Below the pieces are notes generated by a model. That model saw nothing but the letters and a program-made list of their open reading frames with translations. It had not been told where the DNA came from and searched no databases. Below are positions 1 to 64,000 of a stretch of 64,000 bases of DNA, piece by piece; positions within the stretch are counted from its first letter, which is position 1; every line of letters starts with the position of its first letter. The translations under genes were made by a program, and so were the position numbers. Origin of the DNA: Plasmodiophora brassicae (lineage: Eukaryota); NCBI GenBank assembly GCA_036867785.1, contig CP145410.1:992001-1056000 (forward strand), in the 5' to 3' direction.

Positions 1-303
1 TCGACTTGGCCACGTCCGACGACGACATCCTTCGACAGCCCCCCGCACAACGACGAATGACGGCACGCCGTACTCCGCAGCGCCACCAAACGCCGTGACA
101 CTGACACTGCGCTGTCGCTGCCGGCGGCGGCTGCCCCCACCCACGGCCCCCACCACCAATCGGACACCCATTTTTGGAAGCGCCACTCAGCTGATGCCAA
201 CTGTGAAGAACGTGGCCCCTCCTTCGAACGCATTGCTACCTATCGGGCTGCCGATAACCTGGGGCCAGTGGCCGCAGACCCGTCGAGCCACATGTGCAGG
301 GGT

Positions 304-1224
304 TTAGTGCTGGGACTGCGCCCTAACGTACAGGATTGATGATGTCGGGTGGGGCGGCGCCTTGCCCGATAGCTCGGCGGCGGCAGTGAAGTGCTCGTGG
401 AGCAGGGTGGTTAGGCGCCGGCGACGTGTGGCGTCGCCCAGGTGCACCTTGCCGAGCATGACGAACCGGTTCCGATGGCGGTCCTTGACGATGCGCCCGA
501 AGCGCAGCCTGGCGTTCAGCCGGGCCAGTAGTCGGCGATGGGCCGGCTTCGTATGGGGGCCCTCGTTACCGACGGAGGTGACGACAACGATCGCGCTGGC
601 GTCGAATCCGATGTTCGTGGTCAGCGTCCGCCCTCGTTTGACCTGGATGCGGCGCCGGCTCCTGTCGACGTCGACGACGACGTTGTTCGAAAACCCGCCG
701 TTTACGACAACGTCGACGACCTCGTCGAACGTGCCGTCGTCATGGACGCGGACGAGCGCCAGACTGTCTGCCACGATCAGGGCCGCCATAGCGTTCGCTA
801 GCCCCATGTCCAGGTACCGTCGCAGGGTGTCAAACGACGCCACCACACAATGCACCGTCTTCGATGTGACGTACCGCGCCGACGCCACGTCAGTGATGCA
901 GGAGATGGGCAGGTCGTAGTAGTAGCGGATCTCGTGAGATTCCAGTTCGACGGCGTAATGGCCCAGGTCGAGGGCGACGTTGGCGCGCGCCACGAACGCG
1001 CACGCGTCCGCGACCTGGTCGCGTTCGACGGCGTAGAAGTTCGTGACGATGAACTTGATGGAGTCGAACGTCGGGCTGGGACGGGCCACCAGCACGGCCC
1101 CGTTGGCGAAGTTGACGCGCAGGCCTTGCGCCTGGTCCTCGAACGTGCAGTCGGCGCTGGCGCTTGCCTGGCACGATTCGCGGATCAGCTCGAGGACGGC
1201 ACGCACCATGCCATACGACGCCAT
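304..1224 (-). CDS. Protein with two tandem YbjN-like / type III secretion chaperone-like domains
   Basis: Intronless 306-aa ORF. It has two copies of a YbjN-type pattern: VERDQVADACAFVARANVALDLGHYAVELESHEIRYYYDL and RRLLARLNARLRFGRIVKDRHRNRFVMLGKVHL. The family call is from motif recall. Confidence 0.6.
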   Translation of the reverse strand: MASYGMVRAVLELIRESCQASASADCTFEDQAQGLRVNFANGAVLVARPSPTFDSIKFIVTNFYAVERDQVADACAFVARANVALDLGHYAVELESHEIRYYYDLPISCITDVASARYVTSKTVHCVVASFDTLRRYLDMGLANAMAALIVADSLALVRVHDDGTFDEVVDVVVNGGFSNNVVVDVDRSRRRIQVKRGRTLTTNIGFDASAIVVVTSVGNEGPHTKPAHRRLLARLNARLRFGRIVKDRHRNRFVMLGKVHLGDATRRRRLTTLLHEHFTAAAELSGKAPPHPTSSILYVRAQSQH

Positions 1225-1953
1225 CGGCGACGGTCGATGACGACGGGACGGGGTGGGGCGGGGGCGTTGCGGCGGTGCTGGGGCGATCTAGAGCGCTGGC
1301 ACAACGTGGTGGACCTGGGGGAGGGTTATGAATCGACCACGAGGTGCAGCGGGATCCCGTTTCGAGGTCGTACGAATAAATGTGATGTGACACCTGGGGT
1401 TGGGCACGCTGGGTCGATCAGGAACATCGATGGGCGATGACGCTCGCCCGAATGAGTCAACATGGAACAAGCGGTATGCGATGTTTGGCATTGAAGCAAC
1501 CACCGCCGAACCGGTTCAGTAGATCGCACGAACGTATCGCCACAGCACGTCTGCTCCTCTGCTCCAGTGACTATGTGTATGGACTGTACCTCCTCCCCCA
1601 TGCTACGCGAGTGGGCCACGTTCTGCAACTCGGCATCCCCCAGGCGGCTCTGGATGGACAAGCAGGGGAGAGGTACGCGGACAGCGCTTGCCTCAAGGCG
1701 AACAACGTCTCCCGGGGTGGCCGAGCGTACTCAACGGCCGCCCTTGGCAACGGCTCTGTCCCCCGTCACCGGCGAGGTGGTGTATTCGGAAGCTGAAACA
1801 AGTGTCTGACCGGACGCGTTGAATCACGCGAGCCGCATCGCAGAATGCCGCGCTCAACGGCGCGCCCAATCGCATTGACGAGACTAGGGGCTGTCGACGA
1901 CCATATAGGAGCAGCTTACGTAACTCTATCCGGGGCCGAATCTGACACGTGAT

Positions 1954-2436
1954 ATGCAGGACGTCGGCGCGTTGGACGCGTTAGTAGCGGCGGTCACCGA
2001 TTACAGCAGCAGATGCAAAGGGAGCGCAGTAAAAGTGCTCCAAGCCTGCCCGACGGGATCCCAGGTCCATTTCGAATGGACGCCGCCCAATTCGCCGCCT
2101 CGAGACGTCTACGTGCGCCTGCTTACTGTACATGGGCAGAGCAATGCGTTGACGATCCGGGCCCAGGCCAGGTATCAGGTCCCGCACGACCGCCTGACCA
2201 CCACGGCCATCCTGATGAACATCCTCAACCAGAACTGCGATTGCGGATCGTTCCGGGTCAACATGTCAACGGGTCACATCTCGTACGTCGTGTCCGCGTT
2301 CCACAACGGGACGAACACGGCGGACATGACGTCGCGGTTCATGAAGTGGGTCGTTGCCGCGTGTCGACCTGTCGTCACCCGCGTTCTGACCGCAACCCTC
2401 GCAGGGAAATCGACCTTCGACTCGATACGTTCCTGA
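1954..2436 (+). CDS. Single YbjN-like domain protein
   Basis: Intronless 160-aa ORF. YQVPHDRLTTTAILMNILNQNCDCGSFRVNMSTGHISYVVS matches the vP..r.......n..N.....G.F.v....G.i.Y YbjN pattern. Confidence 0.6.
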   Translation: MQDVGALDALVAAVTDYSSRCKGSAVKVLQACPTGSQVHFEWTPPNSPPRDVYVRLLTVHGQSNALTIRAQARYQVPHDRLTTTAILMNILNQNCDCGSFRVNMSTGHISYVVSAFHNGTNTADMTSRFMKWVVAACRPVVTRVLTATLAGKSTFDSIRS

Positions 2437-2567
2437 ACATATGCCTGCTCAACGCGTGACGTGCACACGCCCATTAAACGGATGGAGAATCTGTGCCAAC
2501 GAGTGGCGAGAAGCGCACGAGTGCACCTAAACACCGGCAGGCAGCCAGACTGGAATGCAATGGCGTT

Positions 2568-5500
2568 TTAACTGTATTGTTTCTCCGGTTCGTCTCCCGC
2601 GTCAATGTCCAACGTCTTCTGCGACGCCTGCTTGTCGAACGTCGTCGGCGTCAACGCTGGGCGAACAGGTTTCTGCAGCGGCGATTTTAATGTGAACGCG
2701 CCGTCCTGAACGTCCAGGTCCCGTCAATTGCAGTGCAGTAGTGTGGACGAGGGAGCAATGACACAGACCTTAACGGTACCGGTTCTGTTGAGGACGAGTG
2801 GAGGTGGCACAATGCGCTGTCGTGCGGTGGACACGACTGGAGCGACCCGTGTGGGGGATCGGATGGTGCTGGCGTTTAGGTGGACAGTTGGGGTCCCGAT
2901 TGGCGGCGGCTTCAGCAACTGATTCGTCACGTCGATGTCCACCTTGGAGACCCGGTGGATCGTCTGGCGACCATGCAGGACGGACTCGATGACTTGATCG
3001 CTGGGGCATTCGACCTTGGCGGGCTCCAGCACGGATCTGTGCAGCGTCTCCAGCATGTTCGGGGGCGCTGGCGTCGACCGTATCCAGAACTCGAAATAGT
3101 TCTCGAAATCGGACGGCGGCGGGAAACACTGCAGGCACAGGGCGACGAGCTGCCAGCCGAGACGAATGCTCTCGCTCGATGGGTTCCAGTTCAGCTGCTT
3201 GACCAGCTGGCACAGGATCTCGACCCGGAGCTTGGGCGAGTGAATGCCGGCGGCCACAATGTCCCGTGCAAGGATCACCGATTTCGTCGTGTTCTGCCGG
3301 TCGCCCATGAAGCACATGATGCTCTTGAAGCACGTCTTCGCCATCTTCTCCAGATGCGAGCCAAGGTCTCGGGTCAGGGCGCTGTGGATCGGCTGGTTGG
3401 AGTAGGCCATGAACCCATCGGCGAGCGCCTGCTTCTGCGTACTGAACACCTTGGCGGACGCCCACTCCATCGGCGACTTCAGGCCCGGGTAGTTGCCCAG
3501 GTTGAACATGTCGGCCGTCGAGTACCGGAAGAAGTGGTCCTTGATCGCGGCGGTGACCTCGAGGATCCGCTTGCGATCCTTCTGGGCGACCGCCGTCTTC
3601 AACTGCAGCTGCATGAGCTTCTCGGGCGTGTTCGACACGGCGGATCGCAGGTAGACGATGTCGGGCGAGTTGTAGTTCAGGCTGGTGGCCAGTTCGAGCA
3701 GTTTGACAATTTCTTCACGATCCAGGCGAATCATCTGCTCGCGTGCCGTCCGTTCACAGTGCAGGAGGCCACGACCGATTGCCAGCCCCTTGGCAACCTC
3801 CGGGTTCCGGTCCAGGTTCTCGATCGCATCGCACAACGGGATGGCCTGCTCGAATTTCCTCGGATCCATCTGCCAACCACATGTCAGGCGTCGAAACGAG
3901 CAGGGCAAGGCTTCAGCGCCAACCTGACTGACAGCCGCACGAAGCGCGGCTTTGGCGGTGACGATCTTGTGAAGGTGGACTTTGGCACTGTTAACGACGT
4001 CGCTGAGACGGTCGTCGACATTGCTGCCGATTTGCTGCAGGCAGAACTCGATCGCCTCGGCATCGCAGTTCTCAATCGCCTGCACGATCTTAGCCTCGTA
4101 CTTGACGGTGGATGCCCACGTCGTCAGTTGACGTCGGCAAGCGGCGATCTCGGAGTTCGGGAACCCAGTGCATTCCAGGAGGGCGGCTTCGACAGCCGAC
4201 CATGACGGTTCGTCGTTGACTTGGAGGGCGGTGGCCATGGCTTTCCGCAGTGGAACGATTGCCTTGGCCTCAGCGACAATTGCTGATAGCGACGGCGTTC
4301 GCATTCGGCACGAAGACGCGTCTCCAAGAGCAGATTCCAATTGATCGTAATCGATAACGCTTCCTTCACCGGTGTAACCGCCTGATTCGATAGCAGCCTT
4401 GAGCGCCTTCTCGATCGCACGTTCAGCACGAAGTTCATCGCGAGTCTGTGTCGCCGCGACAAACTCGTCGTCCGTGTCAACGCCCAACGTCGCGGCTTTG
4501 TCCAGCGCCTCGTCGAGCGAGTCGACATTGTTCGTTGCCAGCCCTTCGCGAAGCAAATCGAAGCACTGCTTCTTGAGCAGGATGTTCCCCATGGCAGATC
4601 GCACCCGGTCCACCAGGTCTGAAAGGGCAACTCAACAGGACGATGCAGGGCACAGGTACCTACTATTCCACGTACCTGATTTGTAACCGATCTTTTCGGC
4701 CCAGTTCAGCACGGTCTGGAACTCGTCTGCGTTGTCCTCGGTGCACTCCAGCTTGAGCACGTCCTCGATCTGAGCCCGCAGCTTGCGACGTTCGGCCATC
4801 TGCGAGCGAACCTTGCGAGCTTCCTGCAATTCGGCGAACTCGAATTTGACATCGGCGGCATCGTCCAGCGCGGCAGACAGTGCTTCTTCGTCGTCGTCCG
4901 CGATCGCTTTGCGTATGGCGCCAACCTTCTCCTTGAACACGCGGAGCGTCCGCTGCGCAAGGACTCGACGGACGTGGCTCTGGATCCTGACGACAAGCTT
5001 CGCGATACAAGCATTCCTCTTGCTCTCCATAGCCTTATGGGCCACGGTCCGGTACAAGACCTGCAGGCGAACATTCAGAAACCTTGACGTCCTAGAGCGA
5101 CCCGATGCCCCTACTTGGGTCTTGCCGATTCGGATTGCAGACGGGTCGACGCCCAGCTGTTCGACGAGCATCCGCGCCAGTTCAGCAGCGGGCCGATTCG
5201 AGAACCGGGCCAGGCTTCTGGGGTCGTCAGCAGCACACCGATATCGGGCGCAGAACTGTTCATGCTTGTAACGATAGGGGAACCCCTGTCACATATCATC
5301 GTTAGGTTCTGCCGCCGCGCATCACGATGGCACCGGCTGTACCGATTTACGAATCTGCAGAGCCTCGAAAACACCAGCTTTGAAACGTCAGTTCAGGAGA
5401 GGTCATATCGTTGACGAGGGATCGCTTACAATATCGAAGTTGCTCGAACACCATCGTGCCGTCAAAGACGCCCTTGCTCTTGGTGGTGTTCGGTTTGATG

Positions 5501-8500
5501 CATCGAACGTAATGTGGTGATGTCGACTCCAGCTTTGTAATGAGCGCGGACAGCTGCTTCTGGAATTGCCCACCGAGAGTGGCCTTGCGATTCTTGGTCA
5601 TCTCCTCACCTGATGGGAAGAGCCCGCGCAGGAACGCGCTCTGTGATGCATCGAGAAGCATGACAAGATCATCGCTCATCGTGTCGTTGTTCTTTTCGAG
5701 GAACCCTTCGCACGAATAGTCGACCGGCCCGGCGTAGTGGACGATGATGAAGTGAAGCGCCTTCTTGACGTTCCGCTCGAATCGCTTGCATTGCGCATGC
5801 GTCGTCCCAAGCTTAGCAAAGTAGGTCGCGTCCGTCGTGCGAGGAAGGCGGATCTCTTCGTCGAGCAGCGCCAGGATGCCCGTGGATTTCGCCTCGATTA
5901 GGTCAAGGACGACCTGGTTGTCCACGAAATCGATGTGCTCGAATTCAATGCCCTCGTCTGCGTACGCCTTCTCTTCCAGCTTGAACGTGTGCCTGTTGAA
6001 ATGCTGCTGCAATTTCTCGTTCTGTGCAGCCGTCCATTAGTAGTCGGCGAACGATATGACCAGCCAATGGGTTCATCTACCGTGTAGTTGATGCAGAGCT
6101 GCTCAAAGCTGTTGTTCTCGAATATTTCAAAGCCGAAGATGTCGAGAACTCCAATGCTGGTCATGTTCGCCGCGTTCGGGTCCGATGAGATGGACACAGC
6201 GCGGTTTATGCGCCCGATCAGCCAGTCGAACAGCTTGGCATAGACGAACTTGGCTGTCGCGTGCCGCATGCCCGATGCTTCGTCACAGCTCAGCTTGATC
6301 ATCGTATTGGACTGCCCCTTGATTTGCATCACTCGCGAAGTGAAAGCCATCCCAAGCGACGTAACCGGCACCTCCAGAAGGGTGCTAACAATTTGAGCCT
6401 GTGCTCCATGGTATCACGATCGGTCACATATCGACAGTCAGGCCATCGGATGCTTACCGCGGCCTCACTTTCGGCTGTGTTAAGAATTTCGCACGAGCGC
6501 TCACCTGAACGGCGGGGCGCATGTTAGACAGTGCACTACGTGGTCGTTATCGCGGATTCTACCGAGAGCCTTGAACTGGATGTCGCCGAGGTGCAGGACG
6601 GCGGCTGTCACACGAAAAATGTTATCGATCTCGTCCGACGACAGGCCAAGATGCTGCAGAGCGCCTAGGGCATGGTGCACAGAGCATGAGACGATGTCAG
6701 CGTCCACGATGCGATCGCGCTACCTTCGACGGAGGCAAAATCCAGGGCATCATCAACGTTCTCCACATCAATGCTGTCGACTTGGTTCAGGTAGGCAAAC
6801 GTAGACGGATCACGCAGCCGCAGCTGCTGCCGACGATCGTCGTCTGCACCTCGGCAGAGCTGGAAGAATATGTGGTAGTTACGCTCCAGCTTCATCTGGC
6901 TGACGACCCGGCTCTTCTCGAGAAGGTAATTGGTATTCGACGCACCGCATATCCGGCTTGAGGAATCCAGGAACACTTCGATGTACTGCTGGCGAGTTGA
7001 GTCGACCTTAGCGCACCCCACGAGCTGATATCCAACCTTTCCGAAGCGACTACTGTTCGAATTGCGAACCGTCTTGGCATTCCCAAACGCTTCCAGGACC
7101 GGGTTGGCCAGCAAGATGCGCTGCTCGACATTGGATTCGGTTCCAGCACATTCAGCAAGGAACTGCAGGCATTGCTTGGTCGTTTCCGTTTTGCCCGCCC
7201 CGCTCTCCCCTGATAGCGAGCAATCACACAGTCAGACGGTGGACCACAGGTTAGCAATCAGGTGGCCTGTTCACCGGAAATGATGATCGCCTGGTTGTTC
7301 GACTTCTCCAGAACGCCTCGAAACGCCTGATCGGCAATGACGTACACGTGTGGTGGTAAATCAACTTCGCCTCGTGTCATATATTTCTCAAGCATGCTTG
7401 GGGTGTACAAGCCCAAGGACTGCAAGGCCGACAGAATCAGTAAGGACCAGATGGGATGGTCCACAACGTGCGAATTATACGCAGTATGGGTTGATGGCGA
7501 TGAGGATGGTTCCAACGTTCGTGTAGATCTTGTTCTCAGCAAATCGAGTGCGCAAGGAATGTACAATTAGCGGCTCGCTGGTATCACCAAGCACCACGAG
7601 ATCGTCGAAATTCTGATCCAGCGTCGACATATCGACTGCCTCGACGTTAACGTTCTTTGGGACAGATATGGTCTGCGTTGGTATCGAATTCTGTCAGCGC
7701 TCCTGTCCGTTAGAACAAGAAGTATGGCTTCTTACACGGCCGTCATCTAAAGTATACTCGCGGTTGCCGTTGGGATGGGTCTTTAGCAACTGCCCTGGGA
7801 TAAACGCGTCCTTCGGGTCAGGAACCTGGATCGTCATTCAGACACCATTCCTGTCCCCGTCGATACTTCAGCATACCCAATAGTAGACAGCATTTGGGTC
7901 TGCAGGAGCCCACGCCCCTGTTGCGGAGCCAGTCCGTGTATGAGTGGCATCTGGAGGAACATCTGTGTCGGCTGGAAACATGAGAGGCGATCAGTAGGTG
8001 CCATGACAACATGGCATTTCCAGATCCTGTACAGGCATCGCCATCGGTTGGAAGCTCGAAACGCTTCATATCCTTCCTAGGTTCCCGCAACGACTGCACT
8101 GGATGCTCTTCAGCCGGCTTCTCCCACGTTGTTTCACCGGTTTCATCATTGACGTAGAACGTCTGCCCATCGTCAGTGGTCTGCTCTGTCCAGCCAGATT
8201 CGGAAGAGCGTTTTGCAGACGCCTTGACGGCCTTCCTAGCAGACGCCTTCGACGCGGTTGACGATTCCCCTGCTCTGAGACGCCTGGACGATACTGCCAG
8301 GCATCAGCAAGAGCCGAACAATGGTCCGGCACTTGCAAACCTGATCCCGGGGTAGGCGCACTCGAAAGGTACTCTTGAAGCAAGGGGATCGAGGAAATCG
8401 CTGTCCAGTTCCCAAGTGATTCGCACCACGCGTCCATGTCACCAGTTGCAATGCGGTCGCGTAGAAGGCCACAGAAGACATCGAACGCATAGGGACCGTT

Positions 8501-8548
8501 TTGGTCACCATCGGCGTCGATGAACAACCATTCCTCGTCCGCCGACAT
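2568..8548 (-). CDS. Unconventional myosin (GYF_2 + WW + N-terminal SH3-like + motor + IQ + helical tail + MyTH4), class IV-like, multi-exon
   Basis: Motor motifs read across exons: IIISG|ESGAGKT, NPVLEAFGNAKTVRNSNSSRFGK, IGVLDIFGFEIFENNSFEQLCINY, YVRCIKPN. IQ motif IQSHVRRVLAQR. MyTH4 motifs LRVEILCQLVKQL and GWQLVALCLQCFPP. N-terminal GYF_2 (WLFIDADGDQNGPY) and WW (GWTEQTTDDGQTFYVNDETGETTWEKP). The last exon ends at TAA 2568. Confidence 0.93.
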
Positions 8549-8699
8549 TATCGGGCAAGCGTCGCAATCTCGACGATACGCCAGTGTGTGATCGGGATAT
8601 TTCCGCTCAAGAGATTCTGTGTACGCTAGTCACGCTCGATATTCTATGTACAGTATTTACTTGTTCTGTTTAAATTACGAGACAGGCAAATTGTTGCAT

Positions 8700-11600
8700 T
8701 CACGGACCCGACAAGATTCGCAGTACCTCTGATTGGTTGCAAGAGTGCACGTGAACGAGCGACGTCGTAAGCGATTCCACAGCGGCGCGAGTGTCTGGGC
8801 AATGAATTAAGCCAGACAGGATGCGATTCGCCAAGAGTCTGACGCGCGAATCAGCGAACATGGCACGCCAATGCAGTCGAACATAAGAAAGAACGAGTTC
8901 GGGATGTTGAAGCGAGCCGACGGCTAGCATCTCCATTGCAGATGCCTTCGACGATCTGCTGGCCTCGTTACAGCCTACAACGAGGCCAGCCAATTGTAAG
9001 ACGGCGCAGTCTATGGAAGCCGTTGAAGATGCAATGTCCAGCAGCCGAGTTAAAACACTCCATTGGCGCTCTCGATAAGCGGCGGAAAGGGCATCGCATA
9101 CAAGTTCCCTAGGTGCCGACGAGACCACGATTTGAAGGGCGTTCCAGATATCATTTTCGATATCGATGGCGCTATTCGCAAGGCAGATCATCGACGTCAC
9201 ACGTCGAACCAGGTCCGTCGCGAACCTGCCCTTGAAGATGGGAGGCGCTTCTGAGAGGAGACGAATCAGGCGATTGCGAACAGAGATATTGGAGTGGGAC
9301 AGTAGTGCGATGCACGACGGGTCGTACTCTCCAACGAAGGAAACAGTTTCCCCCGCGTGCAAAGAATCGATCCACGATAGCAGCCAGGAGTTACTGATGA
9401 CATTCTGCAATTCGGGGAACTGAAGAACAAGCGTTCTCGGAACAGCCATGGCTAACGATCTGTCCCGGAACAGCCACGACAGATCAGTAGCAATGGCGTT
9501 GCTGGCGGGGAGTTTCTGGGAGAGCCAGTGCAGGAGAAAGGTGACGGACGTGATGGCGCTTCGCTGGCGTTCTTGCGAGGACAACAGACCGCGAATTCGT
9601 TCAAGTCTGTAAAGCCTACCAGCAAACGACGCAGGTGGATTGTCGTCCGCTAGCGACAGGATCACAGAAACCAGAACTGCGGTATCGACGTCTCCACGAT
9701 TCCAATGTGTCTGACGTGCATCATTCGGCACCGAAGCAATATTACCTGAAGCAACAGCCCAGAGTAGCAGATGCTTCGTGTGTACTGCAACGTGAAACGC
9801 AGCAGCGAGAGATCGCGACAGCGAGCCGATAACTGCTTTGAAGTCGTTAAGATTGGCGCCGGTATTAGAAATCAAGTCAAGGAGAACATTGGCAAGAAGA
9901 GCGATGGGTGAGGTTGCCTTGTCAAGAAGTTGGATGAACCCACTGGGGGCGAGCAGACAGATTTTTACTACCAGAGGACGCCTTGTCCCTGCGTCGCCAC
10001 TTTGCCAATTAAAGGCTGCAGGAAGGTCGGGAAGAATAAGGTCGATCGTGCTTTCAGGAGCCAGTTTGAACAGGAGTGCAAGACATTCGTCATTTAGATT
10101 ATGGATGGCCTGCAGGGAAGACCCGCAACCAGATGACGAAAGAAGCCCAGTCGCCAAAAGGTGAACCGAGGAGTTCGACCCGAACTCGCGCCCAGTAAAT
10201 TCAGTAATGTCCTTTGCCAAGAGCCCTACTTCCGGGCCAGAACATATATTGAGCAAGAATGTGATCACGAACTGAGCCAAATCCCGGTTTTGGTGCACAG
10301 CAGAGATTGCCAGTTGCCAGCATGATGCAGGTAGGCGAGGTATTAGTTCAGGATTGGTAAGAAGCACTGGTCCGAGACGATCGCATCCGACGGCTCCGAC
10401 GAACTTCGTCAACTCTGAAGCGTTCGCTCCAGCAAGCATCCCATTCAGGAGAAGGCTTTCGGACGAAAGATCGCACTGAGCAGCATCAGGCGCAACGGGG
10501 TCTCGCCTCGAAAGTGAACTTCGCTGCCGCAACCGGTTCAGGGCCTGTGTAAACCGCGCCCTGACTGGTGAGGAAATCGGAAACTCAGTGGCAGCTCTGT
10601 CTATGGCGTCCAGAGTACCACGCGGAGGAACGATGTCCTGGAAGGACCACTCCAGGACGTTTCGCACAACGTACCTGGATAGCTCTATCGGCGAAGCAGA
10701 CCGGAGGTACAGCCGTAAATCGCTAAACGCCAGGGAAACGTCGAGCTGCAACGGATCTTCAAACGGGAATGCGGCCGTGTCGACCTCTTCATTCTGGCCA
10801 ATGACAACCTCAAGCATGACGGCGTTCGAGAACAATGGCGTCATTATAGAGGCCACATCGCATTTTCGCAACATGACCATGACAGTGCATCCGTATCCTC
10901 GGTCTATCATGAGGCGGGCCTCGTGAATGGGCAGGATCAACGATGCTTCGTCGCGTTGCTCAGTTGAGATCGTGATCCCGTTGCTATGGATGATACGTAG
11001 AGCGGTATCGATGGCAGCAACAAAGGTCGCGCAGGCGACTCGTACGAGGAGGTAAAACAAAGCCGACAGGCGATGTTGGGAGCCACTTCGCAACTGTCGT
11101 CGGCAAACGCGGCGCGTCAGTTCGATCACAACAAACTGGAGGTTCCCGAAAGCAAACTCATGATCAAACGGACCGGATGGAGGAATCCCTTCGCTGACGC
11201 TCGATTCCAATACAGCCTGGACTTGAGCTGAGAAAGCGTTGAGATGACCGGTGTCGTCATTGACAATGGTCGACATCAGTGACCGGATGACAGAGAAACT
11301 CATGCCCAGATGATCGCCGGAACGCGAAGGCACTTCAAACGGCCCACTCGGGTACAACTCAGGCTGGCCGACAAATTTGCAGAGGACGTGAACGATAATG
11401 GTTCGGTCAATCGCGCTAAAAGTCTCATCGCAGGTGTAGCCGATATCGTCTAAGCAAGCAGGCGCATCGTCGCGTTGCCACCTGTGCGATATCCACTGAA
11501 AGGCATCCTCTGATAAGAGATACACCCCAGGAGGCAGCATCGTTCGAGAGCGGACGTCGTCATCAAACAACGGCAAATCCCGCCTGATGGACGTAAACAT

Positions 11601-11942
11601 CTCGTCGTCACCGAAAGCACAGGCCCGAATATCATCGTCGCTGACCGAGACCCGCATCTCAAACAACGTCGAGACAGTGGCCCGAATTGCCTGCTTCGTG
11701 TCCAGTCCCAACTTGGCCATCACCACCGACTTATGGAGCGGTTCAAGGAAAATCTCGCCGGTCGCCCGCATCGCTGCACAGACGGCTTCCACGCTTCTGC
11801 CCAAATCAGGCCCTCTGAGCAGAGCGGACAGCGCCCGTCGCTCATCCTCCCCGATTCCCGCATCACGCTTCCCCAGCAGCGCAATCAGCTCGTTCGTCGC
11901 CCGCCCATACTCGTCCTCGCCGACAACCCCTCCGTTCATCAT
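8700..11942 (-). CDS. Large Leu-rich helical (ARM/HEAT-like) protein of unknown function
   Basis: Uninterrupted ORF of about 1080 codons with amphipathic helical composition. The start is uncertain. There is only a weak remembered resemblance to the Integrator subunit 1 C-terminus (HPELVLSY). Confidence 0.7.
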   Translation of the reverse strand: MMNGGVVGEDEYGRATNELIALLGKRDAGIGEDERRALSALLRGPDLGRSVEAVCAAMRATGEIFLEPLHKSVVMAKLGLDTKQAIRATVSTLFEMRVSVSDDDIRACAFGDDEMFTSIRRDLPLFDDDVRSRTMLPPGVYLLSEDAFQWISHRWQRDDAPACLDDIGYTCDETFSAIDRTIIVHVLCKFVGQPELYPSGPFEVPSRSGDHLGMSFSVIRSLMSTIVNDDTGHLNAFSAQVQAVLESSVSEGIPPSGPFDHEFAFGNLQFVVIELTRRVCRRQLRSGSQHRLSALFYLLVRVACATFVAAIDTALRIIHSNGITISTEQRDEASLILPIHEARLMIDRGYGCTVMVMLRKCDVASIMTPLFSNAVMLEVVIGQNEEVDTAAFPFEDPLQLDVSLAFSDLRLYLRSASPIELSRYVVRNVLEWSFQDIVPPRGTLDAIDRAATEFPISSPVRARFTQALNRLRQRSSLSRRDPVAPDAAQCDLSSESLLLNGMLAGANASELTKFVGAVGCDRLGPVLLTNPELIPRLPASCWQLAISAVHQNRDLAQFVITFLLNICSGPEVGLLAKDITEFTGREFGSNSSVHLLATGLLSSSGCGSSLQAIHNLNDECLALLFKLAPESTIDLILPDLPAAFNWQSGDAGTRRPLVVKICLLAPSGFIQLLDKATSPIALLANVLLDLISNTGANLNDFKAVIGSLSRSLAAAFHVAVHTKHLLLWAVASGNIASVPNDARQTHWNRGDVDTAVLVSVILSLADDNPPASFAGRLYRLERIRGLLSSQERQRSAITSVTFLLHWLSQKLPASNAIATDLSWLFRDRSLAMAVPRTLVLQFPELQNVISNSWLLSWIDSLHAGETVSFVGEYDPSCIALLSHSNISVRNRLIRLLSEAPPIFKGRFATDLVRRVTSMICLANSAIDIENDIWNALQIVVSSAPRELVCDALSAAYRERQWSVLTRLLDIASSTASIDCAVLQLAGLVVGCNEASRSSKASAMEMLAVGSLQHPELVLSYVRLHWRAMFADSRVRLLANRILSGLIHCPDTRAAVESLTTSLVHVHSCNQSEVLRILSGP

Positions 11943-12315
11943 CGCAGGCACCCGGGGTGCCCCGCAGCAACGCACCGCTCGAAGTCGAACCGCACTGCGC
12001 GAAAGCAGCCGAGTGATGGCGCCGACCCAGATTCCATTTCCAGCCGGGTACCGGTGTCACCGCGGGCGATCCTGCTGATTCACAACGTGAAGGCGGGCAC
12101 TTGATGTTTCGCTGCATGGGCGTCGGCAGCGCCTGCCGCTGTAGACTATGTGATAATGGTGTCGTCGCTGACGCCGGGGCCCGGTTTTTGGCGAGATACG
12201 CAACCGACAGGAGGGGTGGCCCGCGTAACCTCGTGGGCCCCATGCGGGGTGCAGAAGCCAAATCCCCCCCGTCTCGTTGACGACGTTGCCGTAGGCGCCG
12301 TCCGTCACATCGCCA

Positions 12316-13684
12316 ATGGCCGTCTCCGATGCCCAGCTGGGCGCCCTCGAAGAGGCGTACCGCCTGCAGCCATATCCGGGCCGCACCGCTATGGAGCAGA
12401 TCGCGGAAGATCTCGCTCTATCCATTCACGTGCGGCATATCGTATCCTGTGCAACCGTATGATTTTGACATTGCCAATGTACAGAAGGTGCGATGCTGGT
12501 TCAACAATCGTCGTGCACGAGCCACGCGCGAACAACAACGGCGCATCGCCGCGAGTCGCGCCAAAGCGATCGGCGAAGACGACGGACGACGGTTGAAGAG
12601 CGCAGCAGGTGAAGAAGGATGCGTGCCAAATCGCACTGCACGTCGTCTATCCTTGCCGGCGAACCTCGGCAATGGGCCTCTTCTGCCACTGGAGACTTTG
12701 GACGCCAATAAGCCGTATCGTCATCGGGCCACCGACGACCTGCGTTGTGAAGGCGAATCGAAAAAGCGGGACAGCACAGATGTACTGGTTGATACTGTTT
12801 CCCGCGAAGCAAACCTGATTCTGGCTCGCGTGAACGACCAACCGTATGGCTGGGCTACCTGCTAACCGCAAATCGTCACCTAATAGTCGCCTGTGCATAG
12901 GAACAGCAAGCTTAGAACGGACCAGTGCGTCCGCCTGCTGAGGACACTTGTGAACAAGGCGGAGACGTTTACGAATTATGATCTAGCCAAGGGGCTGTTC
13001 ATTCTCGTCGCGATCGCTCGTGCACTGGCGTACGGCATCGGGAACCTGTCCGACGCCAACCAGGACCGGACACGGTTCACGTCGTTCCTTGCTCATCGTC
13101 TGTTGTACGCCATTTTGAGGACGAGCCCGACCTCGATGACGCTAGAGCGTCGCGCCGACCTGCACCAATTGATTAAGTTCTTTGCGACGCGCGTCTCACA
13201 GTACGTTGATGTGGGCAACCTTGCCGTTCTGCCTGGGCTGTTCCTGGACCCGTGGCCTGAGAAAGGCACTCCTCTGAGGCGAATAATGCAGGGCGACTAT
13301 GCCAGCCATAAAGGGTTGCCGATGTTCCGCGAGATTGGGGAAGTTGCCCAAGCTCGTCTGGATGTCCTGATATCCAGCGGCCGTCTCTCCGAGGCCGCTA
13401 ACCTCGCGAAGTATTACGCCGACGGCGGTGTGATCCCTGGCGGGTTGTCACCGAGCGAGTTCTTCACACGCTATGTAAATATTCTGCTCGACATGAAACA
13501 GTTCGACGCGGCAGTGGGCGCCCTGCTGCAGAATCGGGCGATTTGCCAAGGTGGACGCGTCACCCACTGGACACAACGATTGATCGAAGCTGGATCTTCG
13601 AAGCATGCCGAAATCCTACTCCAGGTCCTCTCCACGTCCTCGTCGCTGCACAGCAGGGCACCTCAGTTATCACGAATGGTCTGA
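12316..13684 (+). CDS. Homeobox protein with C-terminal helical region (3 exons)
   Basis: Splicing the GT-AG intron at about 12430-12484 gives SDAQLGALEEAYRLQPYPGRTAMEQIAEDLALSIH|KVRCWFNNRRAR, a homeodomain. A second intron (about 12844-12900) joins in frame to ORF 12893..13684. Confidence 0.85.
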
Positions 13685-13787
13685 CACTCGTCTGACTTGT
13701 ATACATAATGAACGTGCCATCGGTTTGCGTCAAGGCATCACTTTCGAAAACCGTATTATATACCATATTTGTGGACCTGGGTCTGAA

Positions 13788-14459
13788 TCATTGCATAAGC
13801 TGTTGGAGCCGATCCTGGAGTTCAGTGGACCGGCTCGTGGTATCCTCGGCTGGTACGTGGACGCGCTCAGCGGGCACAGCAGGCATTTCGGACAGCTGCT
13901 CGCCGACTTTCAGTTCGGCAGCAATGTCATCGACCAGCGACTGTACGTTGTCGTTGACAGCAACGACGGGGGCCTTCTTCGATATGGTCGACGCGGCACC
14001 GTCAACAGCAACGGCCTGCTCCTCCCACTGGTCCATGATGTTCGCGATCGTTTCGAACTGCTTCGTCTCCAAGGCGCTGTTCAGTGTCGATGACAGCCGA
14101 ATGACTCCCGAAACGGCCTGCTGCTTGGCGATCATGTCCTTCAGGCGCGACGCGGCCACATCCATACGTGCCGCTAGCGTTGAATACTTCTGCTCCTGCT
14201 GCGCCTCGCGGATGCAATTCGCTGCGTGGACCTCGGCGAACTCATGCCGCCCTTCCTTGATTGCCTGCCGAAACCGTAACCGCATCAGTCGCGAATCGGG
14301 ATCCGGGCGCGCGTGCGCCCTCCGACCGACCTTGGCAACCAGGGCACGCTGCGCGCGAACGTTCTTCCTGCACCGGGCCGCCTCCCGCTCCAGCTGCTTG
14401 CCCGTGAACCGCAGGTCGAACAGGTGGTCGTCGACCGATTTGCCGGTGACATTGCCCAT
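13788..14459 (-). CDS. CHMP1: ESCRT-III subunit CHMP1/Did2/Vps46 (Snf7 family)
   Basis: Motifs LFDLRFTGKQLEREAARC, AEVHAANCIRE, LAARMDVAASRL and the C-terminal MIM-like ELQDRLQQL. One in-frame 66-nt intron at about 14265-14330. Confidence 0.85.
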   Translation of the reverse strand: MGNVTGKSVDDHLFDLRFTGKQLEREAARCRKNVRAQRALVAKVGRRAHARPDPDSRLMRLRFRQAIKEGRHEFAEVHAANCIREAQQEQKYSTLAARMDVAASRLKDMIAKQQAVSGVIRLSSTLNSALETKQFETIANIMDQWEEQAVAVDGAASTISKKAPVVAVNDNVQSLVDDIAAELKVGEQLSEMPAVPAERVHVPAEDTTSRSTELQDRLQQLMQ

Positions 14460-15088
14460 GGACGGCGCAATCCCATCGACAGGCGGACTCGTCGCTGCGG
14501 CGCGGTGCCGTGCGGGCCCCCGTCCCCCGGAGGCGTCGACCCGACTGACAACTGCCGCCCGACAGGTAGGCATGTGTGCCACGACCGTCGGCGTGACCAG
14601 TGCTATGTACCTCAACGGACGAAGACGTTGTGCGCGATCAGGAGTGGCATCCTGAACCGAACCGTCCTACCGCCTGGTCGTTGGTTTTGACCACTGGGCG
14701 GCTCTCGCCCTGGATGCCGCCAGGGGTACAGAGTATACGCAGCTGGCCGGCCTCGTGTGTGGTGCATCGTGTCATCAACGCATATGTGTCCTCTGCTGGG
14801 TGTATGCAGTCAGGTCTCCTGGGGATTCTGCCACCACCGAAGAACCTGTGTCGCGACCGGGACAGGTCCAGTCATTGCGACGTTCGACGCATGAGCTTCG
14901 AAGAGCCTTCAAACGTGCTGCCCGCCGTTACCCGTCGTCGGCCGGATCTGGTTATTAAACGGGTCGACTAGTACAGGGCGCTCCGCTTGAACCGGTCGGA
15001 TTCGGGAGGCAGTTACTGGATCGCGATCTGAACCCCAGCGTCTCGTCACTCGCTGGTGGGTGGGCCGACGGCGTCATCGTCGTCGCCG

Positions 15089-16585
15089 ATGGCCACCTGG
15101 GCGCCCAAGGCCGCCGTCCAGACGCCATGCGCGCCGACCCGGACGCCACAGCGGTCGGCGTCCGCCAGGGCGCCCGCCACCGAGAACGATCACGACGGCC
15201 AGCGCTGGAGACCGGAACGTGGGCCCGGGGCGCCAGCGCCCTTCACCGTTGCCGGAACCCGACCGTGTCGCTTCATCCCGAACCGGTCGTCGGCCGATTC
15301 GCCCTGGCAGGACCATTGCGTCCGCAAGCTGTTCGACAACGACGACGACGGCGACGCGAGCAGCCCCAGTCTTCAGTCGCCGTCGCGTCCCACGTTTCGA
15401 CAGTACCTGCTGGGCGCCCTGTTCGACAACGAGGACGCGCCCCGATCGAACAAGATCCTTCGGTTCCGACGGGAGGCCATAGGAGCGTCGTCGTCGACTC
15501 GTACGGCGCTTCGCGACGTGTTCGACCGGAACCGGGACGGGCACGATGACCCGTTGCGCGCCAGGGCGGCGTCGCACGGCGGGCGTCGACACATCAGCTC
15601 GACGCCCGAGAGGATCCTGGACTCGCCCGACCTCATCGACGACTACTACCTGAACCTGTTGCACTGGGGCGCGACGAACTCGGTCGCCATCGCCCTGTCC
15701 AACGCCGTCTACGTGTGGCAGGCGACGACGCAAACGACATCGCTGCTGACGAGGACGCCCGGCGATGTCACCGTCTCATCGCTGCGCTGGGACGACGAAG
15801 GCACCCGCCTGGCGATCGGCACCAGCCAACGCGAGGTCGAGCTGTGGGACGTCGATCATCAGCGATGCGTCCGGCGGATGGACGACCATCTCGACCGGGT
15901 GTCGGTACTCGCCTGGCGCCCTGGGTCGAGGAACGTCCTGACCAGCGCTGGGCGCGACGCCGTCATCGTCAACCGCGACGTTCGTGTCGGGCGCCCGTCG
16001 GTGGAGCGCTGCCAAGGGCACACGCAGGAGGTCTGCGGCCTGCAATGGAACCAGGACGGCACACAGCTGGCGTCGGGCGGCAACGACAACCTGGCGCTGA
16101 TCTGGGACGCCAAGGCGATGTCGCGGCCGAGGCTGGTGCTGAACCAGCACCAGGCGGCGGTCAAGGCGCTCGCCTGGTGCCCGTTCGAGCCCAGGCTGCT
16201 GGCCACCGGGGGCGGCACGGCCGATCGTTGCATTCGCCTGTGGAACGGCACGACGGGGGCGTGTGCCAGCACGGTCGACGCCGGCAGCCAGGTCTGCGGC
16301 CTGGTCTGGTCGTCGTACGAGCGCGAGTTGCTGTCGGCGCACGGCTTCTCGAAGAACCAGCTGACGATCTGGCGGTACCCGACCATGCAGCGTGCCGCCG
16401 ACCTGGTCGGGCACACGTCCCGCGTCCTGCACCTGTCCATGTCGCCCGACGGGTCCACGGTCTGCTCGGCGTCGGCCGACGAGACGCTCCGGTTCTGGAA
16501 GGTGTTCCGCGCCCCGGCCAGGAAGTTTGGCGACGCAGCGGCCGCCCGTTCGCCCGATGCCCTGCGCACGCTCAGCATTCGATGA
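15089..16585 (+). CDS. CDC20: APC/C activator CDC20/Fizzy (WD40)
   Basis: C-box-like CRFIPNR, KILR motif, RILDSPDLIDDYYLNLLHW, HTQEVCGLQW, HQAAVKALAWCP and the C-terminal IR tail. Confidence 0.93.
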   Translation: MATWAPKAAVQTPCAPTRTPQRSASARAPATENDHDGQRWRPERGPGAPAPFTVAGTRPCRFIPNRSSADSPWQDHCVRKLFDNDDDGDASSPSLQSPSRPTFRQYLLGALFDNEDAPRSNKILRFRREAIGASSSTRTALRDVFDRNRDGHDDPLRARAASHGGRRHISSTPERILDSPDLIDDYYLNLLHWGATNSVAIALSNAVYVWQATTQTTSLLTRTPGDVTVSSLRWDDEGTRLAIGTSQREVELWDVDHQRCVRRMDDHLDRVSVLAWRPGSRNVLTSAGRDAVIVNRDVRVGRPSVERCQGHTQEVCGLQWNQDGTQLASGGNDNLALIWDAKAMSRPRLVLNQHQAAVKALAWCPFEPRLLATGGGTADRCIRLWNGTTGACASTVDAGSQVCGLVWSSYERELLSAHGFSKNQLTIWRYPTMQRAADLVGHTSRVLHLSMSPDGSTVCSASADETLRFWKVFRAPARKFGDAAAARSPDALRTLSIR

Positions 16586-16688
16586 ATACAGACGGTCGTA
16601 CGTAGAGGAATGCAATGAGGCTGCGCGCGCGTGTGGCTGTCTGTGTGTGTGAGAGAGCGACAGCGATTGTGTAGACTGTCACACGGCG

Positions 16689-19600
16689 ATGGAGGAAGGC
16701 GAGGTCGTGCCAACATCGCTGGGCAGGTCCCCGGTCACATTATCGCCCGTGTACCAGGCGGTGAGCCTGGCCGACCGGAAGCTGACGTCGGTCGGCGCCC
16801 TGAGCGCGTACCCGGACCTACAACACGTCGATGTGTCCGGCAACCAGCTGGAATCCCTGGCCGACCTGACGCCGCTGTCGCAGATGCGTCGCCTGAACGC
16901 AGCCCGGAACCGCCTGTCGGTCTTCCCCGACTTTCGCCTTCCAGTCGCCGTCGACGACGATGCAGACGACGACGCCGACGTGGACGACTACCCGCGGTTG
17001 CTGCTGGACGTCAACGTCGCCGGCAACCAGATCCGGTCGTTCAACCTGCAGCAGCTGTCCTGGTTCCGGTACCTGACCCGGCTGGACGTCAGCGGGAACC
17101 AATTGCAATCGTTATCGGCGTTACGCGCCCTGCTCCGGCTGACCTACCTGAACGCGTCGCAGAACGCCATCGGCGACGTTGATGGCATCGGCCACCTGCC
17201 TCTCGTCGAGCTGAACGTCAGCGCCAACCGTATCGCGACGTTGGGCGGCGCCGGCCTGGCCATCAGCACGCTTCGGTATGTCGACCTGTGCGGCAACGTT
17301 CTGGACAGCCTGTCGGGGATCGCTGGGCACCGACACGTTGCCGTCGTGCACGCGCGCGACAACCGCATCAAGGCGCTGGCCGACCTGACCGACCTGATGG
17401 ACCTGGACCTTCTGAGGGACCTGGACCTACGCGGCAACCCGATCGGCGCGACGCCCGGCTACAAGGACGATGTCCTGTTCGCGTTGCCGCGACTCGAGAA
17501 GCTCGATGGGGACCCGGTCACGCCTGACAGCATATTACGGACCGAGGTGCTTCATGGCGTTCACGCCCACGTCCTGGAAGGCATCGAGGCGCAAGACGGC
17601 GAGGGGCCCGGCGACGACGAAGCCGGCGCGTTCTGGACGCATTGTGCCGGGCAACTCGTCATGCTGCCGTGGGAAGCGTTCCTTTCCGCGTCCCGATCCC
17701 GTCCAGCAACAGCGGTATCGCTGTCGGGCATCGGGGCGGGCGTATTCGGCCTGGCGGCGATCGCCAGCGCGCTGGACGAGAACCCGACGATTCGGGACGT
17801 GCACGTCGACGGCGCGATCTCGTCCCGACGATGGTCCTGGCGCCCTGCCTACTCCATGCGGGCGCTGCTGGCGGGTGCCCATCGGTTACGAACGCTCTCC
17901 ATGTGCGACTGCGACCTTGGCCGGGTCGAATCGCACGCCCTAGCCGAGTTCCTCGCCTCGTCGTCCTGTTTGCAGTCGTTGCTCGTCGCCGGGAACCATC
18001 TCGCTGACAACCGGACGCAGGCGGTACCGTCCGGCGCCATCGTGGACGTGGAAGCGTGCCCAGGGCTGCGCGCCCTGCTGGAGGCGGTTGCACGTTCGCC
18101 CGCGCTGACAACGCTGGACCTGTCCAGGAATCGGATCGTGAGCCGCGAGGCGGCTGTCGCGCTGTCGACGCTGATAAGCGAGGAACGCAGCCCAGACCTG
18201 GCGCTGAACCTGTCGGGCAACGAGCTGTCCCCGATGGGCGCACGCGCGCTCGTGACGGCGATTCGTGAGGCGCCCGCCCTGGCCAGCATCGACCTGTCCA
18301 GGTGCGGGATCGGTGCGGATCGCATCACGGTCCAGTTCCTGGGGCAGAGTATCGCCCTCAACGCGACTCGCCTGCAATCGGTGTCTCTGTCTGGCAGCCG
18401 GAGCCTCTCTGGCGACCTGACGACAACCCCGTTCGGCAGCGGTTCCCGTCTCCAGCGTATTGCCCTAGACGATTGCTCCCTGGCGACCGATGGCGTGACG
18501 GCAGTGGGCGCCTGGCTGTCCCAGGCGCCGTCGCTCACGCAGGTCGACGTGTCTGGGAATGTGGACGCCGACGTCAGCGTCTTCGTCGAACGGCTTGCCA
18601 CCGCCAAGACGTCGCTCGTCGACGTGAACGTCAGCGGGTGCCGAATGTCGTCACCAAAGGCGTACGGGGTCCTTCTGTCGAGGAACGCGGCGATCACGCG
18701 CTCTTTGCTGGCGACACCATCAGGGACCGTAACGATCGACCTGATCCCGTCCCAGGTCACCGACGTGGACGTATCCGGGATGGCGGGCGTTGATCGTGAT
18801 GTGCTGGTGGCGATCGGGTCCCGACGGAGCGTATCGTTGGCTGCCTGTGGCCTGCCAGGTGAGGTCCTGGCCCAGGCGATGTCGTTGCCGGTGACGCGAT
18901 TGCATCTGGGCGGGCGTCAGTCCGGGTGGAGCGAGATCAGCGCCCACCTGGACGTATCGTCGGCGTTGTCCCACGTTCGCCTGTTGGACCTGTCCCAGGC
19001 GGTCCTGCTGAACGCGGGGACCAAGGCGTTAGCAGCGATCCTGTCCGGTGGCAACGCTCGCGTACAGCACCTGTGCTTGGATCGATGCCGACTGGGTGAT
19101 GATGACGCCGTCCGGGACCTGCTCCTGGCCCTGCCGTCGGCACCTGTCGAGACGCTGGTCCTGTCGTCATGCAACCTCGGCGAGAACAACATTGACGACC
19201 TGGTCGAAGCGATACCGGCGGCAGGGGCGTTAGCGGTCGTGGACCTGGCCGGGAACCTGGTGGACGCGCAATCGTTGCTGGCGCTGGCCGGTCTCCTGGA
19301 GCGGAACCCGCCTGGCCTTCGTCGGTTGCGCCTACCGCGCCTGGCCTGCTACCGCCTGCCAGATCAGGAGGCGCAGGTGGCAACCTTGGACAAGGCAGCG
19401 GAGCAGATCGTCGATCTGTTCGAGGGGGCGCTCAGGAAGAACTCGTTCCTGAGCGAGCTGGACGCGAGCGAGATCCTCCCCGCGCATCATGCGATGCCGT
19501 TGCCGCTGAGGACCCGCATCGAACGCGCCATCCAGGATCATAACTCGACGGGCAGTAGGCTGTCGAGGTTGACGCTGGCGTCGATCGGGAGGGCAGCAAC

Positions 19601-19727
19601 CGACGAGCAGGCCGATCTCGTCGACAACCGCATCGCGGCACAGCTTGCCGTTAATCGCGTTCGTGGCGGCGACCTGTCCCCGACGCCCTGGTCCGACCTG
19701 GCGCGATGCAGGCTTGACAGCGAGTAA
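16689..19727 (+). CDS. LRR protein: N-terminal SDS22-type LRRs (LRGUK/LRRC23-like) followed by RI-like LRRs
   Basis: Intronless 1012 aa. LxxLDLSGN repeats with an LRRcap (LDLRGNPIGATPGYKDDVLFALPRLEKLDG), then RI-type repeats (LNLSGNELSPMGARALVTAI). Confidence 0.85.
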   Translation: MEEGEVVPTSLGRSPVTLSPVYQAVSLADRKLTSVGALSAYPDLQHVDVSGNQLESLADLTPLSQMRRLNAARNRLSVFPDFRLPVAVDDDADDDADVDDYPRLLLDVNVAGNQIRSFNLQQLSWFRYLTRLDVSGNQLQSLSALRALLRLTYLNASQNAIGDVDGIGHLPLVELNVSANRIATLGGAGLAISTLRYVDLCGNVLDSLSGIAGHRHVAVVHARDNRIKALADLTDLMDLDLLRDLDLRGNPIGATPGYKDDVLFALPRLEKLDGDPVTPDSILRTEVLHGVHAHVLEGIEAQDGEGPGDDEAGAFWTHCAGQLVMLPWEAFLSASRSRPATAVSLSGIGAGVFGLAAIASALDENPTIRDVHVDGAISSRRWSWRPAYSMRALLAGAHRLRTLSMCDCDLGRVESHALAEFLASSSCLQSLLVAGNHLADNRTQAVPSGAIVDVEACPGLRALLEAVARSPALTTLDLSRNRIVSREAAVALSTLISEERSPDLALNLSGNELSPMGARALVTAIREAPALASIDLSRCGIGADRITVQFLGQSIALNATRLQSVSLSGSRSLSGDLTTTPFGSGSRLQRIALDDCSLATDGVTAVGAWLSQAPSLTQVDVSGNVDADVSVFVERLATAKTSLVDVNVSGCRMSSPKAYGVLLSRNAAITRSLLATPSGTVTIDLIPSQVTDVDVSGMAGVDRDVLVAIGSRRSVSLAACGLPGEVLAQAMSLPVTRLHLGGRQSGWSEISAHLDVSSALSHVRLLDLSQAVLLNAGTKALAAILSGGNARVQHLCLDRCRLGDDDAVRDLLLALPSAPVETLVLSSCNLGENNIDDLVEAIPAAGALAVVDLAGNLVDAQSLLALAGLLERNPPGLRRLRLPRLACYRLPDQEAQVATLDKAAEQIVDLFEGALRKNSFLSELDASEILPAHHAMPLPLRTRIERAIQDHNSTGSRLSRLTLASIGRAATDEQADLVDNRIAAQLAVNRVRGGDLSPTPWSDLARCRLDSE

Positions 19728-19804
19728 ACCACGCCCGTTGAGATGGCTCTGGTTTCCCGAGAGAACCAATAGTTTACGAGTTCTGTTTCACACTGAAGGG
19801 TGCC

Positions 19805-21424
19805 CTACAACGTGGACGCGAACGTGTGCACGCGATCGCCAGTGGCAACGGCGACTGGGAAGATGGTGGACCCCAGCTTGGGTTGAATGGAATGCAGGAA
19901 CCGGCGCCGTACGATGTAGTGGAACACCAGCTCACCGGACAGGAGCAGGACGACGGATCCGATGATGGATAGGCCAACGGCCGTAACGATCCGTGAGCGG
20001 CGGCGAAGCTCGGCTTCTGCGACAGCCAAGGGAGGCGGCGTACAGCAACCACTCTGGGGATTCCGTCCTCGGTCGCCTGGCAGTCCAGGTGCGCTTGCAC
20101 TCTCGCCGCGACCGTCTGCGGGACGACCAATGTCGGGGTCGCGTCCTGCAGATCCAGCGTCAACGTCATGACCGGTGGTTTCAGTGGAGGGCGATGCGTG
20201 CGCTTCGCTTGGTCCGTCTCCGGGTTCGTCTGAGGTGTCACCCTCCTGAGGCCCGTTAACACGGTCATCCGGAATGCCCGTGCCAAAGTCATCATCAGCG
20301 GTTGGGTCAGCGCGATCGTCCGGTTCGTCTGAGGTGTCACCCTCCTGAGGCCCGTTAACAAGGTCTTCCGGAATGCTCGTGCCAAAGTCATCATCAGCGG
20401 TTCGGTCAGGGCGATCGTCCGCTTGGTGCCCACGAACAGGGCTGGCTGGAACGACCTCATCAACGGCTGCGTCATTTCGGATCGCACGCGTTCCTTGCGG
20501 CGATTGCATGTCAGATACGACAGGCGGGACGTCGGTTATTCTCAAAGCGGCAGGATGGTGTTCTGAAGGGGGTACGAATTCACGCAGGGTTTCTCCGGTC
20601 GGGATGTTCACCTCACCCAGAGTACACGTACGCAGGCTGGGAGGGCACCACGCCCTAGCAAGGAACCGTTCAACGGCCGGGCGTGTCTCCATGGTCCTGC
20701 GGCACGCGTCAACGTTGAGCCTCGGACATGCTTCCAATTAACGTCAGGCGAACATACGAAAGGAAGCGGAGTTCGACGTGTGCCGCCAAACCGTCAAACG
20801 CATCGGCCATGACATAAGGGGCACCGGTGTACGGGTCGTAGGCCGCAGCAGGGTTTGCGACGAGCGGGACGTAATCCCACGCAACCTCGACCTTGACCTG
20901 GGCGGGCAGGCCCTCGAACGCAGCAGACCCAATGAACGCTGGCTGTAGGATCCTGCGGTTCTATCAGCATCAGGTGTAAAGCAAAGAGGGGTGTCGTCCT
21001 ACTTGAGCTTCCGTAGAGCGGTCAGATGTGAGAAAACGCCTCGCTGTATATGCCACGACGACTGTTGTCCAGTGGCGTACCATTCACGTCCTTTGAACAC
21101 GCGACGTGTCCAGTGTCTATGCACGCGCGACGACCCACCATCACCATCCGTGCCAAGAAGCTTCAGCAGCGTGGCGTCCCCGCAATCCTCAAACCAGTGC
21201 GCTGCCAGCGGGTGATCATTCGAAACGCACGATCTGCAAGGCTCGTCAACGCTCGGATCGGTTGTCCCCCGCACACCTGCCTTCACCGACATTGTCTTGA
21301 TCCTCGAGCTCAGCGTGTGCGTTTCGCACTGGCAGAACCGACACGCGCTGCATGCCGACCCGACGATAGACGTCGCACACGATACGATGACCAGCGCCGC
21401 GAGTATGACGGGCGCGGTCATCAT
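19805..21424 (-). CDS. Predicted type I membrane protein: signal peptide, Cys-rich cap, degenerate LRR-like segments, acidic tandem repeat, C-terminal TM (3 exons)
   Basis: Signal peptide MMTAPVILAALVIVSC. Introns at about 20953-21002 and 20697-20757 join in frame. LRR-like segments IQRGVFSHLTALRKLKI, IGSAAFEGL and VMADAFDGL. TM IVTAVGLSIIGSVVLLLSGELVF followed by RRR. Confidence 0.7.
20223..20421. repeat. Intragenic tandem duplication, 2 x 99 bp (33-aa acidic unit)
   Basis: ggttcgtctgaggtgtcaccctcctgaggcccgttaac occurs at 20223 and 20322. It encodes DDxxDxTADDDFGTxIPxDxVNGPQEGDTSDEP twice. Confidence 0.95.
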
Positions 21425-21811
21425 GACTCACGACACCGGCGTGTCCGGTGCAAAACGGTGACGGCGGCGCCGCTCGCCAAAGGGCGACCCTGTCCCTGGG
21501 CGCCCCACGAACAACACGACCCAGTGGATGTTGCACGTGGCATTTTGGTTGGAAGACCAACAGGCTGGGTGCACGTCTTGCAGGCCCAATGACTAATGAG
21601 GCACCCACGCGATAGGCATACGTCTGTATGTATTACGCCACGTGCTGTCATCTACACACATAGGGCTTTTGCGGCGGCAACACAGCCAGTTATGTATCGA
21701 GGTCAGACAGGCATTCGCCCGGGACCTCGAGCGCCCTGCATCGGAGGCACCGTTCCGGAATACACGTATATTACAGGTGCTGTACGAGGTGATACTGCAG
21801 CGAAGTCAAGG

Positions 21812-22204
21812 TTAGCGACGAGCGGCGGCGTCGAGGACGTTGCTGAGGTCAGCAAGTGTGAAGTCCTTGTGGTAGTCCTGTTCGCCATCATCGACGTCGG
21901 TGGCATCTTCGGGCTTCTCGTCAAATATGACGGCATTGCCCAGGACCGGCCGTCCATACATCTGCGTCATCAGGCGATTCGGCGCGAAACGCTTCAGGTC
22001 GCCGCTGTCGTACGACGGCAGGTACGCCGTCAGGCGATGCCCGGGCGCCTTCAGGACGATCGCCTGGCACTCGTCTGCTGGCGCCAAATACTCCATCACA
22101 TGCCGCACGTGCGCCTCCCGGTCACTGTCCTTGCTGAACTGGACCTCAGCGGGCCCATCAGGGCGAACAACAACCGCTGTAAACGTACGGCGCTGACCAG
22201 CCAT
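21812..22204 (-). CDS. Small hypothetical protein, possibly DUF3846-like
   Basis: 130-aa intronless ORF from MAGQRR. The pattern AVVVRPDG...PNRLMTQMYGRPVLGNAVIFDE...DFT recalls DUF3846. Confidence 0.5.
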   Translation of the reverse strand: MAGQRRTFTAVVVRPDGPAEVQFSKDSDREAHVRHVMEYLAPADECQAIVLKAPGHRLTAYLPSYDSGDLKRFAPNRLMTQMYGRPVLGNAVIFDEKPEDATDVDDGEQDYHKDFTLADLSNVLDAAARR

Positions 22205-22322
22205 CTGATGATCTGAACGCGAAACTGCGCCGCAGTTTCCCGACTGAGTCTGACGTTGCCCCGCAGCTGCAGCGTCAGCAGTCGCTCCGGGCGCTCGTTG
22301 GCGGCACCGGAACGCAACAAAG

Positions 22323-23319
22323 ATGACGTGCGTCTGTATTCCACAAGTCGTCGATGGGCACCAGTACTCGCAGTGGATCGGGTCGCTGTTTGGCGCGTGG
22401 TAACCGTCGGGCGTGATGGGGACCAACCGCTGCCTGGTGCTGACTAGAATGGCAGTGCGTATTCCCCAATGGAGAAGGCGTCGTACTGTATCGGGGCGGT
22501 GTCGTTGGTGACATGGCTGATTGCCATGCTGCCGCAGATTGTCGAGATATACAAGGCGAAGAGCGGGTCTGGCATATCTCGCGTCTTCATTGGCATCTGG
22601 TTCGTGTGCGGCACCGGTCGATTATGGTTCAGCTGACGTGACCGCCGGTCTACAGGATCACTGGCGGGTGTGGCATGTTTCTTGGCGGGCTCCTGACCCA
22701 TAATCCGCTGCCGATTTCGCTCGTCGGCTTGTACATCGTTATCTGCAACGTCATCATATTCGCTCAGATCACGTACTACGACCACGTTCGCCGTCGTCCC
22801 TTTGCTGGGTTCTCGCCTACCAAGAGATCAACCGTAATGGTCGTTGCGCTTACCTGCACAGGTACTGCTGCCCTGTTGGCAACTGATGCGATGGTGGCAC
22901 CCGGGTCATCGTCTGGTCGTGCGTTACTCTCCAGTACCAATCCTGTCACCTGCGATTACCGCCCACCAATGTCAGACTCGGTCAGAACGCTGGGTATCAT
23001 TCTGGCGTGGATATCGGGCGTTCTGTTCTTCGTGTCGCGTGTCCCGCAGGTCCTGCAGAACTTCCGCGACCGATGCGTTCGCGGTCTGTCGCTGAAGATG
23101 ATCTCGTTGATCATCTTTGGAAACTCGACGCTCGGACTGCAACTGATCCTAGGCAACAAGCAAGGCGCTACCGAGTTCGTGGTCAAAACCCTGCCGTTCA
23201 TGCTGGGTTCGATCGGCATCGTCTTTTGGGACGTCATCATCCTGATTCAAGCTGCCGTCTACGGGCGTTCCATGGCGACCAAGCAACGTTCCAAGCAGCA
23301 GCATTCCTCGGCTGTTTGA
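22323..23319 (+). CDS. PQ-loop repeat membrane protein (PQLC2/Ypq-like lysosomal or vacuolar amino-acid transporter)
   Basis: Two PQ motifs: WLIAMLPQIVEIYKAKSGSGIS and FVSRVPQVLQNFRDRCVRGLS. Two short 5' introns. Confidence 0.85.
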
Positions 23320-23406
23320 ATACACCCCTTGTCGTGTAGACTAGTAATCATCATTGGTGTTCTCAGGTTGCCATAGAATCGCGGCCGTCGGACCATTACC
23401 AGTGTG

Positions 23407-24314
23407 CTAGTCATGGCCGTCCAAGTGGATGCGCTCCAGCCAGATGATGAACGTGCCGAACAGGGGCCCATTGCCAAACAACTCCTTGTTGCGTTCTTCG
23501 TACGGGAGCGACTCCTTGTGCAGGCGTACTAAAGCAAAGTAGAACCAGGAGAGCAAGGATGACAAGCAGATGGCGATGACGACGTCGATCGTGTAGTGGA
23601 ACTTGGAGGCGACAATCGTAAAGATGCCGAAGACGACTTCAGCCCAAATCAGCCATTGGGCACCAGTCGATAGCCAACGAGCAAGCTTCGTCATGGACTC
23701 TGAAAAGGAATCGTCAGCGACGACAGGGTGAACCTTGCTGACGACGAGACGTGCCTGGACCCGTGTGCAGCTGAACCAGCAACGCACTCAGCATCATACT
23801 TGTCGTGTGGCCACTGAACAGGACATCTCGGCAGGTGACAATCTGCAGGTCGATGACCTTGAACGCATCAATGAACGCGTTGTCGGTCTTGGGGACGATC
23901 GCTGTGCAGGTGTTATCCGGGTTTGGCAGCCGGGTCACCTACAGTGTTGTCGGTGTGACAGTGTTCGATCAAGGTGTCGTATACACCTACTGATATGGAC
24001 ACGCCGCGTAGGAAGAACATGGTTCCCTGTAGGAATGCCCAGCGTCGAATCGTGCGAGCTCGGTATCGGTCACATAGAAGACGAATGATGGCGGAGACGC
24101 CGACAGCAACCACCATGATATTCGGCCACATCGTGGATATGGACGCGTTGGAAAGCAGTTGATAACCGACGTCGGGGAGACGGGGTCCTTGCGGGTCGTC
24201 CATCTGCGAAATGATGATCTGCATGAAGGCGTTGAAGTACAGAGCAGCCAGGAAATAGACGGCTGAGAACACGTTCTGCCTGCAGAACGCGTGTGGAGAG
24301 ACATAGTTGGGCAT
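23407..24314 (-). CDS. Sphingomyelin/IPC synthase-like (SLS/SMS, PAP2_C family), copy 1
   Basis: LPDVGY, TRLPNP, CRDVLFSGHT and HYTIDV catalytic motifs; 2 introns. Confidence 0.88.
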
Positions 24315-24781
24315 AGGTCCCGTCGTATCCAGGGCAGGAAGCAGCTGGTATCGATCCACCACTATCTGACAGCTCGCTGCGGCTCCTGTCGTGTACGAAG
24401 TCGTTCTCGTTCGTGACGGGATCTGACTCGGCGTCTGAGTGAACGACGACGTCCCCTATTAATGACAAAGCCCTCAGTCTCATCCTGCGACGCTGTGGCT
24501 GACTGCATAGCTTGTTCTGGAACATGTTGATTGACTGTCGTATTCTGGAACAAGTGGCGGCCTTCCTGTTCCCAGGGCCACTAACGTGTTGGCCTGCCGA
24601 CAACTTCTTCACATCAGCCAGTGTATAACGCAGAGTCTGAGGAGCACGGCGATGAGGCGGCCCGACAGCCCCTATCGTCAGCGCTAGTCACAAACGGGGG
24701 ACGTCCAGGGTACTTCAGAACAATACGATCTATGGTTCGACAGCATCCGGTGTCGTCTCATTTGGATATTCACTGATTTAT

Positions 24782-25752
24782 TCATGGCAGGCTGGGGATG
24801 CGGCTCTCCGACCAGAACGAGAACACGCTCTGGCGCCGATGGTCCAAGTTGATACGCTCCAGCCATATAATGAACGTACCGAACACGGGCCCATTGCCCA
24901 GCAGTTCCTTTTCGCGCTCCAGGAGCGGACGCGACGCCTCGTGCAATCGCACCAACGCGAAGTAGAACCAGGACAGCAGACAGGACATGGTCACCGCGAT
25001 GACGACGTCGATCGTGTAGTGGAATTTCGAGGCGATGATCGTAAAGATGCCGAAGATGACTTCCGCCCAGATCACGAATTGGGCCGCGCGTGACAGCCGA
25101 CGCCCCACCTTCGTCGTTGAGTCTGCCAGCGACTCATCAGCAACGGCATTGAGTGGCATTCCGGTGATCCATCCCACCTGGTACCGTGTGCAAGTGGACC
25201 AGCAGAGCGCTCAGCATCATGCTCGTGGTGTGGCCGCTGAACAGGACATCCCGACAGGTGACTAACTGCAGGTCGATGACCTTGAATGCATCGATGAACA
25301 CATTGTCGGTCTTGGGGATAACGGCGGCGCAGGTGCTGTCTGGATTGGGCAGCCGGGTTACCTGGGTCACCCGTCAGATCAATCGTCCTGTAGCGGTTCG
25401 AGACAGACCGACGCCATCCTACCGCTATACAGACGCCGCGTAGGAAGAACATGGTTCCTTGAAGGAACGCCCACCGTCGGATCGTGCGAGATCGGTAGCG
25501 GTCGCACAGGAGACGGGCGACGGACGAGACAGCCACAGCGAGGACCATATAGTTCGGCCAGGACGTGCCTATCGAGACGTTGGCGAACAGTTCGTAGCCG
25601 ACATCAGGCAGGCGGGGGCCTTGCTGGTCGTCGGCCTGCGACACGTAGACCTGCATGACGGCGTTGAAGTACACAGCGGCGACGAAGTAGATGGCCGAGA
25701 ACACGTTCTGCTTGCAGAACGGGTGCGGCCCCACATAGTTCGACATGGACAT
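24782..25752 (-). CDS. Sphingomyelin/IPC synthase-like, copy 2 (tandem paralog)
   Basis: Same motifs (CRDVLFSGHT, HYTIDV) and same intron positions as copy 1. Confidence 0.88.
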
Positions 25753-26049
25753 CGGGCGGGACCCCGGATAAGTTTAGGCAGGGACGACGACGATTTGGGA
25801 ATACGGCAGGTTCGGCCTAAGCAACAATGAACTGAATCGCGCTGAAGCGCGTTCCACGAGAGCCCGCGCGGTCGGGGTCAGACTCGCTGCTCCCTCCGTT
25901 GAGTCACGACAACGACCCGACCATGACGCCACTCGCAGCGAGGCGGGTTGCCGCTCGACGGGTCACTTTACCAAACGCGTTATCACGTGCTAATCGTATA
26001 CAATCCAGCCCGCCGCTCTCCACAGGCCCCGTCGCCCGCAGGCACAGCA

Positions 26050-26823
26050 ATGAAGGGGACCATCAGATCACCGTCGAAAGCGCTGCTGGCCGACCTGATC
26101 GAGCTGTGCGGGTACTCGCCGCGCTCGGGCGCCGACCTGGACATGCGCGTGTCGCCGATGAACTGGTACCCTGTCAGCGTCCTGCAGGTCGGATCCGGCG
26201 ACGGCGGCACTGAGGTCGCCATCTTCGAGTACGCCGCCGACCTCGTCGTCGTGTTTCGCCGAGGCGACGACGACGCCGGTGACCTGTCAGCGGTCACGTT
26301 CGAGCGGGAGAAGTTCACCGACCTGGTCGGCATGAACGTGTCGGTGAACAAGGTGGCGCTGGGCATGTGGCGCGACCTGAACGTGCACGAGTTCGTCGCC
26401 GGCTGGGCCAACGAAAACCCGGCCGGGCGCGTCTTCATTACCGGGTACGCCATGGGCGGCACCATGGCCCTGCTTCAGGCCATGTACACGCAGAACCACA
26501 TGGATCTGGGCGACCGTCTCGTCTCCATCACGTTCGGTGCCGTCCGCGCCGGCAGTCGCACGTTCGTCAGGAACTTCAACGGCGCCGTCAGGAACGCGTA
26601 CCGATTCGTGAACGCGATGGACCCGGTCAGCGAGCTGGGCGGGTGCAGCCTGGCCCGCCTGCACCACCCGGGCGCCGTCCGCCACCTGCTCGACGACGGT
26701 ATCCACCTGACGTACATCAGCAAGTGGCGCGCCCTGCTGGCGGCCACGTTCGACGGCAGCGACCACGCGCTCGACGCCTACGCCGACGCCGTCGCGTCGT
26801 GGAACGGCAAGATCATCGACTAG
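26050..26823 (+). CDS. Class 3 lipase-like alpha/beta hydrolase lacking the catalytic Ser (pseudo-enzyme)
   Basis: LVVVFRRG, VFITGYAMGGTMA (canonical GHSLGG), ITFGAVRAGSRTF, RFVNAMDPV and DHALDAY. Confidence 0.8.
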   Translation: MKGTIRSPSKALLADLIELCGYSPRSGADLDMRVSPMNWYPVSVLQVGSGDGGTEVAIFEYAADLVVVFRRGDDDAGDLSAVTFEREKFTDLVGMNVSVNKVALGMWRDLNVHEFVAGWANENPAGRVFITGYAMGGTMALLQAMYTQNHMDLGDRLVSITFGAVRAGSRTFVRNFNGAVRNAYRFVNAMDPVSELGGCSLARLHHPGAVRHLLDDGIHLTYISKWRALLAATFDGSDHALDAYADAVASWNGKIID

Positions 26824-26980
26824 GCCACCATAATACAGACACTGCATCGTTACGCTTGTTGTGGAACCTTTAGACGCGCAGGCGCTCGCGGCAGGACATG
26901 CATTACATGGGTGAGACGATCAGCGGTGTACGTATCCGTTTATAGTTGTGTTAAGTTTCTGGACATGGGGCGCGCCGTCG

Positions 26981-28069
26981 TCACCTGCTACTAGTGGTCG
27001 ACGGCCAGGTCGCGTGCGCGTCGAACGGCCCCTTGCCGGTGTTGCTGGTTGGCGACTGGCGCATCTCCTTGATGCCGAGCTCGTACAGGCTGACCGGGAG
27101 GCGGCAGGCGAACGGCGCCAGGTACTCCCGGTCCGTGATGTGCCGGGACGTGATGCGCTCGACGAACGCGCCGATGTCGTCTTCCATGTGGTACCGGGCG
27201 AGACGGCCGCGGACGTTGACGGCGATGTTCTTCATGGCCGATGACGATTCGTGCAGGTGCATGGCGTACCGCATCAGGATGCGTCGGGTCCGTTCGATCC
27301 GCTCCTCTTCCATGCGCTGCAGGACCTCGAGCATACGCGGGCGGGCGTTGCCGGTGACCTCGCTGAGCCAGACGTTGGCGCGGTCGACCTCCTCCATGTA
27401 CTTGACGACTTCGGCGCGCGCCCTGCCCACGATCTGCTCCTGCTTCCTCGCCGGCATGCTCTTGAACTTGGGCCTCAGCATCGGCATGACGACCTCGTTG
27501 CATCGCAGCTGCTTCTTGACGATCAGCGTCTGCTGGTTGGCCAGCGGACGCGACAGGCGGTCGTTCTCCTTGACGATCAGGTCGAGCTTCTTGGCGCTGA
27601 CCTGGTAGTGCCTCTGCATCGGGCCGACTAGTCGCAGCAGGCTGGACGACATGACCTTCGCCGAGGTTGCCCAGTTCCTGGACTCCTCGATCGTCTGCAT
27701 CCAGACGTCGCGAATGTTCTGCATGCCGTCGACGTCGTTGTAGACGGCGAAGTTGACCATCTCCTTGTCGACGATCTTGGCCAGCTTGTTGGCGAACTCG
27801 TCCTGCAGGCGTGCGACCTCGTGGACGAAGACGGTGACGCGTTCGCTGAAGTCGATCCCGGTGCGCGCCTGCGTCATGACGGCGCGCAGGTCATGGACCA
27901 TCTCCTTGGCGAACACGCCCGACGTCGCGGACGGCATCGTTATGCTGTCCGCCCCGGTGACCTGCGTGCGGGACTCACTCGTGGCCGTCCCGTCGTCATC
28001 GGTGTAGGTCGTCTCATCACACGCCGATTCGTCAAAGACGTCGTCGTTTGCTGTCAAACGCTGCCTCAT
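26981..28069 (-). CDS. F-BAR (FCH) domain protein
   Basis: GIDFSERVTVFVHEVARLQDEFANKLAKI, then W, LEVLQRMEEERIERTRRIL and EDDIGAFVE; coiled-coil composition. Confidence 0.72.
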   Translation of the reverse strand: MRQRLTANDDVFDESACDETTYTDDDGTATSESRTQVTGADSITMPSATSGVFAKEMVHDLRAVMTQARTGIDFSERVTVFVHEVARLQDEFANKLAKIVDKEMVNFAVYNDVDGMQNIRDVWMQTIEESRNWATSAKVMSSSLLRLVGPMQRHYQVSAKKLDLIVKENDRLSRPLANQQTLIVKKQLRCNEVVMPMLRPKFKSMPARKQEQIVGRARAEVVKYMEEVDRANVWLSEVTGNARPRMLEVLQRMEEERIERTRRILMRYAMHLHESSSAMKNIAVNVRGRLARYHMEDDIGAFVERITSRHITDREYLAPFACRLPVSLYELGIKEMRQSPTSNTGKGPFDAHATWPSTTSSR

Positions 28070-28324
28070 ATCCCCTAATATATGCTTACGAGCGATAATG
28101 AGACGTGAAATGGCTCGGCCATCGTTGACCCAGCGGGCAATCGCTGCGGTCACGTGGCCAGGTCAAATGAGTCAACCCAGCGGGCACCTTGCCGAACGTG
28201 ACGCAGAGCACGGTGCACGAGGCAGCCGGCTGAGGCCACCAAGTCACGTTGATGCGCGCACAGCAGGGGCATACACACATAAACACGACGTATATATCTT
28301 ATTGTGAGGACGGATGGACATAGG

Positions 28325-31300
28325 TCACGCGTGCTTCGTCAGCGTGCGGATCGCGGCAAACAGGGCGTCCTCTGGGAAGGTCTCCGACGACGGGGCACTG
28401 GAACGCCCGGCGATGTCGACGGTATACCGCGCGACGCTATCGGCGCCAGTGCGCTTTGCCGTTCGAAGCAGGACGATGCCGCGCGTGTCGTGCGTGACAG
28501 ATTTGAGAATCGACTGCAACGGCGCAATCTGCTCGAGAGAAAAGACGGGCATTGCACGTAGTGATAGCGGCGGTTTCTGCCCCGCGTCTAACGCTCGTTG
28601 CTGACACGCAACGTCAGTGCAAACCGGGGGGAGAGATTACGGCGTTGTTCACCTTCAGGGGGTTAATGAGCTCAACGCGAGCAATTTCTAAGCGAAGCTG
28701 GAGCGCCTCCGATACCAGGTGATGCCCTTCGAAAACAAGAACGTCCGTAATGAGGAACCTGTCGATCTTGTCTTGCGCGTCAACATCACACACAAGGTGG
28801 CCGCACGCTATCGTCTGGTCTACAAACCCGCCCTTCTTGCGACGAGGAAACTCCAGTTCCTGTACTCTGATAGGGGCGGACGACCGATCTGTACGAATTC
28901 GTTCGCGATTAGATGGCATTTCCGATAATCGAGAGGTAGCATTACCTAAAGGGAAAATGAAAGATCCTTCCGCCAGGATGAACAGAAACGATAACGGTGC
29001 TGCTGGCAGCCATGTCATGCAGTAGGACGATGCAGATATAACCGACAGGTCTGACTCGCGCAGCGCCGAACCTTGCAAACGCTGAGCGACCGTGTCGAAT
29101 GGAGCATTCATCAAGTTGAATGCTGTCGAAAACTCATGAGAGGCGAAGGGCATCAGGCAATCCAGGCAACGCACCTATTTCCTCAAGACGATCTGCCATG
29201 GCAGGGCATTTCACCATATACGAACGTGATACGTTCGGAGAGGGCGACTCCCCAGACGAGACAGAAGATGGGGTGGGTATCATTGGCGAACTGCTGGCTG
29301 GCGACATCTCCACAGGGGTTGTCGCCTCGGCTTGTCGGGGGCGCTTCCCGCGCACGCTACCAGAGCGCTCATCGCCTGGATGAAGGTAGTGCAGTACGGC
29401 CGCATCAGTGGTACCGCGCCCGTGGACGGGATTGTTTCCATGATGCGACGTCGGAATAGAGGCACCGCGGGTCCCATCGACATACTCGTCATGGATGAGC
29501 CTTGACGTCGGCGGCAACGGCTTCACGTTGAAGTCCGCCAAGAACTGATGAGCGACCTGGACCAATTGACACGGTTGTCAAACGCTTGCATCGTACTGCA
29601 AACGAGAGCTAGTCGGTACCTTCCAGCGGGCTCCTTGAAAGTCGTCCCTTTCCTGTTGGGACATCTTGTGGAAATGTGCGACGTTTGCGTCGATGGCCTC
29701 GATCTGGCCGTGACCAAACAAATCTCTCAGGCCACATCAAGAGCAGGACCGGACGCGCTTCGTACCTGGAACTTTTGGAAGTACAAAGCAGCGGACACTG
29801 CTTGATCAACGAAATCACTGGGGATGTGTTCATAATCCACAATGGCCAGGTCAACAGGGAACGAGCTCGGATCCGACACGAAGTGACAGAGCCGGTCCAG
29901 AAGTGTCGCTGGAGCCCCTCGGTAATCGCGCGCGACAACATATCTGGAGAGACTTGATCAGGCATTATTCGGCCCAGTCTTGCAGTACGTCTTACAGTTC
30001 ACCATTAGCAGGCCGCGATGTCATCGGTTTTACGACGTCAACGCTCCCGAAAAGTGCGGAAATGAGATAGACCAGAGATATCGACTGCGATTCAAGTAGA
30101 GAGAAAACTTTGAAGATGAGGGTGCCTCCAAGGTTTAAGCATCCCAGTGCGCAGACGACTTCCGCGTAGATCAGCGGAAGTGACACTGTTTCCTGAAGCG
30201 CAGATGTGAGCACAGAGAAGTACGACTTTTGATACACGCACGGAGACCTCCTCGTTTGGCTGGGCGATACTGTCCAGACTGCCATCGGCTGTGACAATAT
30301 CAACGAGGCTCTCTTCATTCGCGCCGACTCTTCTCCATATATCACGAATATTATTGATGTCCATCATTTGACCAGTATCATCGGCACCAAACAGCCAGTG
30401 TTGCCTGAGCACCCACGTTAAGCCCTGGCGTAATCAGTGCCAATTCGTGCTGAACATGCCTGGTCTTTTTGATGAACTTATCATCACGAACCATCCACAC
30501 GTTCTCGTTGGCATCATGATATGGATTGAGCGATGATGCGTACCAGTTGAAGACCACATCGGGAAATTGTGTCCGCACGTAGTGATTCAGTGCACAGACA
30601 AACGCGCCTGGTGCCTCACATAGATGAAGAGATCGGATCTGTCCACGGCGGACAGCAGTAGACGGAATGGAATCGGGGAACTGGGCAACAATCTCGAACA
30701 ACTTTGTCCAGGCATTCGTTCCCATTTCGATATGAGCCGCCTGCCGCAACTGGCGTACAACTAATCCGGAAGGATTTAGTGCAGCGGTATGTTGCGACCA
30801 GCTATCCCGGCCAAACTATTATCAGGTGCAAGAAGATAAGTTCGACTGACATAACAGAACAGACAATTGTGACCTGACCTTGGCAACCAGAGGATCGAGC
30901 TGATTCTTGGTGGCACACAAGTCTGATTTAGCTTGATCAAGTTCGTCCATATGCCGAGACTTGACGCTCATGATCCAACTTGGATCGAGGGCGGCACCCA
31001 CGCTCGATGGCAGAGGTACCCGTTTCTTAAACAGACTTCCGTCGCTGTCAAATATGTGCATGGCCTTCTCAAGTGATGGCAACAGACCAGAATCTGGAGA
31101 GCACAGTATCAGTGATATATATCGCTTGAGACGTGTAACACAATTGACTAAGGTATTACCGCGAGGTCGTTTGGGAATCCCAGAAAGTGAAACAGACGCG
31201 GATTGAAGAGACTTCGGGAACGACAACGTTTCGTACGGGTTTGACGATATGGTCTCCCCATGGACGTCGGGACGTGGAGCAGTCGTCTCAGCAGTAACGG

Positions 31301-31676
31301 CAATCTTCATCCGCTTTGGACGATGCTTTGGCGGGTGAGCACTCGCTTTCGTTTTCTGATTCTGTTTGGGCAACCCCTGTAACTATGACGAAATAGTGCT
31401 CCGAGCATCATTGCATGCCTGGGACTGAAGCGCTTTTGCAACCTCCTCAATGGACGGCTTCGATGCGGTCGTGGAGACAGGCGCGACCCTTACAACAGGC
31501 TGCGGAGACGCCTGCAACGTCTGTCAGCGCTAGTACTTGCAGATCGGGACGTGGCGTACCGCATTAGCAGGTTGTCGTGCGCGCGCTCGAGCATATGCGG
31601 CGAGCAGGGCAACCTCCTCGACCCATAGGTCAGGGGCTGCAGTCCCACCCGCTACGCCCTTCTTGGCGTCCGTCAT
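28325..31676 (-). CDS. CMTR2: Cap2 mRNA 2'-O-methyltransferase CMTR2/FTSJD1-like with C-terminal degenerate guanylyltransferase-like domain (multi-exon)
   Basis: TNAWTKLFEI, SLHLCEAPGAFVCALNHY, SSLNPYHDAN, VTADGS, GGTLIFKVF and KPMTSRPANGE. C-terminal QTIACGHLVCD...RFLITDVLVFEG. The 5' exons and the fusion are inferred by eye. Confidence 0.8.
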
Positions 31677-32272
31677 GCGAACACCACGCACTATCTGTCG
31701 GGTCTTCGCCGCGCGCATCGATGACGGCCGACGGGGCGTGCTCCGGTGCATGACTGGCCGACGAACATTGCAGAGTACCTGTATGAGACGGCGGCAAGGA
31801 CGGAAATACGAATGAGGCCGTCTTGACTCGAGAGGGGACGGAAGGGGGATTCAACCGTTGCCGTACGCCAAGGCAGGGGGAGAGCTGTTGCTGACGCTGA
31901 CAACCGCAGTAGTAGTATGGGGTATTGTTGTTGCACAAACCCATGGGCAATGGGTTGCAATCTGTCCTGGTACGATGGCGCGCGAAGCCAACGTCTTGTT
32001 CTTCATATGCATATCTGTTGGCCCCTGGTTCACCGCACGATCGCGTGTCCCCGATGTCTTGCGCATTGTTACATTGCGAAACTGCCATGTGCTCATCGCG
32101 TGCGTTAAGAATTCACTCTGGTAGCGGTGATCGGCGTAACCCTGTTGTGCTTACGCCAGCATAGTGATGAGCGCTCGGCATCACAGCTATAATGACAGTC
32201 AATTCTTCTGGTTCCGCATTGTAATTGTTGGCAGGTTGAAGCGCGTTTGAACAGGGTCGTGCAGTTCCATCG

Positions 32273-32370
32273 ACTAGACACACTTGCTATCCGACAGATT
32301 CAGAGCGTCAAGTGCCCTTTACAACGGTTACTTGGGACTCTTAATCTGTTGGAAAGCGAGTGTGCTTAGT
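32273..32370 (+). ncRNA. Candidate pre-miRNA-like hairpin (98 nt)
   Basis: 45-nt arms pair without bulges around an 8-nt loop: 39 of 45 positions paired, 5 of them G-U. It is intergenic and expression is unknown. Confidence 0.4.
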
Positions 32371-32630
32371 ACATAATGTACAGTTGGAAATCAAACGGCT
32401 CCAACCTGGGCCTGGTAGAGAATTACTTCTATTGTTCTTACAATCGGCGATCGCCTTTCTGACCGCAGCCATGGCGTCGTCTGTGCTGCGTCCCAGGGAC
32501 GGCTCATCAGCACGGGAGGCCAGCAATGTATAACATGGGCCTATGACAGAGAAACAGTGGGGACTGCACGTGACGTCAAGGTCGTCGGCATGCCTGCGAG
32601 ATGGTCCCTTGGTGCGTTTCGAAAATCGAA

Positions 32631-33627
32631 ATGGCTGTTGCGCCAAAAACCGAGGTGGAGTACGACTGCGATCCGCCGATCCCGCCGCGAAAAGGGCCAC
32701 GCCGTCCTCTGTCATCCACAGCAGCTTCAGCGTGACACTGTGCGGCTGTCATGACGAGAGTATGGGACGTATACAGGAGCGCGATGCTGACACAGCGGAA
32801 GTTGCGATACCGACCTCATGCAGCGCCGTCTCTCGCCGGCCGGGAGATGCCGCTGGATGTGTTGCTGGGATCGAGCGACACCGCGATCACCAACTATATT
32901 GACAAACATCGGGAGGAGGACGAGCGAATGAGATCCATAAAGGAAGCCAGACGCCTTGCCGAAATGGAAAGAAAGGTAAGCCGTTCGAGTTATCCCGAGC
33001 GAGTCTATCGGCCGACTCAAAAACGCAAACGGCTTTCGCAGACTAAGTTGAAGAGGACGCCAGGCGTGCTCTTGCATACCCAGATTCTCTGCAATACGGG
33101 CACCAGGTCAAGCACCTGTATACATACTTATGATGCTATGGGGGTCGCCTAAGTGCTGCTGGATCTTCAGGCGCCACCTGTTACCGGAAACGAAAGACGA
33201 TTGCAACATGATCGTCCTGCGTACCAGGAACAGGAACGACTACGGAATCGTCGTTGAAGTCCTCGACAAGTTGATTCTTCACGCTGCGTTGCAACTGACC
33301 GGTTCTCCTTTCGGGCCAGAACGCGACGAAGACATGTCGTACAAAGCGTTTCTCCGCTGGCTAGATGCTTCGGCTTGCCTGGTCAGCGGCGTCACTAATC
33401 GCAACCGGACTGGACAGGCCGCCTGGTGTCAACTAACCCAGGAGCAGGCCAACGAGATCGCGTTTCGCAAATGGCGCATTCCCCAGTGGGCGTCTAGCAT
33501 TGACGCTGCGAGGTACAGGGGCCCAGTCGCCAAAGTCCTCTGGCTGAGAGGCACCAACCGCAACGAAGCCCACATGTTCAACGCGCCCATCGACGTATTC
33601 GGCCGTATCAAAGTACACGTCCCGTAA
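32631..33627 (+). CDS. Hypothetical protein (multi-exon)
   Basis: MAVAPKTEVEY exon, then a GT-AG intron at about 32732-32776 joining ORF 32751.., then ORF 33130..33627. No family recognised. Confidence 0.55.
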
Positions 33628-33677
33628 CGCCGTCTGCTTGCGCCAAACCGAGCCTCGTTGTATTCATAGCGGCCGCA

Positions 33678-35786
33678 ATGTCCGTCGTCGTCGACGACGT
33701 TGCCTTGTGCAGCTGGCGCTCACAACACCTCGTCAGGCTCTCTGTCGCCGAGGGATCCGGCCTCTCCATATCGATCGACGATGGGCCCGGTCGCTGTCTG
33801 CCCATATCAGAGATACGCCTGGTCCCAATCGGTATCATCACTGCCAGGAGGTGCATGGACACACAGACGGGTCTCTCGTCTCTCGTCGCAGTGCTACGAT
33901 GTTCCGCTCCCGATGCCACCCACCACATTGTGGTCGTGTCCGTTCCCGACCCGCTCCAAGACGACGTCGTAGCCCATGTCCAGCATGCGTTCCCCGATGC
34001 CGATAAAGCGGCCAGGTTGACGCTCGCCGATGGCCCATTGCTGCTGGCAGCCACCGGATCCACCCTCGTCTTCATCCAGCGTTCCGACCATGGCGAATAT
34101 GCCGCTCTGCCAGTTTCGTTACCGTCCCCGGCGACGACCACTGTCCCGACCGGCAACGGGGTTGAAGTGGCCACCATGTGTGGCCGGTTCGTCAACGTTT
34201 CGGGCACGCCTCTCGCGCTGAACTCATCGACGTCGATACCGAGCGCGTTCACTGCACCTGCGACGTGTATGGCGCACCATGGCCCGTCGGACACGTTTGT
34301 TGTCGGCAGCGGCGACGCTGTCGTCAGTCTCGTACGCCGGGGCATAATCGCCCACCGTCGTCCTAGTCTCCCATCGGCTCCATCTGCCATTCACACGACG
34401 TTGCACCATTGCGTTGTATCGTTATCCTGCCGATCTGCCGTTGTCGTTTGCTCGATTGCCGACCTGGCTCTTGTGCGGATCATCGAGAACGCGGCCTGGG
34501 CGATCCCAGTCAGTGAGTCGCTGCTAGCGACATCGTCTGGCCAGCGAGTTCAGCTAGGCGGTGCAGAGTGCGGCGACGCGCCGACCCGTCTCGGTGCTGT
34601 CGCGATTGCGCTTCGTGATCGGGTCACTGCTGGGTGTGCCGAGCTTGAACGCGTCGAGGGCATTCACCAGTACAAGGAGCACCTTCTGGCTCACATGGAG
34701 CGACTGCTCAGCGGCGATGGCGCCTCCGTGTTTCCATCCAGTGACGTGTTCGGCATGAGCGTTCCTCGACTTGTACCCGTCCTGGAACGAAGCCCAGAGA
34801 AGGCACCCGAATCCGCTACTGCTGGCGTCAAAGGGGTCAGCATTCCCCTGTTCCCTGTATCGTCCGTTCGCACTGCTCGCGATGGGGCCGACTTTCATTG
34901 CGAAGTCGACGTTCGCATCAAGGATCGCTCCGATGAAGTTGCTGACGTGTGCCTGATTGTCCTCGGGGACGATGGCATCGTTGTCAGCTCTGTATCCCCC
35001 ACCGCTGACACGTCGCGCTCTGGCGATACGCTGTCATTGCATGCAGTGGTTCGCTTGGACGACCTGCCTGATTACGTAGGATCCACGAAGGCAAGCCTGG
35101 CGGTGTCTTGGCGTGGTTGTCAAGCGCCACTGTTCATCGATACGGTGTCGATCGATCGATGGGCGACGCCGTCAGATATCAGACATCGTCACTCTCGAAG
35201 CAAGTCGCCTGTTGCGGCTCCACAATATGGCGTTGTCGCCAGTTTCTGTTTGAAGTGCCCCGACGTGTCCCAGGTCCTGTCACCGCCCGTCGGAATGACA
35301 CGGTTCGAAGATGCCCGGACGGTTGGTCGACATCCGAAGTTGGTCGGGTCGGAGCAAGCGTCATGGCGATCAATGGACGACTTGGTGGAAATGCTGGTCA
35401 CCTGCTGTGGTGCCGATGCCCAGGTCGTGGTACAAGGGCACTCCAGGGCGCGTGTTGCCGATTGCACGAACGCGTTGCTGCAAGCAGTCGATGGCCCTGT
35501 CGACCTGTCGCCCGACTGGACGATCCTGCTACCGCTTGTCGGGCAGTTTGTGGCGGCGCTGGGTGACGAGATTAGTATCGCCGCCGATTTGGTCACCGGT
35601 GAGGTGCAGACGCTGATGGAGCAAGGCGGCATCCACGCGTCCAGTGCCGACATTCGCAAGGCGATCACGAGATACACGCTTCGCTCCAGGAAGCTCGCCG
35701 ACGCGCAAATAATGACCGATAACCTCGCTGGGCGCATCCTGACGTACTTCACAGAAGCGCAGCGGGACGAGAGATTGCCTGTATAA
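33678..35786 (+). CDS. FANCB-like protein (beta-rich N-terminus, central coiled coil, beta-sandwich, C-terminal helix)
   Basis: 702-aa intronless ORF. ALRDRVTAGCAELERVEGIHQYKEHLL and the terminal KLADAQIMTDNLAGRI resemble the FANCB coiled coil and C-terminus (recalled). Confidence 0.5.
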   Translation: MSVVVDDVALCSWRSQHLVRLSVAEGSGLSISIDDGPGRCLPISEIRLVPIGIITARRCMDTQTGLSSLVAVLRCSAPDATHHIVVVSVPDPLQDDVVAHVQHAFPDADKAARLTLADGPLLLAATGSTLVFIQRSDHGEYAALPVSLPSPATTTVPTGNGVEVATMCGRFVNVSGTPLALNSSTSIPSAFTAPATCMAHHGPSDTFVVGSGDAVVSLVRRGIIAHRRPSLPSAPSAIHTTLHHCVVSLSCRSAVVVCSIADLALVRIIENAAWAIPVSESLLATSSGQRVQLGGAECGDAPTRLGAVAIALRDRVTAGCAELERVEGIHQYKEHLLAHMERLLSGDGASVFPSSDVFGMSVPRLVPVLERSPEKAPESATAGVKGVSIPLFPVSSVRTARDGADFHCEVDVRIKDRSDEVADVCLIVLGDDGIVVSSVSPTADTSRSGDTLSLHAVVRLDDLPDYVGSTKASLAVSWRGCQAPLFIDTVSIDRWATPSDIRHRHSRSKSPVAAPQYGVVASFCLKCPDVSQVLSPPVGMTRFEDARTVGRHPKLVGSEQASWRSMDDLVEMLVTCCGADAQVVVQGHSRARVADCTNALLQAVDGPVDLSPDWTILLPLVGQFVAALGDEISIAADLVTGEVQTLMEQGGIHASSADIRKAITRYTLRSRKLADAQIMTDNLAGRILTYFTEAQRDERLPV

Positions 35787-35790
35787 ATTA

Positions 35791-36287
35791 TTAGCGCTCG
35801 TCGGGAGGATATCGGACATTGTCAGGCGTCAAGGCACTCTCATCGGCACATGCCGGTGACGGTAGCAACGGCGGGAGGTCGCCCAGCTCGTCTTGGCGCA
35901 GGAATCGCCCTTTCCTTCCAGCCCCGACACGCGCCCGGTTGCGCCGTTTGGCGAACTCGCTTCGTACCTCACTCCTGGTTACCCCGTTGCGACCCCGTCA
36001 GCGACAATACGTCATCACCTCAAGTATGCAAATGGGCGTACTTGTCTTTGACAATGACGTACTTCTCATTCCATCGTCTTCGCTGTTCTCTTCGTTTAAG
36101 AATGCGTTCATCTACGCCGCCCGTCAGACACCCAGTTGCAGACTACAGCTGGACGTCACGAACATTGCTTCCGGTTGACAATGACATCCCCAGCCCCGCT
36201 GTCGCCGGTCGCCAGCACCGATATAAGAGAGACGCATTCGTCCCCTTCAAACGGCAGTGGCGCGGCGCCGGTCCGCTGGGAATCCAT
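35791..36287 (-). CDS. Divergent NF-YA (CBF-B/HAP2)-like transcription factor, 3 exons, not in the ORF track
   Basis: Introns 36163-36112 and 36041-35975 give VIVNRKQ|YERILKRREQRRRWNEKYVIVKD|KSEVRSEFAKRRNRARVGAGRKGRFLR. Confidence 0.75.
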
Positions 36288-36597
36288 CGTCAAGTGCCCA
36301 CGCGGACTTCAATTCCTCTGACACGCCGACGCGGACGACCCCACGAACCCGACGCTGGCCTGGCATCCAAAACTGCGCGCCCCAACGTCCCACCAATGCT
36401 AGGACCGGTAGTCGTACCTGTCGTTTTCTAGCGTGTGGTCTCGTACGCACCGGGCCCTAGACACAGTAGGTTCGTCGGCCTGTGGACGTTTACAAGTACG
36501 ACCGGTCGCCACGACAAGCCGAATGACGATGCGGTCGTCGCCGAAGGTTAGGCCGTTAGGTACTGTAGGTAGCTGTCCCAGTCCGCGGAGTAGCGCG

Positions 36598-36861
36598 ATG
36601 TCGGGTACGCCGCCAACGCGTTCGGCGTGCCTGGCGCTGTACAAGAACGTCAGACGAGCCGGCCTACAGTTCAAGGATTTCAACTTCCGCGAATACGTCG
36701 TCCGTCGTGCCCGGGAGCGATTTGAAGCGGGGCGCGCGGCGACCGGCGCCGATGCCGCGCGGTTGTACGAGAAGGGCATCGAGGACCTGCAGGTCGTCAG
36801 GCGGCAGAGCACGTTGAACCGGATGTACGCCCATGGCAGGAATGTCGCGGAAACCATGTAA
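36598..36861 (+). CDS. ISD11: LYR-motif protein 4 / Isd11 (mitochondrial Fe-S assembly)
   Basis: LALYKNVRRAGLQFKDFNFREYVVRRARERF and LQVVRRQSTLNRMY. Confidence 0.88.
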   Translation: MSGTPPTRSACLALYKNVRRAGLQFKDFNFREYVVRRARERFEAGRAATGADAARLYEKGIEDLQVVRRQSTLNRMYAHGRNVAETM

Positions 36862-36913
36862 CAGTTTGAAACATACAACCACCCAGTGAACTCGTCGAAG
36901 TCCCTGTGTCCGT

Positions 36914-38273
36914 TTAGTCGTCGGATTCGATCAGGTCGGTAATGATCAGCTGCAGCAGAGGGATGGAGTGGCAAGACATTTGGTAGGCCTGGTGGGGCGC
37001 TCTCGGGAGACACCGTGCAATAATCTCGCCTTCAATAACGTCGACCTCGTATCGTAGTCTTTGCAAGCAATAGATTCGCCATCCGCCACGAGTCGCCCGC
37101 TTGGACCATTGTTCGCGAACAGTAACGGCGGGCGCGTGCGTAGCAGCGATAGACCTGATGACGTCTCTCACAGCACAGAACACTCGGTCATGGGCAACGA
37201 ATGCGACGACTTCCGGTAGAATTTTCCGCTTCTCGTGGGCTCCATGCACGAACTCTGCAAAGACATAGTTCGACAGCGCCCGAGCGTACGCGCTGCCCTT
37301 GATCTGCTCATAGCACGTTCAGCCAGATGCGGCAGGTATATTGCCCTCGGTATGACAAGTTTACCTGAAGATCATCTTGACACAACTCGATGCAATCACA
37401 TGGCCCATCCCAGACGATGCGATCGGCAAGCCGTTGGAATTCTGGGGTGACGTCATTGGCACAGGAGGCGGCGTTGTCGAACGAGAATCGTCGCAGATTA
37501 GCCAGGAAGCGGCGTCGGATCTCGGCATGCAAGTGTTCACGCGCTGTACCTTCAAACGTGATTCGGCCATCCTGGTCTTGCGCAAGCGGGACAAGGTAAT
37601 GCGACCCGGCGAACGATAGGTCAACGGCAAGGGTATTAGTAGGTAGTAACGTCAACAGCCAGAATCGATTCATAGAGCAGATATCGGCGGCAAACGCTGT
37701 CGTGATGGTAGATGCCGACCGGATCGTGGATGACGACCTTCGCAATACGTTCATCGCGTCTCGCAGATTGCAACGCACTGAGGCAACACACTGCTTGGCG
37801 ACGTCGCCAGCGACAACAGTCGGCACCGGCGGTTTCGACCGCTGCATGGTTAAGCCTGATCTCCCCAGGACCGTGTCGATCAACCTGACCATTGTATCCG
37901 TCTGGAAACGGGCCATGCTTTACAGTGCACGAGTCAGACGCAACACGTATGGGCAAGAGCGCACCTGCTTACTTGACCAGCTGGACGACATGAGATGCCC
38001 CAGACGGCGACGATTCGTCCGCTTGCGCTTGCCTCTCGCGGTCCCCACGTTCAGCCGCCTGGTCGCCCAGATAAATGTTGTGGACGTCAACGAAAAACTG
38101 TTCCAGGGGCGACAGCGCCCTGCGTAAGACGATATCAGCGGTGCTCCCAGCTTACACTAAGGATGCGCGACGGACGGTTCCTTCGTCTCATGCTGCTCGG
38201 GGCCAGCCGCCAGCACAGGATTGTCCAACAAGTTGTCAATTTGAACGCGAATCTGACGTGCATCAACGGCCAT
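36914..38273 (-). CDS. Mediator subunit 17 (MED17/Srb4)-like, multi-exon
   Basis: LRDAMNVLRRSSSTI...FAADICSMNRFWLL...LAVDLSFAGS resembles the MED17 core; the exons follow GT-AG. Confidence 0.5.
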
Positions 38274-38385
38274 GGCTGCGAACGACGAACGCCGGACTGC
38301 GCGTGTACGTATTTGCGTTTCGTCACGGTCGACGTCTACCCTACAGTGCCCTTTCGGTTCTGACTGCCATTGCACGCCCGTCCAT

Positions 38386-40261
38386 TCAGAATATGGTCAG
38401 CCGGGGGCTTCCCAGTACAACCCAATCTGGTTTATACAAGTTCACATGCGGGTGGGGAGGAGGGGGCTGCCGTTTCTTCCTATTCATGACCCTTGACGAC
38501 GCAGACGTCTGCAAAGAAGGTAGGCAGCCAGTGGCGAATCTCAGGCCCTGACGGGAATAGAGCCTATATTGCACGATGAGGCCGGTTAGGCACAGAATAT
38601 AGGCACAGATTGCCACATACCTCTGTAGACGACGACATTTCCACGGAGACATGGCTCTGATCTCCGCTGTACTGATCTGCTAGCTGGCATAATTCGGAAT
38701 AGCCGTCGTAAAACTTCAACGCCCAGCATAAGATGCAAGCACAAAGGTCCACGCAGGATTCCAACAACGTACCTCCCGCCAAAGGTCAGCGATATGTGAG
38801 CGGGCGTTCGGGATGCGATGCGTGTTATGAACTCGGTTGTACCGGGCCTTGACCGATATCGTTGTATGCGCCACATAGTGCTCCATGGCATGGAACAGGC
38901 GAACACGCTCGCAACAGAAGCACCCACTCCTGAACGATTGCGGATGTTCCGGACCCGTTGAAATCGCCTTTAGCTCAGTCTCAGCCAGTGGCAACTTTGA
39001 TTGTGAAGCAGGCACAACCTTGCGTGCTCCGATTTTCGAAAGCTGAATGCGGCTCGGGTGGTACCGAGGACCAGACAGGAATATGCCGTACCGAGCCACG
39101 CGGCCGCATCGGTGACAGACCTCACACGAGCCTTCCATACCGCACGCAGCAGGGGCTGTTGATAAGATGGGATTCGTTACGACAATGTCCTCGAACTCCT
39201 GCCTCCAAGCCCCAGAGCGAACCTACAAGCAAGAATCGGTATTGGCCGACATCGATGTCAAGATGGTAGGTAGCCTACATTCCGAGCACGAAATCGAAGG
39301 CTTTCCACAATCTTCCTGTACGAGTAGGCGAGCTCCTCTGAAGGGCGAGCGATACGGCGCCCTTCAACGCAAATGTCCACGAGGCCGATGAAGAACCCCT
39401 TGTATGCCTCCTCCTCACTCAAGGTGATCATCCTCTTAAACGCATCATGCATTTCTTCGTCAAACAGCAATGCACTAGAGCAGCCAGTCAGAACATGAGT
39501 TCGTCGATGGAAGAATCCATCAGACCGATGCGAAAATTCGACTGGATCTTCCTCGCTTTCAGCCTACAATTAACGATGTCAGATCTAGCCGATCCAAAGC
39601 ATGCGTTGACATTATTACATCATCGTCAATGAAGTCGTTATCGTCTACGAAACTGTCATCGTTGGGAGTCCTCTTATCTTTACAACCGTCGTCGACAAAG
39701 TGCAGCTGTGCCGATGACCTGACAGGGCTTTCGCTACTACCTAATGTGTTTAGAGCAGTGCATAAAGGCAACTGGTTACACCCCTTACTCAGAACATACA
39801 GCGCTGGTATCGTCATCATCGAAGTCAAGTTGTCGGCGTGAACGGCATCGCTTCTCGTCTTCCTTCTTCTGTCGTAGATATTGCACTATCGTCGGCCTGC
39901 TCTGTCGACGATCGATCCCATGCCTGAGCCTTCGTGCTATACAGTCACTCTCTTCGTCATCGTTCAACGCGACGTTCGGCTTTGCCGCCCCTCCCTCCAG
40001 AGCTGGCCTTCGACCGTCTTCGTCTGTATCAGTTCGTTGCGGATGCTTACGCGCCGACCTCGGTGTCCGATTAACAACAATCACAACGTCGTCACTATCG
40101 TTGTCGTCGTCGCTGCAGACGATCGACCGGTGACGACGCGAAGACCCTGGCGTGCCCCGACGCGCATCAAACACTTGATCATCATCATCATCGTTATCGT
40201 CGTCCTCGATACGATGCCGCCTGGGCGTGCGCTGGCCGCGCCCCACCGCCTCTGCCATCAT
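38386..40261 (-). CDS. CCDC82/DUF4211-like protein with acidic disordered N-terminus
   Basis: Acidic tracts (DDFIDDD-like), SGAWRQEF, CEVCHR, LSGPRY and FRSGCFCCERVRLFHAMEHY. The 3' end is uncertain. Confidence 0.65.
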
Positions 40262-40499
40262 TCCTTCGGCTGCATTCAGTGATCGAGGTGCACCACGCGG
40301 ACTTTGACCCGGGCATCACGATGTCGAGGCGCCGAACAAGGCGGATGATGTCGTTAACAGTTTGCCGGTAACAGTCGGTTAGCTGTGGGTGCAATTAGAT
40401 TCCAGGTTAGGTCGAAACGTTTCAGTACGGTTTCGGCCGATACGCCGCTCATTCGGTTGTCGCGTCAGTGGCTGGTGGGTGATCGACTCGTACGCTCTG

Positions 40500-41510
40500 A
40501 TGGTGGGCAACATCGCGGCGATCATGCTCTGGGGCTTGTTGTCGCTCGATGCGGTCGCAGCTGTGAGAGCCTTGATCGAACTCTGTGCCCGTCCCGCGTC
40601 GTCAGTGATGAAGGACGTCAGGAGCAAACGGCTCGTCGCTCTGCAGGTTGTATCACTGACGCTGGCCGTTACACTCATCGTTATCAGCACCGCCCTACCT
40701 TCAGTTGTCCATTGCATAATTCGCCCGGTTGCCAACGTTTTCGTGATGTGTTTCGCATGCTCCTCGGCCTACGCTCTGTACCTGTCCGGGAAGAAGACGA
40801 TGTCGGGCGACGACCGCGACGACGAAGACAACGACGACGACAGTGATTTCGAGGTGATTATTCCTACGGTAGCCACTCTCGTTCTGTCCATACCTACATT
40901 CGTCAACTACGCTGTCGTGAAGCGGTCGATGCAGACGCTGCCGCTTCATAACGGCAGCAATCTCGAGCACTGGTGCCCGATGGATCAGCTCATCGCTATT
41001 GGTCTCCCAGTGACCGTCTTTGGCGTCCTGTCGGGCATTGCCATCGTTGTCACTCTTCGCTTGTCGAAACGCATCGCCACACCCTGGAATATGGTCGGGT
41101 TCGCTGCCACGGTCTCGGCAATGACAGTGCTGTTGCTTGCCGTCCAAATCAAGCCAAGCGAGTACTCGGATATCGCCGTCGCGTACGTGTGGGCCAGTGG
41201 ATCGTTACTCCTGCTCGTGTTTCTGGTTACCGCTGGAGTGATGGGCGCCGTAAACAAACCAGCGCCAGCGATTGTTCCGCGTCTTCATCGTCGTACGAGT
41301 GTCATCAACAGGGCTCGCCCCCATGTCGTTTCTGTCCCGGATAATACCAACGCCAGGACCAACGCGTACCCTGCTCATAATCTGGTGTCCGGCCCCGTCA
41401 TGAGCGTGATGGATCAGCACCATGTGGCCCTCATGGTGCTGGGACACGTTCCTCCACACATCGACGAGGCGGCCAGCACTGAAGGCGCGCGAGAGGCCAA
41501 CATAGTGTAA
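40500..41510 (+). CDS. Seven-transmembrane protein, GPCR (class C 7TM)-like, no ectodomain
   Basis: Seven hydrophobic segments, with Cys at the start of TM3 (HCIIRP) and in the TM4-TM5 loop (HWCPM), and a polar C-terminal tail. Confidence 0.6.
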   Translation: MVGNIAAIMLWGLLSLDAVAAVRALIELCARPASSVMKDVRSKRLVALQVVSLTLAVTLIVISTALPSVVHCIIRPVANVFVMCFACSSAYALYLSGKKTMSGDDRDDEDNDDDSDFEVIIPTVATLVLSIPTFVNYAVVKRSMQTLPLHNGSNLEHWCPMDQLIAIGLPVTVFGVLSGIAIVVTLRLSKRIATPWNMVGFAATVSAMTVLLLAVQIKPSEYSDIAVAYVWASGSLLLLVFLVTAGVMGAVNKPAPAIVPRLHRRTSVINRARPHVVSVPDNTNARTNAYPAHNLVSGPVMSVMDQHHVALMVLGHVPPHIDEAASTEGAREANIV

Positions 41511-41581
41511 TTGCATCCGTTCAAAGTGTTTCAAATAAAAGGTGTTTGGTGAACACAACCGAACCGCGGGGGGCATTCATT

Positions 41582-42307
41582 CTAACAGATCGTGCAGAAC
41601 TTCATCCCCGGCCTCTTCGGGGCGGCTTTGGCTTTGGCCGTTTTACCGCGTGTCAGCGCCTTTCTGTTATCCTGCGATGCCAGCGCCTCTCGCACGGCCT
41701 GCTCGAACACTGCTGAGCAATTCTCGCTCGTCATGGCCGAGCATTCCATGTAGACGGCAGCGCCGATATCCTTCTGCAACTCCTGGCCTTCCTCGGCCGA
41801 AACCACCTCGATATTCCCTCCCCGAAGGTCGCATTTCGTCCCAATCACTGCACAGAACGACCCGTGTCAGAAGGGGGACCCATAAATTGGTACACAAGCA
41901 CGTACGTAGCAATGGCACGCCTTGGCAGTACTCCTTGATCTCGGGCAGCCACTTCTTCTTGACGTGGTTGAAGGCATCCATCGAGTTGATTGAGTACAGG
42001 ACCAGAAACGCATCCGTGTCTTGGTAGGACAGAAGCCGCAACTTGTCGAACTCCTCCTGGCCGGCATTGTCCTACATAACAGCGAGGTAAACGGAGGCTG
42101 GAGCACCCACGATACACGAGACGGGCGTACCCAAAGAGCAAGCTCGACCCTCCGACCATCGATGACACGGTCGAGCCATGTATTTTCGAATACGGTCGGT
42201 TCATGTTCCGGGTTGAACTCGTCGCTCGAGTACCGCGTCAGGAGGCTGGTCTTGCCGACGGCACCGTCGCCGATCAGGACGACTTTCACCGACCGCGATT
42301 CGCTCAT
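41582..42307 (-). CDS. Rho-family small GTPase
   Basis: GDGAVGKTS, EPTVFEN, LW|DNAGQEEFDKLRLLSY, GTKCDLR, YMECSA, a polybasic tail and CAAX (CTIC); 2 introns. Confidence 0.93.
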
Positions 42308-42594
42308 GGCCGCGGCCGGCGCTCCAGCAACAGTGGCGCCCTTTACCGTCCCTGGCATTCTTCCGAACAGGCACGCGCGGGTGCAACTATGTCGACGACC
42401 GTCAAGCCTGGTCTACAGATCTGTCGGTCTGCTCTCCAACCCAGCGATCCGGTTATAGATCAAGTCGCGGAAACTCCGTTGACCGATTTAGCTCTCGAAA
42501 CGAAACCCACACGGCGCCGGGCGGCACGTTGCCACTGCACGCCGCATATGTTATTTTAGAATTACGACTACATGGAAGAGCTGTGTTAATGAAG

Positions 42595-43677
42595 TTACAC
42601 GTTGCCGAGGTTGATATGCGACGTGATGTTGTTGGACGACGTGCGCGCGTTGTTCTGGTTCGCCGTGTACGTCGTTTTCAGGTCGGAGTTGGTGATGTTG
42701 CCGCCGTCGGCTGATGCCATGTCGTTGCCATTGTCAAAGGCGCTGGCGCGCATGGACTGCGCAGTAGGGCCGGCGATGACGTCGTTCCCGACATTGGAAC
42801 CCTTTGCCCAGTTCGATTGTAAGTTGGCGTCACCGCTATTGTCCACGATCGAGTGCGTCTGATGATTGGAATTGTCTTGATGCAGCGCGTCTGCATTGGA
42901 AGCCAACGTGTTCGCTAACGTCTGTCCTTGAGCGCCAGTGGGAGTGATGGCCTGACTCGACGAGAGAATGTTGGAGCCCGCCTGCGACCTGACTGCGGAC
43001 TCGTTAGCGTCCGCCTTTCTCGAGCTTGCTTCAGCGAGGTCCTTGCTAAAAATGTCACTGTGATCCCCAGTCACTGCAAACTGGTTGCTGAACTGGTCGG
43101 ACGCGCCTCCAAGCGGACTCAGGGCCGTTCGTCTCACCAGTGATGCGGCCTGCGCACCACGGTCCATAATGCCATGCTCAGTGTCGTGGGAGGACAGACC
43201 TTGGTCGAGATGACGAGTCACTGCTGAATCCTCATTGTTCCGAAATGACGCCGCCTTATTCAAAGAGCCTGCCGCCAATCCCGGAGCAATCGTCGTTGAG
43301 CTTGCGAGGTCGGCATTACTCGTCCCCGATTGACCCAGGGAGTTGGATCCATCTATCGTCTGGCTCACAGAACGTATCGCCTTCGGGCCAGAGCGGTACT
43401 TTGCGAACATGGAATGGGAGTCTTTGGCCGCGTCCGCCATTGCACCATCGTTTGAGATCGTGACCTTGTTCGCCTCGGCGTTGGCTTGATTCGCCCTTTC
43501 AGCCGACGACCCCAGCGTGGCATTGTTCAGCTGTGAGAGTGCATTGTTGAAGTTCGTATTGCTTCCGCGTGCGAACGCACGCCTGCTGCTAGTGTCCAGG
43601 TTGCCGATGCTGCCCTGCGAGACGCAGGTCGATACGGTGGCAGCGATGGTGAGCGCCACCACGTACAGCGTCATCAT
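42595..43677 (-). CDS. Secreted Ser/Asn/Ala-rich protein of unknown function
   Basis: Intronless 360 aa with signal peptide MMTLYVVALTIAATVSTCVS. The mature part lacks Cys and TM segments. Confidence 0.75.
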   Translation of the reverse strand: MMTLYVVALTIAATVSTCVSQGSIGNLDTSSRRAFARGSNTNFNNALSQLNNATLGSSAERANQANAEANKVTISNDGAMADAAKDSHSMFAKYRSGPKAIRSVSQTIDGSNSLGQSGTSNADLASSTTIAPGLAAGSLNKAASFRNNEDSAVTRHLDQGLSSHDTEHGIMDRGAQAASLVRRTALSPLGGASDQFSNQFAVTGDHSDIFSKDLAEASSRKADANESAVRSQAGSNILSSSQAITPTGAQGQTLANTLASNADALHQDNSNHQTHSIVDNSGDANLQSNWAKGSNVGNDVIAGPTAQSMRASAFDNGNDMASADGGNITNSDLKTTYTANQNNARTSSNNITSHINLGNV

Positions 43678-43994
43678 TGTGCCCAATTGTAAACGACGGA
43701 ACCTTCGATCGGAGGCACACGGAAGAAAGGAGGCCTCCGACAACAGGAATAGATCGGACGGACGTTGTGGAGGCCCATCCCGCATCAATCACTTGTATTT
43801 GTATTCACCGTATGGATAATCCATGATGGACGTTGCGTCCTGTACGGGCTCCAGAAAACCTCATCGCACGTCCTCGTATTTACCACGGGTGGCTACCCAG
43901 CGACGAGTACCGACATGAGCTGGTTCCGCTCAACGCCATCTTCTAGATCCGGCAGTGGGTAGCGTTGAAGTACGACATGACGGGCCGCTGGATG

Positions 43995-46570
43995 CTAGAA
44001 ACCGAAGCTCGCTCGGTGCGGCCTGGAACGCATCGGACTCGCCGAAGCCTTCGTGGAACCTGATAGGTATAGCCAGCAGGAATGCGATGTGTCGGGAGAG
44101 GGACGATGCCAGCATAGGCGTAGGTAGGGGAGCACAATGATCATTGGTCTTGCGGTGTTCGGCTGCGGCTGTAACAGACCCGATCTACAGATAGCCAGCG
44201 AGATGTCACCACCTGTCGAGTTGCCCCGCTGCAATGGATCCTTTGGAATAGCAACGGGGTCACATATCAGATTGTCTATTCAGGAATTGACTCGCGTTTC
44301 TCTAAACCTCGACCCGCGCTAACGTCGAGGATGAGGCCGTTCTTCTCACTCGCACTGATACCTGTGTCCGGCAGGGCTTGTTCCTTCCAGGGTGTCTTGG
44401 CGACAAGCGTCTTCTTGCGGTCGCCCGATAGCCCTCCCAGCGCCCTGTTCGACCACACCTTCGACGTTTTCTTGCTTTCCGGATCGTCCAAGTCTTCGCA
44501 TTTGTCCTCCGTTTCAGCCTCCGTAAACTCGAAGTCAGCTTCGTTGCCGTTGATGGCTTTGACGGACGTAACCGACAGCGTCCTAGAGTGGCGACTGTTT
44601 GACCGTCGTCGATTCCCGGTGACCGAGTTCTTTCTTGATCGCGGTTGGCGCTCGGTTGCCGACAGCGAGACTCGACAAGGTGGCGCCGCAACGGTTTCAA
44701 CAGCGGCGGCGGCGGGCTGAATGCTGAGCGACATGTGCCGGCGCTTGATGAGTTGCTTCCTCTGTTCAACGAGAAACTCGATCTCCTTCTCACCGAGGTC
44801 CTGCCAGCTGGTACCACGATGGAGACTGTTTCGACGATTGCCGATCATCGGAATGCCAGTCCGAGCTGATCGGGTAATTGGTGGCCCATCGTCCAGGTTA
44901 ATCCCCAGTCGTTTCGCCCAGGCAGCCAGGTTCTTTGGACGATATGTTAGATCAACCTGCCAGCGCTGGAAGACGCTGGCGTCGATTGTTTCGTGGACGT
45001 TGAGTCGGGCTGGATCCTCGCAGACACCAATGGGCCTGTAGTATGGCGCTCCCATGACAGGAATCCACTATGATCGGACGTAAGGAACAGTCGTGCCGCT
45101 GGCCAAATTGCGAACGGTACGACCTGGTACAAGCCGAACATGAACTGGCTGAGCGAGTTGACGATTGGGGACTTGAGCGCCTCCACCCCGACAAGTGCCT
45201 GGTCGGCACGGAAGGTCAGACCTCTATCGACGGCGCCCTCAATGATCCAGTTCATCGTGATCTGTGAGGCCACAGTCATACAGCGAAGCCATACTCGTCA
45301 GTTCAGCACTTTTACCTGCTGAAATGTATCATTGTTGTAGCCTCCGCCCACGTTGGTGTGTGCACCGCAGAACCTGGTTGCCATGTGTTAATGAACGTGA
45401 TCCTCTGTCGCGGTGATACAAGTACCAGCGCTGCTCGATAACGAGGTGGTAATGCCCCAGGTCATCAGGCAACATCGACTGGTCCAGTGACTTGGACGTA
45501 TCGTCTCGGTTGTAATACTGGTTCTCATGCGTCCAGAGAGTAGGCCGGAATCCCTGATTAGACGTCAGACAGCGCGTACGATTGCCAATAGCCGTCTCGT
45601 ACATAGCGATGCTCGTCGACAGCGAGGGCGTGTCTCCCGTACTCCAGCGAATGCGACAGCTCAATCTTGTTGAACTTCATCGTGTCGGAACTGACGCCCT
45701 TAATCGACAGGATGGGAATTCCAAGTGCGGCAACCTGTGGTCGATGTCAGCCCAACTGGTGCTTGAAGGGCGTGCGTTCACAGAGCGTGCCGTATCAAAG
45801 ATGCCCATGTACGTGAACTTCACGTGGCGCGAGTACTGCCCCAGCATATACTCGACGTAATGCGTCGCCATATCGTAGCTGTTCCTGTTCTTCAGGATCT
45901 GCGACAGTGTCGCTGGGGGATTGCCATTCGCGCCGGCACGATAGCGATCGTAGAGTTGGGACACCTTCAGAGTCGTTCCTGGGCGCAACAGGCCACACTG
46001 CGAGTTTGGATTAGCTCCTTCCAGCACAGGCACTACGAGTCGAGACACGTCAACCTCATCAATGATGCCCATCAGACTTCGGCACATGAAGGCGCCTCTA
46101 GAGAATCCAAAGATAAAGATTTCGTCTCCGTCCTCGTAGGTTTGCATCAGGTATTCGTAGGCACGGGCAATGTAATGGTCAATTCCTAGACCAAAGAGCC
46201 CCCCGCCGATCTTGTCGAACATGCCCGTTCCAACGCCTTCTTCGTAATAGACGACCTGTTGCTTGCCGTCTTCTCCAACATCAGCCACCATGCTACAAAT
46301 TCTCCACACACTGTGCATGCCGAACGTTAAGGATCTCCAGAACTAGGCGTTGACGGCTAGCGAACGCTCACTTCGTGTTGCTGCCGGGCTCGTTCCATGT
46401 GCCATCCTGCAGACAGGGGCAAACTTAGCCATGGGAACCACATCCGTCCCGCAGGCGGCATCTACCAAGAACATAACGATGCGCTTCGGATCTGGGCCCC
46501 GGCTACTGGGAGGCCTGCCAGTCTCCGCTTCGATCTCCAGGTTCTCCAGCTCCTGCTCAATTGACCCCAT
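43995..46570 (-). CDS. DUF2235 (Tle1-like) alpha/beta hydrolase with basic disordered C-tail, multi-exon
   Basis: KRIVMFL|DGTWN, YYEEGVGT, IFIFGFSRGAF, FDT|VAALG, HALAVDEHR and W|FCGAHTNVGGG. The 3' end is uncertain. Confidence 0.88.
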
Positions 46571-46861
46571 CTTCTACAGGGCTACGGACCAGAATGACCC
46601 AATTCAGATGTGGCGCGTGCCCAGCCCACATCTGGGCTGCCCACGACCCCCCTGCGCCACGTGTCCCTGCTTACCCGTACACCCCACCGATATGTGCCCA
46701 GGGCAACTACTGTTGGTACCTCTGCTTCTGTTTCAGTCAGTGGTGCAACGGTTGCAATACAATAATTCCCCGGTGCACACTGAAGAGAGAGTCAGAGACG
46801 GCAGCAGCGCACTGAGTGAGCTGCACAAGGTGGACTCCGTGGCGTCTGTGTGAGCTACATC

Positions 46862-48830
46862 ATGATGTCCGGGCGACTGTGGCGCGTGCCGCATCAGGCA
46901 GCGACGCGATGCAGGGCCCGGTGGGGTCCTCCTCGACATTGCCTCCCGGTCGTGCATGGCTTGCGCCGCATGAGTGAGTCGGCAGTGGCGGCGGTGACCA
47001 GCGGTCGCGAGGCATCGGAGCAGGGTGACGACACGGGGTCGTTGCTGGCGGGCGTGCTCGATAATGTGAAGTGCTGTGGGTGCGGAGCGCTTCTACACAC
47101 GTCTGATAAGAACAGCCCTGGGTCGGAATCCACGTTGCATTCCCACAGGTCGGCGGCTCTTATGAATCCGGTGCCCAGGTTCGTGCCGAATCATATTGTG
47201 GAGGACGTGATGAGCAAATACGACGAGAGCATGTCGATGGGAGTCGATGTCAGGTCGGCGCGCGCTGAAGCCGTTCACAGTATAATCTGCATGCGATGCC
47301 ACCAGTGAGGCGCCCCCGCGTTCTTGCCTGTCGCACGTTTTCAAATCCGTTTGACAGGCTCACGTTCAATGGTGTCGCGCAGGGTGCGATGAAGGGCGTC
47401 ATTGCTGACGACTTCAGACAGGCGCTGCAGACGCGGTTTCTCGTAGAGAACGGTACTCGCGAATCCATACTGTGCAACGTCGTTCTGCGCTGCTGACATG
47501 ATACAAACGCTGCAGAGCGTGGCGCTGTTGTCATCAAGATCGTTGATATACTGGACTTTAACGCGACCGTCTTTGACGATCTGATGTCCGTCGTCGGTGG
47601 GCAGAATCCGGTTATACTCGTCGCCAACAAATTCGACCTGTACGACACCAGTGCACCGATATGCTACGAATGTCTGATTGATGACGTAGGTTGCCGAATG
47701 GTGCAACGATTCCCCGGGTTCGCCAATGGGTACGCACAACCCAGTACCAGTCCCTCTTGCGCTCATTCTCATTTTCTGGCAGGTCAAATCGCAGGCGAAG
47801 CAGATGCGGTTGCCCATCGCCGATGCGTTCGTAGTGTGCTCCAAGTCGGGTGAGGGAATTCCTCCGCTTCTTCGAGCCGCGGAAGAGCTTGCTGAACGTC
47901 AAGATCGTGACATCTACGTTCTCGGCATAACCAACGGTCCTCGTTCGCCGGCGTTACCCCGAGGGTTGCCCCGCTGACGATTATCTGCAGTTGGGAAAAG
48001 CACGTTCATCAACAAGCTGCTGGATTTGAGCTTCATTAAAGGGATCGGGAGAGGCACGCGACAAATCCGTCCCCCTAACCGGAAACATCACGACGATGAC
48101 CGACTTGTTACCCAAGTTATACCAGTTACGTCTTCGGTCGTAGCAGGGACCACTCTGGACCTGATACCATTCTCCGTCCGTCGTCCAGCCTCTCAGTCAA
48201 AGATGCGCTTGTTCGACACCCCTGGGATTTACCCGAATTTGCCGATCCATCGCCATCTCAGCGAATCTGAACAGACTCTGATTTCGCACAAACACCGCAT
48301 CGTTCCCATCACCTACAGGGTTGAGCTCGGACAGTCGCTGCTCCTGGGTGCTCTGGCCAGGATTGATCACGGTCAGTGTATTTCGTTTGATCGTTGGGTC
48401 TGCTTATGTAATCGCCCGTGTCATAGTTGGTGGACCCCCGTTCCTGTTCACAACGTACGTGTCGTCCAACGTTGCGATTCATCGAACGAAAACAACGAAT
48501 GTCGAGCGCCTGTTGAAAGACCGTTTGCAAGACATCCTGAAGATTCCGTCAGACCCTATGCAGACTGTATCATTTATGTCCCCTCAGACGTTCGAGGTTA
48601 GCGGTGAAGGCTGGAAGAAGTTGGTGCCCCATTTGCCAGGCGATCCAGCTCATGGTCTGACTTCTTTGGGCAGGTCCTGTGCCGATATCGTGTTCGACGG
48701 GCTGGGCTGGATAAGCCTCACAGGGTGCGATGCGGTGCGCGTTCAAGCATACTCAATAGGAATGGCCCGGCTGCGCGATCCACTGATGCCATACGATGCT
48801 ATGAGGACGTCGAAGAGATTCACTGGATGA
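46862..48830 (+). CDS. NOA1/YqeH-like circularly permuted GTPase (likely mitochondrial)
   Basis: Zn finger CCGCG...CMRC; G4 ANKFD precedes G1 GITN|VGKST, G2 GTT and G3 DTPG; Arg-rich N-terminus. Confidence 0.88.
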
Positions 48831-48908
48831 ATATTATTGAACTATTAGAGTTGCACATGTAGACCAGACATGGTCCTATGCGTATGCCGGTGGCTCAGTG
48901 AGCGTGTA

Positions 48909-50504
48909 CTAAGCGCATTCAGAACGTTCGGAGGCATCCCCTTGATCGCTCCAGGCAACTGATGCTGACAATTCACGGTATGACTCATGTGGTGGTTCGT
49001 CAATGAGAATGACGATGAGCAGAGCAGCGAGAGACGCGCCAACCGCGCTCATCACGAACACGGATGCGGTGTTGTCATGGAAGTGGATGAGCACAGGCCC
49101 ACTCAGGGCGCTGGTGATGATTTGAGGCAAACACTGCGACAGGTTGAACGTGGCAGAGTACAGACCAGCATCTGGGCTGGACGATATCTCCCGCGTGACA
49201 ATCATCCAGGGGATCGTGTTCGAAACAGCAAATGGTATGCCGAACGCCGCGTACAGGGCGACTGCCATTGCTGACGAACGGATGATGGGCATGAGCAGCA
49301 GACCGACCATAAGCATCAGCTCGGCGGCAATGTAAACAGGGACCAGACCGAGTTTACTGGTCGCTGGCATCAGGAATCTTGAAAACACTGCCGACGATAT
49401 CGACAGGGCAAACAGGGCAAAGTTCCCCGTACGTAACCCTTCCTCGTACAAGATGATGGCCTTCGAACCAATTGGCGCTTGCGCCGAGCCTCCGTAAATG
49501 TGGTTGCCGAAGTAATCCGTCCCTATGTAGCGGGGCAACGTGTTTTAGTCAGCATCCGATTGACCAAAGCAGCCCGGCTTTACCGTAGACCATGAACGAG
49601 AACCAGGCGAACGTGTTGCAGAACTGAACGAAGAACACGCGCATGGCTGCCGGAGGCAGGTGTGGCATGGCGGCGAACGCTCGCCATACGACTGACAGCC
49701 CACCGCCCGAAGCAGGCCTGTCCCGTGCCGCAGTGCATGGACCGCAATCGTCGGTGGCCAGAAAGAAGGTGATTGAACAGTAGACTAGAAGGACGAGGGC
49801 AGCAATGGAATACACGATCTGGAGCTCACCGCCGATGCCTCTGACCTCACGTTCCAGATTGACCTTTGGTAACATGGCACCATCAGGCTGGACGTCGCGT
49901 AACGACAATGAACATTGAGCAGTACCGATCCCAGTAGGTATCCGGTCGCCTTTCCAAGGCCATCGTGGATACTGATATATGCGCTCGCCTCGTCTTGCTG
50001 CTCCTCGGGGACAATGTCGGCAACTAAGGCGCGCGTCGGTGCCATCATGGCATTGATGGAACAGTCGAGCGCCATGAACGCAGCAATGGCAACGGCCAGC
50101 GCAACGGTGCCCGACGTGTCACCAAGGTGCTGACCGATACGCGATGCCTGCGAGAACAGGACCAGGGCTGTTGCCGTGCTACAGGCAGCACACAGGATCA
50201 CTGGTCGTCGCCGACCGAACCGAGACCTACAGTTGTCCGACAGCATACCGACAAGCGGCTGGACAATGATGCCGGAAAAGGGCCCCATCAGCCATACCAG
50301 CCCGACTAGCGGTCTGGATAGACCCAACGAAAGCAGCTCTGGAGTCGAGTACCCGGCCTACGCGCGACTTTAGGAATCCGGTACGGGCGGACCATGACCG
50401 CCGACCTGTACTGCCCAGGCCAGGCTGCTGGCCATGGCCGAGAAGAGCGTCGCGAACAGGTACGATTTCTGCCACGGTTGTTTGCGTTCGGCCCCGCCTG
50501 ACAT
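48909..50504 (-). CDS. GPH/MFS sucrose-H+ symporter-like transporter (SUT/SLC45 family)
   Basis: LAWAVQ, VWLMGPFSGIIVQPLVGMLSDNCRSRFGRRRP, PTRALVAD, TDYFG and GLYSATFNLSQCLPQ. Confidence 0.88.
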
Positions 50505-50623
50505 GGCATGAAGGAGTGATGACCAGTGACGGTCGGAGACCCTCGCGCAGTTCTTTTTGATGTCCACACCGCTCCACACACAGTGCCCTCCGAACACCCG
50601 AACGCCACATCAGCGGACATCGT

Positions 50624-53424
50624 TTATGTGCTGCTGCCGGTGCTGGGCTCCGGTTGCACAGCAGGGCGCTGTCGAATGGCGGAGATGCGTCCCAGGAGCT
50701 CGCGGTCGCTCTGGGACAGACCCGGCGTCTGCGACTGCCGATGCGGCGGCCCGGCGAGTGCTTGCTGGACCAGCGACAGCGATGGCGGCACTGCAATGCC
50801 CAATGCGGAGATGATGTTGGAGATGTACTCCAGGTCAGCCGACAGTTGCCTATAGAATCGACAGTACATCACCTCACCTGCTCGGCAACGACACAGGCGG
50901 CATACCTGGCGCCAGCGGTTCCGAGGAAGTTGATCTCCTGGACAGATTGTAACAGGTCCTCAGCGGTACCTGTGGATGCTCTCTGGAGCCATGCAAGCAG
51001 GCCATCGTCGACGTTGTCCTCGACATGGTCCTCTGCAATGGCGACATCAGTTACAAGTAGTGGCGGAACAGACCAACAGAGACCAACCTTGCTGGTTCAG
51101 GCTGATTTGAACCTCAAGTGGTTGAATCAGGCCAAACAGATGCTCACCGATCTTCGTAATGTAATCGGATGGCTGCGATGAGAACACAGGGAGATCATCG
51201 TCCTGAACGGAAAGCAGTGAGCATCAAGACAGTACAAGCCGCGATGGATACAACCGTTGACGACACGTCATCTTTGCCCCAGACATCCCACGTCGGGAGA
51301 CCATGAAGTTGCACATGCACCTCACGTTGCATGGAATCGTACACAAGCGTTCGCATCGCACGTTCCAGTGACTGGCACGAATGAACTGACCGGTCCAGGA
51401 ACCGAGTGTCGGTGGCAGCGTGTGATGGATCGTGGATTCTGTCAATGACGGCCGACAAGTACCCAATTTGCGCTGGTTGATGTGGCACGAACGCCCGACC
51501 AAATATGGTTGCAGGTGAATCTCCCTCGGCAGACGACGTTGCCAGAAGACGAGACAACGACTGGGACAGTGTAGTGAGGCACTGGACGTCAAACACTCGA
51601 AGCTGATAAACCGGCCTGTCAGTTTCCGAACAAGTGCAGTATCATCTCTCAAACCTGATGACGAAGTCGCCGAGCAAATCGTAGAAACCTGAACGCTGTT
51701 GCTATTGAAGACCAATCGGATTCGGCGACAACGCTGCCGTCGAAACCGGCAAGCCTTCTAACGCGACGCAGCATGGAAAGGATGTGCTACAATACGTTTC
51801 AGAGAGATCGATCAGGATTTACATCATGCCGCCGGAAGCACCTGGATGTACTCAGACATGGCGAAATCCAATGCACCCGCCAGGGACTGAGCAGTGGCTC
51901 CTGACGCAAAGGCGACGCAACGAGCCAGCGCCCCATCACACATATCACCAAGATGCGACAGTGACCAATCCATCGCGTCCAGCATTGCCGTACAGCCTGC
52001 ATCGCAAACGATACGCTCGTAGCACGACGCGAGCTGCGTCGAGAGTTTCTGCTTTTCCAGCTCGCCATACCTGTCCAACCAAATAAGCGTTCAATGAACA
52101 ATATGGGATAGAGTGGACCATACCGGGAGGCGTATGGAGTGAAAACACTTGCAATTGCATTGATGACACCGTTTACTTCGCTTGGTGACAAATGCGGTCG
52201 CTCAGCGAAGCTGATAACGAACGTCTTGGAAGCCTCCAGTACTTCAAGAAGGAGATCAAGGACTGGGGTCGACCCAGATGTCGAACACATGGTGCGAACC
52301 CACTGATCTAGTTTACGGCGAAGCGCTTTGAGAACGTGTAAAACTGAGGACACGTACGACGAGTTAGACTGGACGCGTAACGGTTTCCGTATCGCTTCGT
52401 ACCGAGGTCCGATTGTGAGATGGATGGAAACCGTTCTGGCAGAGTGTTGCATTCCGCCGTAATTTTATCGGAAACCGTGACGAGGAACGAGGCGAGCCAT
52501 TCAGAGAGTTGAGCCGGGTTGCAGCTGGCACTCGCTTCAGAAAGCCAATCGGTTAACGAGCTGAAGTACAGCTGGGCAATCGTGTCGGCAACTCCAATGC
52601 GCGTGAAGATGGCCGTATATTGAGCCAACGCCTCAGCATCGTTCTTCTGGATCGCAACAAGCAAGTGGGGGCTGCACATGGCTTCCAGCCGGGACCTGAG
52701 ATCATTCAACTCTGAAACACACACGCATCAGCAGAGCGAAGCAGGCAGGAGCACTATGAGACGACCTGCTTGACGTGAATCAAATTCCGGTAGCTTTTCC
52801 AGAAGGACAAGCGATTTCTGCATTTCCTGAAATGAACGAGTCATCACACGGTCGTCCCAACAACGCGAAATCGGCAAACCTCGATCTCTTCCGCAATCTT
52901 GTCAATCTCTTTCGAGTCAAACAATAGGTTAACGGATTTCAGCCGATATTTCCAGGTCTGGATTTCGGTGACAAGCTTCGCACACCGCTCGATACGAAGC
53001 TTCACAGAGTCCACGCGTGCTAGAGCGGCAACGGATGCTTCTGTGCGTTCGTCAACCATGGACAGCTGTGCAATAAGCGTGTCCAGACGCTTCTGGAGCG
53101 TCGCGGCGGACATCGAGGCGCGCTCTACCTCATCAAGGGCCCTGTAGGAATGAACGTCAGCTCAAACAGCGATCCCAGGACGGAACGGTGTTACTCTGGA
53201 AGGCGTTCATGTAGCTGGGTTTTATAGAGCGCGACCTTGGAAGCCAGACGCTTCCCTTCGACCTGTGCCTTCGAAACCAGCGTCGCTACAAGCTCCTGCG
53301 ACGCCGCTCAGTCACCAGCGAAGCACCAAACGGATCGTCGTGAGCCGACTTCAGAGATCTTGCCGCCCGCCTCCTCCACCGATGCCGTCAGCAGGTCATT
53401 GACGGCCGCGCGTCCTGACGGCAT
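50624..53424 (-). CDS. COG7: Conserved oligomeric Golgi complex subunit 7, multi-exon
   Basis: SVAALARVDSVKLRIE, FSSQPSDYITKIGEHL and QLSADLEYISNIISALG. Confidence 0.8.
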
Positions 53425-53683
53425 TATCAGGCAAAGCGCGTTGCTATCTGTGGGAACGCGATGATCCGCACCGAATTTTCCCACGCGTCAATTGCGTTTT
53501 ATTCGGCAAAGGTATTCATCCGCCTTACAAACAGGCGACATCCCACTACACACCGATGCTCAACGCAGGCGAACGCAGTTCTTCGTATATGGAAACACGT
53601 AAACGCCACGCTGACGTTTCCATATTATTCGCGTCGATCGGATCCCTTATACTGACGACCGACCGGGATAAGCGAACGCGGTT

Positions 53684-54964
53684 GTGTGGGGACCGTCTGT
53701 ATTGCCGGTTAGTTGGAACGGTGAAGCTGCAGAGCGCGGCATCAACCCCGTCGGGCGTCGGGTGTGCAGCGGAACGAGAATAGAGCAGCAGGGTCAGGGT
53801 CGCTCCCAAAATCGCAAGTCCGCGCACTCGGAGTCCCCAACCCTCGGTGAGTCCTTGCTGCAGGACGCGTGCCTCGGCGAGCAGCAGGACATTTCGGTGC
53901 TTGACACGATGCAGGTCATCGAGCGGCAGAAGTATGCGATGGGCGCATCGCTCCAGCGGGTCTCCCTCGAGGAGGTCGACAACGGCGCCCAACACGCATT
54001 TGCATGCGTTCAGGGAGATATTTTTGATGTCCGACATGGCCCAAACTATGAGAAGTCAATCATACAATCTGCCGATGTACATGACAGCATGTTGACATTC
54101 GCTGTGCCAGGACGGGGAAGAAGGACAAATCAGCAGATTCAATTGCTGAGGTCGTTGGAGTTGACGTGTTCAAGAGCAACCGCAAACTCGAACATGTCAT
54201 GGAGTACATCGAGGTGCCTCCTGAACTGTCGACACCATTGACGTCGACGTCCGATTTCGTCTACGTACCGCAGGTCGGCTTTACTGCCAATTGGCGACTG
54301 TGCGATGTGGTTGCTGACCGCATTTGTACCGGCAGCTGTTCGTTGTTAATTTCATGCTGCCATCGTACAATCCTGGCAACCCTTTGTGGGGTGCGTCGAA
54401 ATACGATGGTGAAAACTATAGCGTTGTAATCTACATCAAGATGACTTCCGAGGCCGTCGAAGCCCTTCGCAATGATGCGTTCCCGGCTGCGACGCTTCTC
54501 AAGGTTGAACGATCGCCCTGTGCGTTGCGATTATATAGCGCTAACTTCACGCCCAGAATTTCTTCCAAATGGACACGAAGTCGGCCGAGGATTACGCGCT
54601 GCGAGGTCGCTTGAAAGCGATCCCGGTTCTTCGGAACCCGGATGATGTCAACCTGGGGATGGCTTTGAAGCAGATGGTACGAACATACGACGCGAAGCCA
54701 TTCCTGACGGGCCCGAAGTACCATTCGTTCGTCAAGACGGACCTGTACCTGGAATGTGATGTCGATATCCACAACTACGTGTATCCAGCACGCAAGACGT
54801 TCCACAGCCTGTTGCCCGAGGTCCCATCCATGATCATCGACTTCGCCCTGCTCGTCGAGGCTCAAGGCGAAGAAATGCCTGAGCGGGTCCTGGCCGCCAT
54901 AAGATTGTCCCGCATCCACCCGGAACGCGCCATCACCATTGAACTGCCGCCGGTGTCCCATTGA
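53684..54964 (+). CDS. EDR2 C-terminal (DUF1336) domain protein, copy 1
   Basis: VRHGPNY, VVGVDVF, RLKAIP, KPFL, YLECDVDIH and EEMPERVL. The start is uncertain. Confidence 0.82.
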
Positions 54965-55083
54965 CCACTCGTCGTACCTACCTATCCAATGATAAACGAA
55001 CGAATTTCTCCCCGTCCACCGGGCCTTGGAATGGCGACCTCATTGCTCTGTGCGGGTTTCGGCGTTGCGGGGGGACGGTTTGC

Positions 55084-55944
55084 ATGAACGCGCTGGCCGA
55101 GTACGTTGCAGGATGCAAGGGGCGACGAGTCTTCCAACATCTCCGGAGCGTGAACGCTGTCCTTCACTGTACGCTTGTTCACAACGGGACGGTTCGTCGC
55201 TGCATTCGTGTCGGTGCGACATCACCGAAGTGTGCAACTGACCAGTACGCGTTGGGATTATGTCGCGCCTACGCCGGCGTTATACTGACGTAAGAAGAAC
55301 GCCATACCTGTATCATGCACTTGGTAGTAATTTCCGGCCATCAGGACTGCCAGGATCTTACGAGCTGAACCGACAATGACGACGAGTTACGATCCCGGGT
55401 GGTACGGTGCCATCGGACGTATTCTGCATCCAAGGACAGTGATCCTGTCTCGTTCAGGGAACATCCCATGGGGGCACCCGGCATTCATATCGGCTCCAGG
55501 GCCCGTAACGGTATGCAGCGTTCCATCCATTGCAGTACACCGTCAGCCTGATATCATGTGAAGGTCCTTTACAGGGGCACCGATCCCTTGTATTCGATCC
55601 CGCGAGAGATGACGGACCGAGGCGTCCAACTGGTTCGCGAAACCTCTGATCTACAATCGATTATTAGGAGATGGAAAGCTCCTGTTTGTCTAGAAGCAGG
55701 GCCAAGCACCACGAATGAACTGTACCAAGCGCGTGCAGTCGATGCTCTCCTGCTGTCTACGTACAACGGCACGATCGATCCTGAATTGCTGGGATTGGAG
55801 TCTGTCCAACAACGCGATCTGGATACTGACTTCGACCGCGTATTCCATGCCTCAGAACAAGATGGCCAGTGGACGTTTGAATTATTTATCAAGAAACGAA
55901 TTCGTCATGCCATCGCTGATCTCTTGATAAACTCGACAACATGA
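55084..55944 (+). CDS. RibD C-terminal / DHFR-like reductase domain protein
   Basis: DQYALGLCRAYAGVILT, VILSRSG, CLEAGPS and VDALLLST match the RibD_C motif order; 2 introns. Confidence 0.6.
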
Positions 55945-55948
55945 CCAG

Positions 55949-57102
55949 TCACCCAGCGCGGGAACTGTTGCTGTTATTGTTGTTGTCAAGGAGAATGTTG
56001 CTTGCACGTTCGACGTCATTGAACGATTCTACGAGTGCTCTTCGAACGGCGTCTTCGGAGAATCCCATTCCGACGAGCATCGTCACCTGCAGAAAATCAT
56101 GTCAGTGCAATCATTGACGGGACATTTCGTCCATACGTCGCTTTCGTTCGGCGCGGGGACGTCTTGGACGGACCCAGTACCACGATTAAGCATTTCATGG
56201 TCGGCAGGCCGACGGGAATGCTGACCACCAGCAGAAGACGCCCCGTCGGTGGACAAGAAGCGCCCGAAAGTGTTCTCACAGAGCCGCACGACTGATATCG
56301 GTATCTCAAACTTATTGAACGGCAACGCTTCGACGATGTGAAGAACGCCCGAAATCAGGCCAATCACGGAAGCGACAAACGATCTAGCCGTAGGCATACT
56401 TGCCAGCGCCAGCTGTTACCATTGTAAATATCACTAGGGTAAGGCGGAACCGGACGACGTATACCTGGGCCCCTAGGAGATACATGATGGCTTTCTCCCC
56501 TAAGGGGATCCCGACAAGCTTGACGCTGGATACAGACGGGATGCGAGCGAAGAAGTACACGAAGACGCCGAACACAATAGCATATGGGCCTGGCTGGGCG
56601 AGACCCACCCCGTGCATGGCAGCGGACAACCCCAGTTGCAGAATACTTGAGCTGAACATGAAGAACAAAATCATGGACTATGGACGTGCGATTGTCACAC
56701 TGTGAACGGCATGCATACGCTGGTGTCCTACCGCGAACTTTCTACTGCCCATCATTCTTTCGAATGTTCGGAACGCGTACAGAATGATAACACCAAAGAA
56801 GAGCTCAGGCGGCGTCTGGAACACGAAGTGGCATGCCACAAATCTCCACACCTGCGTTCAGTTATTCAGAGTAATCCGGATATACGCACAGGAGGAGCCG
56901 ACCTCATATGATTTATTCCAGGACAGGTCGAACGCGGTCCTGTCGCGGACAAGCCCAGCAGCCAGAGACATGGCCACCGTAGTCAGGACGAGCAGTTTGG
57001 ACACGGGCGCGCTGCCTGTACTCGCGTGAGCCCCAACCCATCCAAGGTTAGACACGCGACGTCCTGGCACTGACCGAAGCCGGACGACCCGTACCCGAGC
57101 AT
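55949..57102 (-). CDS. UBAC2/Dsc2-like rhomboid pseudoprotease with C-terminal UBA domain
   Basis: GSSGF|..APVSKLL, WRF, LYAFRTFERMMGSRKF and GPYAIVF; UBA MGFSEDAVRRALVESFNDVERASNILL. Confidence 0.82.
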
Positions 57103-57728
57103 TGCTAGTGCGTTACCGCCGAAGCCACGGAATCTGCTATCTCAACATTAGCTCCGCACGTGATTTTACAAGTGCGGCCGCAACTCAATGATTCAACAGC
57201 GAAACGAATGGGCGTTTATGAACCAGTTGTACGGAGACGGGTGTATTCACGACAGGCCCAATGTTTATGTGTCGAATGTCACCGTCGTAACCATGCATTG
57301 TTATGGCGTTGTAGGGTCCCCACTGGAAATGCAAATGGGAATGGTTCGTCAAGGCTGCAGCGAGTACGAGGTTGCAGGTCGTCTGTTGCACTATCTGGAG
57401 TGCGCCAGACGAGAGGCACCCCTCGTCGCTCGAGGTTGGCAGTGGCAAGGCGAAGTCCGTGACGAAGTTCAGCATCCCGCTGGATCCGCAGCGTCCAGGT
57501 GCCGGAACCCGGGCCGCGCGGACGGACAGCTGATTCACCAGCGTCAACTGTGTGGCACGCAGCCCTGCCCGTTCTCGAACGCTCTCGTGTTGATTGTCGA
57601 GCTACGGTCCACACCCGTCATGGCGTTCTGAGTCGTTGCCGAGATTGAGTCATCGCTGGCGTCGCTGATGCCGAGCGCCCGTGGGTCTGTCTGAGCCGCG
57701 TATGGGCACGACTCTGACCACCTGCTTG

Positions 57729-58796
57729 ATGGCAGCAATGGACCATTCCACTGTCAGGAAGAAGTACGCGATGGGAGCGACAGTACCGGAGGTCCCGCTA
57801 GATGATCTGCACAAGCATCACCACGCGTTCGCGCGCACCGACGGCACCCAGTTCGATGTCCGCATCGGGCCCAACTACGAGAAGTATGTCGAGAGACTAA
57901 GACAGAAAGCACGGCTGACGTTGCTGATGGGCTGATCGTAGGAATGGCAAGAAGGCGCAATCGGGACCAAACCTAGGGAAGGTAGTCGGCGTTGACTTAT
58001 TCAGGACCGACCGCAAATTGCTGCACATTATGGAGCACATCGAGCTGCCTGACGAATATTCGTCTCCACATCCTAACTCTAAAGCGGGACGATTTATTCC
58101 TCAGGTAATAAGCCTGGACTGCTGCCATTGCTGTTTGTCTCATGGTTTGTTCAGCTCTTCGTAATCAATTTTATGATGCCTATATACAGCCCAAGCAATC
58201 CACTCTGGGGAGCATCCAAGATTGACGGCAAGAGCTATAGCATTGTCATGTATATCACACTTGACAAGGAGACGATTGAGGCCATGGACAACGACTCTTT
58301 TCCTGCTGCATCTCTTCTCACTGTAACCTCACGGCTGTGGTTTTCGTTCACTGACGACATGGGCTGATCCTGGCGTCTGCAGAAATTTCTTCAAATGGAC
58401 CTGCATTCGGAGGCGGATTTCGAGCTTCGCAATCGCCTCAAAGGCATCCCCAGACTGCTGAATCCGAAGGATTGTAACCTTGGCATGGCTATGCGGCAGT
58501 TGGTGAAAACTTACGATGCCAAGCCGTTTCTGATTGGGCCCCATTACCATACGTTCTTCCGGACGACTACATACATGGAATGCAGCATCGACATGCATCA
58601 GTGGGTCTACTTGGCCCGAAGGACGATGCACACTTTACTTCCTGAAGTCCCAAAGATGAACCTCGATTTCGGGATCGTCCTCGAAGCACGTGGCGACGAA
58701 GTCCCGGAACGAATGATGGCAAGTGCACGGCTGTCGCGCATAGATCCCCACAGAGCATTGCATATTGAAGTGCCGCATCGTCTATCCGACACATAA
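57729..58796 (+). CDS. EDR2 C-terminal (DUF1336) domain protein, copy 2
   Basis: VRIGPNY, RLKGIP, YDAKPFL, YMECSIDMH and DEVPERMM; same intron layout as copy 1. Confidence 0.82.
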
Positions 58797-59265
58797 ATGT
58801 ATGATTAGCGTATGTGAACTTCGACCTGTTTCCAGCGATGGTGAGAGCTCCGGTTGGGTTCGGTTCGGGGACGTGGTAAATTTACCGCAGGCCATTTGTG
58901 CCAGTGATGACGTGGCACTCGGAAATTTGTGGTGGCAAATCGCTTTCGGATCGCGTGCTAAAGAGATCGTTCGTGCGCCGACAGGCCTGATAGCAATCGG
59001 TACGTACGAGCGACCGTACCTGGCTATAAACACCAAGACGGTCGTGACCAGGACGGAGACACCGACGGTTCTGATTGCCAGTTGGCAGATTGGAACGGAA
59101 TCGCCCCTGGCCCTGGCGACGGGGGCTGTGCAAGTCCGCGCGGACTCCGCTTTTGTATCGTTTGGCCGCCGCATCGACTGTTCGACCCATCGTCGCTCTC
59201 TCGCATCGCGGGTTCGCATCAGCGGCCGACGTCCTTAGGCGGGCGGGGACGCGAGCGCAGAAGGC

Positions 59266-60000
59266 ATGTTTGACTGGTTCTTTAATATCCTGGGCTCCCT
59301 CGGGCTGTACAACAAGGAGGCCCGGATCCTGTTCCTCGGTCTAGATAATGCTGGCAAGACCACGCTGACACATATGCTTGCAAACGGCAAGGTACCATGG
59401 CATAATTTGTATATATTACCCCGAATCGATATCAATCGATGCTGAATAGGTGGCGTCTTTGGAGCCAACGCGTCACCCACAGGGCGAGCAGATCCAGGTG
59501 GGCGAATATTGTCATCGATCAGCCCTGGTGCAATGTACTGACTTGCATTGCAGATTGGCAACATCCGTTTCAAGACTTTCGACATGGGTGGTCACCATGC
59601 AGCTCGTAGATTGTGGGCCGACTATTTCGCCAATGTTAACGGCATCGTCTACATGGTCGACGCCGTTGACAGAGAACGATTCCCTGAGAGCCGTGCAGGT
59701 ACCACGCGTGTTTGTCAATTCTGTGTGACGATTGGTAGTGACGCCTCATTAGAACTGGCCCAACTTCTGTCAACCGAAAGCCTGATGAAAGTCCCGTTTC
59801 TGATTCTGGGCAACAAGATCGATCGCGACGGTGCGGCAAGTGAGGATGAGCTGCGGCACGAGCTTGGCCTGCAAAACCTGACGACAGGAAAGGAGGGTCG
59901 CGTCGGCGAGGGCATTCGCCCGATCGAACTCTTCATGTGCAGTGTCGTCCGACGATCTGGCTACACGCAAGGGTTCAAGTGGCTCTCCACGTACATCTGA
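59266..60000 (+). CDS. SAR1: COPII small GTPase Sar1
   Basis: MFDWF..., [22 protein letters not shown] and FMCSV...GFKWLS; 3 introns. Confidence 0.96.
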
Positions 60001-60243
60001 TTCCCCTGAACTGTTCATGTACCACCCCGTTCCCCTGACAACAGTGAATGCGTATACATATGCCGTCGGATGAGTTGAATACACAAACGACAGAAAGTGA
60101 CACTTCCGGTACACTCTCAGCACTTGACCGCACATCTCTCACCGACGCGGTGCAGAGAACGTGTGTGCTGTCTGGAGTCGCGTGCACCATTTAGCGTCTG
60201 CGGACACCGCGTCGACATTGGGTGTCGACTGCTTGCCAGCACG

Positions 60244-60750
60244 ATGCACTGTGCTCGCCGTGCAGTGCAACGATTCGGCCAGCGTGGCCTGGCTGTCCAG
60301 GCTGTCGGCAACGGGTCAGATTTCACTAAGTTAATCACGAATGCGCGCAAGGACCGTCTACTTGTCATGTAGGGCCATTACCGGTTGTGTCATCGCCTTG
60401 CGCCGTTCACTTACTTGGCGGTCCCAGTGATTATTCTGCAACGTGGTGTCGTCCTTGCGTTGAGTTCGGCCCCATATTCGATACGATGTCGGAAGCGTTT
60501 GCGCAGCAGGCGGATTTCTTCAAAGTCGACATTGACCAGCTGCCTGATCAGACGGCAGAGGCTCGCGTTACGGGTAGGTTAATATACGTCGTCAATTTCA
60601 ACGACCAGACTGAGATACACGCACGTTTCAGCTGTCCCAACGTTTCATTTGGTTCGCAATGGGAAAACGGTCGCTACCGTGACCGGAGCCGATCAAGACG
60701 AATTGGAGAAGATGATCAACAAGCACGCCGCAGCCGAAGGAAGCAATTAA
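60244..60750 (+). CDS. Thioredoxin (WCRPC), probably organelle-targeted
   Basis: ATWCRPC, FFKVDID and cis-Pro VPTF; Arg-rich presequence; 2 introns. Confidence 0.85.
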
Positions 60751-62937
60751 TCATTGGTGTATTTTACCGTTTCAGCAATTTGTCGGTCGGCTTGCGTCTG
60801 GTAGTCGGGATGATCGAAATCAAACTCAAACACGCGGAGCTTCGAGCGATGCGGCTTGCCCAGGGCGTTGAGAACGAGGATGGCGGTATACGATGAGCAC
60901 CGTTGCCTGTGCATTTCGTTAAGCAATAAGGTGGCCCATAGTGGGTACTGTTACTGACTTTCTATGTCGGATCCGCAATTCTCTTAGCTCGGAAAACGGA
61001 CTCTCTACGAGGAGGATAACGCCTTCATCGCTAAGACGATTTCGCGTGAAGTTAATGACTGATAGGTTGGGAAGCAGCCCCTTTTCGCCGGCTGTAACTA
61101 GTGCGTCCCTGTGTGCAAATCAGACCCGTTCTGCCATGCAGCAGTGCACAACGAACACAAACGGATCCCCAATGCCACAATTTTGCAACGCAAGCGTGTG
61201 GAGATATTGGTTGGGGCTCAGCAGCGACATGAGAATTCGGGAGAACTTCCTCAGGTCGTTGTCCGGAAGGCATTCCAAGAACGCATTGTCAGACAGTGTG
61301 AAGCTGGGCGCTCACTAATAAGCACGGTAGGTGTCGTACACAGCAACCACAAACTCCTTACTCTTTGATGTTTGGGGAGTCTCGTGCAATAGTTGACATA
61401 ATATCGTCAATGGTATCCAATGGAGAACCCTCCAATTTGACAGGCGACATCGGAGAGAACGAGAAGCGGGACCTAAACGATGAACGCTCAGAGATCAACA
61501 TGCCATAAGCTTTAGCTGCCCATCTTACTTCCGTTTTGCTGACAGAGAATTCGTCGTCGAAGAACGTTTGCTCGTTTGAGGCGAAAGTAAAGGGGACAAT
61601 TTCGCTGACGGAGTGACAGGCGTAATCGACAGTCGAGTCTGCTTCTTTCTGTTTCTTTCAAGGTTAAGCCGCAGGTCTTCCATAGCTTCTTCGCTAACGT
61701 CAAGCGTTAAGTCTATCAAAGACTGATTCCAGACAAATGTTGACATGATCACGGTGTTGGCTTCGACTGCAAACTTGCCGATCAAATCCTGCACCAGCGC
61801 AGGTCAGCCACGTGTACCTGGAACGTCGTTCCAGTACCTGTTGACCGGCAAGTCGCAGTGATTCGAATGGAATCACGGAAAACGGATGCTGTTCCTCGTC
61901 GCATGCATGGTGTTTGTGCACAAGCGACACGATCTTTGAAATGTCGGCGACTTGAAAGCAGTTTCTTTCCAGATCCAGGAACCGGATGTTGCGGAACGCT
62001 CCGTTGGCAATGACCGCGTTGCAGAAAAGCTCAACGAAGACTGAAGGGAGAGAGTTGCCTTTGTGAATATTTAGCCCAGGCGCAAATACCTCTGCCCCGA
62101 AGACAACTTACCCGGCAACTTGAGAGTATTCAGATGCGTATTCTGTGACAGAAGCGACAGTGTCGACTGAAAACTCGACAGCTGCTCACAGCTCAGCATC
62201 TCCGCTAAGACCGGGTTATCTTCGAGCAGGAACGCTTTCATCTGTGGAGTAGTCGAATGGATCTCGAGTAGCGCCGTCTTCAGGCTTTCAACGTTCGCAG
62301 AATGCTCGTCCGAATTCCTGTTCGACAGAATCACGTGAGCAGTGTTTGCGTTTGCTGGGGAGCGCCAGTTGACGTTGAGTTCAATGATATGAGGGTTCTT
62401 CTGCAACGCATCCAACAATGCCTCGTCGGCCACCGCTGTCGACGGACGAAGCTGGTTAGCCGCCCATATCTTCATGTTGTGCTGCACCTGCAGACCCGAT
62501 AGGCATTGCCCCAGAGCAACGAACCCCGTATCTGTTATCAGGTTCTGGTTCAAGTTCAGCTGCGACAGATGTGGAAACCGGCCGTCTGAAAGCAGCTTGC
62601 AGAATGCTATCAAGAATTCATCAGACACGAAGGACCTCTGAAGACGGCCGTCAGGTGAGTCGTTTGCGTCATTGCAGTGCACCCGATTTACCTGAAGACT
62701 CAGCGTTTCCAGGACAGTTACCTCACTTAGCGCATTGAGAAAGCGGCTATAGGCGACTTGACGAATCCCGGTGGCCAGACGCGACATGAACGGATTATCG
62801 GTTAGGAAAACGTGGCGTTCCTCGCGGCGATGACTGAGAAAGGCGATAACGTCATCTAGGTTGCCGAACTGGACGTATCCAGCCGACTGCAGAGAGCGTC
62901 GCGGTGACAGAATCGCACCGGCGCCTTCGCCCTTCAT
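60747..62937 (-). CDS. Tropomodulin/leiomodin-like LRR repeat protein, multi-exon
   Basis: Repeated modules such as LNLNQNLITDTGFVALGQCL...ANQ...ALLDALQKNPHIIEL. 5' exons may lie further upstream. Confidence 0.6.
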
Positions 62938-63010
62938 ACTGAACCCCGTGCCGATTTATGGTCCGTGCGTACGCCGCCCATTCTGGATTTGCCTCCGTAT
63001 TGACAACTCG

Positions 63011-63082
63011 ACACACAAAGTGTCAGCCACACACAAAGTGTCAGCCACACACAAAGTGTCAGCCACACACAAAGTGGCAGCC
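63011..63082. repeat. 18-bp minisatellite x4 (acacacaaagtgtcagcc)
   Basis: Units start at 63011, 63029, 63047 and 63065; the last has one substitution. There are no spacers. Confidence 0.95.
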
Positions 63083-63485
63083 TCGTACACACTAGAACCG
63101 GTACGGTGGATGTACAGCGTCTTGCGTCGACGACAAACTTTAGACAACGAACCATCAGGCAGATGAGGCGGAAAATTGTTCCCCTACCATTCGAGTGATG
63201 ATGCCAGGTCTCGGGAACCTCCGCGTAGACTAATTCGACTGATGATGCAAAGTGAAGGAAATTCCAGGTACAGAACAAACGTGGCTACCTTGTTGTGCTA
63301 CCTTGCAGGTGTGCACTGTGCAGTCAGCACCCTGATTGGTGATTGCGCGGAACACGTGCAAGTACAAGTTTGTGATGCTGCTGGAATTTTTTGTTCGACA
63401 TTTTGTGGCGTTTGGCTGCGCGTCGCGATTATCAGTTTGGCGTTCACAGAGCGAGCGGCTGGCGTTTGGTCGGCCGTGACGAACG

Positions 63486-64000
63486 ATGGTTGTTTCCGCC
63501 GTCTTCATCATGGACCTGAACGGCAAAGTTATCATCTCCCGTAACTACCGTGGCGACATCCCGATGACTGTTGCCGACACCTTCAAGCAGATTATGTATG
63601 AGAATGCGTCTGTTTTGAATTTAAGCACACGTTGATGAATGATTGTGGGTAGTGCGACAGCTGAAGAAGGGGCGCCATTAACCCCTGTCATCCCTACCGA
63701 AGAGGGATATAGTTTTGTGTACATCACACATTCCAACTTGCTGCTTGTCGCCGTCACGAAAAGGAATTCAAATGCTATGATGATTTTAACATTCCTGTTC
63801 GTACCATACGGGTTATTCGGTACTCGGCACTGAGCTGTACGTGCAGGTATTCGCTTGTCAAGGTTATGATCGATTATTTCCGAGTTCTCGAAGAAGAATC
63901 CATCCGCGACAATTTCGTGATTGTTTATGAACTCATGGACGAAATGATGGACTTTGGTTATCCACAGCACACTGACTCTCAGCTGCTGAAGAAGTACACA
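63486..64000 (+). CDS. AP1M1: AP-1 adaptor complex mu subunit (5' part; runs off the window)
   Basis: SAVFIMDLNGKVIISRNYRGDI and LEEESIRDNFVIVYELMDEMMDFGYPQ. Confidence 0.9.

Follow-up and report, generated by a model that had tools for sequence, protein, structure and literature searches.

The question raised by this locus is whether a hairpin of 98 nt lying between two divergent genes of the plant parasite Plasmodiophora brassicae, at 32273..32370 on the + strand of the 64-kb stretch of DNA analysed here (the window), is a precursor of a functional small RNA or a palindrome that folds well for other reasons. A script count bore out the geometry given for it in the first-pass annotation, in that 45-nt 5′ (32273-32317) and 3′ (32326-32370) arms on the + strand flank an 8-nt loop (32318-32325) and pair at 39 of their 45 positions, with 34 Watson-Crick and five G-U pairs (arm positions 5, 13, 21, 36 and 42), six symmetric non-pairs and no bulges. 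Positions 6 and 34 among the non-pairs can form G-U pairs on the − strand only, and the true mismatches are at positions 17, 29, 35 and 43. The two arms match in reverse complement at 34 of 45 positions (~75–76%, or 24% divergence) without a single indel, and have no exact 9-mer in common, which is why an inverted-repeat search with a seed of 7 found the hairpin and one with a seed of 9 missed it. No larger inverted repeat around the hairpin emerged from the seed-7 search. A 13-nt palindrome with 6-nt arms (32369-32381) lies directly 3′ of it.

With RNAfold, the hairpin reached −52.3 kcal/mol on the + strand (z −8.86) and −47.2 kcal/mol on the − strand (z −7.59), none of 200 shuffled sequences being as good in either case, and it was kept in both the minimum-energy and the centroid folds of its 751-nt context. 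In a survey of the entire 64 kb that folded 12,780 windows of 100 nt from the two strands (mean −28.8 kcal/mol, sd 7.0), it was one of the 19 best non-overlapping folds and the sole one with a G+C content below 0.66, its own being 0.47 and that of the other 18, which lie mostly in GC-rich coding sequence, 0.66–0.80. The strongest raw folds (−52 to −58 kcal/mol per 100 nt) occur at 15081-16400 and 17661-18861, within the coding parts of the CDC20-like and LRR genes, where the G+C content is 0.67–0.80, and are probably composition-driven.

The 3′ arm of the hairpin holds a published small RNA. Hairpin positions 59-79 (32331..32351, + strand) are identical to Pb-miR003, a 21-nt RNA with a 5′-C listed in Table S8 of Zhang et al. 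(2026, Adv Sci, September 2026; PMC13547706), at 21 of 21 bases with no mismatch, and this is the one match in the 64 kb, where the chance expectation is 0.00. By sequence identity, the locus thus belongs to the published P. brassicae miRNA set, and as a miRNA locus already described in 2026 it is known. The match supports the proposal in the first-pass annotation of a candidate small-RNA precursor in a plant-parasitic protist, and it falls on the + strand, which that annotation had favoured. The published entry gives a 659-nt ‘precursor location’ (Ctg_1:1026183-1026841), whereas the hairpin delimited here spans 98 nt. Pb-miR003, being 21 nt long with a 5′-cytidine, is typical of the published set: according to PMC13547706, 90% of the mapped P. 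brassicae small RNAs are 21 nt, with a strong 5′-C bias, and are phased at 21 nt, the two strands being offset by 2 nt.

The same source, whose public small-RNA libraries come from five life stages and are joined by RIP-seq of PbAGO1 and PbAGO2, annotates 234 P. brassicae miRNAs with ShortStack 3.8.2, using a foldsize of 1000 and a strand_cutoff of 0.5, a setting that we regard as lenient. For three of the 234 (miR002, miR041 and miR045), validation came from northern blots and reporter assays; Pb-miR003 lies outside these three and is a ShortStack annotation only. There is no mention of it in the main text of PMC13547706, whose Figure 2G shows a palindromic miRNA locus, and the text, tables and legends examined give no structure, star strand, read count, validation or target for it. 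Since its sequence occurs only once in the supplements consulted, Pb-miR003 has no row in the target list (Table S9). Full-text literature searches with the 21-mer, in RNA or DNA letters, and with the name ‘Pb-miR003’ gave no match, the sequence being found solely in the PMC13547706 supplement, and none of five star-strand, basal-duplex and antisense-strand motifs was present in the supplementary files examined. The term ‘cross-kingdom’, under which the first-pass annotation had also considered this RNA, appears in the consulted parts of the paper only in the title of a reference. Outside that paper, the 21-mer had no exact match in metagenome contigs, and Rfam 15 gave just two sub-threshold hits at chance level, the better being MIR1508 with 19.4 bits against a gathering threshold of 70 (E 1.7).

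What could cut such a hairpin is suggested by the small-RNA machinery described for the organism. According to PMC13547706, P. brassicae (genome 25.2 Mb) has two slicer-type AGOs, PbAGO1 and PbAGO2, no Dicer and no RdRP, together with PbDRL, a Drosha-like RNase III with two RNase III domains, a dsRBD and a Bump helix. When PbDRL cleaves dsRNA, the products are mainly 21 nt long, and silencing the enzyme reduces Pb-miR002. Hence the designation of the hairpin as a Dicer substrate in the first-pass annotation has to be dropped, that study finding just the Drosha-like enzyme, and of the Dicer and AGO genes that the annotation had named for checking, the AGOs are present (two) and Dicer was not found. 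PbDRL is proposed here as the cutter because P. brassicae has no Dicer.

We then considered how Pb-miR003 is placed along the stem. Its 5′ end is separated from the loop-side end of the stem by 5 bp, and 19 bp lie between its 3′ end and the stem base. A predicted miRNA* at hairpin positions 22-42 (32294..32314, + strand), placed so as to leave 2-nt 3′ overhangs, would pair with it over 19 positions with 15 Watson-Crick pairs, one G-U pair, three mismatches and no bulge. Register arithmetic places the next 21-nt unit of the 3′ arm at 32352..32372 (+ strand), where it would form a basal duplex with 32273-32293 and where it ends exactly 2 nt past the last base pair of the stem. The stem thus has a length of 2×21+3 bp, with Pb-miR003 in 21-nt register with its base, a geometry that is new here and consistent with the genome-wide phasing at 21 nt and offset of 2 nt described in PMC13547706. 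Given this register, two successive cuts 21 nt apart may be made in the stem. The plant criteria of Axtell and Meyers (2018) call for a miRNA and a miRNA* within a fold-back stem of less than 300 nt, for at most five mismatched positions with no large asymmetric bulge, for a sequenced star whose 3′ end overhangs by 2 nt, for a locus whose reads fall mostly on the pair, and for confirmation by northern blot or in replicated libraries together with a validated target. On the structural side of these criteria, both the 98-nt hairpin and the predicted duplex, with its three mismatches, single G-U pair and lack of bulges, lie within the limits.

Taken together, we consider it probable that the hairpin is the fold-back precursor of Pb-miR003, diced by PbDRL, with the 5′-C strand loaded into an AGO. 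A plus-strand transcript through the divergent intergenic region would fold into the 45-bp stem, PbDRL would cut this stem in 21-nt steps, and the loop-proximal duplex would deliver its 5′-C strand (32331-32351) to PbAGO1 or PbAGO2, the hairpin itself sitting inside a wider cluster of 21-nt phased small RNAs. Of this scheme, the structure, the exact identity with a published small RNA and the transcription of the region (below) are observed; PMC13547706 is the source for the 21-nt class of RNAs, for both AGOs and for what PbDRL does. Four elements are predicted, namely the miRNA*, the cutting in two register steps, the kind of primary transcript made from the + strand, and a target.

The wider cluster calls for caution. 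PHAS21-5, a phasiRNA-like locus with 21-nt phasing in Table S6 of the same paper (Ctg_1:1026179-1027114, 936 nt, p 2.3e-11), contains the whole Pb-miR003 interval (1026183-1026841; these are Ctg_1 coordinates and not window numbering), and the overlap of a 659-nt precursor with a 936-nt phased locus implies that small RNAs arise well outside the hairpin. A 659-nt cluster within a 936-nt phased locus, together with the lenient strand cut-off, counts against precise processing. These same data suit an alternative in which the locus produces phased natural-antisense siRNAs from dsRNA formed by overlapping divergent transcripts, the hairpin being incidental and Pb-miR003 merely the most abundant siRNA. 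That P. brassicae has no RdRP and that the source of dsRNA for its siRNAs is left open in PMC13547706 are further points in its favour, as are the strand_cutoff of 0.5 used there and the lack of a long inverted repeat around the hairpin that could explain a 936-nt cluster. Under this alternative, however, the location of Pb-miR003 in the hairpin that, adjusted for composition, is the strongest of the 64 kb and its exact 21-nt register with the stem base would both be coincidences. Moreover, ShortStack is expected to call MIRNA loci only where a qualifying hairpin holds the major RNA, which would also count against it. The alternative, which depends on transcripts from both strands, is on balance held to be unlikely.

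Transcription across the hairpin was assessed from public sequencing runs. Among 24 runs listed, 20, from eight studies, contain at least half of the words of 31400-33400, and RNA contigs for the region 30500-34500 were obtained from four of six runs guessed to be RNA (none is recorded as such), one per study. These contigs carry no information on small RNAs, strand, transcript ends or expression level and are no proof of single-molecule continuity. The same four skips within the minus-strand methyltransferase gene and two GT..AG skips in the plus-strand gene recurred in 4/4 runs, which indicates that the contigs derive from spliced RNA. The hairpin region was covered by intron-skipping contigs in all four runs and the whole hairpin in three of them (X15 rec 4, 32155-32973; X16 rec 6, 31559-32408; X18 rec 11, 31707-32478), whose contigs cross it without breaks at its borders. 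No base differed from the window in any of the four runs, so that these isolates are uninformative on selection.

The genes of the window with Pfam families are eukaryotic in character and encode a CDC20/Fizzy WD40 protein, MyTH4 and LRR proteins, an FtsJ-type methyltransferase and a capping-enzyme-like domain. The last two lie in a single spliced ORF on the − strand (28614..31751; PF01728 followed by PF01331), an architecture presumably resembling that of the cap 2′-O-methyltransferase CMTR1. Its four introns found in every run (30816-30878, 31094-31159, 31362-31418 and 31511-31558) measure 48–66 nt, the skipped segments having CT..AC ends except for one with CT..GC, which makes 31362-31418 a GC..AG intron. 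Its start codon is at 31751 or, more likely, at 31676, the latter being favoured because of where the deep contigs end. Contigs from X15 and X20 break at 31672-31692, close to where transcription of the methyltransferase gene is likely to have its main start. On the other side, a plus-strand gene with GT..AG introns and no Pfam family (32431..35786, + strand) has contig starts at 32431 or 32450 and likely an ATG near 32751. Two alternative 57-nt GT..AG introns of this gene, one confined to X20 (33613-33669) and the other to X16 (33680-33736), fall at the beginning of a 702-aa ORF, likewise with no Pfam family; a search for relatives of this ORF in metagenome contigs gave 64 pattern matches, none of which was confirmed. 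The hairpin is ~520–620 nt upstream of the start codon of the minus-strand gene and 60–160 nt upstream of the contig starts of the plus-strand gene, positions that place it in a divergent intergenic region.

Contig pieces from X15, X16, X18 and X20 define a transcribed stretch at 31707..32479, assigned to the − strand, that covers the hairpin. The sole strand-informative marks on the hairpin-crossing transcripts are two optional introns with CT..AC ends, both pointing to the − strand and each seen in 1/4 runs, which indicates that some of these transcripts are minus-strand. One is a 60-nt GT..AG intron (32346..32405, − strand), evident in X20 rec 16, where 31672-32345 is joined to 32406 onward (joint 32345>32406, depth 6.1, side 74); it removes the outer 25 nt of one hairpin arm, and its acceptor lies inside the sequence complementary to Pb-miR003. 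A 6-nt inverted repeat is found at the start and end of this intron. The other is a 73-nt GT..AG intron (32082..32154, − strand; joint 32081>32155) upstream of the methyltransferase start codon, for which the X15 evidence is marginal (depth 5.2, side 30). The stretch 31707-32479 may belong to the minus-strand gene as a long 5′ leader or be a separate transcript upstream of that gene, two possibilities that contigs carrying no strand, ends or single-molecule continuity do not distinguish. Some contigs run on at their ends into sequence that does not match the window: X16 and X18 contigs ahead of 32431, and X18 and X20 contigs beyond 32479, carry a median of 255 letters absent from the 64-kb window, and the X18 contig 31707-32478 has 26 foreign letters before 31707. 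The breakpoints at 32431 and 32479 enclose a 49-nt segment and could reflect a short repeat common to another locus or an assembly chimera; the loose-end consensus strings at 31707, 32431 and 32479 are absent from the window at up to three mismatches.

For the antisense-siRNA alternative, these data mean that spliced minus-strand transcripts cross the hairpin and that the plus-gene contigs beginning at 32431 or 32450 overlap them up to 32479. Each of the minus-strand introns comes from one run in four, and the plus strand is implied by Pb-miR003 and by the 32431/32450 starts of contigs that are themselves strandless. A second use of the same transcripts would be as mRNA leaders in which the hairpin acts in cis, the small RNA being a side product: it could block scanning, or its cleavage by an RNase III could destabilise either a long-leader methyltransferase mRNA or an isoform of the plus-strand gene initiated upstream. 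X16 rec 6 is indeed continuous from 31559-32408 into the spliced methyltransferase body, X15 rec 4 joins 32155-32973 to the next exon of the plus-strand gene, and the fold is strong on both strands. Yet contigs are not proof of single transcripts, the hairpin is 520–620 nt upstream of the minus-gene ATG, and in three of the four runs a deep gene-body contig is separate from a lower-depth contig carrying the hairpin. We therefore give a leader role only a very slim chance of being the main explanation.

The transcripts also bear on whether the hairpin is simply a decaying DNA palindrome or what is left of a small fold-back transposon, without any selected function as RNA and with small RNAs as a by-product of transcription. 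The first-pass annotation had taken the tolerance of G-U pairs as a sign of selection on RNA structure, an argument that did not survive counting: the seven transition-type differences between the arms split 5:2 between the + and − strands, and five or more of seven is expected with P = 29/128 = 0.23. The G-U asymmetry is therefore not significant as evidence of selection and does not separate the readings. With arms 76% identical and differing by seven transitions and four transversions, this split is compatible with neutral decay; further, no predicted target is listed for Pb-miR003 in the published tables consulted, and searches of metagenome contigs with the 21-mer and the 702-aa ORF gave no relative. 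Decay of a palindrome would nevertheless have to be reconciled with a register kept without an indel despite 24% divergence of the arms, with RNA contigs of three runs that traverse the hairpin unbroken at its borders, and with a defined 21-nt product in the published tables examined. Nor does the window bear traces of a mobile element: with blastn-short, neither the hairpin nor the 700 nt around it had a further copy in the 64 kb, and no direct repeat of 2–10 nt was found at its borders, shifting these by up to 3 nt yielding just the 3-nt CAT. A MITE origin, which the first-pass annotation had put forward as the alternative to be checked, is thus without support within the 64 kb, where there is one copy and no target-site duplication, and we regard the palindrome explanation as a whole as highly unlikely.

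Returning to the hairpin as precursor of Pb-miR003, we looked for targets within the window. Target prediction, also suggested in the first-pass annotation, yielded a perfect complement, which is the antisense strand of the locus alone; with that cis-antisense strand and the hairpin's own 5′ arm excluded, the best other sites scored 4.5 and 5 mismatch units and are not convincing. The minus-strand transcript, if real, would be a cis target of Pb-miR003, a site whose final 6 nt are lost when the 32346-32405 intron is spliced out. These observations can be assembled into a more elaborate reading, in which the hairpin is a two-step ruler stem for a Dicer-less pathway, its register extends into the flanks and its product acts by cis slicing. 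Here, the Drosha-like RNase III would engage the stem base and cut twice at 21-nt steps, giving the duplexes 32273-32293/32352-32372 and 32294-32314/32331-32351; the register would run on into flanking sense/antisense dsRNA to produce the 936-nt phased locus; and the product would act in cis on the cap-methyltransferase-like gene by slicing its minus-strand, long-leader transcript, one splice form of which would drop part of the target site. As a joint proposition, this combination appears unlikely.

Comparison with known systems sets the hairpin apart in several respects. Plant MIRNA fold-backs of the miR159/319 type undergo sequential 21-nt cuts and are processed by DCL1, a Dicer. The P. brassicae hairpin resembles these in its long, near-bulge-free stem, in having more than one 21-nt register and in its 21-nt products, but there is no Dicer here and, as seen from the MIR1508 score, no sequence relation. 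In animals, Drosha cuts ~11 bp above the basal junction of a ~35-bp stem and Dicer makes the second cut. The likeness to animal pri-miRNAs lies in the enzyme, that proposed for P. brassicae in PMC13547706 being Drosha-like; the differences are the 45-bp stem, a mature RNA that ends 19 bp above the base and the lack of Dicer. With MITEs and fold-back transposons, it shares the form of a ~100-bp near-palindromic inverted repeat in an intergenic position, and it differs from them in being present as one copy in 64 kb with no target-site duplication and arms 24% diverged. Finally, plant phasiRNA loci need a miRNA trigger and an RNA-dependent RNA polymerase. In P. brassicae, where the published account finds no RdRP, the dsRNA of PHAS21-5 must instead come from a fold-back or from a sense/antisense pair.

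Thus, a reading from sequence only can pick out a true small-RNA locus, even though in this case no new kind of element is added. What is of residual interest are the 2×21+3 geometry, the overlap with the phased cluster and the antisense spliced transcripts, all absent from the sections of PMC13547706 examined. Before 2026, there was essentially no description of RNAi in Rhizaria, and the 21-nt RNAs of P. brassicae are made without Dicer. The hairpin described here, being short, bulge-free and with a defined product, offers a clean natural substrate on which to map the way in which a Drosha-like enzyme measures off 21 nt. Moreover, with a phased cluster and antisense transcription at the same place, the locus could reveal the source of siRNA precursors in an organism without RdRP.
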